A stretch of DNA of 63,407 nucleotides, the filler included, from Asterionella formosa (taxonomy: Eukaryota), in the NCBI GenBank assembly GCA_002256025.1. It is 23 parts of 23 records of this genome, joined end to end, with 100 filler letters (N's around TTAATTAATTAA, not from the genome) between each part and the next. Parts side by side here need not be neighbours in the genome. Positions count along the whole stretch, not along the records: positions 52,244 to 53,395 come from NKIB01004025.1; 22 more parts are not named here. One strand, given 5' to 3'. The notes beneath the pieces were generated by a model that worked only from the letters and a program-made list of their open reading frames with translations, was not told the origin of the DNA and did not search any database. Shown here one piece after another: positions 1 to 63,407 of this stretch. Each line of letters begins with the position of its first letter. The first letter of the stretch is position 1. The translations under genes and the position numbers were made by a program.

Positions 1-1155
1 TTTTTTTTTGGCTGTTCCAAGGCGCCAGGAGAAAACCTATCCGGCCGCTTTGCCCGCCTGCCCCATCGATGTGGGGTGCTTGGGGGGCATCATGGGAGGA
101 TTCGAACTCCTCCCACCAGTTCATGTGTTCAGGAATGTTTTTGAGGCACCCCGTCATCCAATCATGTCCCAGTGTCCGGTGAGGCACCCCGCCCCTCTCA
201 CCTGGGCGAGGTAGTGTGAGACTTTCACTCACTAAAAACCTGTGTGCAGCCCCAGTCTTGACCAGTACGCGGTCTGCCCTACCCGTCGGGGCGTTGGCCC
301 GTGGAGGTGTGTGGGACCCCGTCAAATGCCTCACTTGCGTAAGACCCCCAACGGGACCTGATTATGTTAGCACGAAGGCTAACAACGCTCATCAGGAACC
401 TGGCAAGGGTGGTGGCCCCTGCCGGGTTCCGTTCCATCTGGCTACCGTCCCCATCGGATGATGAGCTTTCAACCGAAGAGTCACAGTTTTGCTGTGCTGT
501 GACTCCGGTTGGTTCACCCACCATCCATCCATGTACCCAGCGGTTGTCACAACTCCCTCCGAGGAGCCATGCCAACCGTTGTTGGTCAAAACCGAGGGCG
601 AAATTCGGCCCTAACGTCCGAACTTTCGCGATCAATTCTGCCATGTGTGGCTCGGTGCGTAGAACACGCCACCGACCACACGTGAACACTAAGTGTTCCA
701 GCGTTTCTGGCTCATCCATACCACAAAATGGACACTTCCTCAAATACCTATGAGGCATTCGCTTCCACCCCACCAAGGTGGGGACAGTTACAAATGCCCC
801 AATCCGACACCGAACTATCAAAGCCAGTCCTGCTTGGTCTTTGGGACTGCCCCCCACACGTGACCGTGTGAGTGGATGCTTGTCAAATCCGCCTCCCTCA
901 TACCACACTGTGCGGGCCCCCGACGGACGAGTCAAGTTCCGTCGGATCCCACACTCTCTCTCCAAGATGCATGCTTTCACTACCTCAGCCAGTACCTTTG
1001 GTTCCAGGCTCTGCCATCCAGCACCCAAGTACCTCTCCACAATAGACACCGGTGCATGGGGGAGCGCATAGCGTTTCAGCCAGCGCGGAACCCCCGAGCA
1101 CCATGTCCATTTCTGACTTCGGAATGGTCTTAGGACCAATTCCTGAAGCCAGGTT
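1..1155 (-). mobile_element. Non-LTR retrotransposon (LINE) 3' end: ORF2 C-terminus (279-1154), 3' UTR and poly(A)
   Basis: The frame is open from the contig edge to the stop at 279. It carries a zf-RVT-type CCHC motif (CPFCGMDEPETLEHLVFTC), then a ~270-nt UTR and an A-tract (T-run at 1-9). Confidence 0.88.
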
Positions 1156-1255
1156 NNNNNNNNNNNNNNNNNNNNNNNNNNNNNNNNNNNNNNNNNNNNT
1201 TAATTAATTAANNNNNNNNNNNNNNNNNNNNNNNNNNNNNNNNNNNNNNNNNNNN
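1156..1255. other. Artificial contig-joining spacer (N-run/TTAATTAATTAA/N-run); 22 such spacers separate 23 contigs
   Basis: An identical 100-nt linker with stops in all frames recurs throughout; adjacency across it is not biological. Confidence 0.99.
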
Positions 1256-2410
1256 TTTTTTTTTGGCTGTTCCAAGGCGCCAGGAGAAAACCTATCCGGC
1301 CGCTTTGCCCGCCTGCCCCATCGATGTGGGGTGCTTGGGGGGCATCATGGGAGGATTCGAACTCCTCCCACCAGTTCATGTGTTCAGGAATGTTTTTGAG
1401 GCACCCCGTCATCCAATCATGTCCCAGTGTCCGGTGAGGCACCCCGCCCCTCTCACCTGGGCGAGGTAGTGTGAGACTTTCACTCACTAAAAACCTGTGT
1501 GCAGCCCCAGTCTTGACCAGTACGCGGTCTGCCCTACCCGTCGGGGCGTTGGCCCGTGGAGGTGTGTGGGACCCCGTCAAATGCCTCACTTGCGTAAGAC
1601 CCCCAACGGGACCTGATTATGTTAGCACGAAGGCTAACAACGCTCATCAGGAACCTGGCAAGGGTGGTGGCCCCTGCCGGGTTCCGTTCCATCTGGCTAC
1701 CGTCCCCATCGGATGATGAGCTGTCAACCGAAGAGTCACAGTTTTGCTGTGCTGTGACTCCGGTTGGTTCGCCCACCATCCATCCATGTACCCAGCGGTT
1801 GTCACAACTCCCTCCGAGGAGCCATGCCAACCGTTGTTGGTCAAAACCGAGGGCGAAATTCGGCCCTAACGTCCGAACTTTCGCGATCAATTCTGCCATG
1901 TGTGGCTCGGTGCGTAGAACACGCCACCGACCACACGTGAACACTAAGTGTTCCAGCGTTTCTGGCTCATCCATACCACAAAATGGACACTTCCTCAAAT
2001 ACCTATGAGGCATTCGCTTCCACCCCACCAAGGTGGGGACAGTTACAAATGCCCCAATCCGACACCGAACTATCAAAGCCAGTCCTGCTTGGTCTTTGGG
2101 ACTGCCCCCCACACGTGACCGTGTGAGTGGATGCTTGTCAAATCCGCCTCCCTCATACCACACTGTGCGGGCCCCCGACGGACGAGTCAAGTTCCGTCGG
2201 ATCCCACACTCTCTCTCCAAAATGCATGCTTTCACTACCTCAGCCAGTACCTTTGGTTCCAGGCTCTGCCATCCAGCACCCAAGTACCTCTCCACAATAG
2301 ACACCGGTGCATGGGGGAGCGCATAGCGTTTCAGCCAGCGCGGAACCCCCGAGCACCATGTCCATTTCTGACTTCGGAATGGTCTTAGGACCAATTCCTG
2401 AAGCCAGGTT
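1256..2410 (-). mobile_element. Second near-identical copy of the LINE 3' end (CDS 1534-2409)
   Basis: Same boundaries as 1-1155; I spotted 3 substitutions. Confidence 0.88.
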
Positions 2411-2554
2411 NNNNNNNNNNNNNNNNNNNNNNNNNNNNNNNNNNNNNNNNNNNNTTAATTAATTAANNNNNNNNNNNNNNNNNNNNNNNNNNNNNNNNNN
2501 NNNNNNNNNNGTACCAGACCATACAGAGTCTGAAGAAGTCGCACAGGGCGCATC

Positions 2555-3664
2555 ATGAGTGGCAAAGGAAAGTTTACCAAGAAGGCTCAAGCCAAGGGCA
2601 AGTTTCAAGCCAAGGGAGGGAGCAACATTGCTTCTCAATCAATCAAGAAGTCAGTCAATGACTATAACTACTACCTCGGATCATCGAAGCAGGCATCTGA
2701 TTATGAGACTACTACTGAGTACCTCATCAATCATATCAAGAAAGTGTTCGACTATGGCAACGACATAGGAACCGCGCTCGAGTTATTAGAACCAATGAGC
2801 ACATTGGCATGGAAGCCAAGAATGCAAGTGAGCATTGCAACAACAGAAGAAGATCGCGCTGCAGAGAATCGACAATATGAGATTGAGTTCAAGGCTGACT
2901 ATGACACCTACAGTAAAAGGGTACAGGCCTACGAAAATAATAATACCAAGGCATATGCGTTGCTCTGGGAAAGATGCAACAAAGCCATGAAGAACAAGAT
3001 TGAAGCAAGATCCGATTACAATAGGATCAAAAATAACCCAATAACATTGCTTATGGCAATTAAAGAACACGCACTAAATTTTCAAGAAAATCGATATTCA
3101 ATGTCGATCATTTTAGATGCGATGAGAACGCTTTTATCCACAAAGCAAAAAGAAGGAGAAAGTCTACAAGACTACACCAAGAGATTTCGTGTGGCACGAG
3201 ATGTGCTCAAGTCACACATGGGAGGACCCATCATCCTCACCAAGTTCATTGAAGCCATAGATGGATACAACGAGACCGACATCAAGCAACGAGATAAATT
3301 TCGTGAACAAGCTTTCAGTCAATTTATGGCATATTTATATCTCGATAAAGCCGACAAGACCAAATACGGATCAATTATGACCGGGCTGAACACTCAACAG
3401 TCACTCGGCAACAATCAATACCCAAAGAGCATCACCGAATCAAATAATGTTCTCAGCAACCATCGGTTTGACGTAACAAATAAATCTGTCTACAAGAAAC
3501 CAGGAGATAATGATAAAGAGAGGAAACAAAAGGATGGAGGCAAGGAAGACGAAGATGTGAACTTATCGTTTGCACAGTTAGAAGGAAAATGTTACTGCTG
3601 CGGAAAAGCAGGTCACAAATCTCCTTCGTGTCGAGACAAGAATAAACCCAAAGAGGAATGGGCT
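2555..3664 (+). mobile_element. gag: Ty1/copia-like (CoDi-type) LTR retrotransposon gag, 3'-partial
   Basis: Uninterrupted ORF with an MHR-like motif QKEGESLQDYTKRF and a zinc knuckle CYCCGKAGHKSPSC (CX2CX4HX4C). Confidence 0.8.
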
Positions 3665-5054
3665 NNNNNNNNNNNNNNNNNNNNNNNNNNNNNNNNNNNN
3701 NNNNNNNNTTAATTAATTAANNNNNNNNNNNNNNNNNNNNNNNNNNNNNNNNNNNNNNNNNNNNGCATCACATCATTGTCTGCATTGATCTTCTTGAATT
3801 CTAGGTCTTGATCTAGCTCGGACTTTTTCTTGAATATCTTTTCTTTTAGAAATGCAATAGTTTCTCTGCTTTCATGATGTTCATCTTGATGAGCGTTCTG
3901 GGCGAATAGTGAGACATATTTCTTGGTTTTGCAACTTTTCAACCATTTCTACTCCAGAAGTGATGTCTCCCACATTTCCGCCGGTATTCTCATTCATCGC
4001 ATGAATTTGTTCATCAAATGAATGAGAATCACTGAGTTCTTCTTCATTATCAGCGATTTCAGAAGAATGAGGAAGCAAAATACGTCACTAGATGGAACTG
4101 TGACTTTGTAGGAATAGAGTCTTCATCCCCGAATAACAGCTACTAACAAACAAAAATACAACTAGCTAAGCATACAAGAAGCAAGGAACAAAATCAATGA
4201 ACATGAACAACAACAGCAGATTGATCTTACATCATAACTTTTGTGGGGAGATGAGCAGGGATCAACATATATAGCAAATATCTCATCAATTTTGGGTGCA
4301 CATCATAATTTTTGATTCTTAAGGTTGCGGCCATGGGCTATAAAACTAGTTTGGAGAAAACGTCGCTAGGGTTGTAAAAACGGCATGGAACAGGGAGTTT
4401 GCTGCTATGAATTCCCATGATTTGAGTGTCTGTTTATATATTTGAATTAAACAGGAGTCAGCGCCAGATAGATAGAGTTCCATTTTAAATAAACAAAAAA
4501 TGATTTTCAATTGTTTATACTATAGCTACGTTGCTGTATGTAGACATAATTTGCTCCACGCCAAAACACCTATGCAAATCAAGAGTATGCCTATATGTAT
4601 ATGATATTTTTTATCTTGGTGTATGATGATAGAAGACAGGATGAAACTACCGGTGGTACTGATTTTGCCTAAAAGGTACCGGTACACAGTTCATCTAATA
4701 CTACATGTGGTTCAAGTATGGCTGGCATAATTTTACAAGACCGGGATACTGCCGCCGATCTGGAGCAGGAAAGTAAATTCAATTCAAACAATCAGAATAT
4801 GTGTTGTGATGAAGCAACTTATCCCTTGAGTTTTTTTCGGACAGAGAATTATTCAGCAAAACATGGCTACGCAGGACTCTAAATCTACGAGAACGTTATT
4901 GCATGTACAAATTCCGATTCCAATACTTTGGTGACTGTTGAAAAAGCCGATCGGGTCGATTTTTTTGAAGAGTATTGCTCTACATCTACAGGGTTTCATG
5001 ACGATTAAAATAGATAGCCATGTACCCTGCCTATGCATAACGTCAGGAGTTAAC

Positions 5055-5177
5055 TTCTGGAGAGAAGTGGCAGTTATGTATCATAGATTTTTTTGAAGCT
5101 TGGTAGCCCCTTTTTTGACTAGTTTTGCGGTAGTTACGAATCTATGATACATAGGTAACTGCAACTTCTCACCAGAA
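5055..5177. repeat. ~35-bp imperfect inverted repeat (foldback or MITE-like)
   Basis: TTCTGGAGAGAAGTGGCAGTTATGTATCATAGATT pairs with AATCTATGATACATAGGTAACTGCAACTTCTCACCAGAA. Confidence 0.7.
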
Positions 5178-5396
5178 ATGGGGTCCTTACCATATCTGCA
5201 TATAGATCATACCCCTAAGTTGAGCAATGACAGTATCCAAGCATATGCAAAGTGGTTGTATTGGTGAAAGCTAATTTTACCATTAACTATTTTGATTGGT
5301 TGTACATCCAACATAATGTGTGGATTGAGGTACATCATAAAAATATCTTGGGAAAAAATAACCTCGCAATGTGTAACTGTGGGGCTGCAACTTTAA

Positions 5397-5630
5397 GGTT
5401 CCTGCATTTGAACCCCTAGGCAAAAATTAAAATATTGCTTAGGGTTGCCGAAATTCCCTGGAACTAAGAACCTTAATGCGCTAATTCTGAATGGAAAGGG
5501 TGTTAAATTGTGAAGCTCTGTTGAGCGTTATACACATCTATTTTAGACGTGAAAAGTACGTGTTTGATTAGTCTGACTCAATATTTTTTTTTAAACCCTA
5601 CCTCGAGCTAGGGGTTCAAATGCAGGAACC
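5397..5630. mobile_element. 234-bp PIF/Harbinger (Tourist-like) MITE
   Basis: Perfect 23-bp TIR GGTTCCTGCATTTGAACCCCTAG with TAA on both sides (5394-5396, 5631-5633). Related ends occur at 37055 and 55425. Confidence 0.9.
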
Positions 5631-5801
5631 TAAATTATATTATTATCCCGTACCGGTATGCAAGAGAAAATCTGTACTAAGGGCAATTTATCCTACATAT
5701 GTAAAATACCGGTATGCATATTGATCTTCACTTTGCAACCAGGCATTCATACAGGAACGCAAGGGTGGCACAGTTATGATACCGGTACACTAGTAATTTC
5801 T

Positions 5802-6075
5802 TGTTGCGTTAATTGTGCTGAAGCCAAACATTTAGATGTCTTTTTCCTATATTAAATTGTTTTTTAAGCTAAATTGTACCAGGGGATACTGTTACCTGTA
5901 AGTTGCGGTAATTTTGGTGAATCTAAAGATGTAGCTGTCTTTATCCCAGATTAAAATGTTAGTTGAAGCAAAATGACCGCAACCTCGTGCAAATTGCGGT
6001 AATTGTGTTGGATCTAAATATTTAGCTTTCTTTATCCGATATTAAATTGTTTATTTAAGAAAAATGACCGCAACT
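5802..6075. repeat. Three tandem copies of an ~84-bp element with short TIRs (AGTTGCGGT...ACCGCAACT)
   Basis: Copies at ~5802-5880 (degenerate), 5901-5984 and 5992-6075; a fourth copy at 12596-12679. Confidence 0.75.
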
Positions 6076-6546
6076 TAAAGGTACCATAGTGTGTCGTATG
6101 TAGAGTTGTACAGGCGGTGCGCTCTTCCTTTGTGTCGGAATAGCTTGGGATTTCGGATACCGGTACATATGAAATCCTGCAGAAAAAAAGCAAAAAGTCA
6201 CGGCATGCCTCCTCGGCGTCGACTTTCTTGGGGCTTGTCGCTCTACAGTAGTGTTCATGACACACATACGTGAAGGGTCGTATGTAACGATGTAGAAAAC
6301 TTTTCTCGTAACTGCCTTCTGCTACGACACTGTTCTAGGTAAATTATGATCACAGCTGGCTGCTCATCTCCCCGAGCTTGATTATCATAGACGGCAAGGT
6401 CAACCCTCTCTTGCAACGAACTTTCTGGCCCTTTCGCTTTTGACGTTGGTGCTGCATACTTGACAAAGAATCTGTCTCTGTGTCTTGATACGCCCCAGCA
6501 GCTTTTGCAGATCGTTGTGATCTTTACCGTGCTTTTTACAGAAACG

Positions 6547-7837
6547 ATGGCTGATGCGGACAATGGAGATTACCAAGGTGGGCCTGGCGGAGGCGACGGC
6601 GCCAATGTTCCCACTGGATCTGTGGCGCTTTTGAGTGATCCCGTGGATGTTATTATTGATAAGCTTCTCAGGTATGTGTGCCGTGAAATCCGAAACCATG
6701 GCCAACGCAACAGGGGCAAGTCACTTGCAAGCTCCAGCGTACCCGCCAGTATCTTTCTCACATGCAAATATGACGTATTGACTGCTTTTTTTACCGTGCC
6801 GACTGACAGGCCGGTCGTCAGCGGCCTTCTTGTTTTTTCCCATTTTCTCCGGCGTTCCTATTTCTTATTCTAATTAACTAACCTCTTCTTCTCCTTCGTA
6901 ATGCTTAAGTGTGAGAGGTGCCCGCCCCGGAAAGCAGGTTGATTTATCAGAAGCCGAGATCAAAATGCTTTGTCTCCGTTCTCGCGATCTGTTGATCGGA
7001 CAACCTATGCTTCTGGAATTGGAAGCCCCCATCAAGATCTGTGGTGACGTGCATGGGCAATACTATGATCTCCTCCGTCTCTTCGAATATGGTGGATTTC
7101 CTCCGGAATCAAATTATGTCTTCCTTGGGGACTACGTTGATCGTGGAAAACAGTCTCTTGAAACGATTTGCCTCCTTTTGGCCTACAAAATCAAGTACCC
7201 TGAGAACTTTTTCGTTCTCCGCGGCAATCATGAATGTGCTTCTATCAACCGTATCTATGGATTTTACGATGAGTGTAAACGACGATTCGGCATCAAACTT
7301 TGGAAGACCTTCACGGATTGCTTCAACTGCCTCCCTTGTGCCGCTGTCATTGACGAGAAGATTTTCTGCATGCACGGTGGCCTGAGCCCAGAACTCACTA
7401 GCCTTGATCAGGTAAAACGCATTGTCCGTCCAACGGATGTTCCCGACACTGGTTTGTTATGTGATTTATTGTGGTCTGATCCAGATAAGGAAATTGACGG
7501 ATGGGGTGAAAACGACAGGGGTGTCTCCTTTACCTTTGGTGAAGACATTGTGGCGCAATTCTTGCACAAGCATGACCTTGATCTCATTTGCCGTGCTCAT
7601 CAAGTTGTGGAAGACGGATACGAGTTTTTTGCGAGACGTCAACTTGTTACGTTGTTCTCTGCTCCGAACTACTGCGGTGAATTCGACAATGCCGGTGCAA
7701 TGATGAGCGTTGATGAGACTTTGATGTGTTCCTTCCAGATTTTGAAACCCGCTGAGAAAAGACAGCGTTTCTCGTACCAGGGTGGAGCACAGGGAAGACC
7801 TGGAACCCCTCAGACGCAAACTGCAGGCGGGCGGTAA
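6547..7837 (+). CDS. PP1: Ser/Thr protein phosphatase PP1 catalytic subunit, 2 exons (6547-6671, 6910-7837), 350 aa
   Basis: Motifs GDVHGQY, GDYVDRG, RGNHE and SAPNYC. A GTATGT...CTAAC...TAAG intron (6672-6909) splices to [15 protein letters not shown], the typical PP1 N-terminus. Confidence 0.97.
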
Positions 7838-9822
7838 ATTCTGAGTTGAAATCGTGCGTGCGTGGAATTTTTAATACAAGGAGTGGACGAGATAAGGATC
7901 ACAAAAATTATTTTGGTTGCTACTTGCCCCTAACTAAATTGTAGTAAACAAACATTTATGTATATTTCATCATTGGACAGTACTGTAGAGATTGACAGCT
8001 TTGTCGGTCCTGCTGGCGCTTATCTAAAGGTCGCAGCTTGAGGAATTTCGCCACCTTCTGCTTTGACGAGAATGGTTGTGAGGATAGACTCAAGCATTTC
8101 TATACGTCTCATGTTTTGTGTTTCCTGTATCATTTGTTGCTTGCAAGGGTCGAACTTTTCTGATTCCACTGCATCGGCGTGAGAATCCATTGAATCTGGA
8201 TTCAGCCGATAGTTCGTGGCAGATCGTCGACCATACAAACAAACTTCATGTGGTTCACTTGGTCTCATTTGTCAGCTACAACGAAATCACCGTTTTGGTC
8301 ACTCCCGGTAGAAGCAGAGATAATACTTCCAAGTGTACACGTTGGAACCAATAGGACGGAAAGAGGAATCACCGAACCGCTAGACCCTAATGTTTCGTCT
8401 AGGCAGTACTGCGTACAATTCTGGAAGAAAAATATTCGACCTCGGCATTAATCCATCTGGTTTTCAGTTGCTTCCATACAAGGCTATTGGTGATACACCT
8501 GTATGCTCAACCCCCCACAGAAACGACTCAAAATGGTGGCGAATATTTTGTCCAATACTTAAGACCTGTAGCAAACCTGGATGACCAGCGTACACCAGAT
8601 ACCTGCTACCAGTACCGGTAGTGATACCTGGTACCTGGAATGGAAACAATGTACCGGGTAATTACATGAAGTTATGTAGTAAGTATATTATACTTGGTAC
8701 CAGGTACCAGGTACCAAGTAGTATTAGGACCAAGGCAGTCTTGGAATAATTCTTAGATTACTCCATACAATATACGGAGTACGGTAGTAGCAAAGAAATT
8801 TTCCTCGCCAATATGAGATTTTTCATCGTACAAAGAACTCGAAAATTTCAGGCTGAATTTAGGTATCATCATAGACTATGTATACATACAGGAATACTAA
8901 CAAATAGTAATGATAACATCTTTCATAGGAGACGCACAATTGCAGAATTGGAACTTTTATTTCGCACATCATCATTTGTTTTGCTCTACATATTAAGGAA
9001 GTGTGGAAGTTTGCTTCTTTATGTATCATCAGTGCGATTTATTGATGACCCGATGCATTCGTAAAAAATGTAGCCCAGGGAGCACTTTAGCTTGTTTCCG
9101 CCAAAAATTCAATTTCGTTACCTGTACGGTACCTTGTTTCAGTTCCAGGAGCACTGGTAGTACCAGGTACCTTGTACCAGGGTACCAGGTTCACCAAATA
9201 TAAATGTGCACCGGTACCGGTTCTTCTGACATTGCTTGCTTATGTTTTAACTATAGGTATGTGTAGAATTTTACACCGCATGTGTGAGTGTGAAACGGTT
9301 CTCTATGAAGAGAGACAAAAGTTCAAATTTTACTTAGATTTACTAATTGCCCTCGATTTCGATTGGTACATGTAGTCACTATATACGAAAATGGATACCG
9401 GTATTTCAAGTTTCTAATAATGCATATGATACAGCCTTATTTTTACAGAGTAGATCGTGTGAAGGAAACTTTTGGGGGGGGGGCATTTCGTTTCTAAAAA
9501 TATTCCGTGTAGATTTATATATATATAGATACCCACGAAGTTGCCTCGGTGTAGATTTTCTCAGTACGTTATACTACAACATTTATTGTAGATAAATGAA
9601 AAAACCAATTTTACGGGACACGTGCGAGGCTTTTGCATCCATCCTTTTATCATTTTATATTATATACATTCACAATTATTTGTAAATATCTCGAAGGAAA
9701 ACGATCACATCCGCAAAACTGAACAAACAACCATCATCATTAGAGGGTAATAGTACAACTCCTTTCTGTCTCAATGCCACTGCGTGATATCAGCAATCAT
9801 ATCAGAAGCATCCAGAAATAGT

Positions 9823-10251
9823 ATGATTTTTTCAAGACAGGAACGACTAGCGCCGGTGCTTCCTCAGCGATGCATTCAATTCCAGCAAAAAAAAGGTCCA
9901 TTGAAATCCCGACGACCTGAGCGAGTTTGGAGCCTTTCTATCTCTAGGAATACGATTCTCTGCGTATTCATTTCTGTCTTCAGCAATAATCTGTGGATGA
10001 CCTTTGAAATCGTCGTTTTCGTTGGATCACTGGTTCTTTCTATGAACACCCTCAAGACTATTCAGGGTGATGTAGACGGAATGCGAAAGGAACGCGAAAA
10101 ACTAAGAATAAAGCTCCGAAACTTGGATTGGGAATTCACTGTGGCATCAAATGACCTCAAGATTGCATATGAACGACAACAGGCTACCATTCGAGCAGCA
10201 TCAATGATTGAACATAAATTTGACCATGAGCCACATCCCAGATCGAGCTAA
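9823..10251 (+). CDS. Hypothetical small protein (hydrophobic segment plus predicted coiled coil)
   Basis: ATG-started 142-aa ORF that converges on the NR2C2AP gene; no family recognised. Confidence 0.5.
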   Translation: MIFSRQERLAPVLPQRCIQFQQKKGPLKSRRPERVWSLSISRNTILCVFISVFSNNLWMTFEIVVFVGSLVLSMNTLKTIQGDVDGMRKEREKLRIKLRNLDWEFTVASNDLKIAYERQQATIRAASMIEHKFDHEPHPRSS

Positions 10252-10312
10252 CTACACACACACATACTCCTAAGTACAAATCGAAAATTAATTCCAAATT
10301 TATTCTCATGCT

Positions 10313-10873
10313 CTAATCATCTCTTTCCGATCCCCACACCTCAATTTGATAGATGGTTACTCGGCCATAAAAATCTGTAAAATCGTTGAAGCACAGCTTC
10401 AAAATACAACAAGGTGGCATGGATAGAGGGAACGATTGTAATGCAAGTACATCTTCTGGCTCTACTTCATCTACGACTTCCCATCTCTCATTCACCTTTG
10501 CTTCAATTCGGCATGTTTCGGCCACAAAGCCTGCTTGAAACTGAATTTTGAGCTCGTGGACACGGATCAGACGCGAGAAGTCAATGATGAACGACTGCGA
10601 TTTTCCATGATCAGAATTCCAACAGCTTGTTCCATTTTCAATATCAAGAGCATTCATCGGGCCGTAAAGTTTGGTATTCTTTTGTAGGACAGAAGAGGCT
10701 CTGGGATGGAAGGTAACAAAAAGTAAGATAATTTGTAGCCAGTGAACGAAGGTGGACTAAGCAACGCTACATGGGTTTGTCGTCGTTTGAAATCTCCATT
10801 GTGTCATCGCTTACTTTGCTATAGTTCCAGTCGACGGATCGCTTACTAGTACATTTTTGAGATCACTCATCAT
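10313..10873 (-). CDS. NR2C2AP: Nuclear receptor 2C2-associated protein homolog (galactose-binding-like fold), 2 exons (10873-10815, 10700-10313)
   Basis: ASSVLQKNTKLYG...CWNSD.G..Q...IQFQAGF...PED...LQSF...F.DFTDFYGRVTIY matches the NR2C2AP/TRA16 pattern. The GTAAGC...CAG intron (10814-10701) keeps the frame. Confidence 0.88.
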
Positions 10874-11053
10874 CGAACATTGGCCTTGGTGAACAATAGT
10901 ACCTGATGCGACCGAACAACAAAAGTGAATGATGATCAAAAATTGTTACCGTATGTATTCCAATCGAGAAAGTCTACCTGGTACCTTCTTACCAGTACAA
11001 GGTAGAAAGTGCTGTACACCGTACCAGGTACCAGGTACCAGGGGTACCAGTAA

Positions 11054-12586
11054 GGTCCGGTACCCGGTAGCGCACGTTTTGAACGCACCTTTTCAATTTC
11101 GACGCACTCCCAATGGATCATCTCATGCCTTTCAGACAAGATAAACTGGCTTTTCATTCCAAACTCTCTTACCAGTAAGTAACTTTCTTAAATGTTAAAT
11201 TATCATTCATTAAATCCATGTCGTGTTCTGATCATCAAAATCATGTTCACCACCTGCTACTGGTAATGGTATTCAGCAACTGGATGATGGTTTGCTAATG
11301 GAACTCATCAATCAGCAATTTCTAGTCATAGTCAGCAGTTTCTAGTTATAGTCAGCAGTTTCTAGTCAAAGTCAGCAAATTTTAATCATTGTCAGCAGAT
11401 TTCTAGTCATATCAGCAATCATAAACAAAAGAGTCATTTTGAAAATGTCAATTGACTATTAATTGACATTCTTACTTAAGCAAATAGAGAATCAAACAAA
11501 ATTTCTTTTGACATACAGATTGCCGTAGTGTAGCATGCTGCGTACTGTAAAAGTGTCAAATCTGTTCGTAACTTTGTCGTTTTGAATTGTGCATCATCTA
11601 AACTACATGAAGCAATGCACCATCGGCACACAATTTCAATTTTCGTTGTCAATATTGGCATTCTTACAATTTTTCTATTTTTTATGATTTTATTATCTAT
11701 GTTGTGTTATTAATAGTTACTAGATAGCATAGCGTCGTTTTCATTTTCCATGGAGGAATTCATTATTTTTGACATGGTCAAGGCCAAGACGGGGGCATGA
11801 TGCAGGATTCTTCAGCCGTGCACAAGATCTACACTCTAGCGTTTAATATACAGAAAGAAATCGCAACATCAAAGCTAAATAATTATACAATAGCTTCTAT
11901 AAGGGCTACCTTGGGTACCAGGTACTGGTACCCTGAAAATATATACCGGGATCCTATGTAGCCATAGTATATATGTGATATATGATATATTTATGATATT
12001 GCAAATAGCATAATGGTACCCCGGCAGTAGGCTGTTGCATATGGCGTGATGTTGGCTGTGACCATATATATAGATATGACATTACATATGCTTATATGTA
12101 GTATTGGCGAGGCAATCAGGGGTAGTGGTTGTGTTTGTTCATGTATATACTTCATAGGCATAAAGATTCAGAATTCTACCGGTATTCTTATTCATAAGTT
12201 CTAGTCGTTGTCAGCACATTCTAGTCGCTTTCAACAAGCTCTAGTCGCAGTCAGCAAATTTTAGTAATTGTCAGCAAATCCTAGTCATTGTCAGCAAATT
12301 CTAGTCATTTTCAGCACGTTCTCAATGTAGAAAGGTAGGATTCCTATTTGGATTCCGAAGAGAGAAGACGCTTTGCTGAACTTGTTCATCAGTCGGCAAA
12401 TCCGAGTTGTGTTCAGAGACTCACTCTGCAAATCAGCATTGGTCAATAAGAGCAACGCTTTCCTAAATTACTCAAGGAATATTATTTTCATCGAAAGCTG
12501 GCCTATCTCGTCCGGCAGGGATGAGACAATCCATTGGGAGTGCGTCAAAACTGAAAAGGTGCGCATAAAACATTCGCTACCAGACC
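11054..12586. mobile_element. ~1.5-kb non-autonomous TIR element with internal 20-bp repeat arrays
   Basis: ~90-bp imperfect TIRs (11067-11155 and 12492-12581, core CGCACCTTTTCA.TTT.GACGCACTCCCAATGGAT). TCTAGTCATTGTCAGCAAAT-like arrays lie at 11310-11420 and 12198-12320. The left end reads TAA|GG. Confidence 0.8.
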
Positions 12587-12595
12587 TTCCAGGCG

Positions 12596-12679
12596 AGTTG
12601 TGGTAACTTTGACGAAAGAAAGATTTAGTTTTCTTTATCCCACATTAAATTGTTTATTCAAGCAAAATGACCACAACTT
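12596..12679. repeat. Dispersed copy of the ~84-bp TIR micro-element
   Basis: AGTTGTGGTAA...CTTTATCCCACATTAAATTGTTTATT...AAAATGACCACAACT aligns by eye with 5992-6075. Confidence 0.75.
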
Positions 12680-12794
12680 GCAGGTACCGGTACTGGTACT
12701 CAAGTACCCTGGTACTCCAACAACACACTGATGGTACCAGGTACCTGGTGTACCAGTACCAGCACTCAAAAAACTGTAAACCATCGTTATTTTA

Positions 12795-15514
12795 GGCCCT
12801 GTCTTTCGGTGCCCGAATTACGAAGATTGAGTTGCCCGGATATCTGTTGGGCGTTTAATCTTCGTATTTTCGTCCCTTACGTGCTAAATAACTCACGAAT
12901 TCCCCCCGATTACGAAGATTAATCTTTGTTCGCCCAAATATTTCAGGGGTCATCCACAATACTGACCCAATCTTCCGTATTTTCTTGAACAATATTCGTT
13001 TCCTGAAGATGAATCTTTGGGAAAACGTAGATCGTCTCCACCAATCAGGATAGCGGAAACAATATATAATCGTCACACATTTACTGATGATTTAGTAGTT
13101 GATACTTCTATTAGTATTATTATGGTCACTTTTATTGCATATTATTAATATAATTATCATTAATCTTAATATTTTTATATGATAATAATATTTTGTAACA
13201 TGACGACTCCGCCAACGCTATCTTCAACCTTCCTGGCGCATTATCAACAGTGTATGCAGCCATGCAAACAACAATGGTTGTCATGGCAACTACCAGCAGC
13301 CTTGCCTGCTGCGTTGCGAAAAGAGCTGGTGTCTCAGTTCCATTTGGAAGTTCAATCTGAAAGATGGAATCAGCGATCACCATACGACAACATCTACTAA
13401 GCGAATAAGAATGAAAAAACCTTTGGTGTCAATGCAAGAGTCATGTTGGTGGAAGAAGTTTCTAACAAACCAAAAGTGCATCTTACAATTGGACATGAAC
13501 AAATGGGAAGCAAGAATCTTTCGCAATAAAAACTCGTCTTCCATTCATTATCATCAGAGTGCTGTATGACATGACAATATCAAATGGTTGTTATGATCCA
13601 CACAGGAAAGTTTGCACAATAATCTGTGCAAGGATCTCGAGTTGCTCTTATTAGGTGTTCTCTACACTCTTGCAATCGGTATCACAGAAGAAAGATTTTA
13701 TCAATCAGCTACCAATACCCAAGAACAAGAAATGACAAACGCATAGTCAAGTTTGATGCTTCTGTTGCTAATCTGGAAGATGATAGAAATTCTTTTCTTG
13801 GCTGGCAAGAGTGAAATGTGCTCACTGCTGATTCGTCTATTACATATAAAGGCTACTATTTAATTTGTGATGGAGGTTACCTACAATTGCCAGAGTTGAT
13901 TTTTCCAATTAAATATGGCAATGAACATGAAAAAAAGGGCATGGGATATGATTGTGAAGTCTAGCTGTTCAAAAAGATATTGAATGTACTTTTGGTTTAT
14001 TGAAAAGCCGACGGTTATTTCTTAAGAACTGTAACAACTTGCCTCAACCATATCGACAATGTGTTCACATCATACTGTATGCTCCATAAAATTCTATTAG
14101 AAAGCGATGGTTACCGTGACTTTGAAAGCTCTGACACACAGCATGTTGTGCATACTGTGCGAGGTGACTGCAGGGAATTGCATGTTACTTCACACAGCAA
14201 GCAACTTGAATGCAACAGTTGCTGGTAAACAATGCCAATGGTGGAAAAGAGTTCAACTACTTGTTGATCGTTATGACGAATTTCGTAAAAGCAGTAAGTT
14301 AGTAAAAAATGTAAGTTAGCGAGGCAGTTTAATACGAATTGGCAGTCAATGCAAATCTCTCCAAGTCTGGGACCTTGATCTTTACCTTGCTCATCATTGC
14401 GAACAAAAGAGGGAATTGGTGTAGTATTTGTTGGAGTGAGGTCATTTCCAAAGACACTTGTTGCACTGATGACACTTTTGTCATCCATAACAATTGTAGC
14501 CTCAACATGATAAGTTTGTAGGGAAGGTAGATTATTGAAACAATTCAAACAGCTGCACGATATCTGTCTACTGGGATTATGTGTTTGAATCTCTTGTATA
14601 GATCAAGATGAGCAACAAACTCATCAACAACCATGATTTCGAGTCTGCTGGTTGTTGACCAGGTAGATCTACTCTATCAATCATGATTTAACACATTGTT
14701 GGATTCTTCTTTTGGAAACTTTGCTTGTAAAGAATATTGCATCCTTCAAACCTTGTCAACTTGGAAGTTTGTGCAAATCCTGGGCGATGTTTGAACTAGA
14801 AATGATACTGTGCGTTGCGAAGCTTGTTCCTAATTTCCTGCTACTATCTCCACAAGGTATTGTCAGTCATGCTCGATTTATCCTTGGACCCCCATGCATA
14901 TCGCAGTTGAGTTTTTATGGCGGTATCGCACATATCATCCTCAAGGTCTTCATCCAGAATTCGAAAAAACACTTCACCCATATCTCGAAATTTCTTCTCT
15001 TCCATAGATGCAAGCCTGTGTTGAAGTTCACAACCAGCAGCAAATTTAAATGTCAATCTGCACACTTCGAAGCATGTGCACTTGAATGGGATCGCCTATC
15101 CAATATCGAATGCGGTCGCAAAAAGAACGCTCCTCCTCAGTTGAGTATTCATTTGGTCCTTGAGTCGCCATAATGAATATGGTAGGGAGATACTGGTGGT
15201 GGGAGAGGAGAAAGGAGAAAGTAGATAGGCCGATGTGAAGGCCAATCACCATATGACAACAGCAATGACGATGATGGTAACATTGAGTGTTGACGATTTT
15301 CATTATAATTAAATACTATAATATTCCTACAAATGAGACAACCAATTTTCATCTAGTAGATAAATATAAATTCACGAGATTGGTTATTTGACATACTATT
15401 CAATCTTCGGGACCAAAAGGTGGCCATAACATTTCGAAATAGGAAGATCGAGGATTTTGCCACGATAGCTCAACAATATTCCATCTTCGTATTTCGGGCA
15501 CTAATGCTTCAGCC
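12795..15514 (+). mobile_element. Decayed PIF/Harbinger transposon (Plant_tran-type transposase remnant ~13450-14100, +; decayed convergent ORF ~15180-14300, -)
   Basis: Inverted 19-mer GTGCCCGAA(T/A)TACGAAGAT at 12809-12827 and 15483-15501. Peptide remnants HRRKILS..PRTRNDKRIVKFD, GYYLICDGGY..LPELIFP and KDIECTFGLLK are broken by stops and frameshifts. Confidence 0.75.
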
Positions 15515-16729
15515 ATACTCCATCTTCTGACTGAAAATATTTAAGTAATTTATCAATCGAAACCTGATGCAAGTACAAAGTGTGTGTTAGACAATGCACT
15601 CTACTCAACGAATAAGTAATCAGTTTTGATTCAGTGTATCGAGCCATGGAGATCTAATTTTTTCAAAAAAGTCATTAAGATTGTCGCATTTTGGTGGCTT
15701 TCAATGCATACCTTTCTATCTGTACATGAATATATTTCGCCCCCAAACTGCGATTATTTTTACCCCATTTATACTACAGAAATTCTTTTTGTATTACTTT
15801 ACCTGTTATGCGCAATACAGTGTGCAGTCCTATAGTTGGGTTTCCTTCTCGCAGCACTGGAAGGCATGTAGCAGCCAAGAAGGGTATTGTTGAAGCAATT
15901 CATAATCTAGCTATTGTCGCGCCATTTGCTTACCTGGAAAGTTTTGGCAAGTTGCACTCCCTTAAAAGAGAGTTAAGTGCAAAGTGGTGCTTCATGTGCT
16001 GAAGTTCATTCTTTCACCATCTATGATGAGTGAAGAAAGTGGATATCTTTAATTGTGCTTTTTGTGGGTGTTTGGGCAACACTGATGGTTGCCAGGAAGC
16101 CTCTTGATGCTGGAATAAAATATGTTGAGAGATTGTTGACCTTGGTTTTCCAATTTATTTGAAATTGCTAACAGAGAATCAGCTTTTTCCAGAAATCTTC
16201 TTTTGTGCCACCTCTGAGTTTGAGCAAATCTTGGAGTAGATGCTGAAATAAGTGTGGATCTCTGTAGTTCTCTAGCTAAGTGCAAGCTGCAAAATAGGGC
16301 GATTAAACCAGAGAAAATTGTAGGAGTCAAAATGGCACCAGCAAAATTGGAATTATTGATGCAATTATTATTTGACAGATGGAGGTCTGGCAATCTAAGG
16401 ATGTAATTGTACCATCTGTGATGCTGTCAAAAGTCAAAAATCATGCATTTTGAAGGCACAAGTCATTTTCCCTGATAAAATAGAATAGGCTGCTACCCAA
16501 GTGTAGCCAGGTGCTGCGTACCATTCCAATAATCATGCTTCCTTTCGAACTAATACCAATGTATGACACTCACCAGCAGGATAGAGAGTTAGGTGGTCAT
16601 CATGAGATTATTGATACATAAAACATTCATGCCTATTCAACTTCCTGACATTTCCTTACTTCCAAAGATTGTGCCTGAGTTTTGACCTGTTCCTCACTGT
16701 TGCCCATTCAACTACACGTTAGTAAACTT

Positions 16730-17782
16730 CTAGCAATCCCTCATATACACCACTTGGGTTGGACGAAGGGATGCAAGGGAGTAAGCTGATGTTGATGTAG
16801 CCTTACCTACTGCCACACCCCTCCATCCCATGTGATCATTTGCGGTGTTCTCAAGAAATCCATGCAACCCTTCTGAATTCCTTCCTTCTCCAATGCCATT
16901 TGCAAACAGTAGTGTTTCTCGTTGATTGCGAAAGAAAACTGCCAGCCGATGAAAGAATTCCATTTGAAAACGTTCATTATCTGCATCACTCATAACATTC
17001 ATATCTCCAGAGATCTTGCCGTGAAGAGCTGGTGGATGGATAGCACTCCCTGAAACTGGGCACTTGTCTGGCGAGTCATCCATCAGCAGAGTGTTTGATG
17101 CATTCCAGAGTGGAAAAGAACTCCAAGCCTTCTCCAGATTCTTAACAAATATGGATTCAACTCCGGCGGGGACGATGTTACACTGATTCTGAGCCCAAAT
17201 AAACAGCAATTTCTTTGATATTTTGTCTGGTATTAGCAAAGAAACAAGTTGTTTGGCTGTTTTGCCTTTGGCTGAAGTCCAAACTGCGAGAGTAAAATGT
17301 GTATCAAGAAAGGTCAAAAAGTGTACCAAATTAGTTCTTGGAATAATCCGGGTACTGGCTACACAAACTGGTGATGGGCGATATACCAGGTGAGGATACA
17401 TATCCTCCCTTGTTTTTCGTATTCGATGGCAGAGTACGCCGTTCAGATCGAGCACTAAGAGAGGCTTCACATGAATGGTAGATGGCAGAGGTTCTGGTGG
17501 CAAAGCACAGGCCGTAACAACACGAATTTCGAAACCAGACCGGAGCCCATCTTCATCGAATAATACAGAATCAGTTTTCAAAGCCCCCTTCGCTATTCTT
17601 ATCATTCGTTCAAATGCAGTGATGGAAGGAGGAGGCGGAGGCGCCTCACTCGAACAACTTCTCGATTGTGTATCGTTGTGTTCTCCTTCCCTCTCTAATT
17701 CTGCTCGTGTGCTCTTTTCCTTTCTAGTCCATCTCTTTTTGGACGACTTGCCTTTGGCGGTGGCACGCTCAAGGGAAGTCAT
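16730..17782 (-). CDS. FCP1/NIF-family HAD phosphatase-like protein (DLNGxL subtype), 350 aa
   Basis: Motif I LLVLDLNGVL, motif II LAVWTSA, motif III KNL, motif IV NTLLMDDSPDK. Confidence 0.88.
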   Translation of the reverse strand: MTSLERATAKGKSSKKRWTRKEKSTRAELEREGEHNDTQSRSCSSEAPPPPPSITAFERMIRIAKGALKTDSVLFDEDGLRSGFEIRVVTACALPPEPLPSTIHVKPLLVLDLNGVLCHRIRKTREDMYPHLVYRPSPVCVASTRIIPRTNLVHFLTFLDTHFTLAVWTSAKGKTAKQLVSLLIPDKISKKLLFIWAQNQCNIVPAGVESIFVKNLEKAWSSFPLWNASNTLLMDDSPDKCPVSGSAIHPPALHGKISGDMNVMSDADNERFQMEFFHRLAVFFRNQRETLLFANGIGEGRNSEGLHGFLENTANDHMGWRGVAVGKATSTSAYSLASLRPTQVVYMRDC

Positions 17783-18559
17783 TCAGTGATACGTGCTGCA
17801 CAGCCCTGGCCTGATCTGCCACAAAAAAGCAAATTCTGGTCTTGAGCGAAAGGATGCATCATCTTATCTTATGTTTGCTTGGTTCCACGCACATGTATGT
17901 AGACTCGATGATTACTTATACCAGTCTAGCTGCGCATCATGCAAGTAGCGTCAACGGAGGGTACCTGGTAACAGATACCAATACCAGGTACAAGGTACCG
18001 GTCAAAAATGGCTTTGAGCCACTTCGAATGGCTTTGAGTCACTTAACGATATAATATTCACTGTGTATTCATACCCGAAAATAGTATACACTGAACGGCA
18101 GTTATCTGGTGGTTAGTCTACACTTTTTGTATACTTTTAGACTCTACTCAATTCCTCTCATGTACCAGGTTCCACGATGCTCCTCAGGTAGCCGTACCAA
18201 AGTATACACTCAAGTGTATACTTTCCACTTCAACTACCGGTATCGGGGTGTGCTTTGTGGACGTACAATGTCAGTAGCGTAGTACCAGGTGCGAGGTAAT
18301 TGACATTCTACACCACCAGCCAGCGGCCGTTTTCAATTCCCGACTCGATCAACTACCAGTAGTACCGGTATGCTGGTATAGGTACAAATGTACCAGCGCC
18401 TGCTCCCCTAAACCCTGGTACCGTGCTGGAGAGAGGCATGGACGGGTGTTATGTACTATAATCACCACTGTAAATTATTGTTCTGATTCCTTCATCACTC
18501 ATACAAATAGGAAAGTCACAATCACCATACCACAACAACTTGGGCTTTTGACAACAAGA

Positions 18560-20200
18560 ATGCCTGGAGGCCATAGACATCCTGCATTTTGTTCTAAAGG
18601 GACAGATGAACCTGTTATAGTAATAGGAGGCAATATTGATGTCCATGATGAGCACTTGGGAGGTCAAATTCAAGAGACAGAAGATAACAGGCAAAAGCTG
18701 AAAACAAAACAGGAACACTGCAACAGATTGAAGGTAATAATTCAATGTTTAAAAGAGCAATACCCTCAGTATACTGCAGCAGGTGGAGTTATTTCAATTT
18801 CTCAAGAGCATGCAAGAAACCCAAATTTTTTCCAACACGCAAACACAGAAGACTTAAAGTACAATGGGACCAATGTCACTCTCATCAAAGCATTTCTTAG
18901 CTCTGCGAAGCGAAAATCAAATGGAAAAATATGCTCATTTTCAAATATTCGAAAGTTTCTTGATTCCATTTCATTTGGTGCAGAGCAGGCATCAGAAGTT
19001 CTACCTCAAATCTACCATCAAGAAATACAAAAGTTTTTAGAATCATTCAAAAAAGAGTCAGTTAAAGCAAAGCGACAAGGCAATGTTGATGACAATGATG
19101 CATATCAAATACCACTTCCATTATACAGTCAAATTTGTGAGTGAGCTGTGGATGCTGGCAATATATTTGCATGGACATTTACAGTGTGCCAATGGAACTG
19201 CATGGGTTGAAGTGCATCCGTAGATCCATTGGGAATCACAATTTTACAATTGGTATTGATTCATTCAAGATAACATGTGATGACTCAAAGACTGACAGTT
19301 CTGGTGATCATGTTAGCCCTAAGAATTTATATTCCAATCCCTTTAAGCCACATATTTGCCCTGCAACTGCACTTGGAATCTGGTTGTCACTTCGTAATGA
19401 AGCTTTTACTAAGGATTGTGACTCCATATTCCTTGATAATGGTACTCTTGGAAGTGCTACTCATCGATACTGTCAACAGCTTGTTGAACTTCTGGCAGGT
19501 CATCATGACGAAGTCCGACAATACTGTCGTGCTGAGCGAGTGAAAAGCCATGGTCTCAGGAAAGGGTCTGCTACCCATGCAACAAGTGGAACCACTGTTC
19601 CTCCACCACTTCCATCAGTGGCTAAACGAGGTGAATGGAGCCAAGTAAATACCTTTGACATATATTTTCTGTTTGCAGAACCTGGTGATCAATACCTTGG
19701 GCGATGTCTTGCAGGCCTCCCACCTAATGCAGTTGATTTCGCGGTTCTCCCACCACATTTCATTTATGGTATGGAAAATGATGATGTCAAGCAGGCATTA
19801 CAGATATTTTTTGGTTGCATCATTGACTTGTATGAGGAGAGACAAAGCGGGGGTATAGTTGGTGTTTTACTCTACTTCCTTGTATCAGTTGTTTATCACA
19901 TGGATACCTTTGTTAAACCTGTAATTGAGAAACAACCAAACCACCCATTTTCTGCAATTCCACTATTGCAATATCCTGGCCTCCTTCAGCGCTTGCAAAA
20001 ATTTGTGACACTTGATAGAACTGACAACGTGCCCCAAGCCACAGGGATCCCACCACATATTGATCACTCACAAAAATTGAGTGAAATTCTTCTACAAGTC
20101 ACTCAGATAACATTAATAATGATGCATCAGACAGAGGAAATCAAAGCTTCTGTAGTTCAAGCAATTGAAGGGCATGACATCCGTGGTGGCGGCGGCGCCA
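18560..20200 (+). pseudogene. Crypton-like tyrosine recombinase, disrupted
   Basis: WNCMG*SAS (catalytic Arg position), SKTD, ICPATALG, SHGLRKGSAT, RGEWS...DIY, GDQYLGR.LAGL...FAVLPPHF. Stops at 19142 and 19208, frameshift near 19232. Confidence 0.82.
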
Positions 20201-21753
20201 GCTTGCACCTAAGGTACTTGATCAAAGAAGAAGAGTTCGTCAGAGACACAATTCTCCTTGAAATTACTAGTGAATATGTATATAAATATATATCATATTA
20301 TGTATATAAATATATATCATATTATGTATATACTATACAAAGCAAGTAACTGGTACACAAGAAGTGGTGTAGCCAGAGATGTTCTACTAGTTAAAAGCAA
20401 GTGAGAAGTACAGCAGAGTTTCAGCGGGCACTACTGGCTGGCTGATGGAGGTTTATTTTTTAAAGGCTTTTTATGGATTACAAAACACACCACTGTAGCC
20501 TCTCCTCGGCCAGTTGAGCTGCTTGCTTTCGAGGTCAGCAGTGCGCAAACCAGTCAGCAAATTTAACAATGCAATGGTGAGTTTCTTCTCTTCAATTGCT
20601 GGGATGTATGTTAGATTATCTAGGTGCAGCCAGGGTGAGGTGTGTATTATTTATCTGGCTGGATGCCCATACTTTTTTACACATTTGCGAGCCTAAAATA
20701 AACAATACTGGTTGCTCCATCTCTTATCCTACAGTCGTAACTGTTCATGGTACCAGGTACTCCGAGTACCTGGTATTTCATTTTACATGGTGCCTGTATA
20801 TGATGCTGTGTATCATAGGCTGCATATTGCCGTGGCACCATAGCAGTGGAATATTCTCGCCAGCATACCGGGTAGATGTTATGATATGAATACATTGATG
20901 GCTTGACAGCTGCATATAACGGACTGACGTACGGACATTCTACAGCAATTGTAGACTTTTAGAGGGCACTTACACATAGATTTTTTCTAATTTTCCAGTT
21001 ATGACTATTTTTAGTACGATAAAGTTGGTCCTGACGTTGCGCCGGATACAACATATATTGTTGTCAATTAGGTCTTGTGTTTTAGATAATCAGATAAATG
21101 TGTCGGAAAGTAACCATTGGCCCAAAAGTGGCAAAAACAATATTATACCATTGAGCCGGCATCTCCCGGAAATGCACATAAACATTTGTGTAGAAAACTT
21201 AATATCTAATATATATTTAGTTGCGTTTAACCGCCATGGACAATGCACTATAGCAATAAATGAATCAATTAGTCACTCTAAGTAAATGAATGCAATATTT
21301 CTTGAAGGCGAAAAAATCGCGCCATATTTATATGTAGACCGTAATTCACATCAGAAATTGCTTCCAATGTGTTAATTCATTTTAGCTGAATTTTCTTATT
21401 CAGCTGAAATAATATGAGCACTCAAAATCTGGTGAGTAATTTTGTTCTTTAAAATAAATTAGCTGTAAGTAAATATATTTCTGACGCAGGCCTCATAATT
21501 TCTCCTATCTAATTTTAGGGTAATTTTTTATTTCACCCAAAACCTCTTTTCTCTATTAAATCTTAGATTTATTTAGATAGCAGCAGGACGAGCAAGTGAT
21601 AGCAATCTCTCCTGTCAAATGCTTACCTGTAGCCATGTGTACCTACCTACTTGCAGTGAATCTTCAATAGAAGTCAATGCACAACTAAATCTATTGATTG
21701 CTCACAGCCCTTCATCTTGTACTTGTATACCGGAAAAGCTCCTCTGATTTGAG

Positions 21754-22277
21754 ATGAATTCTTCGAAAAAGAAGAATTGCAATGACGACAGTAGTGATGA
21801 AGAGTATGGAGTGAGTGAATTCTCATATGTTTCTACATCTTCATCCAATGATCATGGCAATGCCGCTGTCAGTATTGATGGTGCACAGAGAATGAGAGAA
21901 TCCTTTCACACGCATTTCAACAATGTAGCTTTTTGTTTTTTCAATGAAAACCCGGGATCAGGCACAACTCCAGTCAATACCGAAACCGGAACAACAACAG
22001 CATCAAAGAATGAAAAGGTGTGGACAGGTACAACTCCATTCGATCATGCGGAAACCGGAACAACTGGAGCAACGAGGAATGAAAAGGCGTACATAGTTAC
22101 ATCTCCAGTTGATGCCAAAACCGGAACAACAACAGCAACAAGGAATGAAAAGGCGTACACAGGTACAACTCCAGTCAATGCCGAAACCGGAACAACAACA
22201 GCAACAAGGAATGAAAAGGTGGGCACAGGTACAACTCCTGTGGATGTGGAAACTGGAGCAACGACAGCAACAAGGAC
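21754..22277 (+). CDS. Partial ORF with ~5 tandem 60-bp (20-aa) Thr-rich repeats
   Basis: The unit GTTPVNAETGTTTATRNEKA(Y/V) runs from ~21958 to the contig edge with the frame preserved. Confidence 0.5.
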
Positions 22278-22773
22278 NNNNNNNNNNNNNNNNNNNNNNN
22301 NNNNNNNNNNNNNNNNNNNNNTTAATTAATTAANNNNNNNNNNNNNNNNNNNNNNNNNNNNNNNNNNNNNNNNNNNNGATTTGCCGGTTCCACAAACAAG
22401 GCAAGCTCTGATTACAAGATTCGACGATACCAATCACCGTGGTGACCAGCAGCCGCCATTCCCTCTCCATGCACCTCCTATTGCTGTGGTTGTTGTTACT
22501 GCACCTCCTCCTGTTGCTATTCCCTTTCCTTCTACAACTGCTACTGCCGATCCACCATTCCGTGATGAAGTTTGAGACTCCGCAAGCAAGAAATTAGATG
22601 CAAAGAAGCTCGAGATTAATGTAATGCATCAGAAGAATTCTCCAACGATGATGCTGCCCCTGCAAAAGTGTAAAACGTAAAGTAATAAGAAAATAATTTT
22701 TGTAGTATTAACGGAGTAAAAATAAACACGGTTTGGGGGTAAAATATATTCATGTACAGATAGAAAAATATGC

Positions 22774-22980
22774 ACTGTAAGCCACCGCTATGCAATAATC
22801 TTAGTGACTTTGGAAAAATTATTTCTTCATGGCTAGATACACTGAATCAAAACTGATTCCTTAATAGTATAGCAGAGAGCATTGTCTAACATAAGCTTTG
22901 TACTTGCGTCAAGTTTTGATCGTTGAATTACATAAATATTTTTAGTCGAAAGATAGAGTAAAATAGCGGTGGCTTACAGT
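22774..22980. repeat. 207-bp segment bounded by a perfect 17-bp inverted repeat (MITE or transposon end)
   Basis: ACTGTAAGCCACCGCTA at 22774-22790 and TAGCGGTGGCTTACAGT at 22964-22980. Confidence 0.7.
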
Positions 22981-24409
22981 TTTTAAGTGGTACCTTGAGT
23001 CTTTTGACCCTGCACTCAGACATACTAACAAATAGCTATACTGTATGGTACCACCAGGTACTCCTGGCTGGTAGGAACCAGGTCGTCGTTACAAGTGTGA
23101 GACTGTCCGTTCGTACTGTGAAACTGTACTCATTTCTACGCTCGTACTGTGGAACTGTAGGTTGCTTTGCCATATCAGCATTCCCGTATTCCCCTTGTTA
23201 CAATAGAATATGGCGTTCGTATTGTGAATATATTAAGATTTACCATTGGCTGTGTCCTCTCCTTCTTGTCATATTTGTTTTAGGTCACACTTGTAGCATC
23301 AGAATTTGTCCCGTCGAAGTAAGACTGCGCCAGGTTTTTTCGTGTAGATTGTAGGTTCTGTTGGTACAAAGATGAAGTCATGGCTGCGCCAGGATTTTTG
23401 ACCCCCTCTGAATTCACAAAGACAACATTTAGCCACCAACAACCACTGTGCACAATGTGTTTTCAACATGGGGACGACCCTTAAAACCAGCATCCCCCTT
23501 CTAGCTTTTCAGCGCCTCATCATTAACAAATCCTTCATCAGCCAAGAACTCACATATTGTTTGCTGCAACAACAGAAGGTGGAATCACGATGCAACATTG
23601 AGATCATAAGCAATCGATGCATAAGGTAAGATTTATTTGCTTACTATTTTTGCTATCATATCACCAAGCGAAGGATAGCTCATACTGATATGCTGTTGTT
23701 TTCAAAATTCATTTGACATTTGAACAGGTCTTTTCAGAAAAGGAGTGTTCTTTGGAAAGCATGAGTGATAGAGGGTGAAATGATACAAAATGGAGACCCG
23801 CAATGGAGGCCTTTAAGGTAAGCTCAATCTTCAGTTTTTTCATTGTATCAGCAAAGCGAGCGATAAATTACATGGTTCTGTTATTGTTGTCTTCATTTAT
23901 TTTACATTTTAGCCGTCCATATCACAACAGGAGCATTCTTTTGAACGCATCAGTGAGTTGTGGTACTGCCTGGTTGTTGTCGGTTTGTTGTTTCAATTCA
24001 ACTGCCCCAAGGAACAGTTGAATACTACTATATGTGTGTGTTGCCTTCTGCAGTTGCTAGTTCTATCATATGAATTACTGACACACTGTTGTTATGTAAA
24101 ACTTTGCAGATCAATGAAAAAGTCATTTAAAGGACAAGAAGGAAGCCAGTGTGTGATGCATTCATGTTGCAACTTCGTACAATGATGCCTGTTCAAGAGT
24201 GAATAATTTTCCCTTCTGAATGAGTGGCTTCTCTTCGTCTTGTAATGTCCTTACAGATGTCTCATAATGCATGCCTTCTCAAGACTGAATATTCCATTCT
24301 GATAGAACAGCTTTGTTTGATTGCATATCGAGATTTGTTTCCCATGTAATGTGAAATACCGGTACTGGTAGTTGAGTTAGGAATCAACATTATTTGATAG
24401 TACTTTTAA

Positions 24410-24725
24410 ATAACGTAAACAAATTTAATAGATTATGTGAACTATATTTTAGAATTACGTGAACAAAATTATAAGGGAATGTGAACTAAATTACAGAATT
24501 AATTGAAGTTTTTCAAATAATTATGCGAAGGTGATCACGTAATATAGTGATGATCAGGAATGCATGCATGATACTCTGATCAAATAATTATTGTGATTTA
24601 TTTAGATAATATGTAGATATATTCAAGTAAGCATTTTGATGTGCTCAACTAATTCATGTGATCCATTCAAAATCAACTAGGCTTATTTACGTGATGGTCA
24701 CTTCACGTAATATGCGGCTTGGATG
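24410..24725. mobile_element. Terminal segment of a dispersed element ending ...GCGGCTT(G/A)GATG
   Basis: Colinear with 61030-61432; similarity stops at GATG in both copies. Confidence 0.75.
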
Positions 24726-25400
24726 AAGGTCTTGGTCACTCTGGTGAAGGAAGAATTTAGATAATTTGTTGAACAGCTGGTCAAACAGTTTTCGATTGGA
24801 ATTAACCTTCACTGTTTTGGGGAGCCCGATGATACTATAAGAATATAGCTCCAAAAGGTGATCAATTGTTCCTTCTTGAATAGAATCAAGTTTCTCAGGA
24901 GGAACGTGCCCATTAACATCAAGAGGATCGCCACCAAAACACAGCTGATACCAACAGGGATAGATTAATCTTCGGCTCAAATTATTCAATAAATCTTTTA
25001 TGCCCCGGATTAATAGTTCCTCGTAATCAATCTGACCTACAGGACTGCATTCATGAGATGGATTGTCCATTTGATCAAACAGACAATCACATTCACGACA
25101 CATCCTGGCAGTCTTCAGATATGTTTTCTTTCGCCCGTATTGTCCATCTAAACCTTCAGCATCACCGAAAATTAGACCAACCGGAACTTTCACATTAAGT
25201 GTAAATTGATTGCTCCCGAAATTGAAAATGTGTTTGAATCCACCAGCTCGTTGCGCATTCTTCACCCCCCTCAAGAATCACACCAAGGACAGCGTGATAG
25301 TTGGATTCCTTGTTTTGATCAGGGGTTAGGGACTGGTACTGTTTCTGAAATTATTTTGCATCAATATTTTCTATGTCCGTTGGAACTAATAATTTAGACC
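24726..25400 (-). pseudogene. Plavaka/CMC-like transposase, central fragment
   Basis: AQRAGGF...LIFGDAEGLD...G...CRECDC...LCFGG...PPEKL...G...QSD resembles Plavaka-type transposases as I recall them; the upstream part is decayed. Confidence 0.6.
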
Positions 25401-25583
25401 ATTCAATTGGTGTAAGTCATAACCCATTTGTATCATTTTTGATATGCAAGGATTTTGGTAGCAAATTATTTAAGTCCTTTTTTGGGCGGGGGTTCTTCAT
25501 GTGTACATTATATGACAATAACATTTTATCATATATATACAGAGCAACAGTAGTAGCAGGTAGGAAGTGATATATTGGGGGTA

Positions 25584-26030
25584 GTCAGAGTAGTAAGCAA
25601 GCAACAGAGCACCATATGTTCAGTTCTGTTGCTACTGCAGTGGGACAGTAAATCATCATAGTTTCAGGATTGTATGATCGTAAAATTGAAAAGGATGGTC
25701 GGAGTAGTAAGCAAGCAACAGAACACCATATGTTCAGGACTGTTGCTACTACAGCGGGACAGTAAATCATCATAGTTTTAGGATTGTATGATCATAAAAT
25801 TGAAAAAGGATAGTTGGAGCAGTAAGCGAGTAACAGAACACCATATGTTCAGGACTGTTGCTACTGCATTGGGACAGTAAAGCATGATAGTTTCAGGATT
25901 GTATGATCATAAAATTGAAAGACGGTAGTCGGAATAGTAAGCGAGCAACAGAACACCACCATATGTTCAGGACTGTTGCTACTACAGTGGGACAGTAAAT
26001 CATCATAGTTTCAGGATTGTATAATTGAAA
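25584..26030. repeat. Tandem repeat, ~4 x 114-118 bp
   Basis: Unit ...AGTAAGCAAGCAACAGAACACCATATGTTCAGGACTGTTGCTACT.CAG.GGGACAGTAAATCATCATAGTTTCAGGATTGTATGATC... Confidence 0.92.
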
Positions 26031-26138
26031 AAAAGATATGCTATTACTCAAACTCGGTTCTGATTTTGTATATGATAATGTAAATAGCACTGTTGGTTTT
26101 ATGGTATCATATCTAGACAGCGTAAAATATTATATGTA

Positions 26139-28079
26139 GTGGCTGATGATTCATTTCATTGTAGCTTGCAACACCTGATTTTAAGATCATCGAACTTTAA
26201 GGAAGAGAACGACAACAGTTATCAAGTAGTACAAGCAATGTCTTCAAAAAACCATAAAGAGGTTCTTGGAAACAAGCGACATGTGCCAAATACTGCCGGT
26301 ATGGAACAAAGAAGCAAGTACCAAAATGAGTTAACAAAGAAAAAGCGAATTGGCGATTATCCAAAGGAACCCGATCGGCGACAGGGAGTTATTGGGGGTG
26401 CTACCCCATCGTCGATGGGGACACCATCAGCTACTAGTACACAGGATCCCATAATTGATACTGAAAGCGATGATGACGTTTCTTTTTCAGTTGATGATCC
26501 AAGAAAAGTGGCTCCTGTCGATGATACCATTAATAACTCCCAGATGCAGATGGACGACATGGTACCATATCATATATTTTCTAATCACACGGACCTACAA
26601 GTCCATGAAAAACTGAGGGAAAAACATTTTGCACTTGCCAAAGGATATTATCAATTGGTCAATGAACTCAATCACTACAAAGGTCGTAATTCGGTTCAAA
26701 ACTCGTCCATACTAGGTTATCAAGAATCTTCTATTTCAGCAGCCTTTTCAGAACGTCGTTCCCGCTTAGATAAAGTTGAACCGATCCATCAATTGACACA
26801 AAGGTCGTGAGTTTTATTTTCAAGACCAAGAAGTTTTGCTGTGAACATGTAAGCTTGAGGTTATAGTTCGCGAATTGCAGGTACTGTAAAACAAACAGAA
26901 TATTCTGGTCCCATAAGAGAATCAAACATCCCGCCCTGCCTATCTGGTCCAAGTAGTATGAAAGGCATTTCCATTCACAAAGAGGATTGGTTTGCCCAAT
27001 GTTGACCTGCCTAACTCGGGTATACACAGTGAAACCGGATTTAGGTAGGCAAAGAAGTGGAGAGTGACCCAGAGCTTGCCGGCCGATTTCATATGGACTG
27101 GTTCTGATGCACTACTTCCAATGAATTAGACCATTGAACGTACCAACAAGGCACATTCAGATTACATCAAATCAACATTTGGTGGCATATCCATTAAATA
27201 ATTGAGAGAATTTCAGAATGTATTGAATAATCAATTTAAAGGATTCTGAGGTAAGGTCTTGCAGGGAGGTGCTCCGAAAGCATGATGTTCTGAGTCCTTG
27301 GTGATTATATTATTATCAAATATGTTTGAACATAAAAATTGTAACATAATTCATGATACACCAGCTGGTCTAACAGAATAGAACTTCCAGACTATGTATA
27401 TTGATGACTTTATTAGGTGGGCGTTCACGCTTTATCGTTTTGCTCAGTCAGAGGACATTGATAGGGGAAGCCAAGGATACCAAGTCTGGCGTGATGTTCT
27501 TGCTCCAGTGTATTTTATAGGCAGGACAAGCCGTGGAGAACCATTTTTATAAGGAATTAAATCTAATTTTACCAAATTTCAACTCAGTCTTTGGGCACAG
27601 TGTGAATTGCAATCACGTTTTGTTGGTTCGCTGATCGATGCCAGTACAGAAGTCTTTTGCTTCTTGGTGCTGAAAGGAAAATTCCGATTGCAACAAAAAT
27701 ATTTGGGTTTCAATCCAGATACGCAGGAAATTTCAGAGAACGATATTCGTCATTCTACTGATTTTGTCGACATTGGTGGGAAACCACTGATTAAAAAAGT
27801 GTGAGGGAAGAAAGTTCAGTTTCAAATGGTCTTACTGATCAATGGAATGATGATTTACTCGTTTATTATAAGGAAATCTACACTGGACTTTCACAAAAGA
27901 GTCGATCTGAATATGGAAGGAATCCTAGTGGAATTGCTACTTCCACCACAAATATCATCTACCCACACTCATACTTCTCATTTCCCAACGTAAGTGAAGA
28001 GGAAATGCATCAATATGTTGAACCACTTCAACCAAATGTTCCTGAGAAGAACATTGATTACAATGACCGCATTAATTAA
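26139..28079 (+). pseudogene. Decayed coding region, probably a transposon accessory gene
   Basis: Successive + strand ORF pieces (26139-26810, 27607-27804, 27801-28079) lie directly upstream of a transposase-like N-terminus. Confidence 0.4.
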
Positions 28080-28422
28080 CAGGACATTGATGACGATGTT
28101 GATGTTGAATGGATCTAATAGAATCCAATGCATACTTAGTAGTTACATAATAAATAAAGTTAGTGTGAGACTTCTACAATGCAAACCATATCATATATGC
28201 AAGGAAAACATTGACGCTACTCAATACTACTAGTAGTGGCGCCTGTGCTGTATGTAGCGGTATACCTCCATTTTTACTACTATGGTGGAGTGATAATTTC
28301 ACGACTCTGTATTGTCCAGTCCAGCACAGCATGTTCGGAGTGATGCTCAATGTATAATTATGATTCCTTTTCATTCTATCCTCTTCCTATCCTGCCTTGG
28401 TCATCATTTGAAATTTGCGATC

Positions 28423-29330
28423 ATGTCTTTGCGGACATTGCAATGGTGTTATCTGTGTAACTACAAATTTCGGAAGAACAAATCCCCATCTGAGTCTCAT
28501 AATCGATATTGTAGCAACCGTGTTTTTTATGCATATGGTCACTGTCTACATTGCATGCAAGAACATCGAAATCCTGGAATACATAATGAAACTATGCATT
28601 GCGGTTGTGCATCAAATCATTCAAGGAATGAAGTTAATGATGGCAGCAGTGTAACTGCTGCAGCATTTAGGGAGAGTAGACAACAAGAAAAGATTATGTG
28701 TCCTATCCTTGAATCAAGTGACCAAAATCATCCACTTCATGACGACAGCGACGATTCAGTTTATAACAATATTCAGTCACAACAAGACGAACAATTGAGA
28801 CTAAAAACTCTCCAAGGATTGAATTCAGAAACTATGCAATACTCAGATTTTCAAGATCACCCCGGCTTTCTCCCTGAAAATGCAATGGAAATGCCCCTTC
28901 CTCCTCAATTTCGACTCTCAAGTAAACATTCTCTAAACATAAATCCAGTCGAACTAGAACTCATGTTATTCCTTAACGAGAATTACCTTCCACCAGTTTA
29001 CTTTGATCATCTAATGAAATGTCTGTTCAAGGCAAAAGCAATGAAATATTTTGATAGAAGCAAGGTATCAAGCTCCATCCTACCAGAATTTGGAAAAACG
29101 CATGGATATTTTATTTCAACCAAAATTAGCTGGTTGTCAACTGTTGACCAAACAAATACAGATTGATAACAATTCAAACATGATCATCCCACGCACACTC
29201 CACTATTTCGAACCAGTTCAGCTCATGGCAGGATTGCTACATGATTCCGATATCATGCAACATTTTGTATGTCACCCACAAGTGAAACTTACAACTTCTT
29301 CTCCAGATAAAAACCATCATATTCCTATGA
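28423..29330 (+). pseudogene. Cys/His-rich N-terminus plus a Plavaka-like transposase N-terminal remnant, frameshifted
   Basis: ELMLFL...LPPVYFDHLMK...AK..KY, then after a frameshift APSYQNL...YFEPVQLMAGLLHDSDIM. Confidence 0.45.
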
Positions 29331-31242
29331 TGCATCATACTAGGATTATGATCATCTGATCATAATTTTTCGTTGTATCATCTAATAATTTTGATAAATG
29401 ACCTCATAATTTAAATAGTAACCCTTTTGACTATGAAAATTTTATTATTATATGTATTGTTTAATTTTGGTCCTCATTTTGGTTCCTTTATTTAAATTTC
29501 TTGGTAGGATAATGTACCAGTTAAAGTAATGTGGTTTGGCTTATCATCCTCTCCAGTCCTCACTCTGATTCTTGCAACAACGACAAAGCAGCCATGTTGA
29601 GAGGAACGAGTATTTGTGATAAAATCTTCATTTCTCGTTCAAATCATCATATGTCTTCGATTAATCATCATCTACAATGCACAGTATGTTCGTATGCAAT
29701 CCGTTTAGAGCTTGAAAAGAAATCCAATGAAAACGAAATGGCTCATCATCACACAAGACAAATATTTCCGGCCGGTCTGTCACCAGAGCATTAATCAGTG
29801 TTACAACCTCAATCATAGCTAAACAGCATCCATTAGAGAGCAGCACAATCTACTTCTCTGTAACATTGTCACTCTAACAAGAACGTGATACATCTAGAAT
29901 TGAAAAGCAGCATCGCAGGCGATATGCATAAAGAAGCATGAGACTGTCTATTTATAGTAACAGAGTGATTCTGGTTTCGTAATTTTCATGTCTCATCAGA
30001 TTTCCTTTGTCATCGTACGCACTAGTTCCTTACATTTGAAGACAGGAGCATATTCTTTGATGTATCTGGAATGGTTCAATGGATGGCAACAGCTGGATTT
30101 AGACACAAACCTCGACAAAAACACAGACACATTGGCCTATTGACCACCAGCCATTCTATACTGCAAAAATGCAAGAAGCACAAGTTGAATGCCCATTTAT
30201 GGATTCAAGTTTCAGCAGTGCAACAAAGTAAAATATTAGAAAGCGAAAGTCACATTTCATCTAATTATGGTTTTCAATTTTACTGTTATTGATTGAGAGG
30301 AAGCAATGGTAGAATGGCTGCCAAACAGGCGGGGGAAAACACAGAGAAGCCTACTAATTTTTCTCCCCAATGATCCCAGACCCTTCTTGGATGTCACTTG
30401 CTACAGAAATTGGAGAGCAGCCGCCATGATCTGTTGATTGTTGCTTGCTGTATGGTGCCACTGACCAAAACCTCCAGAAATCTCAATGAGTTGCTTGTTT
30501 CTTGATTTGAATACAGAAGGGATCAAAACCAGTGGAAAAATCAAAAAGGAACTAAAAATGCTCTGCAAACATCAGGACAATTGTGAAAAAGAAATGAAGG
30601 TTCTTTGGAGGAGAAGCAAAGGGATAATTTCTTCTGGTCTTGTGGGAACAAGAATGAATTGACCCAAACAATGTTGACAAATAGGTACCTATCGAACAGA
30701 TGGGTCCGAAATTCCATAGAATTTACCTTTAGTCAGAGAAGTCAAACAAACACCCTAACTCAATGGGTCATGGCAGTTTTTTACTGGTACCTGGTGCCAG
30801 CTACTGATGGTACCTGTGGTACCTAGCAGGAGTACCCGCCACTAGACATTCGTGGATCAATTATTTATGTAGGTCTACAGTGGTGGTACAAAATTGAATG
30901 CATTTTCTACACATTTCTGTGTTGAAAATAATCCACATTTTTCCGGGAAGCAGGGGGGGAGGGGCCGAAAAAATGAATCACGGTGGAAGCAAGCAAAAAC
31001 TGCTGCTGACAGAACTGGCCGTTAGGAAAAATGTGGACGAAATCCCCCATAGATTTACGTACAGAAACTATTTATGTTCCACATTTTTCTGTACTTCCTA
31101 TTCCAGTACTTCCATGGGATTATTCGTATTACGTGCTATGTGTACATGACCAGCCAATGGGTGTTACATATGGATGACGCCATGGTGGCGTCATCCCTTT
31201 TCCTTTTCCTTACCCTCACCCTCACTCTCACCCAAACCCTAA

Positions 31243-32228
31243 GGGCCGTTCTTATCATTTTTTTCGTGTATCACGGAATTTGAATTTTTTTGAAAATGTA
31301 TCAGCAACAGTAACTCGATTTGAACTGAATTTCATTCATTCCAAAAGTGACACTGTATCACTAATTTGTATCACAGTGTATCATGGAGTAACAAGGATTG
31401 TCAACGGTGACAGGCCAGCTACGAGCATCTAGATATATATGAGCAGTAATATACATATGCGTAGCTTAAATAAAAATAGCAACCGGAATAAAATAACAAA
31501 TATCATACCGGTATCATCTTACGGAGCCTGTGCGGTACATGCTACTAGCCCCTGGTATTGAGAGACTCGTCAACACATTGACCATGTCGATAATCAGCTA
31601 TTTCTCCATCAAAATGGCAAAGGAGTCGCTGCGCTTTTGCGGTCTAAGATATCATTGTACGAACGATGCAAGAGAAAAGGAAATATAGATATATCTTTAA
31701 AATTGCATAAGAAATTACAAATCAACAATGTAGAAGAGGAACATTTGTCATTTTATATGATTACAAACAGAACTATTGATTTGTTACAGCAACGACTAAA
31801 GCTATGACTGCTAATACGACTACAACAATACTATCATATGACAAAAGTGTTTGCAAAAAGTGGTGTTAGGTTAGACTTTGTGTTATAGACGCCATTAGAT
31901 CAATCGATTGCACCAGTGGCGTTTTCAAGTTGCGCTGTGTTGCTGATGTTGATTTTCCCATCCACAAAAAAAAAATTATATAGTTGGCGCTGGCATGTCT
32001 ACAGTTATTTTATCAGTGGCAACGGACGTGATCACAGTGATCAACGGCTGTATCACTGATACAGCATTGGTCAGGGATCCAAAAACTGTATCAGTGATAC
32101 ACCCATGATACGACGGTGATCAGACCAAAAAAACCGTTGGTGATACACAAAAAAACCCGCCATTTTTGTATCATATTTCGGAGATGATACACCAATGACG
32201 ACCAATGACAGAATGATAAGAACGGTCC
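31243..32228. mobile_element. 986-bp non-autonomous PIF/Harbinger element
   Basis: 17-bp TIR GG(G/A)CCGTTCTTATCATT, TAA duplication at 31240-31242 and 32229-32231, and subterminal TGTATCA/TGATAC motifs. Confidence 0.88.
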
Positions 32229-33100
32229 TAACTCTATCAGGTAATTGTCGACTGACCAAAAATTATCGCAGTATGTATGTGGCGTTCGTTATTATTACCG
32301 TGGATTCAGATTCAAACAGTTTCTGTAGCTCATTCGAAAATCTTTCTCATCCGGTGGACCAATACAGCTCCAGGGTCCGTTTCGAGTAGAGCATTTTAAT
32401 TAGGAGCGACAGGAAAATTCATCGCAGTGATCTGCAATACAGTTCTCTACGTACATTTAATTCAAGCAGGGGACTGATGGATGCTAGACTCATACCAAAA
32501 TGTCCTTTGGAACTGTCATATAAGGCCTCTGGACATTAGACAAAATGTACGTTATGACAAGACATCTTGGGTGAAAATTACTTATGTCTGATTACGTGTC
32601 TTAGACAATTGGCCTTAATCAACGGTGGCCCCGATGTCCAAAACCTGCACAAGCTTTTAAAGTACAGGCTTTTCTATCGCAGGCGTATTTAGCACAGCCT
32701 TAAATATACATACCGGTAAATGGAAACCCTGGTGCTTTCCGATAAATCGAAGAGTCAAAGAAATATGGACGTACGGCCGTGATACCGGAAGTTTACAAGG
32801 AGCGCGTAAAGATCCTACTACGTACTATCATTATGGCTTGATTCTTCATGCAGGACGTACTACCGGTACTCATATCGTCACTACCGGTACTTGATTTTTC
32901 AGCAGGCAGTTGCAAGAATGAACTACCGGGTAGTAAGTACCGGCATACCCTCATGACTGTACACTCCACTCCATAAAGAAAAGGCAATTGTTTTGCTTAT
33001 ACTCCGATTGCTGTTTGAAAATTCACACGTTAAACAGTGCTTTTAATCAATTTTGACGTTGTCAAATGTATAATTAAACATCTGAAAACACAAAACACAA

Positions 33101-33780
33101 ATGAACATTGGAAACATTGGTATGGCATTGGCCTTGCTCTTGGCTCACGCTACTGCACAGACTAAGTCGGTAAGTCCGTGATTTCAATTCATGCTTTTTA
33201 ATTGTTTGTTTGCGGAAACAGGAATTAACAGTCTTGGGTGTTTTTCTCATCCAGCCAACAAGCAAGCCTACTAGTTTTCCGACCATCCAGCCAACAAGGA
33301 AGCCAACCACCAAGCCAACAAATTCTCCTACCATCCAGCCCACGACCAAGCCAACCACCAAGCCGACAAGTTTTCCAACCATCCAGCCAACAAGCAAGCC
33401 AAGCACCAAGCCAACTAGTTATCCTACTATCAAGCCCACAACCAAGCCAACTACTTCTCCTACTATCCAGCCCACAAGCAAGCCAACCACCAAGCCAACT
33501 ACTTCTCCTGCCATCTAGCCTACAATCAAAACATCCACCTAGCCAACTAGTTTTCCTACTGAATTTGCGACTTTTGGTTAGACTCCTCTGGCCATGGTGT
33601 TGGTACAATTCCAGATACATGTTCATCAGATCATGAAAAATTTGGGTTGCTGTGCAGCATCTGTCCCCAGTGTTATTAAGTAGTTCTCCTACTATCCAGC
33701 CCACAAGCAAGCCAACTAGTTTTCCTACCATCTAGCCCACAAACAAAACATCCACCAAGCCAATTAGTTTTCCTACTGAA
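33101..33780 (+). pseudogene. Secreted PTxxPT-repeat (mucin-like) protein gene with a premature stop
   Basis: Signal-like exon 33101-33169 (MNIGNIGMALALLLAHATAQ), phase-0 GTAAGT..CAG intron 33170-33221, then [15 protein letters not shown] repeats. TAG at 33516 replaces CAG and the repeats continue beyond it. Confidence 0.6.
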
Positions 33781-33895
33781 TTTGCGACTTTTGGTTAGAC
33801 TCCTTTGGCCATAGTGTTGGGCAGATATATATGTTCATCAGATCATGAAAAATTTGGGTTGCTGTGATACAACATCTGTCCCTGGTGGTAATAAG
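33508..33895. repeat. ~220-bp-period direct duplication
   Basis: ...TAGTTTTCCTACTGAATTTGCGACTTTTGGTTAGACTCCT...GTTCATCAGATCATGAAAAATTTGGGTTGCTGTG occurs twice. Confidence 0.85.
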
Positions 33896-34650
33896 GACCC
33901 TAACGGAGTTATCTCCAATGTTAGAGTTAGGGTCAGGACATGATGCCTTCAAGGCGTCTTCTAGGTTTAGGGGATGCCACAAGATATCTTGGTTGGAAAT
34001 CCGGATGTGACAAGATGCTCAAATAAAAATGTCGCTGTTAGGGTTAGGTTCAAGGGATGGCATTATAGGCAAAATCGCTTTGTAGCGCCCAGACTTTCAA
34101 GGGCTGGGAATGTAGATGAAGCACATTAGGGTTTGGATTAGAAGTAAAGATTGAAAGAGCTATGTATATACTGGCTGTTAGGGTCAAGGGATGACATCCC
34201 CCTTATGTAGCACCCAGTCCTTCTAGGGCTGGGCATGTACAGATAGCACATTGTATGATTAACCCTATGGAAGTACTGGCACAGGAAGCATTTTGTTAGT
34301 ACCAGATTCTTTTTATGCATATGAACATGTAGAATTATATGGTGTTGTGCTTACCAGAGTGATTGGTCATGTATGTATATGGATGGTTGCAACCTGAAGG
34401 TCAATATTAGTAGGGATTTGCAGGCCTTAGTAGGGCGAAACTTAACAGAGATGCAAATTATTTTTTGGTGCATCTCAGGAAAAAATCTTTACAGAGATAC
34501 ATTTCACAAATATATCTCTGTAATTGCAAAACAAATAGCTGTTTTCTTTATGTCTCTGCAAACATGTTGTGCATCAGGCTCAGCAAAAATATTTGCAATG
34601 TGCACTTCGATTATTCAACATGCCTGACCATTATCATTACAGTAACGACA

Positions 34651-36027
34651 ATGACAAATCGACCGGAAGAACCTGACAGTTGGGATATCATTGACAATCT
34701 TGATATAGAAGCGGAATAACAGAGCTATTTGTTAATTGCAGCAGTTGCATTATCATTTTTGGAGCCCTATTGACAAAACTTGAAGCCAGTGTGAATTCCA
34801 AAATGGGAGCATCAACAAATTGACTGGAATGAGCATGTCACAAAGCTTCTTCATGAGAAAAGGTTTCATCGTGAATATCGCATGTCTCTTGAAGCTTTCA
34901 ATCAACTACTGGAACTCCTTCAACCTCATGAGAATAGATTTCATCGTGAATATCACATGTCTCTTGAAGCTTTCAATCAACTAATGGAACTCCTTTGACC
35001 ATCTATCACAATTAATGTTTTCAAATCAAATGCAAGTTCTGGTTTATACAGCTCAAATCAGCATATTTATCCTGAGTTGATCCTTTGCCATTGGACTATG
35101 CTGGCTTGCAGGCGGAAACCTCATAGACATTTGTCATGCCTATGGAGTTTCTTATCCATCTGTTTATGCCATCACTAAAACATTCCTTGATGTGGTGAAC
35201 TCCTGCACAGCATTATCACTAAAATTCCCTACAACAAACAAGCAGAAACAAACAGTGATGAATGGATTCCTTGAAAATAGCGAGCAGCAACTATTTTGTG
35301 GAAGCATTGGTGCTTTAGATGGATATTTACAGCCTATTGCAAAACCAAGAAAGAAGGATTGTGATGGCTTCCCTCAAGCATATTGGTCTGAGCATTATAT
35401 GTCAAATGGATTGAATGTTCAAGCTGTTTGTGACAGTAATTGTTATTTCCTATACTTTGGTGTTGTGGCACCAGGAAAATGTACGAAACTTTTTCAGATT
35501 GTATCCAACCTTTGCCCAGGACAATACATAGTATGTGATGTTGCTTACACATTGACTGATCAAGTGCTCTGTCCATTTATTGGAAGTCAAAAGGAATCAA
35601 CAAACAAAGATGTATACAGCTATTTCCTTTCACAATTCTGCATTAGAAATGAGATGATTTTTGGATTGCTCACCAATAAATGGAGGATCACGAGGACATC
35701 CTTGTCCTTCAGGATGAAGAAATCAGTTGCAATTATTTCTGCTTGTGCCCACTTCCACAATTTTTGCCTACTCATGGATGATGATAAAAAGAAAGAACTT
35801 GCTAATGGAATGGAATTTCTGACTAGTTTGGAGCTTGCTGATCCAATGCCCAATGCTCCTCTTGGGTGGGCTTATCTTCCAACTGTCAGGAAGTTGGATG
35901 TAATACAAGGTACTTCACAGATTTGGCAAATTATTCTTGATATTGTCACCAATAATTGGGTTTAGGCAACCTCCAGCTAATGTGTTGTGCCAACAGCATG
36001 AACTGACTGAAATAGGATTAATGTAGC
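34651..36027 (+). pseudogene. Harbinger (DDE_Tnp_4/HARBI1-like) transposase, disrupted
   Basis: FHREYRMSLEAF, IYPEL..WLAGG, IGALDG, GLNVQAVCDS, YIVCDVAY, EMIFGLL.NKWRI, HNFC. Contains stops and a 75-bp internal duplication (34852-35000). Confidence 0.9.
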
Positions 36028-36099
36028 ATACAAATTATAACTGGAAGGAATTAGCTAGGTAATAACAAGAACTAAGTGGCTAGATATATAATTGTTAAT

Positions 36100-36724
36100 C
36101 TAATTATGATTAGATGCATCCTCTTCAGCAGTTTGTATAAGAGCTACAGAATTCTTGGTCAGTGCATCCATAGCTTCAAAAAGTTTGGCTTCAAAAAATT
36201 CATCAAAACTGACATTCTCTTGATACTCTTTACCATCACATTTTTGTGACACTTCATTGCTTGCTACTTCAGTCTGAGCTTCCTTTAACTTTTTGCGGTA
36301 CATACTTACAACATCTATTTGTTCCTTCTCTTGTTTTACAAGAAAAGTTGCTCAAGAAAATTCTGCATTGGAACTTTGAGAGGCAAGTGTCATTTGTGTA
36401 CAGCGCTCAGTTTCTTTTGAAAGTTCTACAAGTGCATCGACGACTTGTTTGGATTTTTTTTCAAACTCATCGCTGCCATATTTTCTACCTTTTCTTCATT
36501 GAACAGCAGGTAGCTTTGTTTCTGTATCCGGCGATTTTAAAGTGAACGCCAATACGATAAAGTCGTTGTAGCGATATCTGTTGAATGAGCATGTCTTTTA
36601 TCTTCGTCAAAGACCCTTCGTTGTCAATCAAAAAGTCAGCAGGAGTGATACATGCAACCCACTGGTCATTCTGTTTCCTTGCTGCAGAGTAAATTTCATT
36701 GTCCGAAGATTCCAATGATGCCAT
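36100..36724 (-). pseudogene. Probable Harbinger accessory gene remnant, convergent on the transposase
   Basis: ORF pieces 36724-36485 and 36303-36100 end ~70 bp from the transposase end. Two-gene organisation is standard for Harbinger. Confidence 0.5.
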
Positions 36725-37054
36725 TGCACAAGTAGTTTACAAGTGATAAAAAGCATTATTCCATGAGTAGCTAGAGATAATAATAATTGCTGCTGAGAAT
36801 CCTTCCTCCCAAAACTCATTTCTGTTGTTGCTGTTAGAGATTTAAAAATGGTGTCTTTGTTGATTAGTTTAATTACATGACATATATTAAATTTATAAAA
36901 TTAGTGTTGCTTAACGCTATATCTGCAGTGATACACACAGATACACATTTTGGAGCAACAAAAAATGTGTTGCTGGAAAGCAACATATCACCCGGATATG
37001 TGAGATACAAAAATTGGACCGAGCAATATTTTTTTTATTTTTTATCTCTCTCAA

Positions 37055-37200
37055 GGTTCCTGCTTTTCAACCCTAGTTTAGAAGTAGGGTTAAAAATATA
37101 ATATTGAGTCAGAGTTCTCAAACACACACTTCTTATTAGCAAAACATAAATGTATATCGCTAAACGCCGGAGCTTTCACCAATATGCACCCTTTCCATAT
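37055..37200 (-). mobile_element. Diverged copy of the right end of the 5397 MITE family
   Basis: GGTTCCTGC.TTT.AACCCTAG...GTAGGGTT...ATATTGAGTCAGA...CACCCTTTCCAT is the reverse complement of ~5490-5630. Confidence 0.7.
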
Positions 37201-38020
37201 GCTTAGATACAGTCTTCTGACAAAGTAGGGATATAGGTCAACGCTATATATCGTCAGGAAATGATGATTGGATATGTCAAGGAAGTGCAGAAGTCAAGAA
37301 AGTGCAGAAAGGAACTTGGGTTGTAAACTATGCTGAAAATAGTTTTTTTTACAGGGCCAACTCGTTTATTTGGCCTAGTTATAAAACCAAAGTTCCTTTC
37401 AGCACTTTCTTGCCAAAAGTTAACTTCTGGGGCTATATGAAGATTACATATTTACTTAACTCTTCTTTAAACCTTGCCAACTTTGAGCTATCGTCGTTCA
37501 AAAATTCTGCAATATTGGCCTTTTCAACGGTCTCCAAATAGTTGGAATTAGAATCAATAATCATTGAAACGTCATTATCAGAACTGAAGTCTTGTGATTC
37601 AATTTTTTGTCCTACAATCTTCTGTGCAAAAAGCTTCATTGTAAGTGTCCACTTCACTATAAATATTTTGATTGGTCAAGTTCAATTACTTACCAATATT
37701 TGATTGACCTGGTTTGCGAGGTCTTGCAAACCCACACTGGCCACACAGGATACACATTTAAAATTTTCTTGTGCGGCGAAAAATAAATGTAAGTGCTTGG
37801 ACCAGTAGGCAACAACGACATCGCATGAACAGTGAACTAACTTCACCAGTATTATATTCATAAATCAAAGAAAACGAGAAGCCTTGTGTCAACAGTGTGC
37901 ATCGTAACGCTGGCTAATGTGGAAAGTAGTCTAGTTTAAATCTAGCACAGTTCGTACCTGGAACTTTCCTTCCTATTAGGAACTACACATATGCTAACTT
38001 GTATGTAGTATTTTCCGTTT

Positions 38021-39523
38021 TCAATTTTCATTTTCATGTTGTTCTAAATGCGCATGTTGATGTGAGGAGTAATGTCGCAAGGTCACCAATAATGCGGAGA
38101 AAGCATCCGGGTATCCATAACTTCCCTGATCCAATCCATAGCTGAGCAATCTTGCAGCCTCCATCAAATTTTTTCGCAACCGCCTAATCTTGTCCGGTTC
38201 CCTCAGAAGGGCTTCCAACCTTGGTTTCATGCATTTCAATCCGCAATCCCCATCAATTTGAACAACAAAAGAAGTATAGTCAATTCCAGCCATCGTATCA
38301 TTGAAGAATACACCTCGTCCAAAGGGATAGCATCGGCGAATAGAGCTTCTATTTCTATGAAACCAGCTTGACCATCCTTTCTCATCACTAGTGTATTGAA
38401 GAACGACGGGTATGCACCCACTGAGAATGACATCGAAGAACCTCTTCTGGCCAGTGTCGTCACCAGCCAAAATCGGGCAAAATGTAGAGTTTCGATAGAT
38501 GTCCATGGCAATGTCGTGCCTTTTGAGATTCCGGTCATTGGCAGATGTGGATAGGTATATCGGCTTTCCGAAAATATTGTCTCCAAGCAAGGCGGTTGCA
38601 TTTTCAAAAAACTCCATTCTCACCTTTAGGTGTTTTGGAGTTCCCATAATAGCAGCAAGGCCGTAGAAACGATGTCGATCCAGCCACCAAGATCTGGATA
38701 ATGCATTCAGATTATTGGGCTGATATTCGGAATCAGTATTGACGTAAGGGACGACAAGTGAACCACAGTTACCATTAACGTCCATTCCTTGCTTGCGGCA
38801 ACCATCAGCGGGACCAAGGGAAAGGTGAAGGGGGGTCTTTTTGCGTAATGGGGGGTTGGCTAGGTTCCAGTCTGATCCAAATATAAACAAGTGCTTGGAT
38901 GTATAGTTTTTGAAATATTCCATTCGCTCGATTATTTCCTTGTCGATGAATTTGTATGAATACGAGCACATGATCTTTGTCGGATTATTTTGCCGACATA
39001 AGCAATGTGACTTGTGGGGATACGGGACAATGAAAATGTCGGCTTCCCTTGGGTCCTTCGTAACGTACTCGTAGCTCAGGAACCGCTTCAATAATACGAC
39101 ATCGTTATTGAAATTGGTTCGATACAGGTTGTAGAAAGGAAATGTCCCTGATGAGTTTTCGTTGCAAATTAGTGGTTCCCATCCGCAATTGTTGGACTTG
39201 TCTGCGTTATATTTGCTGTCAATGCATGTCGATACAGCGTGAATGCTGAATTCTTCTGCAAATGATTCATAAATGAACAATTTCAGAGGCGGTTTGCTCA
39301 GCCATTCACTTAGATGAGGGGAGTCTCGATAGAGCAGCTTTGTTGTCTGTCGCCAGACCGAGTCAATGTCAGTTCGCTTTCGCTTTTCCAATGGCGAATC
39401 GTCAATTCTGGCGTCATTTTCCCAATGAACAAGACGAAGTGCATTCAAGTAGAAACGGATAGCGCACGCAGAGAAAACCAATGCAGCCACCTCAAGCCAC
39501 CGTCGGTCAAGCACCATTGCCAT
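38021..39523 (-). CDS. Exostosin-family (GT47) glycosyltransferase, type II membrane protein, 500 aa
   Basis: N-terminal TM, LKLFIYE, TKDPREADIFIVPY, STFCPILAGD...KRFFDVILSGCIPVV. Confidence 0.9.
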   Translation of the reverse strand: MAMVLDRRWLEVAALVFSACAIRFYLNALRLVHWENDARIDDSPLEKRKRTDIDSVWRQTTKLLYRDSPHLSEWLSKPPLKLFIYESFAEEFSIHAVSTCIDSKYNADKSNNCGWEPLICNENSSGTFPFYNLYRTNFNNDVVLLKRFLSYEYVTKDPREADIFIVPYPHKSHCLCRQNNPTKIMCSYSYKFIDKEIIERMEYFKNYTSKHLFIFGSDWNLANPPLRKKTPLHLSLGPADGCRKQGMDVNGNCGSLVVPYVNTDSEYQPNNLNALSRSWWLDRHRFYGLAAIMGTPKHLKVRMEFFENATALLGDNIFGKPIYLSTSANDRNLKRHDIAMDIYRNSTFCPILAGDDTGQKRFFDVILSGCIPVVLQYTSDEKGWSSWFHRNRSSIRRCYPFGRGVFFNDTMAGIDYTSFVVQIDGDCGLKCMKPRLEALLREPDKIRRLRKNLMEAARLLSYGLDQGSYGYPDAFSALLVTLRHYSSHQHAHLEQHENEN

Positions 39524-39994
39524 CCATGACTACCGGTATATGTGAGACATTTATATCATATAACAGTCAGGACTTGCGAAACGGTACCAGGTACCATATT
39601 AGCTAGGTACCACTATGATGTTGAAAACATCATTACGACCTGGTACCTACCGGTATTGTCAGTGGGTATTATTTTCGCATAACGGTATTCTTCGTATGTT
39701 CAAACCGCCGGAAGGTAAGGAGCCCTCTTGCTATTTATTTAGCCTTATCTCCCATATACCGGCAGGGCCGGCCGACCATCTTTTATCGAACCTCCGCCAT
39801 CCTTAGCGCCAAGGCACCCATCACTTTTATATGCCGGTATATAGTCTATGGGTATGTAAAAACCATGTTACGTACAGTACAGTACCGGTAGGTATCATTC
39901 GCTGATCACACAGCCACCATTTTTAAGATGTAGACTACTTATATACCAGGGTACCAGGTACCTCCAATAGATTCTTGAATAAATTTCAAGAGCG

Positions 39995-40867
39995 ATGAAT
40001 GCAAAAGTTATTTATATAAGGATTGGAATCGTATCTGCCATTGCATTGTTAACAGGCCTGTCTATTTATTGCAGCACACAGATTAGCGGTAGTGTTGAAT
40101 CTGGCCAAAGCTTGGCCCCGATAGACGATGTTCCACGCATTATTATGCAACGTCCACGGAGAGTGCGACCTGTCAAACCTGAATCTAGCTGGCAGCAGAC
40201 AGTTCGATTGATCTACGCAGATTCACCCAATCTCCAACGATGGCTGGACGATGAGCCACTGAAGGTCTACATATACGACACGCTAGATGAACAACTCTCG
40301 ATCCAAAACATATCTCAATGCATTGAGCAACGCTTCGCTGTGTCTACAATAAAATGTGGCTACTACCCAAAGATTTGTAACGCTTCCGACAGCGGCATCC
40401 TGGGGAAATTTCACAATAATTACAACTCAGATGTGGTGACAATAAAGCGCTTCTTAGAATATCCTCACCAGACCAAGGATCCACAGGAGGCTGATTTGTT
40501 TTTCGTCCCATACCCGCATAAGTCGCACTGCCTCTGTCACCAGAAGGACTTCACCAGGACTAGGTGCAAATTCAACATAAAATGGATTCGTGAGCATGTA
40601 CTGGATCGATTGTTGTACTACAATTCAACCACTAAAGTCAAGCATCTATTTGTCTTGGGGTCTGACTATGAGCAATCGAATCCACCTTTTCGACGAGAAA
40701 TAGCAATGGACATTTCACTAGGACCAGCTGGAGGGTGTCGACCGAATCGTCATTCCAAAGGCAAGCATTGGAGTGAGATTTGTGGAAGCTTTACAATGCC
40801 CTATATCAATACCATGGCTGATGTGCAACCAAGTGCAGTGGCAGCCTTGTCCAAAGGGTGGTGGGTT
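39995..40867 (+). CDS. Exostosin-family (GT47) paralog, 3'-truncated by the contig end
   Basis: N-terminal TM, LKVYIYD, TKDPQEADLFFVPYPHKSHCLC; colinear with the 38021-39523 protein. Confidence 0.88.
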
Positions 40868-41610
40868 NNNNNNNNNNNNNNNNNNNNNNNNNNNNNNNNN
40901 NNNNNNNNNNNTTAATTAATTAANNNNNNNNNNNNNNNNNNNNNNNNNNNNNNNNNNNNNNNNNNNNCCACTGTATGATGTAAAACTCAAACAGACACGC
41001 AAGGGATTGGCAGACATTTGAGATACAAAGCAGGAAGAAAGGGCAATATACATCAATCACGACCGTCGATCTCATGAAATCTCGTTGTGCCCAATATTAT
41101 TCCCATAGTGTAATTTGCGATATGCGCTGTTCTATGGCGATCGCTGGGCAAACATGTCAAGTTTTTCGGAATTGAATGTATCAGTCGACGCCGATGCATT
41201 TATTACACATAGGGACCAATTTTGATATTTTGGTGAGACTATCAGGTCGACAGTCATTTTGCCGCTATGTGTTCGTGATTGTCGAAATTTCCAAACGACA
41301 GCGGTGCTGCTGTACGTAAGTACCAGGTAGCATGCTCTGTATTTATAACTGTACTTTGGTATTTTGATCGTATACACATACACTAGCCACCTACTGGTAA
41401 TTGTCTCGATGAAGCTACACACACAGTGTTCTACAGTACCGGTAGTACTACTAACAACGATTATTTCCATGATTTTATTTCATGACATAATTTCTTGTTT
41501 GAAAATATTTCATTGATCTGTTGATTCCTGTGGTACCCGTACTCATGCTCCTAAAGTAGTACATTCTTCTCTTGCTCTCAATTATCAAACGCAAGACACG
41601 CACGCCCCCC

Positions 41611-42120
41611 ATGAGTCCGCAATCTCAAACAGCTTACAATACTCTGTTTACTATTCAAACAGATTCGTTGGACCGTCGGTTGCGTCATAGCACAACAGTC
41701 GACCTGTTGCCCCATCATGGAGCAACAGCACCAGCCACAGATGCTGCTCCACGATCTCACGGTGAACATTTTCGTGCTGCCACGCAAGTACCATCCTTGC
41801 TGCCAGAACATGTTCCAGTACCAAGATCCCGAACATACTCGGCCACAACGACGACGACAACGACGACGATTGTCCCACAACTGCGAACGAGAGAAATTGA
41901 ATACGCGTCTGGGTGTGGGACAACGTCACCACCTCCATTAAACAATGCTCTGCTGCGTCGAAGGAGCATATCTCAACCACGTGCTGACGAATACAGACCA
42001 TCGTCTCAATCGGCCTCGTCCCAGCATGTGTATCATCGCTATTCTTCGGAGCAGAATGATAACTGTGAACCATCCTCCGCCAAGTCAAAGTTTTCCACAC
42101 AGCAATGGATTCAGCTGTTT
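41611..42120 (+). CDS. Hypothetical low-complexity protein, N-terminal part
   Basis: GC-richer ORF open to the contig edge, preceded by a GTAC-rich intergenic tract. Confidence 0.45.
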
Positions 42121-42220
42121 NNNNNNNNNNNNNNNNNNNNNNNNNNNNNNNNNNNNNNNNNNNNTTAATTAATTAANNNNNNNNNNNNNNNNNNNNNNNN
42201 NNNNNNNNNNNNNNNNNNNN

Positions 42221-42540
42221 TCTAGACCAATAGAAACGATTCCTTTGTTTGGCTACGGTCTGACTCTAATCGACCAAATACCTGATATTTGGTCAATAAG
42301 GGGGTCATCCTCAATCAAGACCAAAGCATATTTGGTCTTGGTTGATGCGGTGGCTAAAATATTTTTGCTTTTTCGACCAAGACAACACATTATGATGTGT
42401 AATGACTCCCAACTGCAATTATTGGCTTGGTATTTGGTCGATGCGGTGGAGATGCTTGAAGGTGGCCATAAAATTTCCCAAATACGAACACGAAGATTTT
42501 GCCCCTATAGCTTTGATCTTCGCATTTCGGGCACGGTGGC
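42221..42540. mobile_element. Transposon terminus related to the 12795-15514 Harbinger
   Basis: AAGGTGGCCATAA.ATTT...GATTTTGCC...ATCTTCG.ATTTCGGGCAC matches 15417-15501; repeated GACCAA/TTGGTC motifs. Confidence 0.65.
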
Positions 42541-42959
42541 GTCAAAATACGGGTCAACACATGCCAACTACCGGTGCCGGGTAATAAAATAATTACCGGT
42601 ACGGTACCGTAATTGGTAAAATTAAACCCAAGTTGTATTTTCCCGTAGGCCTCTGGTATGTGTCTACTGGGTCATTTTGATACTGGCACGGTATTGATCT
42701 GAAAATACTAGTGGAAGCACCGTGTTATGGCTGGGTGCATGATCGAAGAACATATAGTAGCTCTAGTAGGCCTGGTACAAACCATTATTTCTAAAAATAT
42801 AGCTAAATATTTTGTGCGATGAATCTCTTGTTGTTACAACCATCACCATGTTGATTGCGCTCGGTTGGTTCCCTTTGCTTCCCTTCAGTGCCTTGTGTTT
42901 TGCGATATAGTATTAGAACCGTGATCATAGCGCTGATCGGAAACCAAACCGCAAAACAG

Positions 42960-43373
42960 ATGACATCAAACTTTCAGTTGTTTGGACGATATTTTTCTTT
43001 GGTGATGGCGGAGTCATCACTACGTGGGCGCTGGATTCCGGCCGACCTCCTCATTCACTACATGAACCAAAAATTCAACATTGGAAGCGACATGCTATTG
43101 ACTACGCGAACATTGATGACATACATGAACAAGTGCTACCCTTCAATGTCCTATGATCCCAATAGAATCACCATTCCAAGTGGCACAGTGGTGGACTTCT
43201 ATAGAGCCAACTGTCAAGTCAAGAGCGTCCGCTACAACCTATTCTTCTTTTCTGACCATGGTTCTCCTGCTCCTTTGTTTCCGAAGAACAGTAATGTCGC
43301 TTCTTTTCTTAATAATAGCGTCACAAAGCGACTATTAGGGGGTTCAAGGCAAATTCGAACTGCAGAGGTGATG
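42960..43373 (+). CDS. N-terminus of an unknown multicopy protein (likely TE-borne)
   Basis: GRWIPADLLIHYMNQKFNIGSDM matches the decayed GCWIPAHLLVHYMNHHFKFGNDM near 63110-63210 (-). Confidence 0.5.
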
Positions 43374-43619
43374 NNNNNNNNNNNNNNNNNNNNNNNNNNN
43401 NNNNNNNNNNNNNNNNNTTAATTAATTAANNNNNNNNNNNNNNNNNNNNNNNNNNNNNNNNNNNNNNNNNNNNTCTCATGATGACCAAACCTCATCATCT
43501 GAAGATGAGGAGGATGAAACAACTGGTAGTATTTATGGATTGTAATGACTAATATTTTGATAGTGGTGTGTTAATCTTAATAATTATGTAATTGATGGAG
43601 CTCCAGAGGATTTCATTTC

Positions 43620-44150
43620 TTTCAACTTGGAAGGTGTGAGTTAGAGCCTTCTCCCTTCCTATGCATTGAGTGAGAAGACCGGCAGTGCAGTGAGGATTCA
43701 AAAACTGCAAACAATCAAAGGATACAATGAAACCAGGAAATCCAAGAATTTAATAGTGGTCGTATATATGCTTTGTGGAATCAACTGATTCAGGAAACAC
43801 AATCCATTTGTTCTGTTTCAAGCTCATCCACTCAACTAAACTAAAGATGAAAATCCAGTTTCCCCTGCTTATTCCAGTGATTCCGTCAAGGGAATCAAAA
43901 TTTACATCCCTTGCCAGAGCTCACATTCCTGTTAGGACAAGAATACGATAATTATAACATGACCCTTGTACCTTAATGTCACTTTGTCTTCTGGTATCAG
44001 CTTCAATGGAATAGTCCCTGCAGATGCAATCGACAATTTCATAGGAAGAAACCAAAATCTGCTTCTGAAAACTGCACCAAGTTTTGAATCTGCATTCCAA
44101 ATAATCTATAGGCTTTCTGTTCATGCAATCCTTAGTCTTGATAATGTATC
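43620..44150 (-). pseudogene. Decayed Harbinger Plant_tran-type transposase, N-terminal half
   Basis: Manual translation gives SKLGAVFRSRF, ALARDVNFDSLDGITGIS and HY*ILGFPGFIVSFDC...HCTAGLLTQCIGK, which resembles GFPGCIGSIDC...CP...GK. Confidence 0.6.
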
Positions 44151-44725
44151 GGGTGTAGAGAATAAAGCTCGTCGATGTTTCAGGACCAAGTGACGCCTTA
44201 CCCTCTCCTTTAGAACATCATTGAGCACCGATTCCTTTCTTCATCTTCTGTGGCTTCCTTAACAATCAAATCCAACACTTCATTGACTACGCAATCATAA
44301 AGAGAGTATCTTGCCAATGACTACCAGTGGCGACCCATCATAGAGAAGGACAAGGTCATGGTGCAGTGGTGATCAATTGATCTATAGTCATGATGATTGC
44401 AATTGGAAATTATATATTTATAAAAATACTGGTGGTGATGTCATGATATGCCGGTATGTTCATAAAATATTTGTAATGATGAGACAGTCAATCTAATCAA
44501 ACTCTTTTATCGCCATTATTCTATCTAGTGTTCTGGATGCGAATCAAATTTCACAATCTGACTGAATTTCCGAGGAAATTCGTCAGTGTCAAGAAGAACG
44601 TCGAATTCACTGATGTGAAAAAAAANNNNNNNNNNNNNNNNNNNNNNNNNNNNNNNNNNNNNNNNNNNNTTAATTAATTAANNNNNNNNNNNNNNNNNNN
44701 NNNNNNNNNNNNNNNNNNNNNNNNN

Positions 44726-45878
44726 GTACAAGGCTGCCAAAGAGAGGGCGCGGAAGGTGATCCGCCTCTCGGGTAGGCGGGCATGGTATAAGGCAATTAG
44801 GGAGGCTCACGTCAATATGCGCGAGAAACCTCGCCACTATTGGCGGTGGGCCTCAGCGACTGCAGGATGGCGCCAGAAGAGCAGCATCGCAGGTGTCCAA
44901 CCGGTCCTTGGCCCGGACGGACGCCTGCTGCCAGCTTTGACTGATATTCATCAGGCCTGGGGAGCGCACTATGCCTCTCTAGCAGCAGATGAAACCGGTC
45001 ATAGCCAGGAGGCCCAATATTGGGAGAAATTTGACCCGCACCCACAGGCAAATGAGGGGATCCGTTCGCTGGACGAACCCTTCACAACCTCCGATATTTG
45101 GACTGCCCTGAGGAAGATGAAGAGCCATCGTGCTCCGGGCGGTGACGGGATACCCACTGAACTGCTACAGGCATGTTTGGCGGAGGAACGGGCCCTACTT
45201 TCCCACCTTCAAAACTATCGGGAAGAGGAGCCCGCCCCGCCACCATCCGCTCCAATGACGGACTCACTAGGAACCCTACTCAACTTTGCGTATGAGAGGG
45301 GACTGGTGGCCCAGTCGTGGGCTGAGTCACTGGTCGTCTCAATACCTAAGAAAGGGGACTTGGCTGATATGAACAACTATCGGGGGATTTCGCTCATGGC
45401 CACTGTCCTCAAGGTGGTGTGTGTGATCCTTGGTACCAGGATAAATGTGGAAGCGGAATCTCGAGGGCTGTTTAGCCGAGCCCAGGCTGGCTTTCGCCAG
45501 AGAGAGGAATGTGTAACCCAGGTAGCCTGTGTCATGGAAATCATACAACGCCGGAGGATAGTGGGAGAGCCGACCTACGTGGTATTCGTAGACCTCAAGA
45601 AGGCATATGATACGGTGCCCCACGAGGCGCTCTTTGCGAAACTATCCAGGTTTGGGATCAGGGGACGTTGCCTTGCTTTTCTACGTGCCCTTTATCGCAG
45701 CAGTACAATCAGGGTACGAGTGGGGGGTGGCTTGACTGCCCTGTACTCGGACCCCTGCAGACTGTTGCGAGGTGTGCGGCAGGGTTGCCCTCTTTCGCCT
45801 ATACTGTTCAACATCTTCATTGATGACTTGGCAGTGGGGACGGAGGAGAGCGGTGCCCTGGTACCAACTGGGGACAGT
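44726..45878 (+). mobile_element. LINE ORF2 reverse transcriptase fragment, copy 1
   Basis: RAPGGDGIP, IPKKGD...NYRGISL, QAGFR, FVDLKKAYDTV, RGVRQGCPLSPILFNIFIDDL; open across the whole contig. Confidence 0.96.
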
Positions 45879-45978
45879 NNNNNNNNNNNNNNNNNNNNNN
45901 NNNNNNNNNNNNNNNNNNNNNNTTAATTAATTAANNNNNNNNNNNNNNNNNNNNNNNNNNNNNNNNNNNNNNNNNNNN

Positions 45979-47131
45979 GTACAAGGCTGCCAAAGAGAGG
46001 GCGCGGAAGGTGATCCGCCTCTCGGGTAGGCGGGCATGGTATAAGGCAATTAGGGAGGCTCACGTCAATATGCGCGAGAAACCTCGCCACTATTGGCGGT
46101 GGGCCTCAGCGACTGCAGGATGGCGCCAGAAGAGCAGCATCGCAGGTGTCCAACCGGTCCTTGGCCCGGATGGACGCCTGCTGCCAGCTTTGACTGATAT
46201 TCATCAGGCCTGGGGAGCGCACTATGCCTCTCTAGCAGCAGATGAAACCGGTCATAGCCAGGAGGCCCAATATTGGGAGAAATTTGACCCGCACCCACAG
46301 GCAAATGAGGGGATCCGTTCGCTGGACGAACCCTTCACAACCTCCGATATTTGGACTGCCCTGAGGAAGATGAAGAGCCATCGTGCTCCGGGCGGTGACG
46401 GGATACCCACTGAACTGCTACAGGCATGTTTGGCGGAGGAACGGGCCCTACTTTCCCACCTTCAAAACTATCGGGAAGAGGAGCCCGCCCCGCCACCATC
46501 CGCTCCAATGACGGACTCACTAGGAACCCTACTCAACTTTGCGTATGAGAGGGGACTGGTGGCCCAGTCGTGGGCTGAGTCACTGGTCGTCTCAATACCT
46601 AAGAAAGGGGACTTGGCTGATATGAACAACTATCGGGGGATTTCGCTCATGGCCACTGTCCTCAAGGTGGTGTGTGTGATCCTTGGTACCAGGATAAATG
46701 TGGAAGCGGAATCTCGAGGGCTGTTTAGCCGAGCCCAGGCTGGCTTTCGCCAGAGAGAGGAATGTGTAACCCAGGTAGCCTGTGTCATGGAAATCATACA
46801 ACGCCGGAGGATAGTGGGAGAGCCGACCTACGTGGTATTCGTAGACCTCAAGAAGGCATATGATACGGTGCCCCACGAGGCGCTCTTTGCGAAACTATCC
46901 AGGTTTGGGATCAGGGGACGTTGCCTTGCTTTTCTACGTGCCCTTTATCGCAGCAGTACAATCAGGGTACGAGTGGGGGGTGGCTTGACTGCCCTGTACT
47001 CGGACCCCTGCAGACTGTTGCGAGGTGTGCGGCAGGGTTGCCCTCTTTCGCCTATACTGTTCAACATCTTCATTGATGACTTGGCAGTGGGGACGGAGGA
47101 GAGCGGTGCCCTGGTACCAACTGGGGACAGT
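45979..47131 (+). mobile_element. LINE RT fragment, copy 2
   Basis: Near-identical to copy 1, same ends. Confidence 0.96.
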
Positions 47132-47231
47132 NNNNNNNNNNNNNNNNNNNNNNNNNNNNNNNNNNNNNNNNNNNNTTAATTAATTAANNNNNNNNNNNNN
47201 NNNNNNNNNNNNNNNNNNNNNNNNNNNNNNN

Positions 47232-48384
47232 ACTGTCCCCAGTTGGTACCAGGGCACCGCTCTCCTCCGTCCCCACTGCCAAGTCATCAATGAAGATGTT
47301 GAACAGTATAGGCGAAAGAGGGCAACCCTGCCGCACACCTCGCAACAGTCTGCAGGGGTCCGAGTACAGGGCAGTCAAGCCACCCCCCACTCGTACCCTG
47401 ATTGTACTGCTGCGATAAAGGGCACGTAGAAAAGCAAGGCAACGTCCCCTGATCCCAAACCTGGATAGTTTCGCAAAGAGCGCCTCGTGGGGCACCGTAT
47501 CATATGCCTTCTTGAGGTCTACGAATACCACGTAGGTCGGCTCTCCCACTATCCTCCGGCGTTGTATGATTTCCATGACACAGGCTACCTGGGTTACACA
47601 TTCCTCTCTCTGGCGAAAGCCAGCCTGGGCTCGGCTAAACAGCCCTCGAGATTCCGCTTCCACATTTATCCTGGTACCAAGGATCACACACACCACCTTG
47701 AGGACAGTGGCCATGAGCGAAATCCCCCGATAGTTGTTCATATCAGCCAAGTCCCCTTTCTTAGGTATTGAGACGACCAGTGACTCAGCCCACGACTGGG
47801 CCACCAGTCCCCTCTCATACGCAAAGTTGAGTAGGGTTCCTAGTGAGTCCGTCATTGGAGCGGATGGTGGCGGGGCGGGCTCCTCTTCCCGATAGTTTTG
47901 AAGGTGGGAAAGTAGGGCCCGTTCCTCCGCCAAACATGCCTGTAGCAGTTCAGTGGGTATCCCGTCACCGCCCGGAGCACGATGGCTCTTCATCTTCCTC
48001 AGGGCAGTCCAAATATCGGAGGTTGTGAAGGGTTCGTCCAGCGAACGGATCCCCTCATTTGCCTGTGGGTGCGGGTCAAATTTCTCCCAATATTGGGCCT
48101 CCTGGCTATGACCGGTTTCATCTGCTGCTAGAGAGGCATAGTGCGCTCCCCAGGCCTGATGAATATCAGTCAAAGCTGTCAGCAGGCGGCCGTCCGGGCC
48201 AAGGACCGGTTGGACACCTGCGATGCTGCTCTTCTGGCGCCATCCTGCAGTCGCTGAGGCCCACCGCCAATAGTGGCGAGGTTTCTCGCGCATATTGACG
48301 TGAGCCTCCCTAATTGCCTTATACCATGCCCGCCTACCCGAGAGGCGGATCACCTTCCGCGCCCTCTCTTTGGCAGCCTTGTAC
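47232..48384 (-). mobile_element. LINE RT fragment, copy 3
   Basis: Reverse complement of copy 1 with a few SNPs. Confidence 0.96.
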
Positions 48385-48484
48385 NNNNNNNNNNNNNNNN
48401 NNNNNNNNNNNNNNNNNNNNNNNNNNNNTTAATTAATTAANNNNNNNNNNNNNNNNNNNNNNNNNNNNNNNNNNNNNNNNNNNN

Positions 48485-49637
48485 ACTGTCCCCAGTTGGT
48501 ACCAGGGCACCGCTCTCCTCCGTCCCCACTGCCAAGTCATCAATGAAGATGTTGAACAGTATAGGCGAAAGAGGGCAACCCTGCCGCACACCTCGCAACA
48601 GTCTGCAGGGGTCCGAGTACAGGGCAGTCAAGCCACCCCCCACTCGTACCCTGATTGTACTGCTGCGATAAAGGGCACGTAGAAAAGCAAGGCAACGTCC
48701 CCTGATCCCAAACCTGGATAGTTTCGCAAAGAGCGCCTCGTGGGGCACCGTATCATATGCCTTCTTGAGGTCTACGAATACCACGTAGGTCGGCTCTCCC
48801 ACTATCCTCCGGCGTTGTATGATTTCCATGACACAGGCTACCTGGGTTACACATTCCTCTCTCTGGCGAAAGCCAGCCTGGGCTCGGCTAAACAGCCCTC
48901 GAGATTCCGCTTCCACATTTATCCTGGTACCAAGGATCACACACACCACCTTGAGGACAGTGGCCATGAGCGAAATCCCCCGATAGTTGTTCATATCAGC
49001 CAAGTCCCCTTTCTTAGGTATTGAGACGACCAGTGACTCAGCCCACGACTGGGCCACCAGTCCCCTCTCATACGCAAAGTTGAGTAGGGTTCCTAGTGAG
49101 TCCGTCATTGGAGCGGATGGTGGCGGGGCGGGCTCCTCTTCCCGATAGTTTTGAAGGTGGGAAAGTAGGGCCCGTTCCTCCGCCAAACATGCCTGTAGCA
49201 GTTCAGTGGGTATCCCGTCACCGCCCGGAGCACGATGGCTCTTCATCTTCCTCAGGGCAGTCCAAATATCGGAGGTTGTGAAGGGTTCGTCCAGCGAACG
49301 GATCCCCTCATTTGCCTGTGGGGGCGGGTCAAATTTCTCCCAATATTGGGCCTCCTGGCTATGACCGGTTTCATCTGCTGCTAGAGAGGCATAGTGCGCT
49401 CCCCAGGCCTGATGAATATCAGTCAAAGCTGTCAGCAGGCGTCCATCCGGGCCAAGGACCGGTTGGACACCTGCGATGCTGCTCTTCTGGCGCCATCCTG
49501 CAGTCGCTGAGGCCCACCGCCAATAGTGGCGAGGTTTCTCGCGCATATTGACGTGAGCCTCCCTAATTGCCTTATACCATGCCCGCCTACCCGAGAGGCG
49601 GATCACCTTCCGCGCCCTCTCTTTGGCAGCCTTGTAC
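48485..49637 (-). mobile_element. LINE RT fragment, copy 4
   Basis: Reverse complement of copy 1 with a few SNPs. Confidence 0.96.
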
Positions 49638-49737
49638 NNNNNNNNNNNNNNNNNNNNNNNNNNNNNNNNNNNNNNNNNNNNTTAATTAATTAANNNNNNN
49701 NNNNNNNNNNNNNNNNNNNNNNNNNNNNNNNNNNNNN

Positions 49738-50890
49738 ACTGTCCCCAGTTGGTACCAGGGCACCGCTCTCCTCCGTCCCCACTGCCAAGTCATCAATGAA
49801 GATGTTGAACAGTATAGGCGAAAGAGGGCAACCCTGCCGCACACCTCGCAACAGTCTGCAGGGGTCCGAGTACAGGGCAGTCAAGCCACCCCCCACTCGT
49901 ACCCTGATTGTACTGCTGCGATAAAGGGCACGTAGAAAAGCAAGGCAACGTCCCCTGATCCCAAACCTGGATAGTTTCGCAAAGAGCGCCTCGTGGGGCA
50001 CCGTATCATATGCCTTCTTGAGGTCTACGAATACCACGTAGGTCGGCTCTCCCACTATCCTCCGGCGTTGTATGATTTCCATGACACAGGCTACCTGGGT
50101 TACACATTCCTCTCTCTGGCGAAAGCCAGCCTGGGCTCGGCTAAACAGCCCTCGAGATTCCGCTTCCACATTTATCCTGGTACCAAGGATCACACACACC
50201 ACCTTGAGGACAGTGGCCATGAGCGAAATCCCCCGATAGTTGTTCATATCAGCCAAGTCCCCTTTCTTAGGTATTGAGACGACCAGTGACTCAGCCCACG
50301 ACTGGGCCACCAGTCCCCTCTCATACGCAAAGTTGAGTAGGGTTCCTAGTGAGTCCGTCATTGGAGCGGATGGTGGCGGGGCGGGCTCCTCTTCCCGATA
50401 GTTTTGAAGGTGGGAAAGTAGGGCCCGTTCCTCCGCCAAACATGCCTGTAGCAGTTCAGTGGGTATCCCGTCACCGCCCGGAGCACGATGGCTCTTCATC
50501 TTCCTCAGGGCAGTCCAAATATCGGAGGTTGTGAAGGGTTCGTCCAGCGAACGGATCCCCTCATTTGCCTGTGGGTGCGGGTCAAATTTCTCCCAATATT
50601 GGGCCTCCTGGCTATGACCGGTTTCATCTGCTGCTAGAGAGGCATAGTGCGCTCCCCAGGCCTGATGAATATCAGTCAAAGCTGTCAGCAGGCGGCCATC
50701 CGGGCCAAGGACCGGTTGGACACCTGCGATGCTGCTCTTCTGGCGCCATCCTGCAGTCGCTGAGGCCCACCGCCAATAGTGGCGAGGTTTCTCGCGCATA
50801 TTGACGTGAGCCTCCCTAATTGCCTTATACCATGCCCGCCTACCCGAGAGGCGGATCACCTTCCGCGCCCTCTCTTTGGCAGCCTTGTAC
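49738..50890 (-). mobile_element. LINE RT fragment, copy 5
   Basis: Reverse complement of copy 1 with a few SNPs. Confidence 0.96.
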
Positions 50891-50990
50891 NNNNNNNNNN
50901 NNNNNNNNNNNNNNNNNNNNNNNNNNNNNNNNNNTTAATTAATTAANNNNNNNNNNNNNNNNNNNNNNNNNNNNNNNNNNNNNNNNNNNN

Positions 50991-52143
50991 ACTGTCCCCA
51001 GTTGGTACCAGGGCACCGCTCTCCTCCGTCCCCACTGCCAAGTCATCAATGAAGATGTTGAACAGTATAGGCGAAAGAGGGCAACCCTGCCGCACACCTC
51101 GCAACAGTCTGCAGGGGTCCGAGTACAGGGCAGTCAAGCCACCCCCCACTCGTACCCTGATTGTACTGCTGCGATAAAGGGCACGTAGAAAAGCAAGGCA
51201 ACGTCCCCTGATCCCAAACCTGGATAGTTTCGCAAAGAGCGCCTCGTGGGGCACCGTATCATATGCCTTCTTGAGGTCTACGAATACCACGTAGGTCGGC
51301 TCTCCCACTATCCTCCGGCGTTGTATGATTTCCATGACACAGGCTACCTGGGTTACACATTCCTCTCTCTGGCGAAAGCCAGCCTGGGCTCGGCTAAACA
51401 GCCCTCGAGATTCCGCTTCCACATTTATCCTGGTACCAAGGATCACACACACCACCTTGAGGACAGTGGCCATGAGCGAAATCCCCCGATAGTTGTTCAT
51501 ATCAGCCAAGTCCCCTTTCTTAGGTATTGAGACGACCAGTGACTCAGCCCACGACTGGGCCACCAGTCCCCTCTCATACGCAAAGTTGAGTAGGGTTCCT
51601 AGTGAGTCCGTCATTGGAGCGGATGGTGGCGGGGCGGGCTCCTCTTCCCGATAGTTTTGAAGGTGGGAAAGTAGGGCCCGTTCCTCCGCCAAACATGCCT
51701 GTAGCAGTTCAGTGGGTATCCCGTCACCGCCCGGAGCACGATGGCTCTTCATCTTCCTCAGGGCAGTCCAAATATCGGAGGTTGTGAAGGGTTCGTCCAG
51801 CGAACGGATCCCCTCATTTGCCTGTGGGTGCGGGGCAAATTTCTCCCAATATTGGGCCTCCTGGCTATGACCGGTTTCATCTGCTGCTAGAGAGGCATAG
51901 TGCGCTCCCCAGGCCTGATGAATATCAGTCAAAGCTGTCAGCAGGCGTCCATCCGGGCCAAGGACCGGTTGGACACCTGCGATGCTGCTCTTCTGGCGCC
52001 ATCCTGCAGTCGCTGAGGCCCACCGCCAATAGTGGCGAGGTTTCTCGCGCATATTGACGTGAGCCTCCCTAATTGCCTTATACCATGCCCGCCTACCCGA
52101 GAGGCGGATCACCTTCCGCGCCCTCTCTTTGGCAGCCTTGTAC
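50991..52143 (-). mobile_element. LINE RT fragment, copy 6
   Basis: Reverse complement of copy 1 with a few SNPs. Confidence 0.96.
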
Positions 52144-52243
52144 NNNNNNNNNNNNNNNNNNNNNNNNNNNNNNNNNNNNNNNNNNNNTTAATTAATTAAN
52201 NNNNNNNNNNNNNNNNNNNNNNNNNNNNNNNNNNNNNNNNNNN

Positions 52244-53395
52244 TCTACTGTTGGCTACTGTTGTACATTCACTAACTTTTACAATTTGATCCTTTCCCTT
52301 CAGGCTACCAAGGCTCCAACACCTCCAGTTGTTCCTGCAACCAAGGTATGTAGCTAGTTATAGTGACAAAGCACCTTGCTTGACGGTATTTTTCTGCAGA
52401 TTTGTCCAAGAATACCATGGAGTTCTTTGGTCTAAAGATCCGCAAGTAATCGGGTTCATGCAATACTGCAATGTGATTTGACTCTATTGTGACTAATCTA
52501 AAGCATATTCATTCTCTTACAACAGCCTCCCAAGGGTACCAAGGCTCCCAAGGTATGTCCATCACCTTGCTTGATGTATTGGCATCATCATAAAATCGTA
52601 CCATGGGGAACTTTGCTCCCAAATTTATGTAAACTTTCACATGCGCTAGTATTGCAATGTGAAATGGTTATGCTGTCATGACTAACACCCATATTTTGAT
52701 TTCACTGTACAATCTACCTTTTTCTGAGCAGGGACCTACTGCAGGTACTAGAGACCTCAAAGAAAAGGTATGTTGTGGTACTAGCTGAAAGCCACATTCA
52801 CACATGCCTGTGACTCATCCAAACTGTTGTGTGTATCATCATGTCTACTGTCGGCTACTGTTGTACATTCACTAACTTTTACAATTTGATCCTTTACCTT
52901 CAGGCTACCAAGGCTCCAACACCTTTAGTTGTTCCTGCAACCAAGGTATGTAGCTAGTTATAGTGACAAAGCACCTTGCTTGACGGTATTTTTCTGCAGA
53001 TTTGTCCAAGAATACCATGGAGTTCTTTGGTCTAAAGATCCGCAAGTAATCGGGTTCATGCAATACTGCAATGTGATTTGACTCTATTGTGACTAACCTA
53101 AAGCATATTCATTCTTTTACAACAGCCTCCCAAGGGTACCAAGGCTCCCAAGGTATGTCCATCACCTTGCTTGATGTATTGGCATCATCATAAAATCGTA
53201 CCATGGGGAACTTTGCTCCCAAATTTATGTAAACTTTCACATGCGCTAGTATTGCAATGTCAATTGGTTTATGCTGTCATGACTAACACCCATATTTTGA
53301 TTTCACTGTACAATCTACCTTTTTCTGAGCAGGGACCTACTGCAGGTACTAGAGACCTCAAAGAAAAGGTATGTTGTGGTACTAGCTGAAAGCCA
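52244..53395. repeat. 600-bp tandem repeat, ~1.9 units visible
   Basis: 52244-52843 is nearly identical to 52844-53395. Confidence 0.97.
52304..53368 (+). CDS. Internal part of a micro-exon gene (52304-52345, 52526-52552, 52732-52767, 52904-52945, 53126-53152, 53333-53368) encoding a KXXK/RXL repeat protein
   Basis: Each exon is flanked by ACTAA(C/T)...CAG and AAG|GTATGT. Lengths are 42/27/36 nt. Spliced unit: ATKAPTPPVVPATK-PPKGTKAPK-GPTAGTRDLKEK, twice. Confidence 0.8.
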
Positions 53396-53497
53396 NNNNN
53401 NNNNNNNNNNNNNNNNNNNNNNNNNNNNNNNNNNNNNNNTTAATTAATTAANNNNNNNNNNNNNNNNNNNNNNNNNNNNNNNNNNNNNNNNNNNNCA

Positions 53498-54647
53498 ATC
53501 ATTTTCACCGAGCATTCCAAAGATGTTCAAGGAGATCACGATAAGGGTGACGCTGTTGCAGCCACTGCTGGTGTTGAATCGACTGAAGTCAGAAGATCCA
53601 CTTTCATTGGAAACACATCGTCTACTGCTTTTCACCCTTCTGCTTCAGAGGACGAACGCCTTCAAGATATACATCAATCCTTTCTTGATACTACAGCTAC
53701 TGATGATACGTCGCCTACACCTGTCATGGAGGGCATCGGTTGTCATAATGGCCTTGTTACGTTGTCTACTCCCAGTGTGCAAGTCAGGGAATATACTGAT
53801 ACAGCTGGAACAGTTGAATGTGAAAGTGTCAGTGAGTCGCTTGAACACGCCATATTCTCCCCGAAGAGGACCGCGACCATATTTGCATTCTATGAACCCT
53901 CAAGCACGTCCACGAAGCATTCAGAAGCTGATCACGGCGATGACGTGGAGCGTGATGTTCATGGAGGTGACACGGACAGTGGCAGTGTTGCAACCGCTAC
54001 AACTGCTGAATCCAATAATGTCAGAAAGGCCATTTCCATTGATGAGAAAACGTCGACTGCTACTCCTCCCCCTTCTACGTCGGTGCATGAACGTGACGAT
54101 AATGTTGTGGCTGAAGTGTTTAGAGACACTGCTGCTGCCGATGATACGCCGCTGACCGTCGTCAACAATTGCAATGGTTGTCACGAAGGCACGAGTACTT
54201 TGGCTATTCCATGTACAAGCGAGGAAGGTGGAGAATATACAAAATCTTCCCAGAAGAGCACAATTTTTTCGTTCTATGAACCTACAATCATTTTCACCGA
54301 GCATTCCAAAGATGTTCAAGGAGATCACGATAAGGGTGACGCTGTTGCAGCCACTGCTGGTGTTGAATCGACTGAAGTCAGAAGATCCACTTTCATTGGA
54401 AACACATCGTCTACTGCTTTTCACCCTTCTGCTTCAGAGGACGAACGCCTTCAAGATATACATCAACCCTTTCTTGGTACTACAGCTACTGATGATACGT
54501 CGCCTACACCTGTCATGGAGGGCATCGGTTGTCATAATGGCCTTGATACGTTGTCTACTCCCAGTGTGCAAGTCAGGGAACATGCCACATCTTCCAAAAA
54601 GCGAACCACTTTTGCTTTCTATGAACCTACACTCTCTTTAGCGAAAC
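53498..54647 (+). CDS. Internal fragment of an acidic Ser/Thr-rich protein with a 789-bp (263-aa) repeat period
   Basis: The frame is open across the contig. 53496-53790 recurs at 54285-54579; the F(A/S)FYEP motif appears three times. Confidence 0.65.
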
Positions 54648-55424
54648 NNNNNNNNNNNNNNNNNNNNNNNNNNNNNNNNNNNNNNNNNNNNTTAATTAAT
54701 TAANNNNNNNNNNNNNNNNNNNNNNNNNNNNNNNNNNNNNNNNNNNNCCTCGTCAGGCGACGACAATAACGGCGTCTGCAGGGCTTGGAGTCGAAGACTT
54801 CGCCGCGGTACATTGACCACCACCATCATGCCGATGACTGGACAGAGCCAATGCCGCCCGTAAGGTCTGGTGATAATACGGACGGCGAGTAAAAGACACA
54901 GGCGAAGAATGTTGGCGGTTGTGTGCGTTTTGTTGGAACAAAATCAAATGGATGCTCATTTGCTTGTGTTTCACATTAATGTTACGGTGTATATAATATA
55001 TATATACCGGTATCTACTAGACCCTATCATAATCAATAGTACCGGTATCAAGCAAAATATTATAGCTATAAAACAGCTGTCACGACGATACCATACATAG
55101 TAAGATGCTGCCGGACACAGAAACTATTAATCATGAAATATTCTAACATTGTCCTGTGCTCTGTAAATTTATTCCATACCCTGTTGGATATGCGTCTGGT
55201 AGCAGTTAAATCCATAGATTCAAGTTCCAGCACATACCTACATGCATATTGGTTACATGAGTCTCCACCATTCTGCATCTGTTATCCATAGAATGACTCC
55301 ACCAGAGTTATGTTGTAATAATCCTCTGCTTATTAAGGGTGATGGTTATTCTGTAAGCTATCTCCAGTCAACAGCATCCAGGCCTAACAGGTCCTGAGGT
55401 AAAGATGCAAAATAGTGTAATTAA

Positions 55425-55520
55425 GGTTCCTGCATTTGAACCCCTTGGCAAAAATTAAATTATTGCTTAGGGTTGCTGAAATGACCGGGAACTAAGAACT
55501 TTTATGTGCCAATTTTGAAT
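55425..55520 (+). mobile_element. Left end of the 5397 MITE family
   Basis: TAA|GGTTCCTGCATTTGAACCCCTTGGCAAAAATTAAA.TATTGCTTAGGGTTGC... Confidence 0.85.
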
Positions 55521-55999
55521 ATCGATGATTCCGTTTGAAATATTCAAATGAGTGGAAATTTGTGCATATTTATATAGATTCCTTTTCAAATGCATTTAAT
55601 ATGTATAAATAGATTCTACATCTCTGAATGTATATATAGCTACTCTACCAATAGTATACCACCTACTTGGATCCACTTATACTAGCTATGTATCATATGC
55701 ACGACCCAGCGGCTCCGAAAAAAATTTGAATGTGCATCCTGGTACTACTGGTATTACCAATGATGATCAGCTACCAGTACCTGGCACCGGTAGGGTTACC
55801 CAGGACCTGGTGCTCAGTATTCCTACTCCGTACGGATACCAGTATACAGGAAGCATCGGCCAACACCCAAGAAAATGCTTCATGTGTATCCAGTGTGGCN
55901 NNNNNNNNNNNNNNNNNNNNNNNNNNNNNNNNNNNNNNNNNNNTTAATTAATTAANNNNNNNNNNNNNNNNNNNNNNNNNNNNNNNNNNNNNNNNNNNN

Positions 56000-56502
56000 A
56001 ACAATGCCTGCTGCTTCATGAAAAGATACGTCGTAGTTAAGCACATGACAAGCAAAGAAAGTTTATGCAATACATAACGAAAAACATTGTGGCTTCGACA
56101 CATTGCGCATTCGAAGGATGGAGAATTTTTAAGGTAATGACGCCATCAATGTGGTAGCTACTTGGATGACAATCGTTGGGAGGCAGGCAGCCCAACAACA
56201 AATTGTTAACTAAACGCACATTTCCTTTTTCTCAGTTGATTCAACAGCTCGTTTCGCTTGTTGGGGAGCACCAATGTAAAACAAAACCAAATTGCGTAAG
56301 TGCTCTTGTCGCTCGTTGGACCTATTCAAATTCTGTTGGAACAAAACTGACAAAACGTTTACCTTCTCTCAAAGTTAAGCTGACAAAAATGAACCGGTAA
56401 GTTTTATTTGACAACATTGGATACCCGACACTTACTTATTCAAGAATTTACTGACAATTTACTGTAATAGACTTATGCATCAGTTGCATTGATTTGTGGT
56501 AA
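56000..56502. repeat. Dispersed repeat shared with 61651-62156
   Basis: About 500 bp colinear with high identity and small indels. Confidence 0.9.
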
Positions 56503-57248
56503 GTGAAACAAGAGGATACGGTGGAATTGTGTGTCGTTGCGTCAATGTAACATGACTAGCTAACAAATCATTCCTTCTCATTGTTACTGTTTCTGCATGG
56601 GACAATAAAACCAATGAAACAATGGAATAGTCGGTGAGTTCAGAGTGTCACTAATTGCAGGGAGAAATGCGAGTCATTACGCACTGCATGGCGCAAGATT
56701 CTGAATAGAGGAAGGAAAGGGCAAGACAGGAACAATATACATTGAGCTGAGTAGAGAGAGAAACATTGGGTCACTGGCATGTAGGTCATTAATAGATAGC
56801 ATTGCTTAATTTGATAGTTAAATTACGATCCATTTCAATCTATTTTGAACAATGCTTGTGATTAGAATTATGATCATGTTTACGATAGATTTACGATGAA
56901 ACAATTCACATGATAGCATAGAGTTGAGCTGATTTTAGGATGCATTGTACTAATGATTTACATTGGGCGATCACGAGAAGTGAAAATAATATGAGAAGGT
57001 TTATGATATTGACGAGAAAAGTTGTTGATCAGCTTATATACATTGTGTGATGATAATGCTCTTTTTATCATTATACTTGAAGGTCGGTAACATATTAATA
57101 AATCATCATAGATACAAGATACCTTGATCATATTTTTGATCCAAAAATNNNNNNNNNNNNNNNNNNNNNNNNNNNNNNNNNNNNNNNNNNNNTTAATTAA
57201 TTAANNNNNNNNNNNNNNNNNNNNNNNNNNNNNNNNNNNNNNNNNNNN

Positions 57249-58400
57249 CGCTTGAAAGGTAGGCCGTGTGCACACGAGCGTAGTCGCTCCTTGATGGTTC
57301 GGATGGACCGTTCCACTTCACCAACGTGACTGTCAGCAGGTACAATGTTTAATGCGATAGGTTGCAAGTCCTCACGAACACACTCGAGTTCACTGTCAGC
57401 ATGCACATCACAAACCTGTAGACCGCGTAGGTGGTAGAGGCGGACCGCACTCCGAATTTTGCGTAGAATGGTAGCCTTGGTCCGGTCGGGAACCAGGTCC
57501 ACGGTTGGGAAACCAATACCGCGTGAGATGGTATGAAAAAATGGTAGACCCTGCACAAAGAAGAAATCGGCGCACAACGTTACGTTGTGGTGATGCTCCA
57601 GGATTGGGGCAGGAATCGGTTTGGCCACAAACGTTGGTGCTCTTTGAGCGGCATGCGACCGCGTAGTTTTACCTTTTATGGCAGCGATGTCTGGACCGTA
57701 AATGATGAGGGCGCGCTTGGCGTCGTCTGGCGTCACTGGGCAATTTCTAATCAAGTTGTTCCGTAGGATGGATTGGAATTCCGCCTCGGCAGGCCGCCCG
57801 ATCTTTCTATACAAATCTCTGGCTGCATTGGCTGATTGAATTTCACGTCATGAGAATAGTTTCTTCTGTTCTGCTACTGTGGATAGCATGGTATAACCTG
57901 TAACACTGTCGTTAGTATCGTTGTTACAGCTAAACACATACAGTCCTGAGGGGTGCTCAAGAAATTTCATCACAGTTCCATCGAGTCTATGGACAAACAT
58001 CGCGGGCTCGTCCGCAGAGTCCATGGTGACACGGCATACCTTGCGCACCTCAGCAAGGGAGAGGATGTTGGCAATTGATTCACGGTTGTACCAAACCTTA
58101 CCCAAGTTGGGAAAATCTCCTACCATGTTGGAGTCCTGGTAGCCTCCATTTGTGAGCGCCCTGAGTACGTAAGAGCTACGCCGGATGTTGCTGAGCATGT
58201 CGGCGTTCTTGAACACGGAGATTGTCGACTGCGAGTCGAGAAGGATCCACTTAGGATCAATCCCAGGGTCGCCGGTCTGTGCAAGCATGTATGCATACTG
58301 CGTCAATGTAGTGCCTGAGGTCATCGATCCCTGCCTGTCAGGGCAGTCTCCCGCGTAGTGTCCTTGGCTTTGGCAGTTGTAACAGATGATGCCATCATGT
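57249..58400 (-). mobile_element. pol: Ty1/copia-like (CoDi-type) gag-pol fragment: zinc knuckle, protease, integrase; one in-frame stop
   Basis: CYNCQSQGHYAGDC, WILLDSQSTISVF, integrase LCAD..HAD.E..HVGEVERSIRTIKER. Integrase directly follows protease (copia order). TGA at 57850-57848 is in frame (LFS*REIQ). Confidence 0.88.
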
Positions 58401-58500
58401 NNNNNNNNNNNNNNNNNNNNNNNNNNNNNNNNNNNNNNNNNNNNTTAATTAATTAANNNNNNNNNNNNNNNNNNNNNNNNNNNNNNNNNNNNNNNNNNNN

Positions 58501-59503
58501 ACATGACATCTGACAATGTATATGCTGCATCACCAACAAGATAAAAACCAGAATCATATAATGCAGTTTTGTTGGGTAGAGCAGTTCTCTCAAATGCAAC
58601 TTGATCACTGCATCGTCCAGGAGCAATCACCCCAAAAAATATAAATCTACTCTCAACATCACAGATAGCCTGAACATTGATACCATAAGTCATGTAATGT
58701 CCAGAATAAAAAGCTCCTGGATTGTTTCCACAGTCACGTAGCGTGGGGCGACTAATTGTGGCTAAAAAACCATCAATAGCACCAACACACCCTCTGATCA
58801 ACCCTTCTGTGCTCTTTTGTTCAAAGGCTATAGCCAATTTCACCAAATCACTCCTCGTTTTAGGAAATATAATTTTCAGATAATCACAGTTAAGCACGGC
58901 TTCAAGAAATAAATCTCGGCATCTATAGATTGAAGCTATGCTACATCCATAGGCATGACGAATGTCAATGTAGCTGCCTCCAGCCAACCATCGAATGCCA
59001 ATGGCCAGCACAATTTCTGGGTAAATGGGAGTAGCTGTACCGCACTTGGAGAAATTCCCAATGACATCACTCTCCAGTAAGTAAACCAACTTCTTAAAGG
59101 CTCGAAGGGACATTCTATAAGTCTTTTCAAAAGCGTCCTCATGACACAGCTTCTTGACATGAGAATGCCATGACATTCTCTCGTGCTCCCATTTCGCCTT
59201 CCTCTTTTTAACTTTCGTTTCAGCCTCCAGAGCCAGATGACAAAGGATAAAGAAATGATCATGGTCATCGTAATCAAAGAATTGATGGTTGTTTTCATTA
59301 TCAAAAAATTGATTACTGATGACATCATTACCATCATCATCATTGCCATCGTTGATATTCACGGCACCTTCTTCAGTCCAATGTTGATCCACTTGTTCGT
59401 CATTGTGCACTGACAATGATGACATGGTGCTGATTGCTTGTAAACTTGAAAGGGGATGATGGCAAGCGGAAGTGTAAGAAGAAGTGTATAGAGGATCTTG
59501 CAT
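58501..59503 (-). mobile_element. Harbinger (DDE_Tnp_4) transposase, uninterrupted, 3'-partial
   Basis: FEKTYRMS, IYPEIVLAIGIRWLAGGSY, GCVGAIDG, GINVQAICD, YLVGDAAY. Confidence 0.93.
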
Positions 59504-61084
59504 GTCTGTGTTGACTCATGGCAAATCAAGAATTAAGCAGGTATGTCAGCTATATATTCCATACTGCTACATAATACGCGTAGTTTTCCTACATGGTTTT
59601 AGTAATGGAAAATTATCGAAATAGTCTGGAGGGAAGCCTGGAGGGATATGCANNNNNNNNNNNNNNNNNNNNNNNNNNNNNNNNNNNNNNNNNNNNTTAA
59701 TTAATTAANNNNNNNNNNNNNNNNNNNNNNNNNNNNNNNNNNNNNNNNNNNNAATGCCTGCCTGTTTCTTCCAGAGGAACCGGCCCACAACAGAGTCCTT
59801 CTTGTTATCTGGAAGCGAAGAACAAGATTCACAGAGTCAGATGATGGCTGGTTTTTAACAAACAAGACCTTTTTACATTCCATATCAAACAATGCATGTT
59901 CAAGTTCAAACGCAGGGCGAGGAACACCAAGGAAGAGAAGGTTTTACAGCCACAGTAACCATAACGAAAGAACAATAGAATAAGAACAAGAAAAATGACA
60001 GCAGAAACAGCAGGGACAGCGGTAACGACAACGAGAACACAACCATGATAGCAGAAAAGACGACAAAAACGACAACAATAACAATAACAATGACAATAAT
60101 TTCATTTTACCATGAATGTGATATTTTGTTCCTTTCATTCCAGCAGCTGCTTTTCGTTAAGAAAACTGGCGCGGACGGTCCTCCTCGCCAACATTCATTT
60201 TGTACTACATTTTTGTACATTGTACTTCAGAAAAAGCTGGCGCAGTCTATGCTTAGTCAGTATTGATCAAATTCGTCATCAGGATGCGTAAAATTTTCGG
60301 TGCTTGCTGTGGACTGATGACCAGTGCTGTAGCAACCTAAATTCCAATTCATTTCTTTCTCAACCAATTTGATGCCGATTTCTATCTAATATATTATTTG
60401 ATGTACCCGAAATCAAAGGCTTCTTGTCGAATGTCGATATGCTCAGAACGAACGTATATCATTGTCCAAAGGAGGCATCAGGATGTGCAAATTTTACATC
60501 TAAGACGCCGTTTACGGCACTTTTTCAAATTTATGTCTAAAGTGACGTATTTATGCTACTTTTCTAAAATATTATGCTACTTTTTTGGGAATTTATTTGG
60601 GTCAAACCAAAATTTATGTGTTCTAAAACAAAATTTATTCTACTTATCTAATAATTATGTGATCAAACCAATAATTATGTGAGTTCGCAACAATATTTTT
60701 TTCCAACTAGCCCTCATAACGGTATAATGGCGAAATTACGCGACTTCACGGCAATATTATGCTGGTCTCACCACATAATTAAGTAAAGAGTAACTAATTT
60801 CGATTCAATTATTATTTTTTCCTCTATCACATTTTCCCTTGATATCGACTGCCAAAGAACAAACAGCACAAGCAGTTGTTGGCGCCGATATCCGCATCCA
60901 CAAANNNNNNNNNNNNNNNNNNNNNNNNNNNNNNNNNNNNNNNNNNNNTTAATTAATTAANNNNNNNNNNNNNNNNNNNNNNNNNNNNNNNNNNNNNNNN
61001 NNNNTTTAGTTGAATGAACTCCAGAAAATTACGTAAACAAATGTTACATATTAAGTGAACTTTATTCTAGAATTATGTGAACGA

Positions 61085-61240
61085 AATTACAGAATTACGT
61101 GAAGTATTTCAAATAATTATGTGAAGTATTTTCAAATAATTATGTGAAGTATTTCAAATAATTATGTGAAGTATTTCAAATAATTATGTGAAGTATTTCA
61201 AATAATTATGTGAAGTATTTCAAATAATTATGTGAACGTG
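61085..61240. repeat. 22-bp minisatellite (AAATAATTATGTGAAGTATTTC), ~6 units, inside the element end 61005-61432
   Basis: Seen directly; about one unit is present in the homolog near 24510. Confidence 0.92.
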
Positions 61241-62256
61241 ATCACATAATATAGTGATGATCAGGAATGCATGCATGATAATTTGATCAAATATTTAACG
61301 TGATGTATTCAGATAATATATAGATATATTCAACTACGTATTTTGATGTATTCAACTAATTCATGTGATGCATTCAAAATCAACTAGGCTTATTTATGTG
61401 ATGGTCACTTCACGTAATACGCGGCTTAGATGGTAGTCGTGGAAAACAATGGACATATAGTGCATTGAGTATTTTCGAATTATGTATATGCGAGTATGGC
61501 CATCTCAACCATATCAGATGTTCCATATCGAGAGCGCCTTTGAATTTTATAAAATGTCCAACGCTGCTATATATATATATATATATTTACAAATTTTATT
61601 AGTATATTCATGGCCAGTATATTTTTCAAATCGTTCTGTCATGTTAACAAACAATGCCTGCTACTTCATGAAAAGATACGTCGTAGTAAAGCACATGACA
61701 AGAAAAGAAATTTTTTGCAATACATGACGAAAAACATTGTGACTTCGACACATTGCGCCTTCGAAGGATGGAGAATGTTTAAGGTAATGAAGCCATCAAT
61801 GTGGTACTTGGATGACAATCGTTGGGAGGCAGGCAGGACAACAACAAATTGTTAACTAAACGCAGCCACATTTCCTTTTTTCTCAGTTGATTCAACAGCT
61901 CGTTTCGCTTGTTGGGGAGCACCAATGTAAAACAAAACCAAATTGCGTAAGTGCTCTTGTCGCTCGTTGAACCTATTCACTTCTGTTGGAACAAAGCTGA
62001 CAAAACGTTTACCTTCTCTCAAAGTTAGCTAAGATGACAAAAATGTACCGGTAAGTTTATTCAACAACATTGGATACCCAAAACTTACTTATTCAAGAAT
62101 TTACTGACAAGTTACTATTACAGACTTATGCATCAGTTGCATTGATTTGTGGTAAGNNNNNNNNNNNNNNNNNNNNNNNNNNNNNNNNNNNNNNNNNNNN
62201 TTAATTAATTAANNNNNNNNNNNNNNNNNNNNNNNNNNNNNNNNNNNNNNNNNNNN

Positions 62257-62470
62257 CCTTTCTGCACTTTCTCGCCAAAAGTTAAGCAACTACTGATGCT
62301 ATTTGAAGGTTACCTATGTAATTGATTCACCTTCAAACCCTACCAATGTTGAGCAATTGCTGTCGGAAAAATCAATAAAATTGGCCTTCTCAACAGTCTC
62401 CAAAATATCGGAATGAGAATCCTCACTATGTGCCAAAATCTCCTCATCCGAATAGGACGAGTCTTGTGAA
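62257..62470 (-). repeat. Decayed coding-like repeat homologous to 37395-37600
   Basis: GCACTTTCT.GCCAAAAGTTAA and TTGGCCTT.TCAAC.GTCTCCAAA are shared in order; both copies encode ETVEKAN on the - strand. Confidence 0.65.
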
Positions 62471-63407
62471 GGAATTTCCTTTTAGTCATAAAATCGCTTG
62501 TATATAGCTATGTCTGTGCACTAATTTCCGATCTAATAAATAATTCAAATGGAGTCATTGATATTCATAAGCGCTCCTACAAATTCCCACTCTCAATGAA
62601 GTTTGGCGATCCTAGCTACTAAGCAATATGCTATGCATAAATTGTTGCCTAGGGTTGCTTTCTAATCCTGCAACCTTGTTAATAAGCAAGAAAGAGTTGA
62701 ATGAAAATACTTAGCCCATAATAATAATATATGTACATATTGTGTAGTACTTAAATTTACTGTACACCAGACATATGATGCAAGTCACGCATTCATCAAC
62801 TGTGGCAAGAACAACTAAACCTTTTGATTCTTGATTTTTCGAAGTTTAGATTCTTCTGGTTTGGTAGATTGTACCAGCATCATGTAATAATTATTCGCTG
62901 TACCTCCACCTTCCAACAACAATTTCCAAGGGTTGTGGTGTCCATAGATTGATATGAACCGCTCAATTCATGAAAATAAAATCTTCTTTTACATTGGCTT
63001 CTTCTCCATGCTTCGTTTTGGGAGCAAATAACCACGACCTCGTGGCCTCACCTCAAGCATGCATATCATGCCATGGGGACAAGAGAAGGGTACATTCTTG
63101 TATATGCAGTGTTTGGTTCATGAATATCATATCGTTACCAAATTTGAAGTGGTGATTCATGTAGTGAACGAGGAGGTGTGCCGGAATCCAGCACCCGTTA
63201 GTGAGGACTCTACCATCACCAATGAAAAGTAGCTCCCAAAGAAGAACTGAAAGTTTCAGTTGCTTCTTATGTTTTGAAGCCTGGTTTCCTGTTTTTGCTA
63301 CTCCCACAGTCACAATATCATGTCGCTAAACACATGGTATTGAAAGGAAGCAAAGGGAAGCAACAAAACACAACTGACATGGTGATAAGTCACAACAAGA
63401 GACAGAT

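Follow-up and report, generated by a model that had tools for sequence, protein, structure and literature searches.

The contig at 52244-53395 carries part of a real diatom nuclear gene built of tandem modules of ~600 bp, each with three micro-exons (A, B and C), which are spliced in that order and on to exon A of the following module. The spliced mRNA occurs at high abundance in lake metatranscriptomes and a polyA library. We estimate at roughly 45% the probability that the encoded protein is secreted via the ER, cut after RXL motifs into similar lysine-rich peptides with modified lysines in KXXK, and located in or on the silica wall.

Organization of the locus

The window, by which we mean the whole 63,407-nt stretch of DNA analysed, is made up of 23 separate contigs, with a spacer of 44 N, TTAATTAATTAA and a further 44 N between each and the next. 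The micro-exon locus is confined to exactly one of these spacer-bounded contigs (1152 bp, stand-alone), so that flanking sequence is uninformative about its context. On the plus strand, the whole contig is 1.92 copies of a 600/601-bp tandem module, as defined by the N-spacer bounds, the repeat spacing and unit variants in RNA. Its two units, at a spacing of 600/601, differ in 9 alignment columns and 1 indel (300 nt at 98% and 127 nt at 100% identity). Exons and introns are alike in this respect, both being ~98% identical, and because the repeat is young, conservation between the two units is uninformative. On sequence comparison, introns of adjacent modules are near-identical, which points to unequal crossing-over in the recent past or to concerted evolution, through which the number and mix of peptide variants would be easily altered. 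RNA contigs contain several further unit variants beyond these two; the full array is longer and more varied than the fragment on this contig. Rfam gave no matches in the whole window.

A sequence-only reading of this contig had proposed a 600-bp unit with exons of 42, 27 and 36 nt, all multiples of 3, and the coordinates and the 600/601-bp repeat confirm it. All exons lie on the plus strand between cag and gtatgt. In unit 1, exon A occupies 52304-52345 (42 nt, ATKAPTPPVVPATK), with all four RNA runs ending or joining at 52302/52345-52346. Exon B follows at 52526-52552 (27 nt, PPKGTKAPK), flanked by A-B joints in X15 and X17 and a B-C joint in X17, and exon C at 52732-52767 (36 nt, GPTAGTRDLKEK, containing the RDL motif) is placed by the same B-C joint and by C-A join letters in X16. 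In unit 2, exon A (52904-52945, 42 nt, ATKAPTPLVVPATK) was located by unit alignment and splice signals and carries a CC>TT change that replaces Pro with Leu. Splice signals also delimit exon B of this unit (53126-53152, 27 nt, PPKGTKAPK), together with A1-B2 and B2-C2 joints in the polyA run X22, and exon C (53333-53368, 36 nt, GPTAGTRDLKEK), together with a C2-A1 joint in X17 that goes back along the contig.

Three canonical plus-strand introns separate these exons. Intron 1 (52346-52525, 180 nt; second copy 52946-53125, 180 nt) reads GTATGT...ACTAAT...CAG, is skipped in RNA contigs and is absent from the database ORF P0126. Intron 2 (52553-52731, 179 nt; second copy 53153-53332, 180 nt) reads GTATGT...ACTAAC...CAG and is skipped in X17 and X22; in its second copy the frame stays open, so that reading through it produces a 95-aa ORF. 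Intron 3, which leads from unit n to n+1 (52768-52903, 136 nt; partial copies 52244-52303 and 53369-53395), has the same signals as intron 2, and is absent from the database ORF P0121 and present in P0122 and P0126.

The arrangement of branch site, CAG, exon ending in AAG and GTATGT, also claimed earlier, holds for 6/6 exons, with the branch A of CTAAC/CTAAT 29, 30 or 47 nt upstream of each. Of the 27 GTATGT and 11 ACTAAC on the plus strand of the window, 6 and 5, respectively, fall in this contig, which makes up 1.9% of the bases; its minus strand contains neither. When both strands of the whole window were scanned for CTAA[CT], AG, an exon of 15-63 nt (multiple of 3) and GTATGT, all 12 candidates belonged to the six exons; the remaining 61.5 kb yielded no such combination on either strand. 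Since the two units are copies, these represent three independent exons only. This small number and the short, spacer-bounded contig are what could be said for reading the splice signals as fortuitous in repeated DNA, or the contig as an assembly artefact. Such a reading is set against spliced forms in four RNA runs of four studies and in database ORFs, against the signal-free 61.5 kb, and against the presence of unit DNA in 14 DNA runs from 12 studies, which contain 0.41-0.65 of the unit's words; the RNA joints, the database ORFs and the window-wide scan refute it. The question of micro-exons is decided by the RNA evidence rather than by signal counts.

Splicing in RNA

RNA evidence was drawn from contigs of four runs (X15, X16, X17 and X22, the last polyA) of four studies, with short joint sides (22-38 letters) and a likeness threshold of 90. 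In eight of the nine joint rows, both start and end agree with the exon borders predicted, allowing for 1-2 nt compatible with either side. The A-B joint occurs in X15, X17 and X22, the B-C joint in X17 and X22, and the C-A joint in X17, with its join letters also in X16; the junctions predicted from sequence, and their order, are thereby recovered from all four runs. One row, joining 52353 to 53064 in X16, lies inside introns and was rejected as a splice; it is probably a unit variant or a repeat mis-join.

Between the joints, in-frame variant exons encode GPTEGTRDLKK (33 nt), ETSETRDLKEK (33 nt), a 45-nt form with ATT in front, and PPKATKGPK (27 nt). Summed word depth, which is a poor measure of expression when taken from RNA contigs, reaches ~70,000-94,000 over exon A and ~160 over intron 1 in X15, and 535-765 and 0, respectively, in X22. 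Intron-covering RNA contigs with a depth of 5-25 were seen in X16, and may be pre-mRNA or DNA carry-over. The variation observed consists of sequence and length differences between units, plus partial intron retention. It takes the place of the combinatorial exon skipping suggested earlier, of which there was no instance in nine joint rows from RNA contigs, which drop rare forms.

The ends of the transcript extend beyond the contig. After 53369, the X22 loose end adds one further codon in frame 0 before a stop. Upstream, the last 30 of the 123 mRNA letters that a 159-nt polyA contig of X22 carries read ...M-T-S-E-Q-K-R-V-L-K; were that Met the start, the protein would be without a signal peptide, and within these visible letters the frame is open for two letters upstream of the ATG. 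Neither the upstream nor the downstream loose-end letters match anywhere in the window (0 matches each), which places the 5' and 3' exons outside it.

Reading frame and repeat protein

Frame +2 is interrupted by a stop in exon C, while the other two stay open through every exon. The RNA variants differ from the window's exons by seven substitutions; 4/7 are synonymous third-position changes in frame 0, and 0/7 are synonymous in frame +1. All exon length variants (27/36; 33/36/45) are multiples of 3, giving symmetric phase-0 exons of 42 nt for A, 27 or 36 nt for B, and 33, 36 or 45 nt for C. These sequence comparisons support frame 0, the frame originally proposed, as the coding frame. A spliced non-coding transcript of a satellite- or transposon-derived repeat, its open frame a low-complexity by-product, would also account for the second open frame and for a young repeat in which exons and introns are both ~98% alike. 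We consider this very improbable, given the synonymous changes and the length variants just described, the closure of the frame one codon past the last unit in the polyA contig, and a GC content of 0.53 in exons vs 0.38 in introns.

Translation of the spliced repeat gives 35 residues per unit with the four KXXK motifs listed in the sequence-only reading, KATK, KPPK, KGTK and KAPK, and 7 KXXK in the 70 residues of two units when overlaps are counted. Each unit has a charge of +6 and a composition of P 21%, K 20%, T 17% and A 14%; Ser, Cys and aromatic residues are absent from the 70 residues of the window's units. The linker T-R-D-L-K-E-K carries the unit's sole Arg, Leu and acidic residues. 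The repeat protein is probably disordered.

Such features could also belong to an intracellular basic disordered protein that is not secreted, such as one of chromatin or the nucleolus whose Lys/Ala/Pro/Thr repeat resembles a histone H1 tail. The charge per unit, the 73% share of K, A, P and T, and an upstream in-frame ATG followed by polar, non-hydrophobic letters are consistent with this. However, H1 tails contain roughly 40% Lys, as against 20% here, and the frame is still open in the two letters visible upstream of the ATG. Each unit moreover has an R-D-L linker, a secretory processing motif of diatoms according to the available text of PMC4557024, and we judge an intracellular protein improbable.

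Database ORFs and host

Three database ORFs show one and the same variant unit in three states: one is unspliced, one lacks intron 3 and one lacks intron 1. P0122 reads through introns 3 and 1; P0121 is the same variant unit minus exactly the 48-codon intron-3 block (VC...PQ), and P0126 is this unit minus intron 1, with a 36-nt exon B. P0121 and P0126, which come from public contigs of up to 1466 nt (JGI) whose source type is not given as RNA, may be genomic copies that lack one intron.

The earlier expectation that ORF finders would miss the gene was borne out, as ORF calling gives only nameless intron read-through ORFs. These ORFs, rather than the spliced peptide, served as queries in the protein searches. 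Against representatives, the 95-aa ORF (exons B and C) matched P0121 and P0122; it also matched three repeat proteins (P0123-P0125, TPR-like and others) that were set aside as unrelated. The 47-aa ORF with exon A had no match among proteins of at least 84 aa, and P0121, compared with proteins of near length, matched itself, P0122 and P0126 only. With intron read-through ORFs as queries, the finding of no named homologous protein is a weak negative. The sole metagenome match to a 21-nt piece of exon A (L001) lies inside a bacterial ORF with a Walker-A-like motif on the opposite strand, and was dismissed as chance.

Protein matches elsewhere in the assembly bear on the host. PP1, on an 18.5-kb contig, is 98% identical to that of Nitzschia sp. 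Nitz4 and 95% to that of Cyclotella meneghiniana, with fungi and animals at 82-86%. Its intron carries the same signals as those of the micro-exon gene (GTATGT...AACTAAC...AG). A GT47 protein matches a mixture of Streptophyta, Bacillariophyta, Chlorophyta and Haptophyta clusters in the Atlas, which does not single out a taxon. Judged by the identity of PP1 to named diatom proteins (95-98%), the assembly is that of a diatom, the silicifying host that had been assumed.

A possible cell-wall precursor

In our preferred reading, the precursor most likely enters the secretory route through the ER, and the RXL of each linker is a putative cut site that would yield a set of similar lysine-rich peptides. 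The KXXK lysines of the released peptides would be modified, and the peptides would finish in or on the silica wall. PMC4557024 describes RXL at the ends of repeats as a motif at which silaffins, frustulins, cingulins and silacidins are generally processed, and KXXK as one for lysine modification. At this locus, RDL stands at the repeat ends of the two units in the window and of P0121, P0122 and P0126, and RVL immediately precedes a first exon A in the X22 and X17 loose ends. One exon C variant, ...TTNPKK (X15 loose end, agreement 0.74), is without RXL. Arg-x-Leu is kept in 4/5 exon-C variants, and the K-x-x-K spacing is also kept across variants.

The likeness to silaffins proposed earlier stands in part: each unit ends in RXL and holds four KXXK, whereas other features of the class are missing from the window's units. 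The Scheffel screen is said to have selected for high serine plus high lysine content; the window's units contain 14 Lys and 0 Ser in 70 residues and so fall outside it, and variant units add 1 Ser (ASKAP...). A strict KXXK screen, as given in the portion of PMC5501833 available, takes X as S or G, spaces the motifs 1-6 residues apart and requires a signal peptide. The window's units fit KXXK by the loose definition, with X being A/T, P/P, G/T and A/P rather than S or G. The same portion, citing Poulsen 2013, defines a pentalysine cluster as 5 non-consecutive Lys within 12-14 residues. In the window's units any 12-14 residues hold at most 4 Lys, whereas the P0126 variant unit (end of exon A plus the 36-nt exon B) fits this definition (PMC5501833), with 5 Lys in 13 residues, counted by eye (K-PP-K-AT-K-GP-K-AP-K). 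PT repeats are described there for TpSIL1 and 14 silaffin-like or KXXK proteins (PMC5501833).

The composition could also suit a secreted Pro/Thr-rich glycoprotein, mucin- or extensin-like, of the organic casing, mucilage pads or adhesive, with no role in silica. Such a protein would be heavily O-glycosylated or hydroxylated and would stay intact or become cross-linked, RDL being incidental or a maturation site only. The proportions of P, T, A and K and the lack of Ser, Cys and aromatics agree with this, as does the very high abundance, which would be that of a structural protein. A second Thr/Pro/Lys-rich repeat ORF in the assembly (33174-33518) also points this way, indicating that proteins of this kind are common in the organism. 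Yet the unit's sole Arg and Leu occur together as R-x-L, retained in most exon-C variants and preceded by RVL ahead of the first unit, and the K-x-x-K spacing is regular throughout the variants. We regard a glycoprotein without a silica role as rather unlikely.

Implications

If the locus is a precursor of silica-wall peptides, it may exemplify an unannotated class of diatom cell-wall genes in which each RXL-released peptide is encoded by a ~600-bp three-micro-exon module, the whole forming an evolvable cassette library. We put this forward tentatively, as possible but doubtful. Crossing-over between near-identical introns would then expand, contract and shuffle modules for silica-shaping peptides, and the tandem arrangement suggests unequal recombination as a simple route for changing peptide number and mix. 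Symmetric exons would also permit regulation by exon skipping or by retaining introns. No description of such micro-exon modules in diatoms emerged from the literature searched.

Silica-forming proteins of diatoms are defined by motifs, not homology, and few are known beyond two or three marine model species. The locus corresponds to a very abundant lake-diatom transcript that standard annotation has missed, and offers a concrete candidate with defined junctions and RXL ends. Repetitive micro-exon genes collapse to contigs of ~1 kb and are thereby lost from gene catalogues and frustule-proteome databases. Annotation by ORF or homology would be blind to genes of such a class, so that a wall transcript among the most abundant of a common freshwater diatom would be overlooked.

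Comparison with known systems

The spider flagelliform silk gene consists of head-to-tail modules of exon plus intron, with introns kept near-identical by concerted evolution, and the notothenioid antifreeze glycoprotein (AFGP) precursor is cut at short spacers into many similar peptides. Both concern unrelated organisms and proteins, and their likeness to the locus is by analogy only. The products of micro-exon genes (MEGs) vary by exon skipping. As in the locus, symmetric exons allow any one exon to be dropped without a frame shift. In the part of the Schistosoma mansoni study available (bioRxiv 10.1101/2023.06.21.545858), MEGs are encoded mostly by very short symmetric exons of 3-81 bp, compared with 27-45 nt here; the 42/27/36-nt exons and the 33-, 36- and 45-nt variants are all symmetric and below 81 bp. 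MEG introns, as described there, reach 5 kb and the exons are not tandem copies, in contrast to introns of 136-180 nt and head-to-tail triplets at this locus. MEGs are genes of animal parasites with no kinship to it, and are compared by architecture only.

The Thalassiosira pseudonana SFLP/KXXK proteins, as covered in the available part of PMC5501833, resemble the locus in motif and composition class, through repeated KXXK, RXL and pentalysine, with PT repeats in many. The X = S/G of that screen differs from the locus, and the window's units stay at 4 Lys or fewer per 12-14 residues. A paper on F. crotonensis mentions silaffin only in passing. The literature searched held no description of a module of three micro-exons and three introns for silaffin genes. 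Silaffins are Ser-rich and phosphorylated, whereas the window's units have no Ser and are rich in Pro, Thr and Ala; no sequence kinship was detected. The likeness to the precursors of Sil1p (Cylindrotheca fusiformis), silacidins and cingulins, to the extent that the available text of PMC4557024 describes them, lies in lysine-rich tandem units ending in R-x-L, an RXL upstream of the first unit and KXXK motifs, and the proposal shared with them is that several similar peptides would arise from one precursor.

Architecture of the tandem micro-exon unit

The window comprises 23 contigs, two of ~18.5 kb and 21 of ~1.15 kb (1149-1155 bp), parted by spacers of 44 N, TTAATTAATTAA and a further 44 N, in an order that is apparently sorted by size. 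As these are separate, unrelated contigs, their adjacency has no biological meaning, and the neighbours of 52244-53395 offer no genomic context. The finding is confined to a single small contig (52244-53395, 1152 bp). In it a 600/601-bp unit recurs 1.92 times, which bears out the ~600-bp tandem repeat with 42-, 27- and 36-nt exons proposed in the sequence-only reading. The copies are alike at 98% over 300 nt and 100% over 127 nt, and their alignment shows nine differing columns plus one 1-nt indel.

Each unit carries three micro-exons, A (42 nt; 52304-52345 and 52904-52945), B (27 nt; 52526-52552 and 53126-53152) and C (36 nt; 52732-52767 and 53333-53368). A translates to ATKAPTPPVVPATK (unit 2 carries a Pro>Leu change), B to PPKGTKAPK and C to GPTAGTRDLKEK. 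The predicted borders hold in all six exons: lengths are multiples of 3, a branch site and cag precede, and a terminal AAG is followed by gtatgt. CTAAC or CTAAT lies upstream of every 3′ splice site, its A at a distance of 29, 30 or 47 nt, and the introns measure 180, 179/180 and 136 nt. On the plus strand, the whole window has 27 GTATGT and 11 ACTAAC, of which 6 and 5, respectively, fall in this contig; its minus strand has neither. Scanning both strands of the whole window for a branch-like CTAA(C/T), then AG, 15-63 nt in a multiple of 3, and GTATGT returned 12 candidates, all from these six exons. A chance origin of the micro-exon pattern is excluded.

Host organism and assembly context

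The first 18.5-kb contig carries a PP1 catalytic subunit gene (6547-7837, plus strand) whose product matches diatom transcript proteins at 98-99% identity. Under the EukProt names, identity stands at 98% with the Nitzschia sp. Nitz4 protein and 95% with that of Cyclotella meneghiniana; unnamed transcriptome proteins score 96-99%, and those of fungi, animals and other stramenopiles 82-86%. Because PP1 is closest to diatoms (95-98% for the named proteins), the assembly is that of a diatom, confirming the host assumed earlier, at a level of conservation too high for naming a genus. The single PP1 intron (6670-6904), mapped using transcript-derived homologues and the sole other definable intron in the assembly, reads AG|GTATGTG...AACTAAC...TTAAG|, so the signals of the exon modules are, on this one intron, the organism's normal ones. 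The assignment of the finding contig to the same organism rests on the shared assembly, similar composition (GC ~0.40) and the same splice signals.

A 500-aa product at 38021-39523 (minus) matches Exostosin_GT47, and an Atlas search with it was not diagnostic for taxon. Its divergently oriented paralogue at 39995-40915 (plus) resembles it by eye in sharing ...VPYPHKSHCLC... and is cut off by the end of the contig. Six near-identical 1153-bp contigs (44726-52143), in both orientations, encode a reverse transcriptase domain (RVT_1, E 1.5e-22) in one shared open frame of 389-414 aa. Their GC is ~0.53 vs ~0.39 elsewhere, and they represent a high-copy retroelement that has collapsed into contigs of equal length. 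Near-identical 286-aa ORFs on two contigs (279-1139 and 1534-2394, minus) have a patch rich in Cys and His and match nothing in Pfam; given their GC of 0.54, they are probably a different part of a retroelement. DDE_Tnp_4 (Harbinger/PIF-like transposase) ORFs lie at 35192-35965 (plus; E 8e-16) and 58445-59503 (minus; E 9e-12). The contig adjoining the finding contig (53496-54647, plus) consists of one 419-codon open frame. Its acidic, Ser/Thr-rich product has no counterpart in Pfam, and the frame includes a long direct repeat (IIFTEHSKDVQGDHDKGD...DERLQDIHQ, twice, ~760 bp apart).

Evidence for splicing

Unit DNA was found in 14 DNA runs from 12 studies, at 0.41-0.65 of sampled words; these are mostly freshwater or lake metagenomes, with one 'algae metagenome'. 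Several RNA runs contain it at about 0.2. An exon-A 21-mer had a single exact match in the metagenome collection, at 3001-3021 of a bacterial-looking contig (L001); it falls at a Walker-A-like GTTGSGK site within a long minus-strand ORF and was set aside as chance, unrelated to the unit.

Four RNA runs from four studies were aligned to the finding contig: the metatranscriptomes X15, X16 and X17, and the polyA transcriptome X22, whose sample is that of the best DNA run for the unit. In all four, assembled contigs rather than raw reads overlie the exons and end at or jump over the predicted borders. Eight of nine joint rows match exon borders at both ends, within 1-2 letters that fit both sides; sides shorter than 30 letters at a likeness below 95 can mislead. 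The A-B joint runs from 52345/6 to 52523-52530 (X15, X17) or to 53127 (X22), B-C from 52553 to 52747 (X17) and from 53153 to 53348 (X22), and C-A into the next unit from 53369 'back' to 52308 (X17), placing the junctions where they had been predicted. In the joint from A to the second C, the 35 letters in between make up a variant exon B with nine additional bases. The remaining row, from X16 (52353 to 53064), lies inside introns and is not a splice. None of the nine rows in these RNA contigs skips an exon, and the combinatorial skipping suggested earlier is not borne out.

Letters between joints are variant exons in the same frame: 33-nt GPTEGTRDLKK and ETSETRDLKEK, a 45-nt form with ATT before GPTAGTRDLKEK, and 27-nt PPKATKGPK. 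A common exon-A variant in RNA is 52322 C>G (Pro>Ala). Summed word depth in X15 is ~70,000-94,000 over exon A vs ~160 over intron 1, and in X22 535-765 vs 0, contig depth being a poor measure of expression and DNA possibly present in RNA libraries. Set against four concordant studies and variant exons that stay in frame, these cautions carry less weight, and the gene is spliced.

Protein searches used the window's own read-through ORFs rather than the joined spliced peptide. The 95-aa ORF at 53102-53386 (exon B, open intron 2 and exon C) gave five matches among 1.84 billion representatives; three were set aside as unrelated repeat proteins. The other two, P0121 and P0122, and P0126, then found using P0121, are nameless ORFs from public JGI and ENA contigs (up to 1466 nt), and represent one variant unit in three states. 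P0122 reads through the intron-2 tail, GPTEGTRDLKK, 48 intron-3 codons (VC for the GTATGT start, Q for the CAG end), ASKAPTAPVVPVTK and the intron-1 head. P0121 is the same minus exactly those 48 codons, and P0126 keeps intron 3 with intron 1 absent (...VTK, PPKATKGPKAPK, intron-2 head). They look like partly spliced transcripts and confirm the C-A and A-B junctions; their sources carry no RNA label, and genomic copies lacking single introns are formally possible. The P0126 intron-2 head recurs in X22, in the loose end behind 53193, so one sample contains both the variant unit and the units of the window.

Reading frame and protein product

With all exons multiples of 3, the frame is set outside the finding contig. 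A stop in exon C closes frame +2 and leaves frames 0 and +1 open. Among seven substitutions between window exons B and C and RNA variants, four are synonymous (third-position) in frame 0 and none in frame +1. No exon length variant (27/36; 33/36/45) shifts the frame, and the X22 letters behind a last exon C give, in frame 0, one further codon and then TGA. GC is 0.53 in exons vs 0.38 in introns. Frame 0, the frame of the sequence-only reading, is best supported. A non-coding spliced repeat might be entertained where two frames stay open; set beside the synonymous and in-frame variants, it is very improbable.

The two units together encode 70 residues (P 21%, K 20%, T 17%, A 14%, G 9%), among which Ser, Cys and aromatic residues are absent, with a net charge of +6 per 35 residues. 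KATK, KPPK, KGTK and KAPK, the four KXXK motifs named beforehand, occur in each unit. One R-D-L per unit lies within the sole charged patch, T-R-D-L-K-E-K, and is retained in four of five exon-C variants seen, the fifth being TTNPKK. The mRNA upstream of a first exon A reads ...S-E-Q-K-R-V-L-K|A-T-K, so an RXL also stands ahead of the first unit. An intracellular basic protein would agree with the charge and leave the recurring RXL unexplained; we consider it improbable.

Two other repeat ORFs were observed in the assembly. That at 33174-33518 (plus) is Thr/Pro/Lys-rich (a ten-letter stretch, then x-PT...; 48-nt period, 6.6 copies, intron apparently upstream), a further mucin- or PT-repeat-like protein that is not divided into micro-exons. 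At 21959-22276 (plus), a 66-nt tandem repeat (4.8 copies; TGTTPVNAETGTTTATRNEKAY-type units) lies in an open frame that continues past the contig end.

Comparison with diatom wall proteins

According to PMC4557024, Sil1p consists of repeat units that lose a C-terminal RRIL or RRNL, RXL at the repeat ends of frustulins, cingulins and silacidins probably serves generally as an endopeptidase signal, and KXXK is a likely recognition motif for lysine modification. PMC5501833 screens silaffin-like proteins for a signal peptide, for RXL, for KXXK in which X is S/G, and for five Lys within 12-14 residues, termed a pentalysine cluster; PT repeats occur in TpSIL1 and other silaffin-like proteins. The silaffin-like proposal stands for RXL, which the unit protein carries, and for KXXK in its loose form. 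It fails for the strict X = S/G form and for serine richness. The pentalysine cluster appears in the P0126 variant unit only (5 Lys in 13 residues); the units of the window reach no more than 4 Lys. The gene cannot be filed as a silaffin. By analogy, it may work like a diatom RXL-type wall-protein precursor, a reading to which we give a probability of roughly 0.45. An uncleaved mucin- or extensin-like glycoprotein of the wall or mucilage would suit the Pro/Thr content and would assign no cleavage to the repeated RDL; it is unlikely, if worth keeping in view.

In the literature searched, only unrelated papers surfaced, one of them on a sponge genome, and none described micro-exon diatom genes or tandem exon-intron silaffin genes. 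The nearest architectural analogue of the unit gene is the micro-exon gene class of Schistosoma, which differs in its long introns, its non-tandem exons and products that vary by exon skipping. For the precursor reading, we rate a repetitive RXL/KXXK diatom wall precursor as known, and the tandem three-micro-exon modules and the Ser-free, Pro/Thr-rich composition as new.
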